A stretch of DNA of 64,000 nucleotides, from NCBI RefSeq assembly GCF_026571515.1, contig NW_026865143.1:1-64000 (forward strand), given 5' to 3'. The notes below the pieces were generated by a model. That model searched no databases, was not told the origin of the DNA, and saw nothing but the letters and a program-made list of their open reading frames with translations. The stretch comes from Ruditapes philippinarum (Eukaryota). Positions 1-64,000 of this stretch are shown one piece after another. The stretch's first letter is position 1; the number at the start of each line of letters is the position of its first letter. Both the position numbers and the translations under genes were made by a program.

Positions 1-646
1 GATTCCTGAGGCATGTTGTGCCTTTAAGAGCGGACACAAGTCGCTGCAAGAAAACCGATTTATCTCCCGTTCACCGTTGTCAGAAATTAAAGCAGCTATT
101 ACATCCCTCCGATGACTATGCCTTGTTTCACATTTAAGCCATTCGAGCGGGGGCGGCAGTCTCTTTAGTCGTGTTTTTGACTCAGTTAATAAATTAGGAC
201 GGTACAAATAAGAACATGACAAGAATAGCAGAATATGTGTTTACTTGGACAATATAATGCACACGCTAAATGGTCATATATCACTAACCGTGAGATTGTT
301 ACGCGGATAATCTCCCTTTTTTCTGTTTAGAAATGTACTGCTAACCGGAACACTGTTACACCGCGTAAAACATATATTTCACTAGTAGGATGGGGCGTAG
401 GGGGTGTATATACTGAACACTTTTTGTATAACCATTTACTTGGTTTTAAAAGGGGCATATTTTTCATGAAATAGTCCTCTTTGCGTTCTTAGCGTTCTTA
501 TTTATATTAAGTACAATAGACCTGCGTCTATTTTCGTCATCTCCATATAATCATATTCTAATATTTATTTCTCAAGTTTGGACCGGGGAAAGAAACGAGA
601 ACATTATGTTAAAAAAAACTCCATTTTAACTCAAAACTCAAAAACT

Positions 647-1802
647 CCAACTCCATTTTTTGGCCCTGTCATAACACTTGCTCCGTCTGAGCCAAACCCA
701 CACAGATTGTCTGTGCTTAAATGGCAGGAACTCAATTCTTGAACAATAACCTCAGTGATTGTTGCTGCATTAGCACTGTGAGAGTTCTCAAGCACATCTT
801 TGCAGTCCAGGAATTGAAAGTGTGAATCTCCCTGTGCATCAACATAGCCAACGTAAATCAGCAATTGTTCCATAGAAGAACAGTCGGTAACCTCGTCAAC
901 GAGTAGGCTAAACCACTTTGCTGTTTTAACATTTTCAACCAACTTAGTTTTAATCATTTGTCCAACAAGAAGCCTCATGTCTTTTTGACTACGTTCACTA
1001 GTGTTCTTAAAATGATTCATTGCCTCAACTCCAATCTGTTTCTGTAACTCAATCAGCGACAACAATTTTTTGTTAGATACTTCTTCCTTCCCTAACCAGT
1101 AACTTGCTAAAAAGGCATTAAATGTCACTAAGTCTTTGCTCTCTTTTGCTTCCCTGTGCATTGATACAAGGCATGAGTTACGCCGCTCAAGCTCACATAA
1201 GTAAGTACTATTATGACCCGTGGAGCGTTGATGATCCAAAATGGCACTATGTTTAAAGTTGTTTGATGGTGTGATATTGAATGTGTTCTGTTTATTGAAC
1301 TTATTGGATGTATTATGAGTCTTACACAGTAGACAGAACATGCCTTTTCCTTCGACATACACCAGCCACCAGATACCTGTATCATCACTGTAAGAAGTTT
1401 TTCTATCAGTGAGCCATGCATGGCGAAAAATATCACTTCCTTTTTTCTTTTTTTCTTGGCCAGTACACTTTGGTGCCTTTTCACTACGTATTCTTTTTAG
1501 CTCAATTTCAGAAAGTTCACTGCACACACCTGAACAGGTATAAAAACTATGGAGTTTGCAATCACTCAAAGAATCCTCAAAGTGTTCCTTCAATAGCTCA
1601 ACAGCTTCAGCTTTACTTAATTCATTTTTATTACTTATACAGATTTTCACAGGGTCAGAGGCATGTGATTCAGACTTGTTATTGTTTTTGTCAGTTTCTG
1701 AAATCTGAGCAAGTTGCTGATGTGGAACAAAATTTATCTTTTCAACCTGGGCAGGTGGTTCTACATTTTCCTGAGTATCATCACTGTGGCTTAGGTCAGA
1801 TT
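647..1802 (-). CDS. hAT transposase (ZNF862-like) exon 2, N-terminal part
   Basis: TTF-type zinc finger (WL...MFCLLC...H...H), FSLLVDEVTD (first catalytic D) and GFGSDGASVMTG (second catalytic D). Broken after PKNGVG. Confidence 0.9.
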
Positions 1803-2601
1803 CTAAAATGAACAAAGTTTTTTGTGCTATAATGCCATATTTGATACATTTATTAAAATTGTGAAATTGTTTGGTATGTGTTTAATTTGTTTTAATTTTT
1901 TTCTTTTGTTTTTGATTTTTGCACACCAGTATGAAGTTTACATCTTTTTTCCTTGCAAAACTGTGATATTAGCTCTCTACTGTGATATTGGTGATATAAC
2001 TATATTTATTCTTTTTGAATATATATTTTCTAATATTATAATTCTTTTAGTGATCTGTTATGACTTTGGATCTTTTACATGACTGTGATATTTTAATAAG
2101 ATTAATTCTATACATTATATATAGGGTCTATATCTTTTTGTGTTAATTCTAGCATATTATTTAATGTATTGAAAGGATTGTTCAAATATTTTAAAAATGA
2201 TCTAATACTTTATTTTGCAAAAATAAAAATTCTACAATATTATGAAAAAAAGGATGGCACTAAGTTTTGAAAGAAATATTTCATATTTTAATTTTTATAT
2301 TAAAGCCTATATATAGTTGTAGAGATCTACCTGTATTTTCCATACTATACTGTAGTCATGCATAGATTTTAAACAAGAAACCAACAGGCATAAAGATATT
2401 TTTATTCGTGAAATAGATATCAAATCATGTTCAAATCAATTAAAATTATATAGAAAAACGTAGTAACAATTTAAATTTCGCTCGTACCGAACATTCAATG
2501 ACGTAGCCTCGTAGGTCAAACTGACATTAAAAAATGTATTCAATTACGCTTTTACTTTGTCAACAAATGATGTAAACCTAGAAAAAAGGTCATCAAAGTA
2601 C

Positions 2602-2680
2602 CCTGTTCTTTTCTCCAAAGCGTATGAAGCGTTTGTTGTCCTCCGATTGTCTTTATTTTCTTCTTCGGAGGGCCTGACAT
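2602..2680 (-). CDS. hAT transposase exon 1 (MSGPPKKKIKTIGGQQTLHTLWRKEQ)
   Basis: ATG at 2680, basic PPKKK NLS-like motif, GT donor at 2601-2600. Phase 1 matches the AG acceptor at 1804-1803, in frame with ORF 631..1815. Confidence 0.75.
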
Positions 2681-3254
2681 TTTGACAGTTTTGACCTTAA
2701 TTCCCCCACCCGTTACGGCATGCGTATCCGTGACATACAATTTACGAAATATCATTGGATAACGTAAACTTACGGAAAGAGACGAGTCGTTTTCTGTTAC
2801 CGCATTGGTTCCGATTGTTAATCCCGAAACGAGACGGAAACAGTAAAAAAAATCTGATCAGTGCGCGCCAATATAATAGGACGATAAAATAGATGCGCTA
2901 ACCGTATGCGCATAACATGCTTGGGATTCCACATATTGTTTTTGTTTACGATTCGGCGAACCACCAGTAAAAAAAGAAAACTACGAAGGATATTTTTGGG
3001 GGATTTTTTATTTTATGGTTTGGCAAAAGTAGCCGGCGGTAGACTGTGCAGTAGTCGGCGATTTCGCCGACCGCCGGGGCTTATGGAGAGCACTGGTTGT
3101 ATCTATTATCAATGAAAATACTCTCGAGTCGAAAGAAAAATGGCCGCCATTTACAAATTCTAAGTTTCGGGGGCAGAGGAATTTTTTTTCAAGAATTATT
3201 TCTTTGAACAAAAAATACCCATTTCCTCAAAATACGCTATTATAAGTAGATTGT

Positions 3255-3349
3255 TTAGGAAATAGATATCAATTCTGAGTGCATTGTTGTAGAATAATGC
3301 ACGGTTTGAGTTAAAATGCGTAGTAATATAATCACGAAGGCCGATAGGC
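3255..3349 (+). repeat. truncated copy of the hairpin-containing element at 21224-22040
   Basis: Near-identical to 21224-21319 (ttaggaaatagatatcaattctgagtgcattg...gaaggccgataggcc). Confidence 0.75.
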
Positions 3350-3692
3350 CCACAGACACTTGTTTAGAAGCGAATATAAGGCATTTATAATGACATTACT
3401 CCACACTATATACTATAAATAACATTTACTATGACTACGTTCGCTGAACAATAGACAACAGTAACCAATAAATTGATGGTTACCGTTGTCTACTGTTCCT
3501 CGCACGTAGTCGTAGGAAACCAGGAGAGCGAAAAAGTACGATGTATGTTTTGTACTTTCGGTTTTGACAAAATGGCCGACCATCAACGGAATTTTGATTA
3601 TAACTATCAACATCGTTAGCCTTTAAATCGTTTGTATGCATTATTCATTTTTCATTATCATTTATTCAGGTATATATAATATAGTAGGTATA

Positions 3693-3934
3693 TATGAGCC
3701 GCGCCATGACAAAACCAACATAATGGGTTTGCGACCAGCATGGATCCAGACCAGCCTGCGCATCCGTGCAGTCTGATCAGGATCCATGTTGTTCGCTATC
3801 AGTTTCTCTACTTGTAATAGGGTTTGTAAGCGAACAGCATGGATCCTCATTAGACTGCGCGAATGCGCAGGCTGGTCTGGATCTATGCTGGTCGCAAACG
3901 CACTATGTTGGTTTTGTCATGGCGCGGCTCATAT
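3693..3934. mobile_element. MITE with long TIRs (copy 1)
   Basis: atgagccgcgccatgacaaaaccaacat... pairs with ...atgttggttttgtcatggcgcggctcat, with arms of about 100 bp. Second copy at 32897-33137. Confidence 0.85.
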
Positions 3935-4567
3935 AATATAGTAAGCATACAGTTGTCATTGCAACCATGTTTGTTTGTAAAAAAACACGAATTAATTGCA
4001 CAAATTAGGATAAGATCTAGCATCTATATTAAGACAAAAAATGAACGACGAATGACTTTTAGAAATGTGCATTTCCCGACTTTAAAGCAGCCAGCCATGC
4101 GTAGTGGCACATATTACCGTGAGGCAAATATTCATAGCTTTGCAGTGAACGTATTGCTTTGGCGATCGCACGCTCGAGCGTGTCCTAGTGAGCTTCTAAA
4201 TATCAGTACCGAAAATGAAGCGAAACTGTCCGTTATAGGAAAATTACCTAAGCAATTTCAATAGTGCATATTAGGGCCTAATAGGTATTCCTTTTGAACT
4301 TGGGCTTCCTCGCTTAAACTGTTTGATTTGCGAGTAACTCGCAGTGCAGCAAAGGACAGTTTAAATATCTTCCACATACAAAAGCTGGTTACCCTCAATA
4401 CTGGTTACCACCCGGCCCCCGCCCGTCACTAATTAAATTCATAATTGAAATGTAATATTGAAAATATATATTGAAAATATGTGTGCGGGGGAGGGTGTGT
4501 GTGGGGGAGGGGGTACAGAAATATCTGTGTATGCTACAAACGGTACGTAATTTAGGAGGAACTCCAA

Positions 4568-5924
4568 AAAAATGGAGTTGGGTCAAGGCTTCAGGCACTT
4601 GCTCCAAACATGCTTAGGTCCCACTGTATCAGCCATCGCCTAGCCTTAGCATGTGGTGATGCAAATGATGATGTGAAATACATTTCTCAAGTAGAACAAA
4701 TATTGTACCAGTTATGGAAATGGCTAGAATATCCCAAACGTTGTGCTGCCTTTGTCAAAGTGTGTAAAAGTCTACATAAAATCAACCTGGAAAGTAACCC
4801 CGAGAAGCAGGAGAAAATCAGGACAAAGCTTGCTGTTAGAATTCAGAAAGCCTGTAGAACAAGGTGGTTGTCAACTGGCCAAAGCATTGCAAGTGTTTGC
4901 AAGAACTATGTTGCTTTAATGATGACACTTAAAAGCTTCAGTGAATCTGATGCCACAGCACATGGCTTACTGAAACGCATGAACAATGCGAAATTTGTAG
5001 GTGTAATGTTACTTTTAAACTCAATATTGCCTCACCTTAATGCTCTCAGCAAGCTATTCCAGAAGGATCATACATGCTACACTTCAATAAAACCAGCTTT
5101 GTCATGTACCAAATCAGCTCTTCAAAACATCAGAGATAATTTCAATGTTGTTGATGAACTTGAGCAGCAAATAAAACCTGGTGGTGCCTATGCTGAACTC
5201 GAAATAGAACTATCCAGTATTGACCCAACAAGAAAGTTCCTATCTAATCTACAAATGAACTATGTACAAGCATTATCACACAGCATCGATCGTAGATTCA
5301 GTGAGGCATGTCCTGTTTTACAAGCATTTTCAATCTTTGACCCAACAACATTACCTGCAAAGGCTGATGCAACATTTGCTGAGCATGGCCAGCAAGAAAT
5401 TAAAATACTCTGCAATAAATTTAACATTCATCCTGAAGAAGCCTTTGCTGAGTGGCAGAATTTTAAATTTCACATGGAAGAGTGGAAAATACCCCAGGCT
5501 GTCATTAAAGGAGAAGATATCTCACCTGCACACTATGTCATGAAGAAGATTGTGAAGGAGCAAGCAGTGTTCAAGGTTGGATTTAGTAATATGGTTCAGT
5601 TGGCACAGATTTGCCTTACACAGCCGTTGTCAAATGCTGTTGTTGAGCGTGGGGCCAGTGCTGTGAAAAGAGTTAAGAGTCGGCTACGTAGCTCCATGAA
5701 AAATGACATGTTGTCTAGCTTGCTACATATTACACTGAACGGTCCATCCCAGAAATCTGACGAATGTCATTCACTGTTGATGGAAGCCACTCAAATTTGG
5801 CGAAAAACTCACATCAGAAATCTGCCACCACTGAAGACAATGCCTCCTGTGGGTGGTTCTGACCATACACAGAGCCTTCATCATGTAACTCCTGTGCTTA
5901 CAGTTGACTGTGGAGTGCAAGCAG
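4568..5924 (+). CDS. hAT transposase exon 2, C-terminal part
   Basis: Reads KNGVGSRLQALAPNMLRSHCISHRLALA (CxxH motif), then TRW, then the hATC dimerisation region SNAVVERGASAVKRVKSRLRS (catalytic E). GT donor at 5925. Confidence 0.9.
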
Positions 5925-6125
5925 GTATTAATTAATTTGCTTGATCTTTAATATGTAAAATAAGAGAATGGTATTAAATTAATGCATAGTAAAATAAATA
6001 ATATTTTAAATCTAAGCAGCCTGGTCTTATTTCAACTTTACTCAATTCCTGTATTTTTGATATTTTTATATAAAGTCAATATGCTGCTGTATGGAAACTT
6101 ATATTACATGTATTTCTTTTAACAG

Positions 6126-6283
6126 ACCTGCTACCACAACCCTCTCAAGACGTTGAATGCAATGTTGAGGTTGAGACACAGAAAGCTGTATCTGAAGCAG
6201 ATGACTATCAAAATGCCCTTCATGCATTAGCCATGGATGACTCAGATTCCGGCCTTGAATCAGGCTCTGATGATTGTTTTTAG
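6126..6283 (+). CDS. hAT transposase exon 3 (acidic tail, DLLPQP...SDDCF*)
   Basis: Acceptor tttcttttaacag at 6125. Phase 1 matches the 5925 donor. Open to TAG at 6281-6283. Confidence 0.7.
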
Positions 6284-7290
6284 TTGTTAACTATAAAATG
6301 TTCATTAAACTGAGTTAAAATTTGATTTTTCTGTTCAATTTCAGTGTCTGAGCAAACCTTCCCAATAAAAAAACCAGGTCAGACAGTACCTAAAAAATGT
6401 ACCAGAATGCACCAAAATGCACGATTTAGCATCTTTAAAAGCAAAATTTTCCGGGGGAGGCCCCCCGTACCCCCCCCAGCGGGAGGGGAAACCCCTCCCG
6501 CACTCTCCCCCTCCTCGCCGCTTCGCGGCTCGCGTATAATTGAAACAACTTTCACCGGTTACTTTTATTTGGCCACTGGCTACTTTAGTACTTATGGAGA
6601 GCACTGTACAACAGATTAAAATAAAATAAGATTATTACCTTTAAACATCGATCAAAAAAAACCTATCAATCACACAATGACAAACTGAAAGAGTTTACTG
6701 CACTTTTTTCCTTGACATGTCAAATTCAAAAGTAAACAATCTGGCACAAAATTAACATTTAGATACAAGTTCTCCAAGAAAATCGTCTGTTATTTTTCAA
6801 TACTGTATAATATGACGTACATCGATGATGTCATTTGCGAATACATTATGACGTCACTTCATTAAGTTGGTGCTTAAAACTATTCGAGCTATCTAATTTG
6901 TTTGTAATTGAAATAAAAATAATAAATATCCCATATTCATTGGAGACTTGTCAGGGTATGAGATAAAATGTTTATTCAAAGGCTGATAAAAATGAGAAAA
7001 TAAGCTATTGAAACAAGTCCGTTAAAATAGGCGGGGCTTAATTTTTTAATTATCATGCAAGTGTAATCGGCCAGTTACCATAGCAGTTGCATGATAAATT
7101 TATGAACACCACATATACGTACTGTGAAAAGTAGTGTAGACAATGAAAAAAAAGTATAAAATTTAACACAAATAAACCACGAGTATAACAGAGAATAAAT
7201 CGCAAATTCACAACACAACGATGTAAAATGATTGTTTTATCACAGCATTTATCACAGAATAAGTAGCCTAAATCATAATATTATCAGTTG

Positions 7291-8826
7291 ACAAGAGGGC
7301 CATGATGGCCATGAGGTCGCTCACCTGTATATAGCCCCCCCCCCCCCTCCACACACACACCCATAAGAAGATGTTTCATGCTAAACATCTAAGCTCTAGC
7401 TCATTGGGCTTTTTAAAAGAATATTTTTTTTAAGCTTTTACTATACACATATAGTTAAAAACAATGACACCCCTGGGGTGGGGCCAGTTTTGACCCCAGG
7501 GCTTTTATTTGAACAAACTTTGTAGACACTTACTAGAAGATGTTTCATGCTTAATATCTAAACTCTAGCTATTTGGGTTTTTCAAAGAAGATTTTAAGTT
7601 TTTGCTATACACATATAAGGAAAATCAATGACCCCCGGGGCGGGGCCAATTTTGACCCCAGGGCTTTTATTTGAACAAACTTGGTAGACACCTATTAGAG
7701 CATGTTTGATGTTAAATATCTTAGCTCTAGCTATTTGAGTTCTTTAAAAGAAGATTTTTTAAGTTTTTACTATATGCATATAGGGAAAATCAATGACCCC
7801 CTGGGGTGGGGCCAATTTTGACCCCAGGGCTTTTATTTGAACAAACTTGGTAGACACCCATAAGAAGATGTTTCATGCTAAACATCTAAGCTCTAGCTCA
7901 TTGGGCTTTTTAAAAGAAGATTTTTTTAAAGTTTTTACTATACACATATAGTTAAAAACAATGACACCCCTGGGGTGGGGCCAGTTTTGACCCCAGGGCT
8001 TTTATTTGAACAAACTTTGTAGACACTTACTAGAAGATGTTTCATGCTTAATATCTAAACTCTAGCTATTTGGGTTTTTCAAAGAAGATTTCAAGTTTTT
8101 GCTATACACATATAAGGAAATTCAATGACCCCCGGGGCGGGGCCAATTTTGACCCCAGGTCTTTAATTTGAACAAACTTTGTAGACACTCACTAGAAGAT
8201 GTTTCATGCTTAATATCTAAACACTAGCTATTTGGGTTTTTTCAAAGAAGATTTTTTAAGTTTTTGCTATACACATATAAGGAAAATCAATGACCCCCGG
8301 GGAAGGGCCAATTTTGACCCCAGGGCTTTTATTTGAACAAACTTGGTAGACACCCATTACAACATGTTTCATGCTAAATATCTTAGCTCTAGCTCTTTGA
8401 GTTCTTTAAAAGAAGATTTTTTAGGTTTATACTATATGCATATAGGGAAAATCAATGACCCCCTGGGGCGGGGCCAATTTTGACCCTAGGGCTTTTATTT
8501 GAACAAAGTTGGTAGACACTCACTAGAAGACGTTTCATGCCAAATATCTAAGCTCTAGCTCTTAGGGTTTTTTAAAATAAGATATTTAAAGTTTTTTCTT
8601 TCGGTTGCCATGGCAACCAGAGTTCTGCATGGAATTAAATTCTTTGAACAATTTTTAAAGGTGACCACCAAAGGAACATTCCTGTGAAGTTTGGATGAAA
8701 TTGGTCTAGTGGTTTATGAGATGTCATTTAAAGTAAAAGTTTACGGACGACGGACGGACGACGGACACCGGACGAAAAGCGATCACAAAAGCTCACCCTG
8801 TCACTTTGTGACAGGTGAGCTAAAAA
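7291..8826 (+). mobile_element. non-autonomous Helentron-type (HINE/pearl-like) element with an internal 162-168-bp tandem array
   Basis: Starts acaagagggcc, has about 7.5 monomers, a GGAC microsatellite at 8745-8768, and a 3' hairpin gctcaccctgtcac...gtgacaggtgagc followed by taaaaa. Confidence 0.8.
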
Positions 8827-9016
8827 GTTAATATCCAATATGTCCTGTACGCCTCCCTCAGCTTGTTTAACTTTTTCTAATTATAAGGAAAGTAAATATT
8901 ATGTTTTAAGCAAATTATTTATCTTATTACAAATATCATAAATAAAGCAGTAGGTATTAACTTGGCATTATTAGTACATGACTGACTGTATTTAAAAATA
9001 TATCACAAAAACTTAC

Positions 9017-9095
9017 CTGTCTTGCTGAATGACTTGACTGAAGCATGCCGATTGCGTGTGCGGGCTCTTGTAGATTCTAACTGCATGCGAATCAT
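9017..9095 (-). CDS. possible first coding exon of an unidentified gene (MIRMQLESTRARTRNRHASVKSFSKT)
   Basis: ATG at 9095, 26 open codons, perfect CAG|GTAAGT donor at 9016. No recognisable homology. Confidence 0.25.
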
Positions 9096-9414
9096 TTTAC
9101 GTTTTACAGAATGTCTATTATTTTTCAACGTTCCAAACTCAATTTTATAGTTACATTGAAATAAAACCAACAATCGATTTCCTCGTGCAGAAAGTTGATT
9201 TCATACCTTTAGAACGTGTAGAACCGATAATCCGTCCATGGATGAATGATTTCGTTGAAAATGTTCGCAAAAAGTAGTCAAACCGGTTATGGTAAATAGT
9301 AAACTGTTTTTATGAAATACGAATTTAAAGAGTGTAAGAACATTTAAAGTGTTTGCCCGAAATGTTGCTCCAAAGGCAGACGAATTAACGTTTGATGAAA
9401 TAAGTGATAAATTA

Positions 9415-9641
9415 TGGTGGCTAATTTGTGCCATTCGTGTTTTCGGCCCGCGACCCCGCCAAGCGAAAAGTCGTAAATTAACAAGTTAAAATGACGGCGG
9501 GCGCAGCTAAAACACGCTAATAAGCGAGGGCGCGGGGCGAAGTTTAATAAATAAAACTTCGTCCCGCGGGGGCGCGGAGCGAGATTTAAGAAATAAAACG
9601 GCGGGATCGCGGGAAAGACGAATGGCACAAATCAGCCACCA
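9415..9641. mobile_element. MITE with TA target duplication (Tc1/mariner-like)
   Basis: TIR tggtggctaatttgtgccattcgt / acgaatggcacaaatcagccacca, TA on both sides, GC-rich internal repeats. Confidence 0.8.
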
Positions 9642-11132
9642 TAGTAAATTATTAATTTCTATGTCTCGTGCATTTGATATTCCTTAACCTGAGACAGTGA
9701 AGCCCAAAAGAAAATAGGCTACAACATGTACAAAATGCAATCACGATGCATCCAGCCTGAAGGCCTAAGACATTTCATCAAAACAAATTCTTCCCCACCA
9801 ATGCCATGTGCTTAATTATGAACAGTGGTTAGAAAAATTAATTGTAAACAAAAATGCTTCAAAGTTGTATAATAATTTAGTTAAACAAGTTCCTTATCTG
9901 ATGCACGAGTGAATATAGAATGGATGAGAGTTATATATAAATTAAGGCGCTAGTCGAATATTAAATTTGTCTGTCAGGCAATGTTTTCCCCCGTCAATTA
10001 CTTGTATAACTGTTTTTTAATTAGATTTTTTTTTCTCATTTCTCAGTTCTGCCTACACGGCAGCAAGTTCACTTTCGACTGGGTTGGTTTGGACGGCTGT
10101 AAAATTCTAATGAAAAGACGCATTGGCATGATATTTTCAAATAAATATTTTTATTTATTTCAAACTCTTAGAAGTATACTACATGATTCAAACTGATGGT
10201 CACGTAGCACCCTACACTATTTTCATGATCTTCTATCGACTTACTCCTATAATTGTATATATAAATTAAGTCCTGTTACGTCTTCATTACAGCCATGGTC
10301 TCATATAAATACAGTCTGTGGTACACTTAAAGCTTGTAATTTAATATTAAATTGACACAAAGATAAAACAAATCTACATAATTATAAAATCTCATTTTAT
10401 TGACATTATATTTCTCATGTTTGAAGTATAAGTCTTACATTAAATGCAAAACTGACAAATGACAAATAAACACAGAAATATACTAATGTATTTGTACATT
10501 CATAAGGGGTAAAGAAGTCTTGTTAAAACGGCAATTTCAATTGCTTATATTTGTTCATAAAAACCTTAAAGGAGCTTCATAGAGGTCCAAATGCAAAACA
10601 AACATACATTTTAAATTCATACATTGATTAACTGGGACACTAAAAAGGGACACTTATAAATTATGGCAAATTTGCTTTGGTTGTTTTTTTTTTAAACTTT
10701 TTGCCTTTTATTGCTTTTTAAGAGTTTGTCGGAATTTTGAAAGAATTATTACTGATGTAAGATGATTTAAATTCATATATCAGTCATCTTTTACCCAATA
10801 TATAAGATTATTCAAATTCACAGTCTAAATTGATGGGATATTTCACTTATTAAAATAATTTGTATCTTCTACATATTATATTCCACAAACATAAAATCAT
10901 AACACAACAATTATTAAAAGTTCCACCCTAAACATATTTAGTTATTTACAAATCCAAGAACACTGTCACACTAGTTGTTTTTCATATGAACACAGAGTTT
11001 GATTAAAACACAGGTATATATTTCGATCCCCATAAAAAAGGCACTGATCTATTATATATATGATATTAAATTAAGTCTGATGCAAAACATTTTATATGGT
11101 GAAACACATGTCATAATTATAACATCTTAAAT

Positions 11133-11421
11133 AACAAGAGCTGTTGGTAAGGCAGGGCCCTGAACTATTCTCAGTACTTGATAGTAAAACAAGTGTCTGA
11201 ATAATGTAAAGTTTAAAAAAATGTCATAATTTGGCAAATCTATGTAAGAATTAAAGGCCTTGGTCAGTGACCTCCTATTATGCTCTCAAATAAGTGTGTG
11301 AAGTTTCAACCGCCTCACTTTGATAGCTTGGGTGGCAAAAACTTAACCAAAGTGTAAAGACTTGACACCTGGTTTTGTACATATTATAGCTTTCCCTTTC
11401 CTTTGATTAGTGGAGCTAAAA
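11133..11421 (+). mobile_element. decayed short Helentron-type element
   Basis: Starts aacaagagctgtt, contains gtgtgaagtttcaa, ends tatagct...gagctaaaa, like the other two such elements. Confidence 0.4.
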
Positions 11422-12485
11422 GTGTAAGATCAGATTCAACATTTCATTCTTATAAAAACTTTTAAAAATGGTAAGCAAACGTAGAAGTGAGATGAATTTC
11501 ATGATTTTAATTGTTTACTAAAACACATTAAAGGCACATAAAGCCTAAAAATGAACTTTTTTTCATTTCGTAGAAAGTACAAACATGTGTTTTATAATGT
11601 TGTAATAACTGATAAGAATATGTAATATACTTATCACCTGAGGAAAACAGTGTCAAATTGTGAAAACAATTCATGACAAAAGCAGCAAAATGTAAATAAA
11701 GTGGTATTTTGACTTCCATTTAAAATACCAAAGCTCTACAACAGTACTGTACAAATTGCCAAAACACAAAGAGGCAACAGACAGCTCAACTATATGATCA
11801 ATAAGTTATGTTCAAAAAACTGTTAACAGGAAACCAAATATAAAAAGTTATAATTTGAGAATTCAGTAAGTCTATAGTAAGTTCCTTAGCTAAGGCTGAC
11901 TAGTACCATGTAAGAGCCAATAATTTCATACCTGGTGAAACATTAAGATACAAACCAACATGTTATGAATGGAATGATGTGAAAATCATATATCAAGAAT
12001 ACAAAGTTAACTTAATCTTGGTCCATAAACAAATATATAATAATAATAAGCTGAAACATACAAACAAATATCATCTAACAATATATTTACATTAACAACA
12101 AAAACAACAACAAAAAACAACAGAAAATACAGATCATCAGTGTTACAAAATATACACACTTAGATAATATGTTCATAATCAAATTGTCAAAAATGAAAAT
12201 GAGTTCACAATGGAAAAAAAATTATTTGTGAGTATATAATTTTATGACAGAACGTACAAAATAGGATATGTACACACCTAATTATATATTACAATTATAA
12301 ACTAACCAAAATCATAAACATGATGGTAGTGTTTTAAAAAAGGCCATGAAGATCATAATTTCATTTATGAAATTAGATATGATTTAAATGCAAGACCTGC
12401 AAATTACTGCCATTATATATTGAAATTTTATTATTTCAAATGTAGATAGATTGTGAATTCCTGGGAAATACATGTACATGTATAA

Positions 12486-13545
12486 ACTAGAAATGTGTCC
12501 ATAGGACACAGGTGCCCCCACCGCGCCACTATTCTGTCAATCTTTTTACTAAATCAAGGGAAATAACTCTACAAATATTTGATAAATCCACAAGCGAAAC
12601 CCCAGGTGCAAATCTAAAATATGCTGAGCAACCTGCCCATAAGGTTTAATGACTATGTCCAATCCAAGTTGAAAATTGCAAAAAATTTCTAAGTGAAGGG
12701 TAATAACTCTAAAAATACTAAATAAATCCAGACAAAAATACCTGGTGCACAACTGCACATGCTGATCAATATTTCTGTAAAGTAACATGACTCTAGGTCA
12801 AATACTTTTTGAGTTACGTGCGACACATGTTGAAAATTGCCAAATTTTACTAAGTCGAGGGCAATAACTCTGAAAAAACTAAAAATATCCACATGAAAAT
12901 ACCCAGGTGCACAACTACATATGCTGATCAACATTCCTGTAAAGTTTCATGACTCTAGGTAAAATTCTTTTCGAGTAACGTGCGACACAAGTTGAAAATT
13001 GCAAAATTTTGCTAAGTCAAGGGCAATAACTCTGAAAATACTAAAAATATCCAGATGAAAATACCCAGGTGCACAAAAACACATGCTGATCAACATTTCT
13101 GTAAAGTTTCATGACTCTAGGTCAAATATTTTTTGAGTTACATGCGACACAAGGCTGAAAATTGCAAAATTTTACTAAGTCATGGGCAATAACTCTGAAA
13201 ATACTTAATATATCCAGACGAAAATACCCAGGTGCACAACTACACATGCTGATCAACATTCCTGTAAAGTTTCATGACTCTAGGTCAAAAACTTTTTGAG
13301 TTACATGCGACACAAGTTGAAAATTGCCAAATTTTACTAAGTCAAGGGCAATAACTCTGAAAATACTAAAAATATCCAGATGAAAATACCCAGGTGCACA
13401 ACGACACATGCTGATCAACATTCCTGTAAAGTTTCATGACTCTAGGTCAAATACTTTTTGGGTTACATGCGACACAAAAGTGAACGGACGGACGGACGGA
13501 CAAGGGTAAATCTAAATGCCCGCCACTAAGGTGGGGGCACAAAAA
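12486..13545 (+). mobile_element. non-autonomous Helentron-type element with an internal ~162-bp tandem array
   Basis: Starts aactagaaatgtgtcc. gactctagg recurs about every 162 bp (12789-13438). GGAC microsatellite at 13486-13501 and a terminal hairpin tgcccgccac...gtgggggca. Confidence 0.8.
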
Positions 13546-13602
13546 TATATTAGCATACAATTTGTAGTCAGTCATACATTTATAAGCTTTAAAATAATTT
13601 AT

Positions 13603-13772
13603 CTAAGCTTCACTGTGAAAAATGCCTGTAGCTTAATCGAACCCCTCTCAGAGTCGGCTTTCTGGAATAAACCAGTACTGGTGTCATATAAAGAAACATG
13701 GATGTGACTTAAAATGGTCTCTAACCAACAATTCCTGGGTTGAGAGACAGACACCCAAACAACTAGGCCGCT
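13603..13772 (-). mobile_element. decayed tRNA-headed SINE (V-SINE-like core); related copy at ~17300-17440
   Basis: Minus strand has an A-box-like ggcctagt followed by atgacaccagtactggtt..ccagaaagccgactc. The ccagtactggtgt core is shared with 17338-17350. Confidence 0.45.
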
Positions 13773-14641
13773 ACTTCCCTTAAACATTCTGGCAAGGTTA
13801 AATTTCATAGCAGTGATCCGAACCACTAGGTCACAACTCCTCTTTAAAATTCTGATTCAAGGGCAGATAACTCAGAAGTAAGAATGACGACCCCCCAAGT
13901 TTTTTTGTTTTTTTTTCATGCCAAGTTTAAAGAAATTGTAACAGCTTTAATTTTGCCTATATGTCTATATGAAAACTCCCTAAAACGTCCTTAAATATTC
14001 TGGCAAAGGTTTAAATTCATAGCAGTGAGTTACTACAAGTGACATGAAGTCTAGTCAGAACAGATAATACTAAATATCTTTAAGGACCTAAAATGATATG
14101 AGTATATTCATTGGAGGGACAATAAACACACGAGCACAAATTAAAGCTTTGAAAGAATAGAGTCAATTTAAAAATTTAAATACAAGTACATACACATCAC
14201 AAAACTAAGGCACAGATTCATAATTATAGATTATAAAGTAATGGCCCTTACAACAGTGCAACATCCCTTTAAAAATACTCCACCGAAGTCCCAAAGCCTT
14301 AAACATAAATTTGAATTAAATTTCTTACAAAGATGAGCTACTCGGGTACTTAAAACAAAAAAGACATCCAAAAATAATTAGGAAGTATACCCCAAAATAA
14401 ATTGAAAATCATGTTTTGTTTGCAATTCTTAGCCCAAATCAAGTTATATTTCACAAGTATAACATGATATTAGAAAATATTAAAATAATTTCTCAGAGAG
14501 ATATAACCTATATTTCACTGTAAGGAAACAAACAGCCTCTTTATCTTTAACCTCATGACAGCCTAACACCATTACATTATTCACTTTCAAATAAAACCCA
14601 TGACCACCATTATCTTGTTATTAATTAACTTCGATGTAAAC

Positions 14642-14780
14642 TCATGACCACCAGAGTCGTAAACTGTTGTCAATTTTTGTCGATGTTTCATCGATCTCGA
14701 TGATATCATCATCGTTGTTGAACGAGCGGAAATGTCGTTGTCCAGAGGCTGTAGCTATCACTGGCAAGGTAGGATGTAAA
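14642..14780 (-). CDS. WRAP53: WRAP53 exon 11 (last coding exon)
   Basis: [17 protein letters not shown]...DNSLRLWWS*. Confidence 0.92.
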
Positions 14781-17700
14781 CTGAAATTACAAAGATAGGA
14801 TTCTTGACCAACTTATTGAATTTCCAACAGAAGAAAAGTATACCTGAGATTAATTTTTTTCCTTTGTGTTTCCAAACAATATTCTTGCATAAAAACTGCA
14901 TACAGGTAAACATAATGAGGAAACATGCATTAAGTGATAGATTCTCATGACAATGCGCATTGATGCACTTTTTTTAAATATGCACGACTCGGGGCATAAT
15001 GTAAATACAGCTCTAAGAAATGACAGCTCTGGTGTTTTTATTATCAAAACATTATTGTCAATTGATATCTCACTTGTACAAAGCATGGCGCAAACAATGG
15101 TTTCTTTATACAAAATACAGATAACACAACCCTAAACTAACAATTTAAATGTATACTTATTGCAAATATAGCACTGACATTTTTCGAGCATTAAAATCTA
15201 CAGATACTCTCAAGACTTATTAAATCTCTCCTGTCAGCTACGGCTTAGAACTTAAAACTGAGTCTTCCTGCTTCTGCAGATGTTAATACAGGAAAAGAGG
15301 TGCATTTACCCTCTGTTATAGATGTACGGTGTTGTCTACTTTACAGGAAGCCCTCTATGTATTATTTCTAAACTGTGTGGGCACGTATAGCAACTGCACT
15401 ATTACAACCTAGAGGGATCGGTTGCCCTAATAAATGAAGTTAAAATTCTTAGCCAACTTAAAACCTGAAGGTGTCAGCCACCTTAACATATATATTCCAG
15501 AAGCAATGAAACAGATTTTTAAGCTATTATATCCACTCTTGAGAGGTCTTTTATATCTTAGTTTAAAACAGTTTAGCAGGAGTTTATTCCAGCATGAATT
15601 GCTATATACAACTTTTTTTGTATAACCTTTCGATTTATATTGACTTTGTCCAGATTAATTGGTTACTGGTGAAGGCAGTCTTAAGGGACCACTCTGTGCA
15701 TTATTTTAAAACACAGAGGCGCAAATTAAGTAGAACCGTGGACATACTATCATATGCAAGCTGAATAGATTCTCATTTTTGTTTTTACTTCATAGAATAG
15801 TATATACAATTATAAATTTATTGCACATAAATTATTCAACATACCTAATTCCATTAACTGTATCACTGTGCCCCTCAAATGCCATTACTGGCTGTATAAC
15901 CGGGTCAGAATGTACGTTAAGCTGCACAGGGGCACTGGTAGTATCCCAGATAAGAACAGTGCCATCGTGAGATCCAGACACCAAATATTTACTGTCACTG
16001 TAAAATAAACCATTTACAACATATAACATAATTTTACAGTTCATTATTTCAGGCTCAATAGGGCACCAACCTTCCATTACCTAGGTTAATAGTTTACTCA
16101 CATGAACGAACCCAAAATCCATAATGAGATGAAAACACACAGCGCCAATATGTGAAAGATTTCAAGTTTGAGACCTTAACCATACCCCCTCAGAACCCCC
16201 CTCTGAAGATGTGACTTGATGGTTAGATATATAAATTTGCATACAAAATATTTTACAAAATTAACTTTGAATACTAGCATGAGTAGAACATCCCAGATTT
16301 TTTTCCCCATAGTCAAGTAAAAAATTGTATTAAATTGACTTTGTTAAACACTAGGAACAAAGTAAACATTTCACCTACCTGGTAATATCAAAGTAAATTC
16401 TTTGATTTGTAATTACAGTTCTAAGTACAGAGAATAATATTTGTCCTGGATTTCTCATATCCCAGCATATAATCTCATTGTCCTGAAACGAGAGATAAAT
16501 ATTACATTTATAGATAAAAAGAAAATACAGTCAAATTTGTAAGTTGTAAGATTTTTCAAATGTCAGATTTTTAAATTCTTTTTTTTATTTTTAGTTGGGT
16601 TTTATGCCGACCAACACAAGTTTTCAGATACAAATACAGTCGTTTCCAAAGAATAAAATACATACATCATATTTATTTTTCCATATTTCATACACTATTG
16701 CTTAATTCTTTACATCACAAATGTGTATTAAAGTGATATTAAACTGCCTTTAATTATAAAGAATCTAATACCGTCCATTTTTTTAGATTTTCTTTCAACA
16801 TTTCACAAATGGAAAATAATATAGAGCTGTTTTGGTAGATATAATCTTGAGCTAAAAATATAACAAGTCTACAGTTCTTATTCCAATTTCTTTCCTAATT
16901 TTTCAATATATCATTTTTTGTGTGTGAAAAAGTAACTGTGAAATTGTTTCTGTGCCATCAATTTACCTTTCTACCACCACTGTAGAGTTTTGTACCATCT
17001 GGAGAGAACTTGACCTCAGTGACCCCACCATGTTGACCTTCAAACATACACACCATGGATCCTGCTGGCTCACTGTATAGGGCAACTATGATCAACAGAA
17101 ATAAAAAGAAATGTATAAAATTACCTACTTACAAAAATAGTCTCTTGCTAAGAATTTCTCAATGTTGCTTTACATTTTCAGCAATTATAGACCACCACAG
17201 TCCCAATAAAAATCTGACACATTTTGAGCCAGTGGTAGACTGTTTACTTTAACTTATTTTATCTTTAAGCTTGATTGTCAAAGTTCTTGCAACTTATATT
17301 GATAACTTTCAAGTACTGTACACTTCCCAGAACTAACCAGTACTGGTGTAATATTAGAAAACATGGTTGTGACTCTAGTAAGGCCTGAACTCGGGATCCC
17401 TGGGTTAAGAGGCATACACATTAACTACTAGGCCACTGCTTTCAAAGCCAGAGGTAGGTTACTAAGATGCAGTAAAATTAACAAAATATCTAAGATATTC
17501 ATCATTTAATGATGGTGCTTTATGAAAAAGTAATTTACCTAAGGGTAGGACTAATCATGAACTATGACAATAATTCTCAATTCAAAAAATTTCAAGGGAG
17601 CATAAAAAAGCTAATAAAGAAACAAATTCAAGAACATAACGATTATGAACATTCTTCTCAGGAAAATTAGAAATACTGACATTAAAGGGACTCCACTGAC

Positions 17701-20700
17701 GGTTTCTTTTTTTTGACATGACAGGACTGGAAATATTTTTTTACGAAATGTTTTTACCATTTGATGCTGGTCATTTTTATTGTGCAAAAAGACATACAAA
17801 TGAGAAGCATTTAAATGCTTTTAACTAAAACCAGGCTCAGACTCACACAGAAACATCAATTTTCAATTAGGTTCTGAGTAAATTTCTTTATTATCTATTT
17901 CATATTTGATCTGCATTGTATGCAAGGTTATCAAATTTTATGGGTATATATTTTAGAATGTTTAGCCCTCAGTGGAGCACCTATCATACAGACTGACTTA
18001 CTACTTCTAGAGTATGATCCTGCGGCATACAGGCCTTGCTCTGTTGGACTGTTATCAATACAGGATATAATACCCCTCTGTCCTTCCTTAGCTGAAACAA
18101 TATACTCAGTATATGAATAGCTTTATTAATATATAACTATGTTTCAGATCTAAACAGACTTACACATTTTAAGCCACTTTAACAATAAAATAATTTTTTT
18201 AATTTTCTTTTATTGTTAACACCCCAGTTACACAGAGCTATCGGTGATTGATCGGTAGTTTTTTTAGCCAAATTATGGAGTGAACCGATGACAACGTATC
18301 TATCACCGATATCACCTATTGGTCACCTGTTTTCCACCTATCATCTGCTATTGGGGAAAGATAAGTTTCGTCGGTGAAAAATTACGGATTGAGATTTTTA
18401 AACACGTTTAAAATTCTCGATCGGTGAAAATATTTTAAAAATTACCGATGGCAACCTACATCACGAGATGTGCAAGCTCTTAATCACCGATATCGCCGAT
18501 CGGACAAAGATAATCAAATATGAATCACCGGCCATATCTGAAGGAAAGTGTTTAACCACTGATGACTAGCTATCAAACACCGATTAATCAGCGTTACGCC
18601 CGATTTAGCTCCGATTTACAAATGATAAAAACCAAAAGTATTTCAGCATTCAATCATCGACCCATTCCCGTTTGAGTTTGCTTTCTGTCACCGATGGCCG
18701 TTTACACAGAAAACCTAAAATAAAATCACGCATGACAACCGATCATAGCAGCGAGTAAATTTAAAATTAAATGACCGATTGGGGACCGACCGTCTGTGTA
18801 ACTGGGCCCTAAGTTTTACATCACACCAACATCACACCAACACTGTAAAGGTCATAATTATGGTGACTTTACCAGCTTCACTGGTGTGGGAAGATCTTGT
18901 GTGACCAACCGTGCATTATTTCAGGCAAAAACGGATGCCTGAGTAGAACCACCAACCTTCTGTAAGCTTGTTGCATAGCTATTTAGGCAAGAGCAGGTGC
19001 CCAAGTAAAACTACCTTCCTTCCATATTCAATGTACAAATTTCGTTGTTCAGACGATATAGAATCCAGCTTTTAGTAATAACTTTTTTCCATCCTTGATA
19101 AAAAATTTTACTTTAGTATATGCAAATATAGTACACACCTAATGCTTTTGTGTAACAATTATACATTTTTATCCAATTTTATCCTATTACAAAATGTAAA
19201 CATTTTACTTTATTTTATTATAAGCACTTGGCTACTAGTATAAACGTTTGCCTAAAATGTGAACACCTGTTAAAAATCGTGATTTTGGTGTTACCAAAAG
19301 CAACATATTTGCATAACAAATAGATTATATGCTAAGTAATGCTAATAATTTTATGCTAAAATGGAAAATTAAAAAAAACATACCAAATGTTGGTCTACTT
19401 TCAAAATCTCGTCCTGGTCTTGTAACATCAAACACTCGAATCATCTTGTTGAATCCACAGTATATTTTGTTACCATCAGAACTAAACTTGACACAATGTG
19501 CTGCTACCACTTCATCCTTAATACAAAAAACATCATTTATTACAGACATAACTCAAACATACATGTACAACAGTGAGAGTAACTGATTTCATGTCAACCA
19601 CCTTAACCACTAAGTCACAGAGTCACATAATTATAAGTTATTACTAATCTATATACATGTACATGTAGTTTTAAACAGGGTCAAGACCAATTTAGATAAT
19701 TATAAATTTATAATCATAGGCCCTTTAACTGGTATAAGCTATAAAATCTTAAAATAATATTCTCCCCTTATGATTTTAAGGGTTGAAGCATCAGAATTGC
19801 CGCCACCTTTATTCCTGCGTGATTGTAAGAGGAGATTAAGTGGGTTTGAATTACTGGATTTTATCCATCTCTTAGCTCCAGCAGGTGAGATGGTTTTCAC
19901 ACCTGGTGTTGATTTAAGTTTGTAACACCCAAGGTTAGACAAGATCATCTTTCCTGCTTTGATGTCATATGTTACATATAACCTAAACTGTGTTGGTAGG
20001 CTGTGAAACCAACCAAATAAACAAAGAAACTAACAAAATAACTACACAGATAGGCCAGTGTGTAAGCCATGATACATGCATGATAATATTAGCTAGAAGA
20101 GTGATTCAAAATTACAACAAATTCAATATGTAATAGATTAAAAAATAAAACTATTGTCTTAAAAGTTAAAGTTTCATTTGAAAGCCCCATTTAACAAATT
20201 GATATATTGCATGTTGGCTTTTTTCCCTATTTAGGTGACTTAGTGCATGAAGTGATGCCTGTTGACTACTTCCTGGCCCTCATAGCCAGTAGTCGCTTGC
20301 ACAAGTGTGGATTGTTTAAGTAGAGTTTAAGTCTAGTCGAAAGAGAATCCCACCAATGGTGGGATGTGAACATACAACCTCCATATTAGGAGTGCAATGC
20401 TTAACCCCTACATCACTCTCTCTCTCTGATAATTACCCAGTAGACAATGGTATTACTTAACTTCATATGCAGTATACCTTTGAACACTTTAACCTGTACC
20501 CTTGCTGAGGTTATAGAACTAATAATTTTGTTCTGTTTCAAATTTGTGACTAAATGTTTCTCATCAAAACAATTATTTTTAAATTCATCATTTGTTAAGC
20601 ATTATATAACTTTTCTATTAACTTAACAGTAAAGTAACAGTCATTGAATTTAAGATTTTGAATTTACTGGCCCGAATTCCAGTTTTGTACTTTTTCTACT

Positions 20701-23700
20701 AAATATTTAACTAAATTTTATTAAAATTTACACTGGCCCGAACAAATTTTCACTGGCCATGGGACAACGGGCCAGTGCTAAATTCGATGACTAAAGTAAA
20801 TGTATAAATTGCCTTACCAAATGGTTATAAGCCCTGTAACTGCATCTAATGTCCCCAGTGAAGGCATCATACAGATGAACAGGTGTGTCTTTACTAGTAA
20901 CAGCTAGACTGCAAATAAATCATATTTGATTAAGATCAGTCTTACACTACTGTATAAGTGGTTAATTTTGCGACGCGGAAATATTTGTGACTTTTGCAAA
21001 TTGAAATTATTTGCAAATATTTGATCGCGCAAAAATTATTTCTTTTTAGGCAAACTGTCTTCTATCATTTGAAAACACAACTTCATACAGCATCCTACAT
21101 GAATAAGTTTGACTGTTCTGGTACTAAAATTAATTTTTCTCATTGACTGTTTGTTTAAGTTTGGTCTAAACAAATCACGAATACTTCAATGACAATATAT
21201 ATACATGTTATGATGTATGTTATTTAGGAAATAGATATCAATTCTGAGTGCATTGTTGTAGAATAATGCACGGCTTGAGTTCAAATGCGTAGTAATATAA
21301 TCACGAAGGCCGATAGGCCTTCGTGAAATAATTACAAAGCATTTGAACGAAAAACGTGCATTATTATACAATAATGCACGAAGAATTAATATCTATTTCC
21401 ATTCTAACACGTCAAGAAAAAATATAATTATTATTATAAAGTTGGACTTTATGTTTTGTGGTTAAATTTGTTTTCGCCTCAGAGTTTCCAATAGAAACGT
21501 TCTTTAAAGGCTGTTCCAGTGGGTTGATAAAAACTGTCGTTAAATCTACCGTGTGTAGAAACATTTTGAGAATAACGAATTTTGAAAACGTTGATAAAAC
21601 ATTTTTGTTTATTTTATTTCACTCTATATTTTTTCAAGCGAAATACAAATTATTAAAAGTGAAATAAATGTAAAACTTAACTCGTTTGCGACTTTAAAAT
21701 AGCGTACTTGATTTGATTGTTTTGCATGTGCTGTTTGGCGCTACATTGTGAAGTCATGTAAACAACACTTTAAACGTCTGTACAGTGTTAACGACTGAAT
21801 TAAAGATATTGGTGTTCAGATTCATTTTCTTAGTTAGATCATTTTCTTTCATTCTAGATAGTTTTTACAACAAAATTCGACAAAAAATTGTTTTTTATTT
21901 ATCAGATTTTTCAAACAAAATGACGCCATCAATGTGAAAAACACAGGGAGGTAATAAGAACGGCGAGTGCATTGTTGTAGAATAATGCACGCTTTGGGCC
22001 TTCTTTGTTTATATAGAAAGAATTCCGATAGTGTTAGAATAATGAATCAATATAATGTTAGTAACACAATAGGTTAGTCACATAACTAAAGACTGTTTCA
22101 AAATATGACAAAGGAATGTGTGATCAAGTTCTTTATCAAACTAACAATGTATATATTTCAAACAATCATATAAATAATAACCTGTCCCCAGCAGTAGATC
22201 AATGTTAAAGGCCTGTTTCTAGGGGCAGATCAATGTTAAAGGCCTCTTTCCAGGGGCAGATCAATGTTAAAGGCCTCTTTCCAGGGGCAGATCAATGTTA
22301 AAGGCCTCTTTCCAGGGGTAGATCAATGTTAAAGGCCTCTTTCCAGGGCAGATCAATGTTAAAGGCCTCTTTCCAGTGGTAGATCAATGTTAAAGGCCTC
22401 TTTCCAGGGGTAGATCAATGTTAAAGGCCTCTTTCCAGGGCAGATCAATGTTAAAGGCCTCTTTCCAGGGCAGATCAATGTTAAAGGCCTCTTTCCAGGG
22501 GTAGATCAATGTTAAAGGCCTCTTTCCCAGGGCAGATCAATGTTAAAGGCCTCTTTCCAGGGGTAGATCAATGTTAAAGGCCTCTTTCCAGGGCAGATCA
22601 ATGTAAAGGCCTCTTTCCAGGGGTAGATCAATGTTAAAGGCCTCTTTCCAGGGCAGATCAATGTTAAAGGCCTCTATCCAGGGCAGATCAATGTTAAAGG
22701 CCTCTTTCCAGGGGTAGATCAATGTTAAAGGCTCTTTCCAGGGGTAGATCAATGTGAAAGGCTCTTTCCAGGGGTAGATCAATGTTAAAGGCCTCTTTCC
22801 AGGGGTAGATCAATGTTAAAGGCCTCTTTCCAGGGGTAGATTAATGTTAAAGGCCTCTTTTCAGGGCAGATCAATTTTAAAGGCCTCATTCCAGGGCAGA
22901 TCAATGTTAAAGGCCTCTTTCCAGGGGTAGATCAATGTTAAAGGCCTCTTTCCAGGGCAGATCAATGTTAAAGGCCTCTTTCCAGGGGTAGATCAATGTT
23001 AAAGGCCTCTTTCCAGGGGTAGATCAATGTTAAAGGCCTCTTTCCAGGGGTAGATCAATGTTAAAGGCCTCTTTCCAGGGGTAGATCAATGTTAAAGGCC
23101 TCTTTCCAGGGGTAGATCAATGTTAAAGGCCTCTTTCCAGGGCAGATCAATGTTAAAGGCCTCTTTCCAGGGGCAGATCAATGTTAAAGGCCTCTTTCCT
23201 GGGGTAGATCAATGTTAAAGGCCTCTTTCCAGGGGTAGATCAATGTTAAAGGCCTCTTTCTTGAAGCAAATTGATGCCAAAGGCTTGTTTCAAACAACAA
23301 ATTGACTGTTAATTTACAATTTCTTGAGAATGACAGATATCAATAATTTACCATGCGGTTTCTGGCTGCGATGAAGACATTTGTGGGTACCAGCAGAAGT
23401 CATACACAGTATCAGCTTCCTTCATATTAAGCACTGGTTTCTATATAAGGAAAGGAAACAAAAAGTATACATAACTGTTATAAATAATAAGGAAAGACTG
23501 TTCTGTTGACTAGAAAATTGTTTCTTAACATTTTTGTTAAACATTGGAGGGAGTTGTGATATTACATATGTTATTTTTCTCAGATAGGACAAAGTTTATA
23601 ACCTCCCTTGAAAAAAGTGGGGGTCAACCTGCGAGACATTATTCAGCATAAATGACAAAATATGAAAATAAATAATAATAATAATGAAAAAAAAACCTAC

Positions 23701-25808
23701 ATGTTTTAGGTGAATTGTCCAATTCTTTTGCATGTGTGATGAAAAAAAAGTATTGATATCACACCAATATGAAAATATTTTTTCTCAGCATACAAATTAC
23801 ATATAATTTGGTTTGGGGGAAAATACCCCCCCCCCCCCCAAAAAAAAATAGCAGCCAAGGGCGGTAATAAAATTCATGTAAAAAGCATCAATAATTGCTT
23901 TTAATAATTCAACTTGTTGCATGATTTTTTTTCAAATTTATTTCCAGTCCATATTACTTCAGGTATGAATTTAATCAGAAGGCAAACAACAGGCATTCTC
24001 ATCAAAGGTAGAAGAGAAAGAGTGTGTCAAACATCTTTGACATGCACCCACAGGGCACTGGTTTGGTTGTTTTTGGTGCCGAATATGGGTACCATTCCCC
24101 TCTCAAAATCATATGTATTTTTCCCCTATTTCAGAACACAAATCCCCTCCAAAGTTCAAAATAAAATAACTTAAAGTAATTTGTTTTATTTGTTAGTCTT
24201 CATTAAAAAATATATTAGCTATTGATTTCAATGGTAGGAAAATAATACTGTAATGAGTAAGTGTGAAAAAAAAATACACTAAATACATGTACATAATAAC
24301 ATATAATTCCGAATTTTGCCTTCAAATACTGCAAAATTCCCCTTTCATAGGGTATGGGTACCTGTCCCAAAAAGGTGTCTAGTGCCCTGACCAATTAAAG
24401 TACATTAATAGACACAGATTAATCATCTATATATGGAATTACCAATTCATCTATGATCTTATTTTCTCCACCACTGTAGTACAGCTCATCTGGTAAGTTA
24501 AACAGCTTGAGCTTGTTGTCATTGCTGTTTGTGAGGATGCATGTACCATCTGGAGCCCTGAAATATATCAACAATATCAATAACAATCATAACATTTGTT
24601 ACTATTGAACATGTAATTGTCAGTGTTGACTTTATTATAAACACAAGAATTTACTTCAGGTTGTATACTACTAATACATTAACTTCACTTTAAAGAGTAT
24701 TTAAAGGTCCATAAAGTCTAAATGATTGCCATATTTTTTATTTCGAATCTCAAAAGCTTTTTCATTTTGGTGCCCTGATTTAGTTTCCAAATGCTATTCA
24801 TTGGCCATATAGCCCAAACGTCCAAACTAAATTCATAATTGAAACTAAAGTTTTCTTTCTACACATACCATTTACATCCTCGAAGATAGTTTTTGTTTTC
24901 AGAGTCTTTGAAACATTCCCATGCTCCAGTCAGCTGTCTTGGGGGACCTTTAAACTCAAAAGCAGACAACCTAAAATATAAGATAAAATTATTTCTCTTC
25001 TCTAAGTGCAAGTTAAGCAAAATATTACCCATATGAAGAAATTATCCTGAGAAGTTATTTAAATGGCATTTATTTAGTTATTAATTATTGTTATTAATTA
25101 TTATTTAGTTTGAACTTTAATGATATGTAAAGGTATATAAATAAACCTGAGGAAGCTTTCCATGTCTGTGTCTTTTGAAGGAGCACTTTCTTCAGTCTCT
25201 GGAACTATAACAACATCTGATGATGCATTTGAGTTATCTTTAACTTCAGTGAGGTCAATAGAAATATGATCAGTTTCCAACTTAAGCCTCTTTGCAACTG
25301 GTTGGTCACAATTATGTTCATCCAATGAGCTCATTGAAGTAATTGACTCTATTGCACATTCTTTACTATCCTCTCCTTCATTTGTGAGATCAACAGTTAC
25401 ATCTCCATCACCTATGGGAGGTGATCTTGAGTTTTCTGCACTAGAACCAGATGGAATTGTCACAATATCAACAGAATCAGATTTTGTCAGATCTATACTT
25501 GTAGTTGCTGTAGCTCTAATTTCAGTATTGGCTGAACAATCTGTCTCAGGTATAGTGTTAACGTTTGAAGTTACTTCATCTAAAAGTCTGATAGTAGCTT
25601 CTTTATATTCACTTAATGACAGACCCGCCGACTCGTTTTCTTGTGATGCAGTATCACGTTTTACTAGTTCAACTACCACTTCCTTTGATTCATCCATTGG
25701 TTTACAGTCATCACATTGTAATTGATCACTTTGTGATCCTCTCAATTGCACAACACCGTTGTCAGCACTATTTTCCCCATAGGAATTTGAAGCGTTCTCT
25801 TTTTCCAT
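14642..25808 (-). CDS. WRAP53: telomerase Cajal body protein 1 (WD40 protein WRAP53/TCAB1/WDR79), 11 coding exons, ~598 aa
   Basis: Exons 25808-25147, 24970-24869, 24557-24443, 23440-23352, 20908-20818, 19516-19384, 18091-18002, 17085-16967, 16482-16379, 15997-15845, 14780-14642. All introns are GT-AG with matching phases. Motifs [60 protein letters not shown]. Confidence 0.93.
15845..15997 (-). CDS. WRAP53: WRAP53 exon 10
   Basis: [18 protein letters not shown]...[11 protein letters not shown]. Confidence 0.92.
16379..16482 (-). CDS. WRAP53: WRAP53 exon 9
   Basis: [34 protein letters not shown]. Confidence 0.92.
16967..17085 (-). CDS. WRAP53: WRAP53 exon 8
   Basis: [39 protein letters not shown]. 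Confidence 0.92.
18002..18091 (-). CDS. WRAP53: WRAP53 exon 7
   Basis: [29 protein letters not shown]. Confidence 0.9.
18222..18808. mobile_element. MITE (PIF/Harbinger-like termini) in WRAP53 intron 6
   Basis: TIR cccagttacacaga / tctgtgtaactggg with many internal accgat/atcggt motifs. Confidence 0.65.
18812..18982 (-). mobile_element. decayed copy of the SINE at 30165-30424
   Basis: gtgcattatttcaggca...gagtagaaccaccaaccttc is the reverse complement of the 30270-30325 core. A fainter copy lies at ~15660-15770. Confidence 0.65.
19384..19516 (-). CDS. WRAP53: WRAP53 exon 6
   Basis: [36 protein letters not shown]. Confidence 0.92.
20818..20908 (-). CDS. WRAP53: WRAP53 exon 5
   Basis: [30 protein letters not shown]. 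Confidence 0.92.
21224..22040. mobile_element. non-autonomous element with internal palindrome and offset repeats (Crypton-like architecture)
   Basis: Hairpin tcacgaaggcc-gata-ggccttcgtga. 21227-21272 is inverted at 21355-21400. gagtgcattgttgtagaataatgcacg repeats at 21965. attctaacac / gtgttagaat form an inverted pair. Confidence 0.55.
22197..23260. repeat. 30-31-bp minisatellite, ~35 copies, in WRAP53 intron 4
   Basis: Unit GATCAATGTTAAAGGCCTCTTTCCAGGG(GT/C)A. Confidence 0.97.
23352..23440 (-). CDS. WRAP53: WRAP53 exon 4
   Basis: [29 protein letters not shown]. Confidence 0.92.
24443..24557 (-). CDS. WRAP53: WRAP53 exon 3
   Basis: [26 protein letters not shown]. Confidence 0.92.
24869..24970 (-). 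CDS. WRAP53: WRAP53 exon 2
   Basis: [33 protein letters not shown]. Confidence 0.9.
25147..25808 (-). CDS. WRAP53: WRAP53 exon 1 (acidic, low-complexity N-terminus)
   Basis: Part of ORF 25101..25829. Donor AG|GTTTAT at 25146 is phase 2 and matches exon 2. Confidence 0.8.
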
Positions 25809-25989
25809 GTCTGTCCGAATTGTGTTCAAGTTCCCAGAAGAGTTGTCTTTTTAAGTACTCAATATTTCTGAATTATCTGACATTGTCAATCGGTATTTCA
25901 AAGTGATTAAGTAGAATACTTCTCACTGGCGAAAAATCACAATTTTCTATCTCATATCCGACCTAAAATAAGGTAAATAATATTAATGA

Positions 25990-26085
25990 AATCCATGCGT
26001 AACGGGCGCAGCCATTTTGAAAATATATCTAATTCCCGTAATGTAGGAGGTAGGCGGTCCGAGCCATTTCCGGAATATTCCGACA
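25990..26085. promoter_or_regulatory. candidate WRAP53 promoter (possibly bidirectional)
   Basis: Local GC/CpG-rich patch with a YY1-like GCCATTTT and an ETS-like TTCCGGAA just upstream of exon 1. Confidence 0.45.
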
Positions 26086-28040
26086 ATAACATTAATTAAT
26101 TATATTAAATTATTTTTATCACTGCAGCTAGTTTATATCAATGTTATCGGCGTGTCAATTCTGAAACCTTTCATACACCTCAAAGTAAATACATATTCAT
26201 GATAGACATTATTTCTACTCGGCTACATGATGAAAATATAAAAGATTGTTAAATTAGTTCATTACAAAACTATAGAAACATGGTCAAACACCTTTATTTA
26301 TCACAAGAATCGTGGCAAATTGTTATAATTGTATTGTAATATATTTATATTTTGCAAATATATTGTTTTATTAATAAATATCGTAAATATTTGCAGAATT
26401 TATTTGTTGTGTCTGCGTCAATCTATATTAAATGCCACCTACAAGCTTTAGTAACTGCTAACTTGCTTACGTCGTCAAAAAGATCCAATGTTTCACATTG
26501 TAAATATTCTATAAAAGCCATTTGACAAAGTTAACAAAAGGACAAACAAATTACCAAAAGAGCAGACCTTGAAGTTTGTAACATCAGATTGGTCATAATT
26601 ACCATGTCATAATTCGCATAAGTGGTAATATTTGTAAAGACTCTTTGGTATATTATGTCTCAAATGTTAAACTTATATCGAAAATTCAACAAACGTGTAT
26701 TTATGCAATTTGTATTGCCAAACAAGAAAGGTTAAATCTTTAAAATAGTTTTAATTATTCGCATTTTACAGCAATTAGTCTTACACTTCAACTAAAGGTA
26801 AGAGTTTTTCTTTTCTTTTTATTTCATGACACAGCACGAGAATTCATCAAAAAAAATTCGTCATTGTGAAACAATTTATTCAGCTTGTAATAAGATGATA
26901 GTTTCAAGTTTTTATTGTTGTTTTTTTTTTTTAAAAAGATTTCCAGAAACAGAGTTTTATCTCTATAGGAAAAGAAGGCGATGAATGCGAAAAAGTTTCA
27001 GTCTTTTGAATATTTAATTAGTCAGTATTGTGTTTCAACATTAAACGTTCAGTGTAAAAAACAACAACAAGACGTTTGCAAGACGATATGTGTAATTATT
27101 CCCAAAATTTTCAGAACTTTATTCATGTACACACATGACAATATGAGCTATAGCATACATACATACAGTACATAAAGAGGCGTAGCATATTAAACATGAA
27201 AATGATGATACTAATACAATGTAATAAAAAAATACAAATCATCTTAATGCAATAATGATGACAATGAACAGATATGTAGGAATGTTATCTATTCTCAGTT
27301 TTATGATTATTTCCTTAACAAATAAACAAAAATATATTTGTATTCACTATAATGATTTATATTCATATTCATAATAGATATAAAAGTTGATATATTTGGA
27401 TGTCCTAAAAATCGTTCAGCACGACATTACTGTTATGTTTGTGGTACTTTTAGTTGTCACTTTTCGGCTTTCAATAGTTGGGTGGATCTATTATTCCTAC
27501 TTGAATAATGTTGAATCACCCTAAAGATATGTTGCCTGCTTTTTGTATTTTCTGATCGCAGATCAAGAAATACAATGCTGATATTCAATCTCTGGCACAG
27601 AATTTCACGACAAATCTAACAAAAAGTAGTTTTCAAAACAGTTTAAAACTATCGATGTAAAAGAAAGAAATACAATGTAGTTTTATTAACAAATAACAAA
27701 GCATTCAAAGTTAAAAAAGTTAAAAAAGTAGCATTGGCTTATAGAATTGTCAATAAATGCATCATCACAAATTACGCGGATGAATATCATGTTTATCAAT
27801 GAAAATGCTTTTTTTAGCGATGTCGATTACCGAATACATCAGAGCATAGTGACTCTCGATTAGTGGAGTTGATACATGTCGGACTGTTTTGGCGAGAAGA
27901 TTTCCGCTAAATTACTTACTTCAGTGTTAAACAACAGGTTTATCGTGAACAAAATACCTCGAAATTAATAAGGATAACAAACCCGAAATGGAAATTCTAA
28001 ATTTAGAATTATGTGATTCTATTCAGGCTTTCTTCGTATA

Positions 28041-28113
28041 ACTTCCCGTGGTGCAGAGGTAACGTGCTCGTTTAGGGTGGGAGAGGTCAGGGGTTCAAGT
28101 CCCAGTCAGGCAA
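28041..28113 (+). pseudogene. tRNA-Pro(AGG)-like relic or SINE head
   Basis: A box tggtgcagaggt, anticodon arm ctcgt-ttAGGgt-gggag, B box ggttcaagtcc, then a T run. The acceptor stem pairs poorly. Confidence 0.55.
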
Positions 28114-28599
28114 CTTTTTTTTTTCTTATTGATTAGTGTCTTTTTTAAGGTAGTAGCCACGATATGCAAGTGTGGCTGTCATAAAAATGAGCATGAATGA
28201 TTTTTTGATGCAGCTCTAGTCATGCAAAATTCCGTATGTATCAAACTTAAACTGTTATAGTAAAACATCTAAATGCAGTCACTGCATATCGGTGCCCAGC
28301 AAGATGACTTATAGTATATTAAAATAAACTTATACAGGAAAATACATACAGATATACAGTACGATTAAGTTTGCAAAAATCAGAAAATACCACAGAGCTT
28401 GCAGCCCATTGATTACATTTGTCTTTTGACGTCTTGTCTGTGATATACAGACTTCATAACCGCTGATCCCCCTCTCAAAATTCTATTTAATTTAGTTCCG
28501 CCCAATGTTTTCTCATTTAGGGCACACACATTCTTTCACTTGGGGCCATACGCCACTTTTAATGTCAGTCATTATTAATTAAATCTGACAAATTTTGCT

Positions 28600-28935
28600 T
28601 CACATTAGCAACCAACCACTTACGATTAGGAAACATCTAATAGGTCCATACATTAGGTTTTCCACATTTAACAAGTACATTTTTGATATTACTCCACAAA
28701 AATGTTTGTCTATTAACATTGCTACTTGTATTATAAGATTCAGGAGCTATTTATAAAATGTCATACGCCATACAATTTGGTGTACTAGATTTAAGGTAAC
28801 ATGTCTGTTCATATATTTCAATTATACCCTATCAAGTAATTATACTGTTATAACCATATCCCCGGCATTCACAACCGTACAATAAAATTGGTTTAACAAG
28901 TTTATCAAACAAATCTATTATCTCCGTATAGCTAT
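28600..28935 (-). mobile_element. LINE ORF2 relic, duplicate of 45390-45790
   Basis: gattaggaaacatctaataggtcc and gtgtactagatttaagg are shared with the 45.4-45.8 kb relic. Confidence 0.65.
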
Positions 28936-29349
28936 CAGAGCCCAAGGTTAAAATTTCATTTAACAAACTGGGAATTTACGTATAGCAAAATCGTTCAATG
29001 CACAAAATGCACAGACTAGATAGTATGCATATTAGAAGCAGTTAATGATGCATGAAGAACCCCTTTTCTGTTAAGAATGTCTGATTCGACAAAAATGGCG
29101 TTTCATGACATAAATGTATGTGATATTTGTAGATAAAATGAAATTATGGAAGACTTGTTAAGTAAGTCTATAGCTTAAAGATTTTGGACTGGTTCAAACA
29201 ATATTAAAAGAGAAAGTATGGAAAATTTTAGCAAGAAATTAACTAAAGTCGACGGTTATTATGATATTATGACAAACCAGCTAAACATAACAGATCAACA
29301 TTAAAAAAGGAGACAAAAAATGAATAAAAAGAATAAAATAAAAAACAAA

Positions 29350-30090
29350 TGACGAGATGAATGTTGTGCTGAATGTCTATCCAGTTTCGAACCCCAGCTC
29401 GACGTTCGAAAAGGAGACAAAAAAAATAAATAAATAAATAAAAACGAATGAACGAATGTCGACCTAAATGTTGTGCTGAATGTTGAGCCAGCTTCACATC
29501 CTACTCGACATTCAAATCTGTGACAAAGACGAATGTCGAGCTGAATGTTGTGCTGAATGTTTAGCCAGCTTCAGATACTAGCTTGACGTTCAAACGGAAA
29601 ACACACAATAATGTCGACCTGAATGTTGCGCTGAATGTCTAGCCAGATTCACATTCCAACTTGACATTTGAAAATGAGACAGAAATGAATGTCGAGATGA
29701 CTGTTGTTCTGATGTCTAGCCAACTTCACATCCTAGTGGCAGGTCGGCATTCAAAAAGAGGACACAAAACTAAAGTCGAGCTGAATGTTATGCTAAATGC
29801 CTAGCCAGATTCACATTCCAGCTCGACAATCGAAAAGGAAACACAAAACTAATTTCGAGCTGAATGTTGTGCTGAATGTTTATCCAGCTTCACATCCCAG
29901 CTCGACATTCGAAAAAACACACAAAAAAAAACAAACAAACCAAAAACATTTCTAGTAATTACTAATGTCTCTAGCTCAACGGTGATAAATCGAATGTCGA
30001 CCTGAATGTTTTGCTGAATGTTTTTTAAGCTTCCAATCCCATCTCAAAATCGATAAATCGGATGTTGAGCTAAATGTTTAATGTCGATCT
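29350..30090. repeat. degenerate ~78-80-bp tandem repeat (~9 copies)
   Basis: gaatgtcgagctgaatgttgtgctgaatgtctagccagcttcacatcc recurs. Confidence 0.85.
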
Positions 30091-30164
30091 ATTTGCCAAC
30101 TTAATGGACTTCTTAAGTGTATGTTTCAGGTCTGTACAAAAAGATTGACTGAATGAGCTATTAT

Positions 30165-30424
30165 GTACGTCGGTCGTTGACTTCAAACCACTTGCCCCTT
30201 AAAGCTGTGGGTTCGAATTCCGACAGTGACTTTGGATTCTTTCATGTGAGGAAACTATCCAGCTAGTTTACGGAACGTCGGTGGTTCTACTCAAGTTCCC
30301 CGTTCGTGCCCGAATTAATGCACGGATGGGCACCTAAGGTCTTCCTTCACCAGTAAAGCTGGAACGTCGCGATATGACCTATACAGTGTCGATGTGACGT
30401 AAAACCCAATCAAACAAACAAAAC
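30165..30424 (+). mobile_element. tRNA-derived SINE
   Basis: B box ggttcgaattcc, core ctatccagctag..tacggaacgtcggtggttctactc, AAAC-type tail. Other copies occur in the window. Confidence 0.8.
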
Positions 30425-31420
30425 AAGACTATAATGTACGTCAAATGGCGGTCAATTTGAAAATGACAGCCATCTTGAAAGAGCAGATATAACTTTGGGC
30501 CCACTTCTCTTTCGAAATTTTCATGGTCTAAAAATGATTTCCTAAAAGTTTCATGCTTGTATCACCATTTGCACAGACCTTTTTCCCGCCCCAATAATAG
30601 TATACGTTGTTCTGTATAATACTGATTTCTTTTCTGTACAACTAGTACACAGAAGTCAAACCTTTTTAGTGGACGAGACGCTATCCTGGTCTTAAATAGG
30701 ATTTGCGCATAAGAACTCTTCATATTAGTGCAAAAGAATAGTTTTTGTGCTCAAAAAGTCTAATTACACCATATTATTGCATCCTACTATTTTAATTTAC
30801 TTTTTCATTGCACAGTGTTTCTTCTAGTGCAATAAGGGCTCGATATCGGCTTTTTGGACTCTGAAAATGAGAAAGAGGCCAGTGATATAGTATTGATGTC
30901 TTGGACTCGGAAAATGAAAATGGGGCTAGATATTGAGTACCATAAAGAAGTGATATGACATTTTTGGCTGGTGAAATAAATACAAGGCTAAATTGATAAA
31001 GTTTTGATCCAATAATTTGCATGCTTTCCGTTCACATAATTCCTGTCATTCAATATTGTAAGGTACCAAAAAGTGGTCGTTTGATTTCATTTGATGTCTT
31101 ATACAAAGATGGTTTTAAAGTGTGCACTTTTATATCATTATATAAGTTAAGCGAAAGTGTTTGCTTTATTTTAAAACATATTCCATACCTATTTGGACAT
31201 TCACAATAACTTGCATACAAAGATGTAATAATAAAAATATTTCCATGCGTTCTTGTTTCGCTGCATTGGTGCAATTATGTTGTACTGGTAGCTTAATTAA
31301 AACAAATTATTGAACGATACTGCCAGTATCATGATGGCAAATACTAAGTACCAACTTAGTATAAATTGTTCAGTTTTTTCATCAATATTTAATATGTTTC
31401 TATTCTATTTATATTCCAGA

Positions 31421-32251
31421 ATGGCTCAAAATAGGAAAAAAGTAATTTTGGTAGGGAAAATTGGTAACGGAAAAAGTTCACTGGGTAATAATCTACTTCG
31501 AAAGAATTATTTTTCCGAAGGGAGTGGATTCAATGCTATGACAACGAAATGTCAATTGGAGAAACGTGGACAATTTGAAATTGTTGATACGCCAGGACTT
31601 TTCGACACCAGTCAAAACCGAAATGTTGCTCGACAAGCCGAAAAAATCCTAGATGCTTTGAAACTTTGCCCGGCACCGCATGCCTTTTTAATAGTAATCA
31701 GATACAGTAGATTTACGGCTAAGGAAGTTACTGCTTTGGATGTGTTGCCAATAACATTCGGAGAGCAATATTTTGATCATGCCATTGTCGTCGTTACTCA
31801 TGTAGACAATGATGTAACTGACGCCGATTTTAGGAACGCTTGCCGTGAATCACACAAGGTGAATGAGTTACTGAAACGCTGTGGGAAACGGGTTGTTAGA
31901 ATCGATAATATGCAACCGAAAGATAAGAATATCAGTATTCTACTCCGGTACATAGATCAAGTATCGAAATATGGAACAGCATGCTTCAAAAATGATTATC
32001 TAAGCTGCCACGAGGAAGTGTTAAGAAGACATGCTGATCATTATGGGTACGACAGAAGGCTTGTCCATGAACAGGTTGAAATTATAGCAAAGGAAATAAG
32101 AACATTGATAGAAAAAGAAAAAAAAGAAAGGGAAGAAAAAGAAAAAAAGGAAGATCAAAGTGAAAAAGAACAGGACTACCATTGTATAGTAAAAAACAGT
32201 TTAATTTTTGGTGCAGGATTTACATGTGGCATAATATTTTCTAAATTGTAA
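31421..32251 (+). CDS. GIMAP/AIG1-family GTPase (GTPase IMAP family member-like), 276 aa
   Basis: G1 GKIGNGKS, G3 IVDTPGLFDT, conserved box PHAFLIV..RFT, G4 THVD, a coiled coil and a hydrophobic tail. The ATG follows a ttccag acceptor. Confidence 0.92.
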   Translation: MAQNRKKVILVGKIGNGKSSLGNNLLRKNYFSEGSGFNAMTTKCQLEKRGQFEIVDTPGLFDTSQNRNVARQAEKILDALKLCPAPHAFLIVIRYSRFTAKEVTALDVLPITFGEQYFDHAIVVVTHVDNDVTDADFRNACRESHKVNELLKRCGKRVVRIDNMQPKDKNISILLRYIDQVSKYGTACFKNDYLSCHEEVLRRHADHYGYDRRLVHEQVEIIAKEIRTLIEKEKKEREEKEKKEDQSEKEQDYHCIVKNSLIFGAGFTCGIIFSKL

Positions 32252-32896
32252 AATTAACAGTCCTTAATTTAGTAAACCAATAGATGTACAAGTAATAAGT
32301 ACACTATTTAAATACTGACACTCATTTTTTAAGAAACCGAAAATACAAACTTTATACCTGTTGACGATAATTATTTCGGTTATGATTGTAATTGGTTGAC
32401 AATGGGAATTATTTTACTGTTTCTAATTATCAGAATTATATTTTCAATTATAATTTACCGCAAATGGCAAATGACTTACCTTCCATTCATAAATACATTC
32501 ATTACACATTATACAAAGATTACACCTTTAATTTTGTTTCTTAATTACGATATCGGAAGTCTCATGAAGTCCTTTGTCCTTTTGTCTTCCTCTACAATTC
32601 AGGTGCAATTTCGTGTGCCTCTGCCTTTTTATGTCAAACAGAAACCTCCTTTTGTGTATTCAGAAATATGAAAAACAAGTACAGAGAAGCAATAATGAAC
32701 ACTTTTAGTGGTACGTTGGTTTGGTTCGATGTAATGAAATAACATCCCATTTACAAATCTATTATAAAGACAGTGAAACGGCTGACTGACAAAAGGAAGC
32801 TTTGAAATTGGAATACGTATGAGGAGGTTCCTGTTGTACGACATTGCAGATCTTGAAGGACATGGTGCCATGGAACAAGAGGAAGACTCCGATTGA

Positions 32897-33137
32897 TATG
32901 AGCCGCGCCACGACAAAACCAACATAATGGGTTTGCGACCAGCATTGATCCAGATCAGCCTGTGCATCCGCGCAGTCTGAAGAGGATCCATGCTGTTCGC
33001 TTACAAACCCTATTACAAGTAGAGAAACTGATAGCGAACAGCATGGATCCTGATCAGACTGCGCGGATGCGCAGGCTGGTCTGGATCCATGCTGGTCGCA
33101 AAGCCATTATGTTAGTTTTGTCGTGACGCGGCTCATA
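32897..33137. mobile_element. MITE with long TIRs (copy 2, spacer opposite in orientation to copy 1)
   Basis: Same family as 3693-3934. Confidence 0.85.
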
Positions 33138-33599
33138 CGTAAAATCTCGTTTCAGAAACTTAAAGTTGCAATGAGACGCATATTTCTGAAAAGCAATGAG
33201 ACGCATATTTCTGAAAATAATCATTTTGAATGCAATAAGAAAAATGATTACAAGCGTTCATTTTCGTTTATAAACATAATCTTAAAATAAATTGACGTTG
33301 TCCTCGAAATAAACAAAGTGAAAAACGAAAGCATGTATATATGCAAAAATAGAACTATAATAAAGCGGTAGATGAGCGTTACTCGACTCAAACATTACTT
33401 TAATCATACTAAATATTTAATTGTATTTACTTTAGTTGAATAAATGCTTAGCAGTAAACTTGAGAAATGTATGGAAATATTTACACTGTTGCATGTTACT
33501 GTTTAGCATATTATCTCAATAAAAACAATGAAGCTATATTCTTTGCTGAATATATTTTTCGTCCTCGTTTTACTCTTATCTATTGACTTTTTATATCGG

Positions 33600-34070
33600 C
33601 GACGATTTTAAGACACTCGAAGACTTTCAGGAATCTTTGGTGCCAATGGAGGGTATGACATATTTTGACATCTTTTTATGAACCTTCCTGAGACCATTGT
33701 TATTTGTCGGCGACTTATTCTCGTACACTCGCAGACTTTCAGGAATCTTGGTGAAAATGGAGATTATGACTATTTGGACGTCTATAAACCTTCTGGAGAC
33801 CATTGTTCTGGCCTGCGACTGATTCTTGGACACTCGCAGACTTTCAGGACTCTTTGGTGCCAATAGAGATTATGACACTTTTAACATTTGGAAATCTTCT
33901 TGATACAATTATACTGGTCTGCGACTGAGCCTGAGGCACTCGCAGAATTTCAGAAATATTGGTGCCAAGGAGATAATGAAAAGTTTTAACGTCAATAACT
34001 CTTCTTGAGACATTGGTCTGTTACTTATTCTTGGACACTCGCAGAGTTTTATGAATAGTTGGTGCCTTAG
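33600..34070. repeat. degenerate ~105-bp tandem repeat (~4.5 copies)
   Basis: cactcgcagactttcagga..ttggtgcca recurs at about 33614, 33726, 33831, 33937 and 34036. Confidence 0.75.
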
Positions 34071-37000
34071 GAGTCCAGACTATAATCATCAGGAGTCCAT
34101 TGAACACATTTTTATCTCCCCTATTGCGCTGGTACAGTAACTTTGAGAGCAAAACAACCCATTTCCTCAAAATGTTTCCCATTTCTTAATTGTAGCAGTC
34201 TCACTTTTACTTTACTCGTTTAATCCCAATTGTTTTGCCAATCGAAACATCTCGGCCATTATCAATAATACAATAATAAGGCAAAAATAACCTCATTGAA
34301 AGTAGTTCTAACACGTTCTTTTAGATTTAAACAAACACAGAGGGTGTATCATTGATAATGTATAACGAATTGATATATATAACATCCAAAGGAAAATTAA
34401 TTATATCGGTAAAACTATGATTGAAGATATGTATGACAAGCGTAATCAATTTCAAAATGCCCACTTAAATCCTGAATATCATTAGGTAAATATTTTGTAC
34501 AAATCATAATCATAAGAATAAAATAATGTATCAATTACTTCTATATCTTTAGATACGCTCGTATACTTAATCTAGGTGGCCTTGTACCCGATATATTAAT
34601 ATGAATACTAGCATTCAATCACAATTTGTTTAAACGTTTAGTGTTTTAGCGTAGGTTAGACCGTATCCGTTTAGTGTTTACATACTACTGTGATCGAGGT
34701 TCTTCTCCAAAACTTGACGGAAAAGGCCGAGATGTTGCGATTGCGTATTCATCCCACTATTACAATACGTTTTATTATATAAATTTGTTGCAAAGTATTG
34801 TTGAAAGAATTGTCATTCCTAATTTATATTTGATTTCATATTTGCAGATAAATCTTTAGATAAATATCTTTTTAATTACTTGTTTAAACTTTAATGACAC
34901 ATTTGTCCGACATACCTTTTTGCACTACACAATGCAATTTTGCAGAAAAAATATTTAAAAATACATAATTCATAACGGAGGGGAAGAATTTATTAGAACA
35001 AACGGTAGACACGAGTTTCTATGAAATGCATTTTATATTGTCATAAAGGAGTATTAATCTATCCATGCGCAAATCGTTTTGCATCATCCGATATTTTCAG
35101 GAAAAAATATCTAAAAAATCAAAATTCTGGCATGAATTGGGGGAATCTAATTTTGTTATCTACATGCTAGCACAAACACAAAACATAAGTTTAATATAAT
35201 CAATTTTGTATAGTTCCATTCAGAAGATTGCAGATGCGGACAGATGGGCAATTAAGGGAACAAGCTGACTCCAGTAATACCGTCTTCAAACTGTGTTTGA
35301 CAGACTTGTTTTGTTCATTTTCTTTTTTACATTTTTCGTTTAATAGCTGTCATCCGACATTAGAAAGTACACAACGGTCTCTAAAATCGACCGTTGTCGT
35401 ACGACGCGTTTCTCACGCCAATTTGGGGTAAAAATGACACAAACATAAAGTAGTCCGCGTAGGGATGAAAATCTTATTTTTATAAAACACATTATATCTT
35501 TAAGTGATTAAACTGGTTTACTTATATAGCAGTGGTCTTAAAATTTAAAATAGAATTCATAGTTCGAAAGTGTTACTATTTATTTAGGTACTGAAACCGA
35601 TGGACTTTCACTAGACTAACAATAGACGAAATCAGATCTATTGCAAAGAATATTAAAATACAATAAACGAACAGCTAAATAAATTAAATAATATTATTAT
35701 CTGGCGTTTAAATTTCTTTGTTTGTCGCTTTACAATTGTATTGTTAAGTCCCTTCCGTGTTCAAGCCGCCATGTTGAAAACATAGTGCTTAGGGAGGTTT
35801 CACAAAGGTCAGTAAGAGCGGTGTCATAGTGTCTAACTGACCTGTGTACATAACGGTCATCCCATATTTCAATGCACTTTTCCGTTTTCAATAAGAAATC
35901 TTGACAATTTTTCCATAACCGAAAAAGTTGCAAATTTTCCATTATCGGAATCCCTCGCCGATTGTCAAATGCTTTTAATCAAAATGGCGACGTCGAAGAA
36001 AGGAAAGTGACATGACACTCAAAATTTTATTGTTACATGCAAAATTATATGTTTACTTTATTTTATTTCTTATTTGAATTATGATCGTTTGAAAAATAGA
36101 AGCGTAGACTAAAGCCAGTGTGATATTTAAGTCTGACGTACCCTGTTGAAAATTGACCCCATTACATAAGGGTCTTTCAAACTGAAAGATCCTGACCCGA
36201 TGGATCATTTTTCAATGTTGAGAACTGAACCTTGGTCATTTTTAAATGTTAACAATTGACCCTGTCAGCTATTAAACATTAAAGTTTTATTTAATTTTCA
36301 TCCAAAAGGTGTTGAGAAATTATCAGTTGTTAAATTTTGATCAAATAATTGTTATTTGTACTAACGCCTGTTCGTAGAAGAGAATCGCTTAGAACAAACA
36401 AATTCTCTCTCCGGCGTCACAAGCATAACATGACCAATCCTTGGCCCATGCAAACTACTTCGGCGAGATTGGCAAGCTAATTTGTATGTTTGAGAGGGAA
36501 TTGGTGTACGAAAGTTTAAGAAAATGATTCTATGTGGTCGAAGTCCGACATGCCCAACGAAAAGTTTTACATCCCTGCAATGTGGACCTAATTAAGGTAT
36601 GTTTTAGGTAACAAAAAATTTGCATTTTAATTTAAGACTTGTTTATCTATTCTGCTCAACATTTCGATATAACCCTTATAACATGTATAAAATCAACAGT
36701 TTCCTGTTAATATAATCTCTGCTACATCCACCCCATCGCACATTGCTTCTAACCTTTCTTTAGTGATAAGGGAAACTAACCGTTAAGGATACATATCTCT
36801 TCGGACATCAGTTACTTCCCTTGATCAATAAAGAAAAGTTTATATTTCAATTTAATTAACACTGCTGTTGTAAATCCTTACGTTAATGTTCATTCTAAAA
36901 GGGTTAGATGTGTTTTAACTAGTGTGATATTTTTCTTGAAAAACAAAATTAATAACAGTTGAAGTCAGTCACTCTTATAATAGCAGGCGACCTTTTTTGA

Positions 37001-38898
37001 TACCGGAAAACATAAACAAATAATGCATGTATACATTATATTGCAATGATATATACTACGCCATCGCGAACTTACATAATGCTCCCAATCGACTGTTTTT
37101 TTGTTGTTGTAACATCCCGTGGACTCAAGATAAAATATGTTTTTTATTCAAAATCTGAGACTTCGTTTGATTATCAAATAAATAATGAAGCAAAAAAAAA
37201 TTGGCTGTAGTTATTGATTTATATTAAAAAAAAAAAACGTTTAAAGGTTTACTGCCAAGCTTAGTCCTGAAAATGGGATAATTTATTTTTCGTCTAAATG
37301 CTCCCACTCGGACTCCCAAACAAAATTTATTTTGTTTTCAGGCTTGTCTGACCATGTTTGAACAGTTTTCTATGGGGTCATTTTTTCTAGCGTGGGTCAG
37401 TTATTAAATAACGGGAAGGAGCCAATTTGCAAAGTCGAAAATTTATCAAAACCCGTTCAAAATTACCCATGGGGTCAATTTTCAACGGGGTCTAAATTTA
37501 ATGTTTCACCGGCAAGCGAAAGCCGAACTTTCAAGTATAAATACTTTGAAAACGTTATTCAGATCAATAAATAAGGGAATACTGTTAACCGACCTTAACG
37601 ATTCTACCAGGATTGACAAACGTCAATAGATCCACTATTTAACATTCTGAATATTTTTTAAAGGCTGTTAACAATTTGCCAATAAAGCGGACCTTGAAAT
37701 TGGTCATATAACACATTGATTCACGATTCGCATAATAGGTGTGCTTTTATAAATCTTATGTAACCTACGTATAAAATATAAACTTAATATCGGTAGTTTA
37801 ACAAACGTATATTTACTTTATTATATTATCAAATAAGGAACTCGTTTGGACATTTATTTCTACATGTTAATACGTTAAAACAGTTTCAATTATTCGTACT
37901 CCTTAACAACCATTCCTACAAGGGAACACAAGGTAAGAGGTTTTTCTCCTGTTTATTTCATTAGAGAGCACTATAAATCATCAAGAAAGTTCGTCATAGT
38001 AAAATAATATCTTCATATAGGCAATGCGACAGTTTCAAGTTTTAGTTTTTTAACTTTTCCAAAACAGAAAGCACAATTTTAAGTGACTTTTTAAACAATC
38101 GCTGTACATGTATTTGCTTTAATATAATAGCATAAAATGCAATGAAAATGTTTTAGTCTTTTGAACACTTAATTTGTCAAAAAGTCTTTGTAAAATAAAA
38201 AAAAAAAAACGTTTGCAAGACGGTATGTGTAATGATTGTCCGCTATAACGGCCCCACGTTTTGAAGAAATATTATAATTTCAATTAACAAAAGGGAAATT
38301 TATGTATAAGTCAATCATTCAATGCACATAATGTACAAACTAGATGGTTTATTATGAGAAGAAGTTAATCAGGCAATTTTTATTGGACCCTTTTCTGTTA
38401 ATTTTGTCTGATTCATAAATGTATGTTATGATTGTTTATAAAATAAAATTTTCACGATGCAAGTCTGGACATGAGCAATGGTCCGTTGGTCCGAAAGGAC
38501 TAGCTATTTTAGCAATCAACTTGACACTTAAATTTTCTGAGCTTGTTGGAAAACTTGTTATTTATTTAAGAAAAAATATAACGCATACAGTGATTTTATC
38601 GCTAAATAAAATAACTGTTTTTAGTTGGATGCGAGGAACTATATCAAGAGGGCGTAGCCCGAGTGATTTAAAAAGGTATTTTTCTTTTTATTGATACACT
38701 CAGCATATTTACATATGATAAGAGGTGTACAATAATATATAAACAAAATTAATAAATGTGTAATCAGGTTGTGTATACAAATTAAATGAACTACAGTAGT
38801 TTTAAAAAGGTATTTATAACTACAATATTTCATAACATACAATGTAACTATGTCATTGTGTACATGCTATATTTTGCAAAATAGAAAAATATTTATAG

Positions 38899-38936
<38 letters not shown>

Positions 38937-38943
38937 AATGTGA

Positions 38944-41900
38944 CTAGCCAGATGGGTTCTTAAAGTATTCAAGTATAACATTAACATATTTAACTAAGTT
39001 GCTTAATTTTTGTGGATCTGTTTCACTCATTAATTTTCTAAACGTAAACATATTTTTGTTTTGTTGATTAATTTGTGGTAAAAGTTTTCGTTTATTTTCA
39101 AAATAACTACATGAAAAAATGTAATGGAATTCATCACCTATATCATTTGAGTTACCAAGAGTACATTTTCTTTCATTTCTAACAATACCTAACCACCTTC
39201 CTCTTTCTATAGGGAGGAGATTGTTACACAATCGAAAATTAACAAATGTTTTTAAATATTTGTCTGACAGTAAACAAAGGTACGGTTCAAAGCAATGATC
39301 AGTTTTGTACATTCTATAATTTAAACATTTTGGCATTGAGCAGACATCACTACGCCATTTTTGTACATATTGGTTACACATTGATATATCAATGGTTTTT
39401 AACAATAAGCATTTAGAACCACTAAACTTCTGATTTAACCAAATATAACTCATACCTGTATCGTCAAAAATACTCTTAACATTCAATAACCATTTGTACT
39501 CCTTACCATTTCTTACAAAATCCTCATATACAAGCTTATAAATATTTGACGATAACTTTTGTAGTGAATTACTGTTAACTAAATCATACCAATAACCAGC
39601 AATTCGTTTCTTAATGATAATTAATAATGGAAATCGCCCAAGTTCGCCATAAACCATAACATGCGGTGTACTTTTCTTAACACGTAATACATATTTAAGG
39701 AAATCTGTATGCACTTTTTCTATAAGCGACAAGTCACCATAACCCCACACTTCACACCCATAAGTTAAAATTGGTACAATTGTATGATCGAATAACTTTA
39801 ACTGACAATCAATAGGTAAATCTAGATTTCTTATTTTCTTATATAAACCAAACATTGCCTGTCTTGCTTGATCAACAATATGTTTTTTTGCAACCGCAAA
39901 TTGTCTGTTCTTAGAAAAAACTACACCAAGATATTTAAACGTGTCTGCCATCTCTAAAACGTGATTATCTACCGTAATATTCCTGTTTCTATTTCTTTTA
40001 TCACCAAATACCATTACTTTTGTTTTATCAAAGTTTATATTTAATTTCCAGATATGACAATAGTTAGAAAAGGTGTTCAACACAGATATAAGATCTTGTT
40101 CTGTTTTAGCAAAAAGAATGGTATCGTCAGCATATAACAAAACAACACAAGTTTCAAAAAAAATTCAATGTTATTATCTTCAAGTATAACTGAAACATCG
40201 TTATTACATAACATGTAATTTTCTAAGTCATTTAGTACAGAGAAAAAATTACCGGTGACAAATTTTTCTCCTTGTCTAAAGCCCTTATAACAACCAAAAA
40301 AAATTTGAAAATTTGCCATTTACAGATACACATGACTTGATTTCACTGTACATATTTTTATTACATTTTAAAAAATTTCCAGAAATATTGTATTTGACAA
40401 GTTTACACCAAACGCCTGCTCTCCATACAGAGTCAAAGGCTTTTTGAAAGTCAATAAAAGCACAAAAAAGTTTTGTTTTCTTATGTTTAAAGGTAATCTG
40501 TTAACATGTGGGAGAATAAAAATATTATCAACAGTTGAATGATGCTTCCTAAATCCAGCTTGGTTTGAATTTAATAAATTATAACTTTCTAAATATTTTG
40601 TCAATCTTTCATTTAGTATACTTGTAAATAATTTCCCTATACAACTAAGCAATGTAATAGGTCTATAGTTTTCAGGCATTTCAATACTACCTTTATTTTT
40701 ATAGATTGGTACAATGCATCCTGTCAACCAAGAATCTGGCAAAAAACCAGTGTTAAGAATACAGTTAAACAATTTGTGATAAAGTGGTATAAGTAAAGTA
40801 CTGCTTCCCTTAATATATTCGTTAGTAACTTGATCCAGACCAGTCGCCTTGTCATTCTTAAGTTTATCTATTGCTCTTTGTATCTCAGAGATTGTTATGC
40901 TATCATTAAGCCCATTATCAAAATTAACATTTGGAAAGTCTGTTTCTGGGTTGTCATTTGCATCTACTGTATCTGTATTAAGCTGTCTATAAAAATCATA
41001 AAATGCTGAAACATCAACATCAGTCATTTGTTTTTTCTTACTTATACTATTTACATAATTCCAATGTTCTTTAGGCGATGAGTTTTTCATGTTTCGTATT
41101 TTCTTTCTCTGCTCCCTTTTAAAATTGACAATACTTTTTCTCATAATATACTTATAATTTTTACTAGAATTATATAAATCAGACATGTTACGTTCATTTT
41201 TTGTCCATTGGTATTTTCGCTTACATCTATGATATAACGTTCTAGCATTTCTGCAATCATTATCAAACCAAGGCTGTCTACAGCCATCTGAACTATTTGT
41301 TTTCATTTTTTGTATACCAAATGTTTTCTTTGCAGATACAAGGAGTGTATTTTCAATGTTTCGAAAAATAAAGTTAATAAAATATTTATCAATTTCTTCG
41401 CAGCTTTCGATTTCTCTTAACATATCATCAACTTTATTACTGTTAATATTGTCAAGAAATACATTTGCTTTGGATTGAGTCCAACCTTTAATTTTCTCAT
41501 TGGAAGAATAAGACTGCCTTAAATTATTTTCAACAATATGTGATAAATTGAAATTGATTGGACAATGCACATCAGAGTATAATGCGTTAAATTCGTCTAT
41601 AGTAAAACCGTTAAATAGTTTTAGTGCGTGTGCTGAAGCTATTACATAATCAACAATTGAAGAGTTTTTACAAGTAAAACTACCTACATTTTTATCTGTA
41701 AACGACCTTCCGTTTAAAATCACTGTTTCATTCGATTTACAAAAATCTACAAGATCTTTTCCTAAACGATTAGCAACTTTATCCATTGAAACACGTGCTA
41801 CAGAAAAATCATTTTTTCTCAACTCGTTTAAAATATCTACATCAAATATACTGTTATATTCAATATCTATAATATCAAAAAGTTTTTCATCAACTTGCAA

Positions 41901-42352
41901 TATATCATCAACATTACCAGTTCTAGCATTGAAGTCATCAAATGTAACTATATGTTTATAATTGGTACAGAAATTTTCATACTCTGTGTAAAACAAGTCA
42001 TATATATTTTTGTTGAAATATTTAGTATTTTCTGGTGGGATGTAAACAGAGCCAAAAAAACATCTTAGTCTGTTTCAAACAAACATTTTGATAATTTAAA
42101 CCACTGAACATATTCACATTCAGTATCAATCTGGGTGAAGTATTTTCTCAAGAAGTTTTTAACAAAAATCGCAATGCCTCCAGACTTCCTAGCAACTCTT
42201 TGTTTCCGATTTTTATAAATACAATAGTAATTTTCAAAATTTATGACATCAAGATCATCAAGATGTGTTTCACAGCATGAAATTATATCAAAAGATGAAA
42301 GATAAGATTGAAATTCTGGTATAGTGCTTTTTGAGCATAACCCACAAACATT
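38944..42352 (-). pseudogene. LINE ORF2 endonuclease/reverse transcriptase (frameshifted)
   Basis: ORFs 40368..41996, 40077..40319 and 38944..40140. Confidence 0.88.
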
Positions 42353-42397
42353 TAAACTACAAAATGAAATAGATTTTGAATTGCCACCATGGCAAGC

Positions 42398-43449
42398 CTA
42401 TGCTGACACCTGTGAATGTGGTCCGTCGGTGTTTGGTTGATTTCCTTGGCCTTTGTTTTTAATATGGTAGGCATCAGCTTTGACTTCCTCTCCTTCAACG
42501 TATAACTTGTCCTTGACCAATACCGCCTTTTTCTTTTCCCTCCTTGGGTGTCGTAGTATCGGGTACAATGGGCGACGTTTATCCTCAATCTCCTCCGGGA
42601 ATTGTTCATGTATACCAAAGTTTGTGCCCTTAAGAAATCGTCTCGATTTACGAACACTCTCCCTGTCCTTAAAGAAACTAAACTTAGCAATGATGGGTCG
42701 GGGGATTGGTTTACCTCCCTTGTCAAATCTGACATTTTTGCTAGAGTGTGGTCTAGAACGATGAACACGTTCAAATTGAATCTCCTCTCTGATTTCAAGT
42801 TTGTCACGAATAAAGGAGCGCAATACATTTTCACAGTCTTCACCCTCAGTGTAATCGATATTTGTAAAAACCAAATTGTCTCTCATTGCTCTACACTTAA
42901 CATCTAAAAGCTCCTCTTTAAGACTAGAATTAACAGCTTTCATTTCGATCATTGCGGCTCTTATTTCATCATTTTCACGTGTAATAGTTTTCACAGACAG
43001 TTCTAATTCATTTAATTTCACAACATCTGTGTTTCTCTGAACCACCATATCATCAAATTGAGAGCTAACAAAATTAACTGATTTTTCAAATTCTTTACTT
43101 GAATTTTCTGTATGCTTTAATCTCTAATCAAAGTCAATAATTTTATTGTTCATAGAATGCACAGATTTTTCAATTTTGTCCAATTTATCAAGTTTATTCA
43201 GTTTGTCAAGGCCCTTCTCAAGTAACATCAATTTGGACATTAACGCATCATATTCAGATAACGTAAGAGTTACCTTGCTTTCAGATGTTTTTTGTGAGGC
43301 TTGCAAAACTTTTCCTGAGTCTAGGTCAAGATAGGATAAGTCGCCCTCATTATGGCCCGAGGAGTCAGAGCTAAGAGCTGAACGTAGTCTTTTTGCTGCC
43401 TGGTTTCGACCCCCAACGTTGTTCTAGGTGTATTATTATCAAATTCCAT
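42398..43449 (-). pseudogene. LINE ORF1 (interrupted)
   Basis: ORFs 43124..43306 and 42398..43048; coiled coil plus an RRM-like region. Confidence 0.8.
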
Positions 43450-44167
43450 TTTACCTGAAAAAAATCTGTACAGAGCACGCAATAATAAACAAACTAAGGC
43501 AAAAATAAATATTTATTCAGTCAGTTGGGTGTATTTGGCTCTGTTACCTATTATGCACACATGTATTTAATATATCTCTTGTTATTATTATAGTGCGAGT
43601 TTAATTATAACCAATAGTGCATTGTTTTCTTTAACATAGCACTACACTACATATTATTCTGATCACAAGGGTGTCTGGTTATAAATGAGTTAATAAAAAA
43701 AACATATAAAAATAGCGCAGAGTAAATGATATATATAAGTATATATAAGTACGAGTATAAGTACAAGGGGGACCAATCAAGCTCGCACAGACGTAGGTGT
43801 TCTAGATATTGAACCAAAAAAAGAAAACACAAACGATTAACAGTTATCAGTTATTGGTATAATACCCGTCAGCTATTTTATTGTCTATTTGTCTACTGTG
43901 TGTACTTGTTTTGTGTTTATTCAACAAAAATAACTGTTTTTAGTTGGATGCGCTGAACTATATCACGAGGGCGTAGCCCGAGTGATTTAACGATGCGCAT
44001 CCGACGCGAACGACATCGATAAAATCACTGGTTGGGATAATTTATTTCGATTCTAACACATCAACAAATAAATGTTGCCATACCTGTTATCAGGCTAATT
44101 GCGCCTGGATTTTGTTCCGTACTGTTTTCAGTGCGTCGGACTTTTAAGTTGTTACGTCAATTGTATA

Positions 44168-44292
44168 ATGATTACGTCATATATTTAAATATAGAAAGTC
44201 AACAGTGATTTTATTATATATTCTAACTCCACATTATTATGTAACAAAATCACTGTTGACGTTCTATTTTTAGACATATGACGTAATCATTA
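44168..44292. repeat. imperfect palindrome (~50-bp arms)
   Basis: atgattacgtcatat...gtcaacagtgatttt pairs with aaaatcactgttgac...atatgacgtaatcat. Confidence 0.75.
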
Positions 44293-45049
44293 TTGTTGAT
44301 ATCGAGTATGAAATAGCCCTGATAATATAAAGCAGCAAAGAATATCAACGCCTGAATCCCAGGCTATGCAGACTGCAACAACCAGGTCATTGCTCATGGG
44401 GTCAAGATCAAAGTAAAAGGTCAAATGTTCACATTTCACATCTGCTCTACAACTTACTAACTTGGCTTACAGATAGTTTTTAAATGACGCACGACGCGAA
44501 AAACCCGGTCGTAATGACATTTTTTTTTCTTCAAAATTTGGTTTTTATCTCATTTTTGTAGACATTTTTCTGAATAAGATAGTGAAAACTATTTTTAAAT
44601 CAAAAGGTTATTTAATTAGATATACCTTTTTAAAGAACGTCATATAATTGAACACTTTATTAACAAATGACGTCGAAAAAATTAGTTGACGCTTATTTAT
44701 TGAAGAATTTTAAAGCGGCAATTTTATTTATCTTAAATAAACTTAATTAGTTTGATCTGTAAAAAATGTAGTTTCAAAGTTTCATGTACACACATGACAA
44801 TTTGAATTCTAGCACATAAGCATACATTACATAAAGAGGCATAGCATGCACATGAAAATAATAATATTAATACAATTCATCTTTAAGTTAACAAAATGGA
44901 GAAGGACACGCATTTTCAAGGACATGATGAACAAAAATGTAGAAATCTATTATCAAATTTTGTGATTATGTCCTCAACAAATAAACAAAAATTACTATAT
45001 TAATTACAATGAGTTATATTCATATTCAAATAGATTTAAAAGTTAATAC

Positions 45050-46245
45050 AATTTTAATGTCGTACATAATAACGATTTAACATTCTTTTTCTAAGTACGA
45101 TAATTCATTGCATTCAAAGAGATAATGAAATTCATCTTCAATACTTTCGGAGCTGTTACAAAGTGTACATTTACGTAAATTAAAATCTATACCATTCCAA
45201 CTTCCGGTTTCTACAGGAAGCCTGCTGTTTGTTGTTACATATCTTACTAAGTTTTATGATATATTTGTTAAATAGGATTCTAAATGGAATTTTTCTTTAA
45301 ATCATTTATAATGTTTCCATTTACTCGATTCTGTACAATACCAGTCATTAAGAAATAAATCTGACAATTTTTGATTCACATTGGCAGTTAACCGCTTATG
45401 ATTAGGAAACATCTAATAGGTCCGTACATTGGGGATTCAACATTTGATAAGTATATTTTTAATATGATTAAAGCACAGAAATGTCTGTCTATTAACATTT
45501 CTTCTTGTTTATAAGTTTTAAGAGCAATTAAATAAAATATGCTAGATAGTTTTAATTCATTAGGTACAACTAGATCAGACCAAAAATTAATTATTCTGCA
45601 ATCAAAATCAATAGAAATTGGTATAACACCACATTTTACGTACACAATACAAGTTGGTGTACTAGATTTAAGGCCTAATATATGTTTAAGATATTTCATT
45701 TGTACCTTTTCAAGTAAACTGTTATAACCATATCACAAGCATTCACAACCATATCGTAAAATTAATTTTACAAGTTTGTCAAACAAATCTATTTACATAT
45801 TCAAAGTTACTTGAAGTTTTTTTTATATTTTTCAATTAAACAATACAAGACATTTAGTGCTTGGTAAGCTATATAAGTCTTTCCTTTTAAGAAACTACCA
45901 CTTCTTCTAAATAATATTCCTATGTGTTTGAATTCATCATGGACAACTTCTACAGTTTCATTACCATATTTAAAACTATGCTGCGCTCGCCTACCATTTA
46001 CAAGAACTTTTGTTTTGGATGTATTCACTTTTACTTTCCAGTTGTCACAGTAATTTATAGGCTGATAGCAATTTGTAAATCGTTTGCTGAATCAGATAAA
46101 ATAACAGTGTCGACAGCATATAGAATAATAAACAATTTCGCAATGCCAAGTACTTCTTCATTAAATGTTACACCTTCTATACTATTACCATTTGCAAAAT
46201 AGTCATGCAAATCATTCAAATAAAAGAAAAGAAAGCAACGGCGAT
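45050..46245 (-). mobile_element. old LINE ORF2 relic (RT to C-terminus)
   Basis: LFILYAVDTV (degenerate YADD) near 46110-46130, NTSKTKVL, KYLKHILGLKSSTP, and LPVETGSW near 45200. Confidence 0.8.
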
Positions 46246-48668
46246 ATATTAGTAATTATAATTTAAAGTTAAGTAAATAAGAGACTTCTCGCTAATTGCA
46301 ACTATTATCGTTGCTTAGCAACGTAATAACAACGCGAACGAGCGTGTCATACACGGCTAATCATTTGTATTTTAACCATTACCATGCTAAATATCTTCAA
46401 TCTGGACAAAGCCATTCATCATTTTCAAAATATTTAATGACTGAAAAGCAAATAATGCAGACCACGATCATAAGGCTATAAGTATATACCCAATACAAAG
46501 AAAGAAACAAACAATAGTATAGTATTACGTATTTTAACGTTTAATATCTTTACGACATTGAAAAATAATAAACAAATAAATAATTTCAAAATGCTTCGAT
46601 TACTCTTTTATTCTTTAGAACATAACAGTGTAGAAAATTGTAAAACAGTTCAATAATACCGTATGATGAAACAAGTAGTTTGAAATATGTATATGCACTA
46701 AACTGTTATAACAGTGCACCAAAATCACTGATGACTATGATAACAACTTGAGATTTTTCAAAATAGGTTTGAATTTTAAATTATAGATAATAGTCCATGT
46801 GAATAATCAATAACCCACATGAATCACAATAATTTCTATAGATTTTTTTCGGAATATGTCGTTTATGCTCCGTTGATAAAAAGAGTGGGACAGGCCTTTC
46901 ATATTTCAGGCTAATTATCATATTTTGTCCTTGGCAATTTCAAAATCAACTATTGTTCAACGGCCATTATAATAGTCAATCTTTTTTTAATCTATAGTAA
47001 ATTGAACTCAACCAGACAGATTGAGCGTAATGTACCTTGAAGATAGAAGAAGAAAAAACAGCGCATTTGAACCTTATTAAAGCAACGATCGTTATAATTA
47101 CGGTAAAAAAACACAATATCACCTGAATAGGTAACATATGGTACTAGTTAATGCTTTTTAATTCTTTAATTCGGTCAATATATGCTTCAAACCACAAAAT
47201 ATATAGTATTTATACAGAAATTCATGCTAGGACTTTAGAGAATGACATTCTAGCATGATTTGAGTAAATAACATCAATTTACTATTTTTTTGTCATTCAT
47301 TTGTCTAAGTATCCCTTTAATTAATTCTATAAAATTTTCTTTAAAGATACTTACTTCAAACTCCTCCTCTTCCTCAAAATTCCGACGTAGGTAAACTTTA
47401 AAAACTTTAATAACACATGATCTAAAAAGCATTTCCGTGTTATCATGTGTTTACGCAAGAAGAGTGACGTCATTTTAATCGCTGTAGTGCACTTTTATTG
47501 GCGTGTCATTAAAACCGTTTTTCTCGCGTTGTGCGTCAAATTATTTTGTCGAAATGATCACCATCATGATACACTGTGCAAAACACAACGTCCAGGTTGG
47601 TACCAACATGGTCAAGGTTAAAAGTTCTCCATAATCTTTGGACTTTATGGAAGATTTTAAATAACTTGGCACAAATAATCATCATCATGAGACTATATGC
47701 TTATGATATGCATGGCACAACATCAAGTTCATGGTTGGTATAAAGTCAAGAAGTACAAATTCATAGCTGCTGCGGAAGGGATTAAGCTGTCCTTAAGACT
47801 GCCTTGTTCTTTCTTGTTGCATACGTTTTTTTGTAACATCGGTTTTCTTCTTTCTTTTTTAGTTCCATTTGTTGTTGTTAAGTGCTGTCATCTTTTTAAA
47901 TTTTCTCTGAACTTCCTTACTGTTTGCTTTGATGAAGTTGTCTTATTCTACTCTGTTTTTGATCTTTTATATTTCTTATTGACCTTCCTCTGGCTGGAAG
48001 ACAGACTTTTATTTGTCCATGCTTATTTTGCTATTTGTTCTGTAGAAATGAAATAATAAACAGTTTTTATCATTTTTGGTCAGAAGTGTAACAAATACAC
48101 ATACTACATGTTAATAAAATATGCTAGGAACACAACCTGTCCTATTCTGTATTCATTTTTTACCTTTAAATGGTTATTGCTAAGTCTATTTAAGCATAAA
48201 TGTAAAAAAAAAATTCTTAATCACTTGAAATTAAAAAACATCATTTTTCTTGATTTAAATGTGTTAATTCGAACTTTCTAGACAATCACTAAAGGTTTAA
48301 ATAATGTTTTACTTACCTTAAATGCACCAGAATATTGTTTCCCAGAACTGCACTATCAGTCAAATTCTCTGCACAGCAAAACAATAATGCATTTGAAAAT
48401 GTTGATAAAAGAATATGCCGAAATGTCACCAAAATATGTTACACTCCTGACAATTGCATGTCATCTTATGCAGGCAATATATAACCATAATCTTCGCTCA
48501 TGACTGTTGCTTGTGATCACTCCTGGACTCATTAGATATACATGTGTTAACTAACGACATCACTGTTGCTATTTATATACCAAATGTTACACTCCTGACA
48601 AAATTCAGCCAGATTATTTAGACGAGGAAAAACTGTAGAAATAGTAGTTATATATCAGAAGTATTTAT

Positions 48669-48906
48669 TTCTGAATATCAAAAACTGGAAATTTTATAAG
48701 CGCAATTAAAAATGTACACCAAAACAGAAACTTTTTGGATAATTTAAGTGAAAAATATTTCGGCCACTTATTTATAAAAAAAACTTCTAGTTTTATAGTT
48801 TAATTCTGAATATCAAAAACTTGAAATTTTATGAGAGCAATTAAAAATGTACACCAAAACAGAGTAATTTAAGTGAAAAATATTTTGGCCCCTTATTTAT
48901 AAAAAA
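48669..48906. repeat. ~135-bp tandem duplication
   Basis: ttctgaatatcaaaaact..aaatttt..agcgcaattaaaaatgtacaccaaaacaga at 48669 and 48804. Confidence 0.75.
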
Positions 48907-49199
48907 ATCTTTTTTTTATGTTCTGATAAGTAATTCATTATAAAAGTTATCAACTAACTTGAAGGACACATATTCTACTTTATCTTAAAAACAGTTATAA
49001 TTGTCAATATTGTCAATGTTTTTCATAGGAGTGTTTTGAAAATAGCAAATTTTGTGAAGTGTCACCCTGTTTTTGTTACATTCCTGGCCCGTTTTTTCAG
49101 CATAACATTTTTTTATATCTGAAGCAAATTCCACAAAACTTCACACACTTCTTAATACATATTTGGAGAGAAAAACAATTATTATAATTATAATCGTTC

Positions 49200-52100
49200 T
49201 CATATTCAAAGTTGGTATTGTTCTATCAATAATTCTAGTCGTCCGGATACATACAGTTCTATAAAATATAAATTTGAATTTGAAAGTTATCTTGATTATA
49301 TTAAGGACAAAAGATTTAGAGTTGCGGTTACAAAATTTCGCACATTATCTCACAACTTGTTTATTGAAAAGGGAAGATATACAAACGTACCTAGAAAGAA
49401 TATGCAATAATTGTTCTTCGAGACAAATCAAAAACGAATTTCTTTGATAAATATAAAGTATTAGAGGAATTATCAATTCCTTTACGTAGATTGTCAAGTG
49501 ACAAAAGAATGAATAATCATGGCATTCAACTGATCGAACTCTGTAGGAGCAATAACATTTTTGTTGTTAATGGTAGATTTGAAACTGATAGGCCCGCAAA
49601 TTTAACTTTCAGGGATAAATCAATTATTGACTATCTCATGGCGAGTGTTGATGCATTTAAACTTATATCTGACTTTAAAGTTAAAGAAACGGACTCGCTT
49701 TTTTCCGATGGACTCAACGGATTATATTGGACATTAAATAACTTTGACACTAATTTTGACAAATCATATAAGAATGCAAATAAATCGCAAACTAAATCAA
49801 AACCGAAATGGCGAGAAGAGCAAAGCGACAACTTTGTAACAAATATTGACACTAATCATTTATCACACATACAACAGCTGTGTAACTAGTGCCCAGAATG
49901 TAAATGGAAATATAGAACTTCTAACAACAGAACTACAATTACTGTTTGAAAATTCATCAATCAAAACATTTCCACCATTGACTCGTTGGAAATGCCACAA
50001 AGCACGAAAAAAATTATCACAATGCTAAAATTAGATATAACTTAAATAAAACAGACGATAATAAGTTGCGCTTAAAAAATAGCAGCAAGCAATATAAAAG
50101 AACAATGAACTATTACATAAACAAATTTAAACATGATAACTCATATAAGCTAAAAAAAATGCAAACCAAAAATACAAAACAATACTGGAATTTTCTAAAA
50201 TCTATTAATCCAAAATCAGGTAGTAAGCCATCTCCCTCAATAAACGAGTTTTACGAGTACTTTAAAAATGTAAATAGTAATCCACATAATGATACAGATA
50301 TTAATTTAAATCAAACATTTATAGATAATACAAATGTCTACTTAAATAAAGTCATAACGCAAGAAGAAATTCTAATTTGTATCAACAAATTAAATAATGG
50401 CAAGCCCTCGAGTCCTTCTGACAGTATAACAAATGAATATATTAAGAGTACAAAATCTATGCTTTTACCCATCTATGAACGTCTTTTTAACTTAATTCTT
50501 GATTACGGAAATTTACCGCCTGTTTGGCTGGAAGGCTGGATATAGCCAATTTACAAGAATAAAGGTGAATCGAAAAGCACTAATTCTTACAGACCAATAA
50601 CAATATTATCATGTCTTCACTTGGTAAATTATTCACTTCTGTCCTAAATTCAAGGCTTAACAATTATATGGAAGAATTCAATCTCCTAAATGAATCACAA
50701 GCAGGTTTTAGAAATGGCTACTCTTGCTCGGACCACTTATTTACATTGCATACATTAATTGAAATTCTAAAGAAGCGTAAACAAAAACTTTTCTGTGGAT
50801 TTATTGATTTCTCTAAATGTTTTGATACTATCTGGCTTTTTGGGCTATGGCATAAATTACTTCAATATTTTATTAATGGTAAAGTTTTTCAAGTTATTTT
50901 CAACATGTACAATAATATCAAGTCCTGCGTAGTACATTTAGGAGAAACATCTCAATTTTTTACTTCAGAAATAGGGGTCCGCCAGGGGGAAAATTTGAGC
51001 CCGATACTTTTTTCCATTTTCTAAACGACCTTGAATCTTATCTTATATCAAATGGAGCTTTAGGAGTAAATCTAACTGATACTATAACTAGTGAAACATG
51101 GCTTAAACTATTACTCTTATTATACGCAGACGACACAATTATAATGTCAGAATCAGCTGACGACTTTCAAAAATGCTTATCCTCATTTAATTCATCTTGT
51201 AATGAATGGAAACTAAACATTAATGCTGTGAAAACCAAAATAGTTGTTTTTGGAAGTAGAAATGCAAAGAATGGATATAATTTTACTCTAGGTAACCAGG
51301 CGATAGCTATTGAAGACTGTTATCATTATCTTGGAGTAACCTTTACCAGTAACGGCTCTTTTCTAAATGCATAGAAACATGTGACCCAACAATCAAATAA
51401 AGCCCTAAATCTGCTATATTCACGCTGCAATAATGCAGACTTACCAATCGATCTTACACTTAAACTTTTTGCTCATACTGTAATGCCTATCTTAACCTAC
51501 GGATCTGAAATATTTGGCTTTGAAAACTAAGAGCTTCTTGAAAAAATCCATAACACATTTCTTAGAAGAATAACCTGTGATAGGAAAAGCACTCCAAAAT
51601 ATATGATTTTTGGTGAATTAGGCAGATACCCTATCGAAATCATAGTCTTTCTGGGTTAGACTTTTACTTGGAAAGCAAAGTAAACTTTCATATATCGTAT
51701 ACCAATTTATGTTAAATCATTCAGACCAAAATTATAAGTGGATAAATAAAATTAAAAATATTTTAAACTCTGTTGGCAGGACTGACTTATGGATTAATCA
51801 AAATACAGCCGTAAATAAAAGTATTCCATATAAAGGCCGTATATACAATAGCTTTAAAAAGTCGCTTACTTATGAAAAGTATCTAAATTTAATTCCCACG
51901 CAATGACTACATTACCCTTTTTAAATTTAGAACATGTAATACAAGACTCCCATCAGAGATCGGGCGCTATGATGGTACCGCTTACTTAGATAGAACCTGT
52001 CCTCCGTGTAGAAGTGGCTCCCCAGGCACAGAAAGACATTACATCTTTAACTGTAACTATTTTAACAATCAACGCAGCATGTATCTAATTCTTAATTACT

Positions 52101-52492
52101 TTCACTTAGTTGATAACGAAAACAGTTTTGAAAGCTTAATAAATTCAACAAATGCGCCCAAACTGTTGAATCTTTGTAAATTTATCCGTATAGTCTGGGC
52201 AAAATTTTAATTATATAGCATCAAACATATTTATGATAACAGTTTTACAGACTTACCTTTTTTTCTCGCCAAAGTAATCCATAAAGATACTTCTGCAATA
52301 CTTGAATACATATATACTCAGTGTGAGAACTTTCCCATATTGAGCGCGCGTATATCTATTTATATATTTCGCCAATTATAAATTATCCGTGATAATGCTA
52401 CCTTGTTGAATTTTACCCGAAACAGCGTAATTAAATTACAAACTTATCGATTCAAAACTCTTTCAAAAATATATTTATTTTATTTATTTTGT

Positions 52493-52528
<36 letters not shown>

Positions 52529-53340
52529 TTATTTTCCAATAACAATCATAATAACAATAATAATAAATACATCCAAGGTCATGATCTATATTGAAGCCTG
52601 ACATGATTGTTACTGATATACTAATCAAGGGAATATCTCAACATTATATTTGAACGTAAAGTTTTAGCATTTATAACTTGATTGAATCTTTTAGTACATT
52701 CTTTTATATATGTGTGTTTTTTTTTTATATTATCATTTCTTCTTTTTCTTATGAAAAAAGATGAACTGTTAAATTATCTAGAATTAAGAATATCCGAATT
52801 CCCCCCCCCCCCCCCCCCTAGAAAACACACTGTAATATTTCACCATATTGTTTACATTAAAAGAAAAAAAATATATTGTGCAAAATTATGTATGTTTACT
52901 GCTGGAAAACTAATGTATTATATACTTGTTATATTAGAAAATCCTCATATTGTACGTACAAATGTGCTTGAGTGAATAAAGATGTCTGTCTGTCTGTCTG
53001 TCTTTTTGTTTACATGCTCACAATATGCTAACCTTCGCAAAAAATATCTTAGACGCTACTATTATACATGGCCTACATTGCAGAAATTTACTAATTTATT
53101 ATTGTCTGAATCTAAAATAATTGTAAGATATCTTTCTAAATATTTATATTATGCAAATTTGATTAGAAAATAGTTTTACAGAACCTCAAACACGTCATAA
53201 TTATGAATGCATATGTTTTCATTCTGTGCTCCTTGAAAAATCCATGTATTCTGCCTATAGTTATGTTGTATGTGCTATAAACATATATTGTATGTTTAAC
53301 GCAATAAAATTATTTGAGTTGAGTTGAGTTTGAGTTGAGA
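49200..53340 (+). mobile_element. host LINE 3' fragment, split into 49200-49440 and 53001-53340
   Basis: FESYLDYIKDKRFRVAVTKFRTLSHNLFIEKGRY..ICNNCSSRQIKNEF continues as FLFTCSQYANLRKKYL...RK*. AATAAA plus a TTGAG-repeat tail at 53303-53339. Confidence 0.75.
49441..53002 (+). mobile_element. 5'-truncated decayed LINE (RTE-X-like) nested in another LINE
   Basis: End of the endonuclease (KSIIDY), RT (QAGFR, GVRQGENLSP, YADD), C-terminal LPSEIGRY..C..C. AATAAA plus a TGTC-repeat tail at 52975-53002. Confidence 0.88.
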
Positions 53341-54034
53341 ACTATAGGCTGTTATATACCTCTTTTATTGAAAGAAAACCTATACTAGCCATTATTTTGA
53401 AAATAGCCCATAGCTCATTACTTTCGTGTTAATTGAGTAAAGAATTTGTTTTATAATTAAGGTAGAAAATTTATTCAAATAACACTAGTACTGCATTATA
53501 TGTATGACATTGTATGGGGTATCGGATAAACTTAAAAAAAGATATTTCAGAAAGCTGAATAATGACGGCAAACAAAAGAAATGGAAACTAATACATGTAT
53601 ATCTAGTTATATTTGGCTACTTATCTTTATTTCAACAAACATAGATCCATTTCCTCCACAGTTGAAATTGCTTTGAAGGGTTAGAAATACTTCATGTCAA
53701 AAATAAACATCTACAAACAGTCAACAGAGAGGTAAAGATTTATGTATTATATATCTGTGATGAATATAGATTCAATTGTTATGTAGGTACATTTTATTTT
53801 GTTTTAATACCTATGTTACCATATATAGTAACAAAATCTATTGTATTTCAGGGCCATTATGGCATGGTCTAGGTCATTATGCAATTTTGGCCGCCTTGCT
53901 ACTCGGCATTATTTTTCCATAATGGGCGAGTGAATGAGCGCACGTGCAAAATGACGTCATCAACTCTCAGTGACTTTTAAAATAGTCATTATGAGACAAG
54001 AATAAGATAATTTGGTAGTTTTATTAAAAATGAT

Positions 54035-54306
54035 NNNNNNNNNNNNNNNNNNNNNNNNNNNNNNNNNNNNNNNNNNNNNNNNNNNNNNNNNNNNNNNNNN
54101 NNNNNNNNNNNNNNNNNNNNNNNNNNNNNNNNNNNNNNNNNNNNNNNNNNNNNNNNNNNNNNNNNNNNNNNNNNNNNNNNNNNNNNNNNNNNNNNNNNNN
54201 NNNNNNNNNNNNNNNNNNNNNNNNNNNNNNNNNNNNNNNNNNNNNNNNNNNNNNNNNNNNNNNNNNNNNNNNNNNNNNNNNNNNNNNNNNNNNNNNNNNN
54301 NNNNNN
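54035..54306. other. assembly gap (N run)
   Basis: Run of n characters. Confidence 1.
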
Positions 54307-54363
54307 TTTATACTATTATTAACAAAAAAGCCACACAAACACGAACATTCAGTTATTATTTTA

Positions 54364-54400
54364 TTGCATACGTTTCGGCCATATGCCTTCATCAGTGCAA
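54364..54400 (-). ncRNA. minimal type I hammerhead ribozyme motif (Penelope-like element type)
   Basis: Minus strand reads TTGCA-CTGATGA-A-GGC-ATATG-GCC-GAAA-CG-TA-TGCAA, followed by AATAAA. Confidence 0.7.
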
Positions 54401-54479
54401 AACATAATTACTAGAAGCGACGACATAATGGAACGCACGTTTAACGCGCGAAAAACATGGCTTTAGCGGCAATATATGA

Positions 54480-57400
54480 TAACATGTAGAAACAGGGGTT
54501 GAACTTATGGAATGTTTTTTGTTTGTTTTTTTTTTCCTGTATTTTTTACTATGTAAATATACTTATAAATATGTGAATACTTCTGGTAACATTCTTCCTT
54601 TTGTATAAGTATTGCTGGTTGTGAATTTCTGCTATTATCACTTAAAGAGCCTTATAATCATTTCCAAGAAATGGCATAATTTTATTAATTCATGTTTGTT
54701 ATTACTGTTAAAGAGTTGATTTAACTTGAGGGTATTTGGGTGTTGGTGATAATATCTTTTAATGTGTTTTTGTCGTGTTTCATTTAGGTAATTACATTCA
54801 AGCACATTGTGGAACTCATCTCCAGTTTGGTTTTCATTACATAAAGTGCATTTTCTGTCATTGATTGGGGTACTATTCCATCTCCCTATTTCTATTGGTA
54901 GTATATGGTTTCTTGTTCTAAATGCCATAAATATTCTGCATAATCTATTTGGTAAGATGTTGAGATATTCACTTAATAATATGATAAAGTTAGGTTTAAA
55001 TATTCTGTAGTTTATGCTTCTAGTTGATTTATTGGTTATTTCATTCCAAGACTGTATATACTGATCATTTACTCTCTTTTTGAATGACAAAGCAAACCAT
55101 TTACCATTTATATTTCTTTGATAAGTCCAAATATTACTGTAACCATTTTTGCAAATAATATCTTTTACAAAATTTATCCATTTAGAATTAAGCGACCCTT
55201 GTTCTTGAAGACTTAAACTGATGAAATACATTTGATTGGACAACTTATTACTATTTATATCTTGTAACTTGCTCCAGTATGATATTATTCTTGTTTTAAT
55301 TTCTATATCTAAGGGTTTTATTCCTAATTCACCATATAGCATATGTGAGGGTGTTGATTTTTTTAAATTGAAAATAAGTTTATAATATTTTATTTGTACC
55401 TTCTCCACAATCTCATTATTTCCTACTCCCCAAATTTCACATCCATATAATGGAATTGGTTTTATCATTTTATTGAAAAGGTCAATTTGTAGGTCATATA
55501 GTAAATCCAGGTTTCTTATTTTTTTCAGAAGAGAGAACATAGCCTTATTAGCTTGCTCTGCAATGTATTTTTTAGCCTTTAAAAAACTTTTTGTTCTAGA
55601 TAAATATACTCCCAAATATTTGTATTCATTTGTAATTTCTAGATCAATTCCTTTGAATTTAAATTTGTATGTATAATTATTGCTTCTTGTACCAAATATC
55701 AAAACCGTAGTTTTTGGGATATTTACTGTTAATTTCCATTTGTCACAGTAATTTTCAAAAATATTTAAGCTTTTTTGGAGATCATCACTTTTATTACTCA
55801 TTAGGACAGTGTCATCAGCATACAGAATGATAAAAAGTTTAAAAAGAATTGATATATCCATATGATTTACTTTACATTCAATTCCAGGTAGGCCACTTGT
55901 TTCAAAATAGTTTCCTAGATCATTTAAAAATATTGAGAACAAAAAAGGTGATAAATTTTCTCCTTGTCGTACACCATTTAAACATGGAAAATATGCAGAT
56001 GTTCCTTCATCTGTTCTTATACAAGACTTTATATCATTACATATATTCTTTATTAAAATAAGGCATTTTCCATTGATTTTACTATTAAACATTTTCATCC
56101 ATAACCCATTTCTCCAGACAGTGTCAAATGCCTGTTTGAAATCAATAAATGCACAGTATAATTTTTTGTTTTTTGGCACTAAGAAAATCTATCAGACTTT
56201 GGATTACAAAAAGGTTGTCAATGTTTGAGTGATTTTCCCTAAACCCTGCTTGACAGTTTGTTATAAGATTTGATGCTTTTGAAAAATATTAAAGTCTTTC
56301 ATTGATTACCCCTGTTAACAGTTTTCCTAGACAACTTAAAAGAGTTATTGGCCTGTCATTTTCTGGGAATTTTGCATCACCTTTATTTTTATAGATTGGA
56401 ATAATAGTTCCTTCAGTCCAACTTTTTGGTATTATACCGTTATTGAAAATAAAATTGAAAAGTTGAGTATATATTGGGAGCATTTGTGGCAATGTAGATT
56501 TTATATGTTCATTTAATATATTATCTGTACCAGGGCTTTTATTATTTCTTAATGTGTTGACTACTTTTATTATTTCTTGATCTGATATAAGTCTATTTAA
56601 CTCTTCATTTAATTCATTAAGATTTTCTTCATTTTCTTCACAAGTGACTTCATCATTTTCTCCATTATATACATCCTTGAAAAAATTATACAGGTCATTT
56701 AGCTTTACTTTAGATTTAAGACTGTTTCTGTTAACAGAGTTAATAATTTTCCAATAGTCTTTTGGGGTTTTTTTATTTTAATTTTCTCAGATTTTCCACT
56801 CTGTTTTGTTTAAATTTCATATGTGAATAAGATAGTGTGGCTTTGTTCTCTTTACTGATACTTTTTAAAATAGTTTTATTTTGTGCACTGTTATTTTTAT
56901 TGTACAATTTGCGTGCAAATTGATATTTGTTTCGCAATGATTGACATTGTTTATTAAACCAGGGTTGAGAATTTTTAACCTAATTGGTATCATGGCTTAT
57001 TCGTTTTTTACCAAATGTAGCCAGACAACTACTTGAGAAAATGTTTCCTATCTGGTCTACAATTTTGTCCAAATCCTGCTGTATTGTATTGGTGTATTTA
57101 TTTGTTCAATAGTTTTAATATCATTTAGTATTTTGTCAATATTGGTCAAATCTATGTTTGGTACAAATATATCTTTTTTTTTTTCGCCATCTTCCTAGAG
57201 TTTTATATTTTCAGCCTTTTTTGTAGGAACAATTTTTTTTAGATAGTAATCATTTGCTTTCAACTCTAAAACAACAGGGCAGTGAACATCTGAAATTAAA
57301 GGGGAACATTTTTCAACCTTTAATTCTGTTACCATTTCTAAAACATTAACTGAACATATGTAATAGTCTATAGTGCTTTTACCCTTGCAAGTTGTTTTAG

Positions 57401-59330
57401 TATTTAAATAGTCTGTACCTATTCTTCCATTTAATATATTAAAAAGATCATTGTCAGAGCAAAAATCTATAAGCATATTACCATACTCATTTGTATTAAT
57501 ATCTGCAGTATTTCTTTTCATAGGTATATCGCACTTTTCAAATTCATTTTGTATCTTATATGTATCATATAAAAGCTCCTCATTACCATTTAAGGTGCAT
57601 AAAAACTCATCACAATCAACATAATCTTGTTTTCTGCCTACCCTTGAATTAAAATCTCCAAAAAGCAGTAATTTAGTAGCATTCAATTTTGAAATTTCTG
57701 ATTGTATTTCAAGGTAAGGGTCAGGATGGGCATATTTTGATCTTATTGGTGGTATGTAAGTAACACCACATGTAAGTTTGTCATTATAAGTTTCTTGATC
57801 AAAGTTTACTTCAAACCATAATATAAGCTTACTGCTACTTTCTAAAATTTTCACATGATGCACAATGGTATCTTTCACAAAAAGAGCTATGCTATGCCCC
57901 CAGATCTATATCTTGCTATTTTTTCTCTATTATGAAAAATATATTTGAAATCCATCAATTGATATAGTATCATTATCATCTAGCTTACTCTCTTGTATGC
58001 CTATAATATCACAATTGTTTAAAAATGAAATAAAATCTGGATTTATGACCTTTGATTTCAAGCCGCATACATTTATGCTAAATATCTTAACGTTTGTTTT
58101 TGTATGAATTGTTTGTTAGTCACATTGTCTTCATGTCCATGTATAATTTGGTTGTCCTCTGTGTGCCCCTATTTATCACTTTCTTCATTGTAACTATTGT
58201 GTGACATCACTCTTATTTCTAGGTCACTTTCACCACTATCTTCTGATAAAGGTTCTTCTCTTTGTTTTTTGGTTTGTAAGTCATGATCTAGGGGTGATCT
58301 CGCATCCCTTTTTCCTGTGTGCTTATTTTGATGTCTATTTTCTGGCATATTGTCTGATAAAGCTTGAAATCTATTTGCTGTTGATATTGGAGTACTGAAC
58401 TGCAGGTGTCTGTTGCTATTGTAAAACACTTTTTTATTTTGTTGAACATTTTTTGGCTTGTTGTATTGTGTTTGTCGGCTTCTGTTGGGATCATCTTCTG
58501 CTTGGTTAGTGTTATGATTGCCATCTGTATTTGTTAGGAAAAATCTTTGTTGTCTATATATAGGCGATCCCTAACTAGTTTGACATTTGACCCTTTGTCT
58601 TTGGCAGCTCTCATTTCTGTATATAAGACTTTCCTTCTGTCTTCTTTCATTTTCGGAAACTGATCTCTGACCGCAAACTTTGTGTTTTTTAAACTTGGTG
58701 CTGAGTATTTTATGAGGTCATTTTGCTTTAAATCTTTAAACTTGGCAATAATAGGTCTGGGTTTTATTTGGTCAGCCTTTCTTCTAACTAATCGATGTAC
58801 TTTTTGAAATAGTATCTCTTCATCTATTGCCATGTATTTGCTTATGAATGATTTCAGTATGTCTTGAGTATTTTCATATTCACCTGGACCTAAATTTGTT
58901 TCTTCAAAGCCAAAAAAATCAAATTATTTTCCGTACTTCTACATTGGATGTCTAGGATGGTTTCTTCTTGCTCATCTTGTTTTTGCTTTAAATTTTCATT
59001 TGCTATGTTCATTTTTCTAACTTCATCTCTTAAGCTTTCAATACATTTATTTTCTTCAAATTTTTGATCTACCACTGCACTGAATGTTTCTCTTGTATGC
59101 TCAAGATTTGCTTCAATATATTTCATATTTTCTTTGAGTGTGCCAGAATATTTGTCAACACTTGTAATCCTCTCTTCTATTGTACTAATTGTGCTCTTCA
59201 TTTTGGTAAGATCACTTACTTGTTCTTCTACATTTTTTATTCTATGGCTATGATTTGCAAGAGTTTACCCAGTTTGTGTTTTGTTTTGAGAGCTGTATTT
59301 CAATATTCATCAATACTGTTTTTATAGTTC
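54480..59330 (-). mobile_element. near full-length decayed non-LTR retrotransposon (RTE-X-like)
   Basis: ORF1 fragments 59201-58169 (ENNLIF, PRPIIAKF). ORF2 from ~58100 (SINVCGL, GDFNSR, STIDY, SDVH) to 54638 (GVRQGENLSP, YADD, LPIEIGRW..CTLC..DEFHNVLEC). Confidence 0.9.
54638..58100 (-). pseudogene. LINE ORF2 endonuclease/reverse transcriptase (frameshifted)
   Basis: ORFs 57195..57878, 56289..56492 and 54638..56179. Confidence 0.88.
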
Positions 59331-59888
59331 ACGAGATGAAATAAAATTACATCTTACACAACAAACAAACAAATTTTCTTTTTATTTTATGCTTACAAAA
59401 AAGTTTCAACGAAATTTCCTTGAAATGAACTTTATTATATAAAAAATCTGTTTTCCATACTGGTAGCCTCTATTATGTACATGTATAAGCCGAATTTCTC
59501 ATAAAATACAAGAAGTCTTGGGCTGAAAAATAAGTCTGACAATCAACGTTAAATGGCGATGATATTACTACTACTACTACTATTTTTATAGGATGTTTGA
59601 CGTCACAGCAATGTGTATTTGAATAACAGTAAGAAAATAAGACAGACATAAAAAATGGTTTCAATTTTACCGAATTTGAGTTTAGGGAGAGAAATCACTT
59701 CAACATAAAATGTTACCTAAATATGAGCCCTGTTATGCATTTTCAATTAGATAAAATACTTAATAACTATACAATAGAAGCCCGTCTGACTTGCTCTGCA
59801 AAATTTCTCATTAGATGAAAATACATACATTTGTATAATATCATAAAAATTCTATTTTCTTCAGTTGTTAATAAAGCATCAATTCACA

Positions 59889-60543
59889 TTCAATGGTAGG
59901 ATACTACGTTATCGCGCACCTGCTGAATGCTCCCACTTGGACAATTTTTTCGTCGACTCAAAGGTAAAATACAATTTTATTATAAGAAAACGTGAGAGTA
60001 TTAAAAAATCATGTAGCGCACCAAAGAATGACTATAGTACTTGCGATAATTGTAAAAAAAGTTAATAGATTTATTGCCTGGTTTAGGCCTGAAAACAGGA
60101 TAAGTGTTTTTCTCTGAATGCTCCCACTCGGACTTCTCCCAACATCTATGAAATAAGGTTGAAAACCTTCTTTAAAATTATTTTTTACGTACCGGAATAT
60201 AAACCGAGTTATGTTTACACAGTTTTCTATATTATTTTCAAATATTTCTATTCAAAAGTCAGTTTTTTAAAGGTTTTTTTTTTATAAAAATGGAAAATGC
60301 ACGATTTCAGAGAAAAAACACTTTTTTCCCCGTTTCAGGCCTAAATCAGACAATGAATCTATAAACTTTTTTTTTTACAATTACCTCAAGTACTGTAGCC
60401 ATTCTTTGGTGCGCTGCGTGATTTTTTTTAATACTTTTACGTTTTCTTATAATAAAATTGTATTTTACCTTCGAGTCGACGAAAAAATGGTCCAAGTGGG
60501 AGCATTTAGCAGGTGCGCGATGACGTAGTATCCTACCATTGAA
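59889..60543. mobile_element. foldback element/MITE with ~205-bp TIRs
   Basis: 59889-60095 (ttcaatggtaggatactacg...aggcctgaaa) is the reverse complement of 60333-60543. Confidence 0.85.
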
Positions 60544-61195
60544 AATTGCTTGACAAAATCTCTCGTTATTGAATATTATCGTCTTAGTTATATTGAGATC
60601 TTTTTTTACCTTCTGTTGTTACCAATGTAATTATAAATCAAAAAACCGTCCGCTGAATGAGAATAATTACATTGGTCACATTTATCTCTATTTGTTTCGA
60701 GCATGTTCACCCACCTATTGGACAAATTTTCCGGTCACATATGATGTCGGGCTTACCTCCCCTTTTGCGTAAGGGCAGTCCTAGATTAAACATGATGAAT
60801 AATAATGATTGCCTATTCATTTACTGTTTTGACATTTATATCGTTAAGGTTTTTGAGGAAAATAAGCATCCTGTAAATACGTATGTGTATATTTTTGTCT
60901 ACGTTGAATTGAACTTTACTTCAAATCTATGCTATATCGTTTAAGGTATGAACCACCTAATGCATTACCTCCATTTTGAAGAGTATTCAAATAGGCTATA
61001 AATACTGTCAACTGCATTGAAATTGAGGGGACATGGGTTCAAGCCAAGTTTTTTCTTTCTTTCTTTCTTTTTAAACATTAATTATGTGTTTCTCGGATCA
61101 ATCTCGGTAAGAAAAAAGTATTTCATTTTAATTGAAAAATTATATTCTCAGACTGTATTTGTTTGGCTTAATTATGCCAAATTTATTATCAAATA

Positions 61196-61547
61196 CGGCT
61201 GACTCGTTTTCTTGTACCTCAATATCATTTTCTTTTCTAGTTCTTCTACCTCTTCCTCTAATTCATCAGTTGGTTTACAGTTATCAAACTTTACTTGATC
61301 ACTCTGTGATTCTCCTAAATGCACAGCAGGGTTGCCAGTGTTATTTTTTCATTAGAGTTTGAAGCGGACTCTTTTTCCACGACAGTTCGAATTATGTTCA
61401 AGTTCCCAGAAGTGTTATCTTCGGAAATGGTCAATATTTCAGATTTATCTGACATTTTTAAACGGTATATAAAACAGATTAAAGTAAAGTTATTCTCACT
61501 GACAAAAGATAACAATGTTCTGTATCATATTCGATCTAAAATAAGGA
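61196..61547 (-). pseudogene. decayed partial duplicate of WRAP53 exon 1 and its 5' flank
   Basis: Aligns with 25626-25972. MSDKSEILTISEDNTSGNLNIIRTVVEKESASNS versus [33 protein letters not shown], followed by a frameshift. Confidence 0.85.
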
Positions 61548-61971
61548 AATACCAGTTTACTTCTTTAAAAATCAAACTGAATTTAAAATAATTGATATGT
61601 ATTATAAGTAGTTTCAAACTAAAAGTTTCTTGAAAAATTCAATGATCAAACAGTCAAAATTGTGCACCTTTATCTTATAATGTAATATTTAAGCGAAAGC
61701 TCTTGTTTTTTATTTTAAGTAGAACTATTCTATACCCTTCCGGAAATTCGTAATAACAAACATGCAAAAAGGCAATACAAAATGTATTCTCGTGTGTTTT
61801 ATCTTTCGCTGCATTCGTGTATTTATCATGTAATATCTTGTACAAGAAGCTTTATTGAAACATATAATTGATTAATACTGTCTCAATTATGGTGGCCAAT
61901 ACAACGTACTAACTTAGTATAAAATGTTCAGTTTTCATCAGTATTTTAAACGTTACACTTTATATTCCAGA

Positions 61972-62835
61972 ATGGCTCAAAACAGCAAAAAAGTAATTAT
62001 TGTCGGGAAAACTGGTAACGGAAAAAGTTCACTAGGTAATAACCTACTTGGAATGAAATGTTTTAGGGAAGGGCGTGGTTTTAATGCTTCTACAACAACA
62101 TGCCAACAGGCGAAAAATGGACAATTCGAAATTGTTGATACTCCAGGACTATTCGACACCAATCAGAATCGAAATGTTGCTCGAGAAGCCGAACAAATCC
62201 TCGATGCTTTGAAACACTGCCCGGCACCACATGCGTTTTTAATCGTCGTCAAATATGGTAGATTTACGAAAGAAGAAGTTTCTGTTTTGGATGTGTTGGG
62301 AATAACATTCGGAGAACAATATTTAGATCATGCCATTGTCGTCGTTACTCATGTTGAAAAAGACGTAACTGATGCTGAATTTAGCGATGCTTGTCGGGAA
62401 TCACACCATGTGAATGAGTTACTAATACGCTGTGGGCGACGGGTTGTTAGAATCGACAATAAGGATCCGAACAGCGAAGATGTCAACTCTTTACTCCAGT
62501 ACATAGATCAAGTGTCGAAAGATGGAAAATCCTGCTTCAATAATGATTATCGACGTTGCCATGAGAAAGTGTTAAGAAGTGACCAAGACTTAAATAAGTA
62601 CGACGGTATGCTTGTACATGAACAGGTGGAACAAATAGCAAAAGAAATCAAAGCAATTATAAAGGAAGAGGTAACAAGCGCAAAGAAGGAGAGGGAAGAA
62701 AGAGCGATTATGGAAATGGAAAGAAGAGAGGAACAACAAAAGGAAAAGGGCGATGATGGAAATATAGTGCAAGGATTTTGGTTGGCTATTATTGCAGCTG
62801 CTGCATTTGTAGCTAAAAAAATGCAGGAGAAACAG

Positions 62836-62876
<41 letters not shown>

Positions 62877-62913
62877 ATTTAAACCATTTACAAACGTATG
62901 CAGCTTCTTCTAA
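61972..62913 (+). CDS. GIMAP/AIG1-family GTPase paralogue, 313 aa
   Basis: GKTGNGKS, IVDTPGLFDT, PHAFLIV..GRFTKEE, THVE, a coiled coil, hydrophobic FWLAIIAAAAFVA, His13 and terminal CSFF. Confidence 0.92.
62836..62874 (+). repeat. (CAT)13 coding microsatellite (poly-His)
   Basis: 13 perfect CAT units in frame. Confidence 0.95.
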
Positions 62914-64000
62914 CATAAAGCTTTACATGAATATAACACAGATAGACCAATTCACTCACTTTGTGCAAAAAGTAATGATAATTTACATAGTATTTATCCT
63001 ATTTAAAATCATATGATTGTATGTATCACTGAATAGTTATTGTTACATGGATATCACAAAGATTATGGCACATTGAGACCAAGATTCTTTAGTTTCATTT
63101 CCATATCACAGAGTTACATCATAAAAACTTTTAAAAGCACTGTTTAAAAAGGTTAACATCAAAATATGAAATAAACACAACCTGAATAAACATAAGTATA
63201 CCTGGTTAAGCAGGTCTTGTGAAAGATTGTTTCTATAGAATAATTCAATTGTAGGTATTTTTTTCTCTTCAAAACATTTCATTATGGAATAGCGACTGTT
63301 GTTAACATAAGAAATAAGTATAATCTGAAACAAGGTTTGAAATGGCAGTGAAAGCAACGAGTAGGCATTAGTGTAAAGGGGCCGGTGGCATGCTTACTCT
63401 GAAATTCAACATTTCCGTAGCTGCATTTCAAAGTATTTTAAGGTATGTTCAAAAGAAAGAAAACACTTTTTCGGCATGTTTGGTCAAACATGGTTTCCAT
63501 CAATATAATCAGTACCCATATATGTTTAATTTTCATTGTATCATAGTTTGGAAACTTTACTTTAAAACTTGTCAGAGTTAAATCGTATACCAATACATGC
63601 ACAGTGCGTTAACTGGAGTGCATGTATTAGTTACCCACTTTCACTTACTGCCTAAAGCATGCTCGCTTATTTGATCATTACTCATTTTTTCTGGGTTTTC
63701 TTATTGTTACGGCATCGAAAGAGATCACGATAGAAAAGTCATATTCAGATACTCGTACATTGGTTACATTGTTCTGGGGTTTAATATTGTGATGACAGGG
63801 AACATGTTTTTATTTTTGCCTATGCTACAAAGAGAAAGAACATCAAAACATTCGGCAATCTGATTTATACACGGCTACGCCCCGCCCCATCCCTCAAATC
63901 ATATACATTGTAGTCTTGTTTTAGTTGCTCTTTCTATTACTTACCTAACAATACATAATCTAAGCTTGAAACTACTATTAGTGACATTTTCGGAATAACG

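What the first reader, a model, noticed from the sequence alone, without database searches (positions are those of the whole stretch)
647..6606. Intact hAT transposase switched off by a 3.9-kb inversion between 15-bp inverted repeats
Seen: the N-terminal half (minus, to 647) and C-terminal half (plus, from 4567) point in opposite directions. Both carry the same 15-mer, as an inverted pair (CCAACTCCATTTTTT at 647-661 and AAAAAATGGAGTTGG at 4567-4581). Flipping the segment between them gives ...SVMTGPKNGVG-SRLQALAPNMLRSHCISH... with no base gained or lost. The result is a three-exon CDS of 79+2499+158 nt (911 aa) with all DDE residues, CxxH and TRW and no stops. The two TIRs are currently direct repeats (3080-3095, 6591-6606) and become properly inverted after the flip. 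Inference: a young autonomous element was inactivated by one microhomology-mediated inversion. Because both repeats survive, the event is in principle reversible, like an invertible on/off switch for a transposon. A misassembly is the main alternative.
Basis: partly seen in the sequence, partly recalled or inferred. Interest (0 to 1): 0.88.

Follow-up and report, generated by a model that had tools for sequence, protein, structure and literature searches.

The report
Clam hAT transposon split by inversion
A young hAT "jumping gene" in the Manila clam genome has been cut in two by an ordinary one-off 3.9-kb inversion, and the 15-base inverted repeat at its ends is most likely a scar of the repair, not a reversible switch.

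Summary
This includes the exact 15-mer inverted pair, the two open transposase halves on opposite strands sharing KNGVG, two identical 16-bp ends in direct orientation, and a 79+2499+158-nt exon model.

The genome is Ruditapes philippinarum; the window begins at the end of an 84,466-bp contig. Uninverted copies of the same element exist, and a homologous empty site has a single TACAAC. So a normal 4.5-kb hAT with a 6-bp target duplication inserted first and was inverted later.

The second break lies in a 3.2-kb repeat (R). Four clean R copies carry 12 bp at that point and no 15-mer. The window has lost those 12 bp and gained fillers of 37 and 8 bp. Both fillers sit next to the 15-mers and contain a direct and an inverted copy of part of it.

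The 15-bp pair is therefore best read as a breakpoint duplication with templated fillers, from a staggered break and error-prone end joining. It was probably not pre-existing microhomology. Nothing supports a reversible switch.

Reciprocal junctions make misassembly unlikely. This is ordinary biology and of low interest.

The parts
1..609 (.). Right-hand part of repeat R (a 3.2-kb unit that is tandem on contig C6950). Position 1 is also the end of contig C13630.
   Evidence: 97-98% identical to C785 and C6950 copies; contig length is 84,466 bp and the window is C13630:1-64000.
610..646 (.). 37-bp filler at the left junction. It is absent from all intact R copies and holds an 11-nt direct copy of part of the 15-mer.
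   Evidence: 6 of 2000 shuffled fillers reach an 11-nt match. The 25-nt core at 622-646 is unique in the 1.4-Gb genome.
647..661 (-). 15-mer copy 1: the last 15 nt of the N-terminal half of the transposase, encoding KNGVG.
647..1802 (-). N-terminal part of exon 2. It holds the zinc finger (zf-C17orf113), DUF4371, and the first two catalytic aspartates (LLVDEVTD, GSDGASV).
   Evidence: The frame is open; Pfam matches; alignment with intact homologues.
1803..2601 (-). Putative intron 1, with GT at 2601-2600 and AG at 1804-1803 on the minus strand.
   Evidence: This is a model only; there is no RNA evidence.
2602..2680 (-). Putative 79-nt exon 1, MSGPPKKKIK..., which looks like a nuclear localisation signal.
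   Evidence: It is the only ATG-to-GT candidate of 79 nt and is unverified.
3080..3095 (-). 5' terminal inverted repeat (CAGTGCTCTCCATAAG in element orientation), now pointing the wrong way.
   Evidence: It is identical to the end of the C292 copy.
3096..3101 (-). 5' copy of the 6-bp target site duplication (TACAAC when read in the pre-inversion orientation).
   Evidence: The homologous empty site on C785 has one TACAAC.
3102..4558 (.). Upstream flank carried along by the inversion. The stretch 3589-4558 is the left-hand part of repeat R.
   Evidence: C6950 97.8%; C785 99.3% over 4277-4558.
4559..4566 (.). 8-bp filler at the right junction. Seven of its bases are an inverted copy of TGGAGTT from the adjacent 15-mer, which creates a local palindrome.
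4567..4581 (+). 15-mer copy 2: the first 15 nt of the C-terminal half (KNGVG).
4582..5924 (+). C-terminal part of exon 2. It holds the CxxH (HCISH), RW (CRTRWLS) and catalytic E (NAVVERGAS) motifs and the hAT dimerisation region.
   Evidence: The frame is open; Pfam PF05699 scores 21.0 bits against a cutoff of 21.4; a family profile matches Hermes at the RW and E motifs.
5925..6125 (+). Putative intron 2 (GT...AG).
6126..6283 (+). Exon 3, an acidic C-terminal tail ending at TAG. An AATAAA signal lies about 80 nt downstream.
   Evidence: It matches the tail of homologue P0001 at E 4e-5.
6591..6606 (+). 3' terminal inverted repeat.
6607..6612 (+). 3' copy of the TSD, TACAAC.

Best explanation
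A young 4.5-kb hAT transposon (16-bp TIRs, 6-bp TSD, three-exon transposase gene) inserted normally in the Manila clam genome.

Later, two double-strand breaks occurred. One fell inside the transposase ORF, between the second catalytic aspartate and the CxxH motif. The other fell about 3.9 kb upstream, inside a copy of a 3.2-kb repeat (R). The segment between them was rejoined in reverse.

The break in the ORF was staggered or was copied during repair, so the same 15 nt now sit at both ends of the inverted segment in inverted orientation. At the R break, 12 bp were lost. The joints were bridged by short stretches synthesised from the 15-mer region itself. The 8-bp filler looks like snap-back synthesis, and the 37-bp filler looks like stuttered copying. 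This is the kind of scar that polymerase-theta-type alternative end joining leaves.

The result is a fixed-geometry, one-off inversion. It splits the catalytic domain and points the two TIRs the same way, so this copy can neither encode a transposase nor be excised as a unit.

Shown: the anatomy, the ancestral states and the fillers. Inferred: the repair pathway and the order of events.
For: 1. **Uninverted relatives.** C292:2380-6868 is colinear with the two halves at 98.8-99.4% identity and carries the 15-mer once. C8362 and C10578 hold older copies.
2. **Normal insertion first.** After flipping, both ends are flanked by TACAAC. The C292 copy has CTATGA on both sides. Contig C785 is colinear with window 6607-32900 at 78-93% identity. 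It has the empty site with one TACAAC, and the two flanks lie in the pre-inversion arrangement.
3. **The 15-mer is native to the transposase.** It encodes the NGV motif, which is the only invariant stretch in an alignment of 21 sequences.
4. **The 15-mer is foreign to R.** Four clean R copies read GTTACCCATACG (one with a single change) exactly where the window is broken. The filler is unique in the genome.
5. **Position and content of the fillers.** Both fillers lie between the R end and the 15-mer. They contain an 11-nt direct and a 7-nt inverted copy of it; 6 of 2000 shuffled fillers reach an 11-nt match.
6. **Known precedents.** Inverted duplications at inversion breakpoints are explained by staggered breaks in Drosophila (PMC1885836). 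Snap-back and in-trans templated insertions are described for Pol theta and SD-MMEJ (PMC4912351 and PMC2943611; one search lists them by title and abstract, and the mechanisms are from my own knowledge).
7. **Not an artefact.** The two junctions are reciprocal: the same R position and the same ORF position are involved at both. A single chimeric read or a repeat collapse would not produce this.
Against:
- The left junction is only 647 bp from a contig end, in a 25x PacBio RSII/wtdbg2 assembly that has visibly noisy patches elsewhere.
- The uninverted allele of this very locus was not seen. The ancestral state of this R copy is inferred from paralogous or possibly allelic copies.
- A prior 60-bp low-complexity replacement in this R copy that happened to contain the 15-mer cannot be strictly excluded.
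- The repair pathway is inferred from scar shape alone.
Confidence: 0.7

Rival explanations
1. One reading: this R copy already contained the 15-mer by chance, inside a low-complexity insert. The inversion arose by recombination or template switching between the two pre-existing inverted 15-mers. No base of the element was lost, so in principle a second exchange could restore it.
For: The pair is exact and statistically unexpected. Flipping between the repeats restores the ORF perfectly. The left flank is locally rich in AACTC(CA) motifs, so it could be a native low-complexity tract.
Against: Four clean R copies carry a different 12 bp there, with no 15-mer and no filler. The filler occurs nowhere else in 1.4 Gb. 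A 60-bp replacement in R holding a perfect copy of transposase coding sequence 4 kb away would itself be best explained by templated repair. A 15-bp repeat is also far below the length usually needed for homologous exchange in animals (own knowledge).
Confidence: 0.12
2. Assembly artefact: the real genome has an uninverted element, and the assembler or chimeric PacBio reads produced the flipped segment near the contig end.
For: The left junction is 647 bp from the start of contig C13630. The assembly is wtdbg2 on 25x RSII reads. Other contigs show unpolished, error-rich stretches. RefSeq protein XP_060569569.1, annotated on this contig, carries the uninverted junction.
Against: Both junctions are reciprocal and each carries unique filler plus a copy of the 15-mer. 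An artefact would need two matching chimeras. The region is clean (97-99% to its relatives, ORFs open), and no alternative contig holds this locus uninverted.
Confidence: 0.08
3. Programmed or recurrent invertible switch: the segment flips back and forth between the 15-bp repeats, turning the transposase on and off.
For: Only the geometry (both repeats survive), plus a RefSeq protein model that implies transcripts with the intact junction exist somewhere.
Against: The repeats appear to be products of the event. No recombinase or recombination-site logic is present. The intact-junction transcript is equally explained by other copies, such as C292, or by other individuals. No reads show both orientations, and this could not be tested.
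Confidence: 0.02
4. Transposase-made break: the hAT enzyme itself cut a cryptic site inside its own gene, leaving a hairpin-type end that gave the palindromic right junction, as in aberrant or alternative transposition.
For: The right junction is a palindrome, AACTCCA-A7-TGGAGTT. hAT enzymes form hairpins on flanking DNA (own knowledge).
Against: Neither breakpoint is at a TIR. No TIR-like sequence is obvious at either break (read by eye only, not scanned). The palindrome has a 6-7-nt spacer, which fits snap-back synthesis better than hairpin opening. The duplication is 15 bp, not the family's 6 bp.
Confidence: 0.04

Closest known systems
Inversions flanked by inverted duplications, explained by the staggered-break model (Drosophila melanogaster group; Ranz et al. 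2007, PMC1885836)
   Same: A sequence that was unique in the ancestor is found at both ends of the inverted segment in inverted orientation. The ancestral arrangement shows no repeat at the second breakpoint. The joints are made by non-homologous joining.
   Different: The duplication here is tiny (15 bp) and the inversion is 3.9 kb, against the larger duplications of genes or other non-repetitive sequence at chromosomal inversions in Drosophila. One break lies inside a transposase ORF. Both joints carry templated filler.
Polymerase-theta-mediated end joining / SD-MMEJ scars (PMC4912351, PMC2943611, PMC5068794)
   Same: The short insertions at the joint are direct or inverted copies of sequence within a few bases of the break. 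One fits a snap-back copy and one fits an in-trans copy, and a small deletion sits on the other side.
   Different: Here the scars are inferred from a natural rearrangement in a clam.
hAT superfamily transposons (Hermes, Ac, Buster; animal 'ZNF862-like' / DUF4371-containing transposases)
   Same: It has short TIRs beginning CAGTG and the motif order D, D, CxxH, RW, E. It has a C-terminal hAT dimerisation region, and a family profile matches Hermes at E 2e-6.
   Different: The TSD is 6 bp, not the canonical 8 bp. The N-terminal zinc finger is of the C17orf113 type rather than BED. Pfam's hAT dimerisation model is missed by 0.4 bit on the C-terminal half alone.
Bacterial invertible DNA switches (fimS, Hin/Gin systems)
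   Same: A segment bounded by short inverted repeats whose orientation decides whether a gene is intact.
   Different: There is no dedicated recombinase. The repeats were most likely created by the event, there is no evidence of both orientations, and the host is a eukaryote. The resemblance is geometric only.

Membership tests
hAT superfamily transposon | DDE catalytic triad with CxxH and RW motifs, in hAT order | tested here: met
   The two halves align colinearly with 19 homologues of 693-790 aa that span both halves. The nearly invariant D149, D219, H246/C247/H250, R327/W328 and E589 (P0001 numbering) are all present. The family profile aligns its RW and E motifs to those of Hermes 4d1q/2bw3 at E 2e-6.
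hAT superfamily transposon | C-terminal hAT dimerisation domain (PF05699) | tested here: inconclusive
   The score is 21.0 bits against a gathering cutoff of 21.4, at E 3e-4, on the C-terminal half alone. Several homologues carry PF05699 in precomputed annotation, and the Hermes match covers this region.
hAT superfamily transposon | Short terminal inverted repeats starting YARNG | tested here: met
   The 16-bp ends are perfect and begin CAGTG. The C292 copy has identical ends in proper inverted orientation.
hAT superfamily transposon | 8-bp target site duplication | tested here: not met
   The TSD is 6 bp in both copies with readable ends: TACAAC in the window and CTATGA on C292. The empty site on C785 has a single TACAAC. 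From memory, Repbase recognises hAT subgroups with 5- and 6-bp TSDs; I did not check this here.
Invertible DNA switch | Inverted repeats present before and independent of the inversion | tested here: not met
   Four clean copies of repeat R, including the colinear homologous locus on C785, lack the 15-mer and have 12 other bases instead.
Invertible DNA switch | Both orientations coexisting in a population of molecules | not testable with these tools
No second contig holds this locus. Metagenome scans for both junctions found nothing.
Invertible DNA switch | A site-specific recombinase acting on the repeats | not tested
   I did not look for one. The only enzyme encoded is the hAT transposase, which is split by the event and acts on the TIRs.
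Staggered-break / end-joining inversion | Ancestrally single-copy sequence duplicated in inverted orientation at the two ends | tested here: met
   The 15-mer is single in the uninverted copy on C292 and absent from R. It is present at both ends here.
Staggered-break / end-joining inversion | Junctions with small deletions and templated or non-templated filler rather than clean homologous exchange | tested here: met
   The window has a 12-bp loss and fillers of 37 and 8 bp that contain copies of the adjacent 15-mer.

The most novel reading that the evidence does not exclude
The inverted and uninverted forms of this locus coexist, and the surviving 15-bp inverted pair allows occasional re-inversion. 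The one copy of this hAT family with both ORF halves intact would then toggle between dead and autonomous states. On this reading, the junction-spanning residues in RefSeq XP_060569569.1 come from the 'on' form of this locus.
Probability: 0.02. Interest if true: 0.8.

Novelty: new member of a known kind. Interest (0 to 1): 0.2.

Why it matters
The inversion itself is ordinary structural variation. Its modest value is as an unusually readable natural example. Both ancestral sequences are available in the same genome, so the scar can be read base by base: a 15-bp duplication, a 12-bp loss, one filler that looks like a snap-back copy and one that looks stuttered. It documents end-joining-type inversion formation in a bivalve.

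It also shows that a short inverted repeat at inversion ends should not be taken as the cause without checking the ancestral state.

For clam genomics, it marks a very young, low-copy hAT family with 6-bp TSDs. The only copy in this assembly with both ORF halves open has been disabled structurally rather than by point mutation. It also flags a RefSeq protein model whose last 23 residues are not encoded colinearly on its contig.

Tried and rejected
- **Context of P0077.** The contig length (84,466 bp) and an own-genome protein search served instead.
- **PDB with each half alone.** Direct searches found nothing. Only the family profile reached Hermes.
- **Second contig for this locus.** Own-genome searches across the TIR/flank junctions and both inversion junctions found no second contig for this locus, inverted or not.
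- **Metagenome scans.** Exact-match scans of JGI metagenome contigs for the right and left inversion junctions gave 0 hits.
- **Earlier scan notes.** Nothing was recorded near this place. One unrelated hAT note exists elsewhere in the genome, and it did not affect my reading.
- **Bacterial-type promoter/terminator scan** of 2500-3100. It found nothing and is irrelevant for a eukaryote.
- **C292 as the uninverted allele of this locus: rejected.** Its flanks and TSD differ.
- **Foldback artefact at the contig end: rejected.** Bases 1-609 are not an inverted copy of anything nearby. They are the missing partner of 3589-4558 within repeat R.
- **Joined or spliced CDS.** By instruction I neither built nor searched it. 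All pieces were handled by reference and apart.


Full report
**Where this is**

The window is bases 1-64000 of contig C13630 (84,466 bp) in a 1.408-Gb, 15,874-contig genome. A RefSeq protein of Ruditapes philippinarum (XP_060569569.1) is recorded on a contig of exactly that length and is identical to the N-terminal half found here.

The assembly statistics fit the Manila clam assembly of PMC9803972. That assembly came from a single male, with 25x PacBio RSII reads, wtdbg2, Hypo polishing and three rounds of purge_dups. It had 15,908 contigs and 1.409 Gb before 27 contaminant contigs were removed. So the left junction of the finding lies 647 bp from a contig end, in a purged, moderately accurate long-read assembly.

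**Check of the observation**

Every sequence-level statement holds.
- The 15-mer and its reverse complement are exact at 647-661 and 4567-4581. They are the only matches in 64 kb (expected 0.04).
- The minus-strand frame runs open from 1802 to 647 and ends ...SVMTGPKNGVG.
- The plus-strand frame begins KNGVGSRLQALAPNMLRSHCISH and stays open to the donor at 5925.
- Exon 3 (6126-6283) encodes an acidic tail that matches the tail of an intact homologue.
- A 79-nt first exon with a KKKIK motif and a GT donor exists at 2680-2602.
- Phases, lengths (79+1156+1343+158) and GT-AG sites are consistent.
- The 16-bp ends at 3080-3095 and 6591-6606 are identical direct repeats.

I handled every piece by reference.

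**What the gene is**

- The N-half carries zf-C17orf113 and DUF4371. The C-half narrowly misses Pfam's hAT dimerisation cutoff, at 21.0 against 21.4 bits.
- Homologues of 600-790 aa at up to 62% identity are named 'zinc finger protein 862-like' in clams and cnidarians.
- In an alignment with 19 homologues that span both halves, the two halves fit end to end and overlap only at KNGV. They hold the nearly invariant D, D, HCxxH, RW and E positions.
- A profile of that alignment hits the Hermes transposase structures at E 2e-6, at the RW and catalytic-E motifs.
- The break falls between the second aspartate and the CxxH motif, so neither half can be catalytic alone.

**Was it a normal element first?**

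Yes.
- Contig C292 holds an uninverted copy (C292:2380-6868). It is 98.8-99.4% identical, differs by about 0.3% in substitutions, and has the 15-mer once and properly inverted TIRs. That copy has at least seven frameshifting indels, which may be real or may be consensus errors.
- Older copies lie on C8362 (87%) and C10578 (partial).
- Flipped back, the window's element is flanked by TACAAC on both sides. The C292 copy is flanked by CTATGA. So this family makes 6-bp duplications, not the canonical 8 bp.
- Contig C785 is colinear, in reverse, with window 6607-32900. Identity is 78-93% and the differences are mostly substitutions. It is therefore either a very divergent unpurged haplotig or a segmental duplicate.
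- C785 carries the empty site with one TACAAC. The two flanks, which are now 3.5 kb apart and mutually inverted in the window, lie side by side there.

**The second breakpoint and the origin of the 15-mer pair**

Window 1-609 and window 3589-4558 are the two halves of one repeat, R. R is tandem with a 3.18-kb period on C6950 and is also present on C785 and C11223. In four clean copies the halves are joined by GTTACCCATACG, with one change in one copy. No copy has the 15-mer.

In the window those 12 bp are gone. Between the R end and the 15-mer there are 37 extra bases on the left (610-646) and 8 on the right (4559-4566). The core of the left filler occurs nowhere else in the genome.

The left filler contains an 11-nt direct copy of part of the 15-mer; 6 of 2000 shuffled fillers do as well. 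Seven of the eight bases of the right filler are the reverse complement of the adjacent TGGAGTT, which gives a local palindrome.

The 15-mer encodes the most conserved motif of the protein family (NGV). It is therefore native to the transposase and foreign to R.

The simplest reading is two breaks rejoined in reverse. The ORF break was staggered and filled in, or was copied during repair, which duplicated 15 nt. The R break lost 12 bp. Both joints were bridged by synthesis templated on the 15-mer region.

This is the inverted-duplication signature for which Ranz et al. proposed staggered breaks, rather than exchange between repeats (PMC1885836). It is combined with the snap-back and in-trans templated insertions described for Pol theta and SD-MMEJ. 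Those papers (PMC4912351, PMC2943611) were listed, and the mechanistic details are from my own knowledge. The pathway is an inference from scar shape.

**Real or misassembled?**

No other contig holds this locus in either orientation. Two metagenome scans for the junctions were blank.

The argument for reality is structural. The two junctions are reciprocal, involving the same position in R and the same position in the ORF. Each has its own unique filler and a copy of the 15-mer, and the local sequence is clean. A chimeric read or a repeat collapse would not create a matched pair of this kind. I put misassembly at about 8%.

**A loose end that bears on expression**

Residues 1-232 of XP_060569569.1 ('partial') are encoded on the minus strand at 1341-646. 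Its last 23 residues (SRLQ...RLALA) are encoded only on the plus strand at 4582-4650. A gene model cannot cross strands.

The tail was therefore probably taken from transcript evidence. This is my inference from how NCBI models add bases not found in the assembly; I did not check it. If so, mRNAs with the intact junction exist. They could come from another copy or from individuals that lack the inversion.

Two further near-identical proteins from other datasets also exist. P0078 crosses the junction uninverted. P0079 covers only the N-terminal part.

**Verdict**

The proposed cause (pre-existing 15-bp microhomology) and the headline (reversible switch) are not supported.

My odds are:
- by-product scar of a one-off end-joining inversion: 0.70
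- pre-existing microhomology: 0.12
- artefact: 0.08
- transposase-made break: 0.04
- true switch: 0.02
- other: the remainder

This is a new instance of known kinds of thing, and of low general interest.

Noticed in passing
window 646-1341 (-) and 4582-4650 (+): RefSeq XP_060569569.1 ('zinc finger MYM-type protein 6-like, partial'), recorded on this 84,466-bp contig, joins residues encoded on opposite strands. Its last 23 residues are probably transcript-derived and not colinear with the genome.
   Followed up: partly
contig C785:26942-67165 versus window 1-32900: A second contig is colinear with the window over more than 30 kb at only 78-93% identity, mostly through substitutions. It lacks both the hAT insertion and the inversion. 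It is either an unpurged, very divergent haplotig or a segmental duplication. The R part is 98-99% identical, much closer than the rest.
   Followed up: partly
window 1-609 and 3589-4558; C6950:5195-13142: Repeat R forms a tandem array with a 3.18-kb period on C6950. Contigs C13630 and C785 both end inside R, which probably explains the assembly breaks.
   Followed up: partly
window 3429-3590: A 162-bp element matches itself on both strands and has over 2000 candidate copies genome-wide at 93-99% identity. It is probably a very abundant MITE.
   Followed up: no
window 3691-3935: A near-perfect palindrome (107-nt arms, 93% complementary, 31-nt spacer) lies inside repeat R.
   Followed up: no
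window 7357-8000: Tandem repeats of about 162-166 bp (three or more copies, 66-98% identical) lie just downstream of the element.
   Followed up: no
L014 1770-1935 (C6950) and L016 around 5430-5500 (C8362): These stretches have inflated homopolymers that look like unpolished long-read consensus. Frameshifts in low-coverage copies such as C292 may therefore be assembly errors rather than mutations.
   Followed up: no
own genome, e.g. C15112:73735-74505, C1129:10092-10832, C6137:58611-59330: The genome holds dozens of other ZNF862-like/hAT transposase frames, with 142 matches to the 255-aa query. Many lie in open frames of 600-800 aa at 25-40% identity, so this superfamily is diverse and possibly active in the clam.
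   Followed up: no
window 3096-3101 / 6607-6612; C292 flanks: This hAT family makes 6-bp rather than 8-bp target site duplications, as seen in two copies and one empty site.
   Followed up: yes
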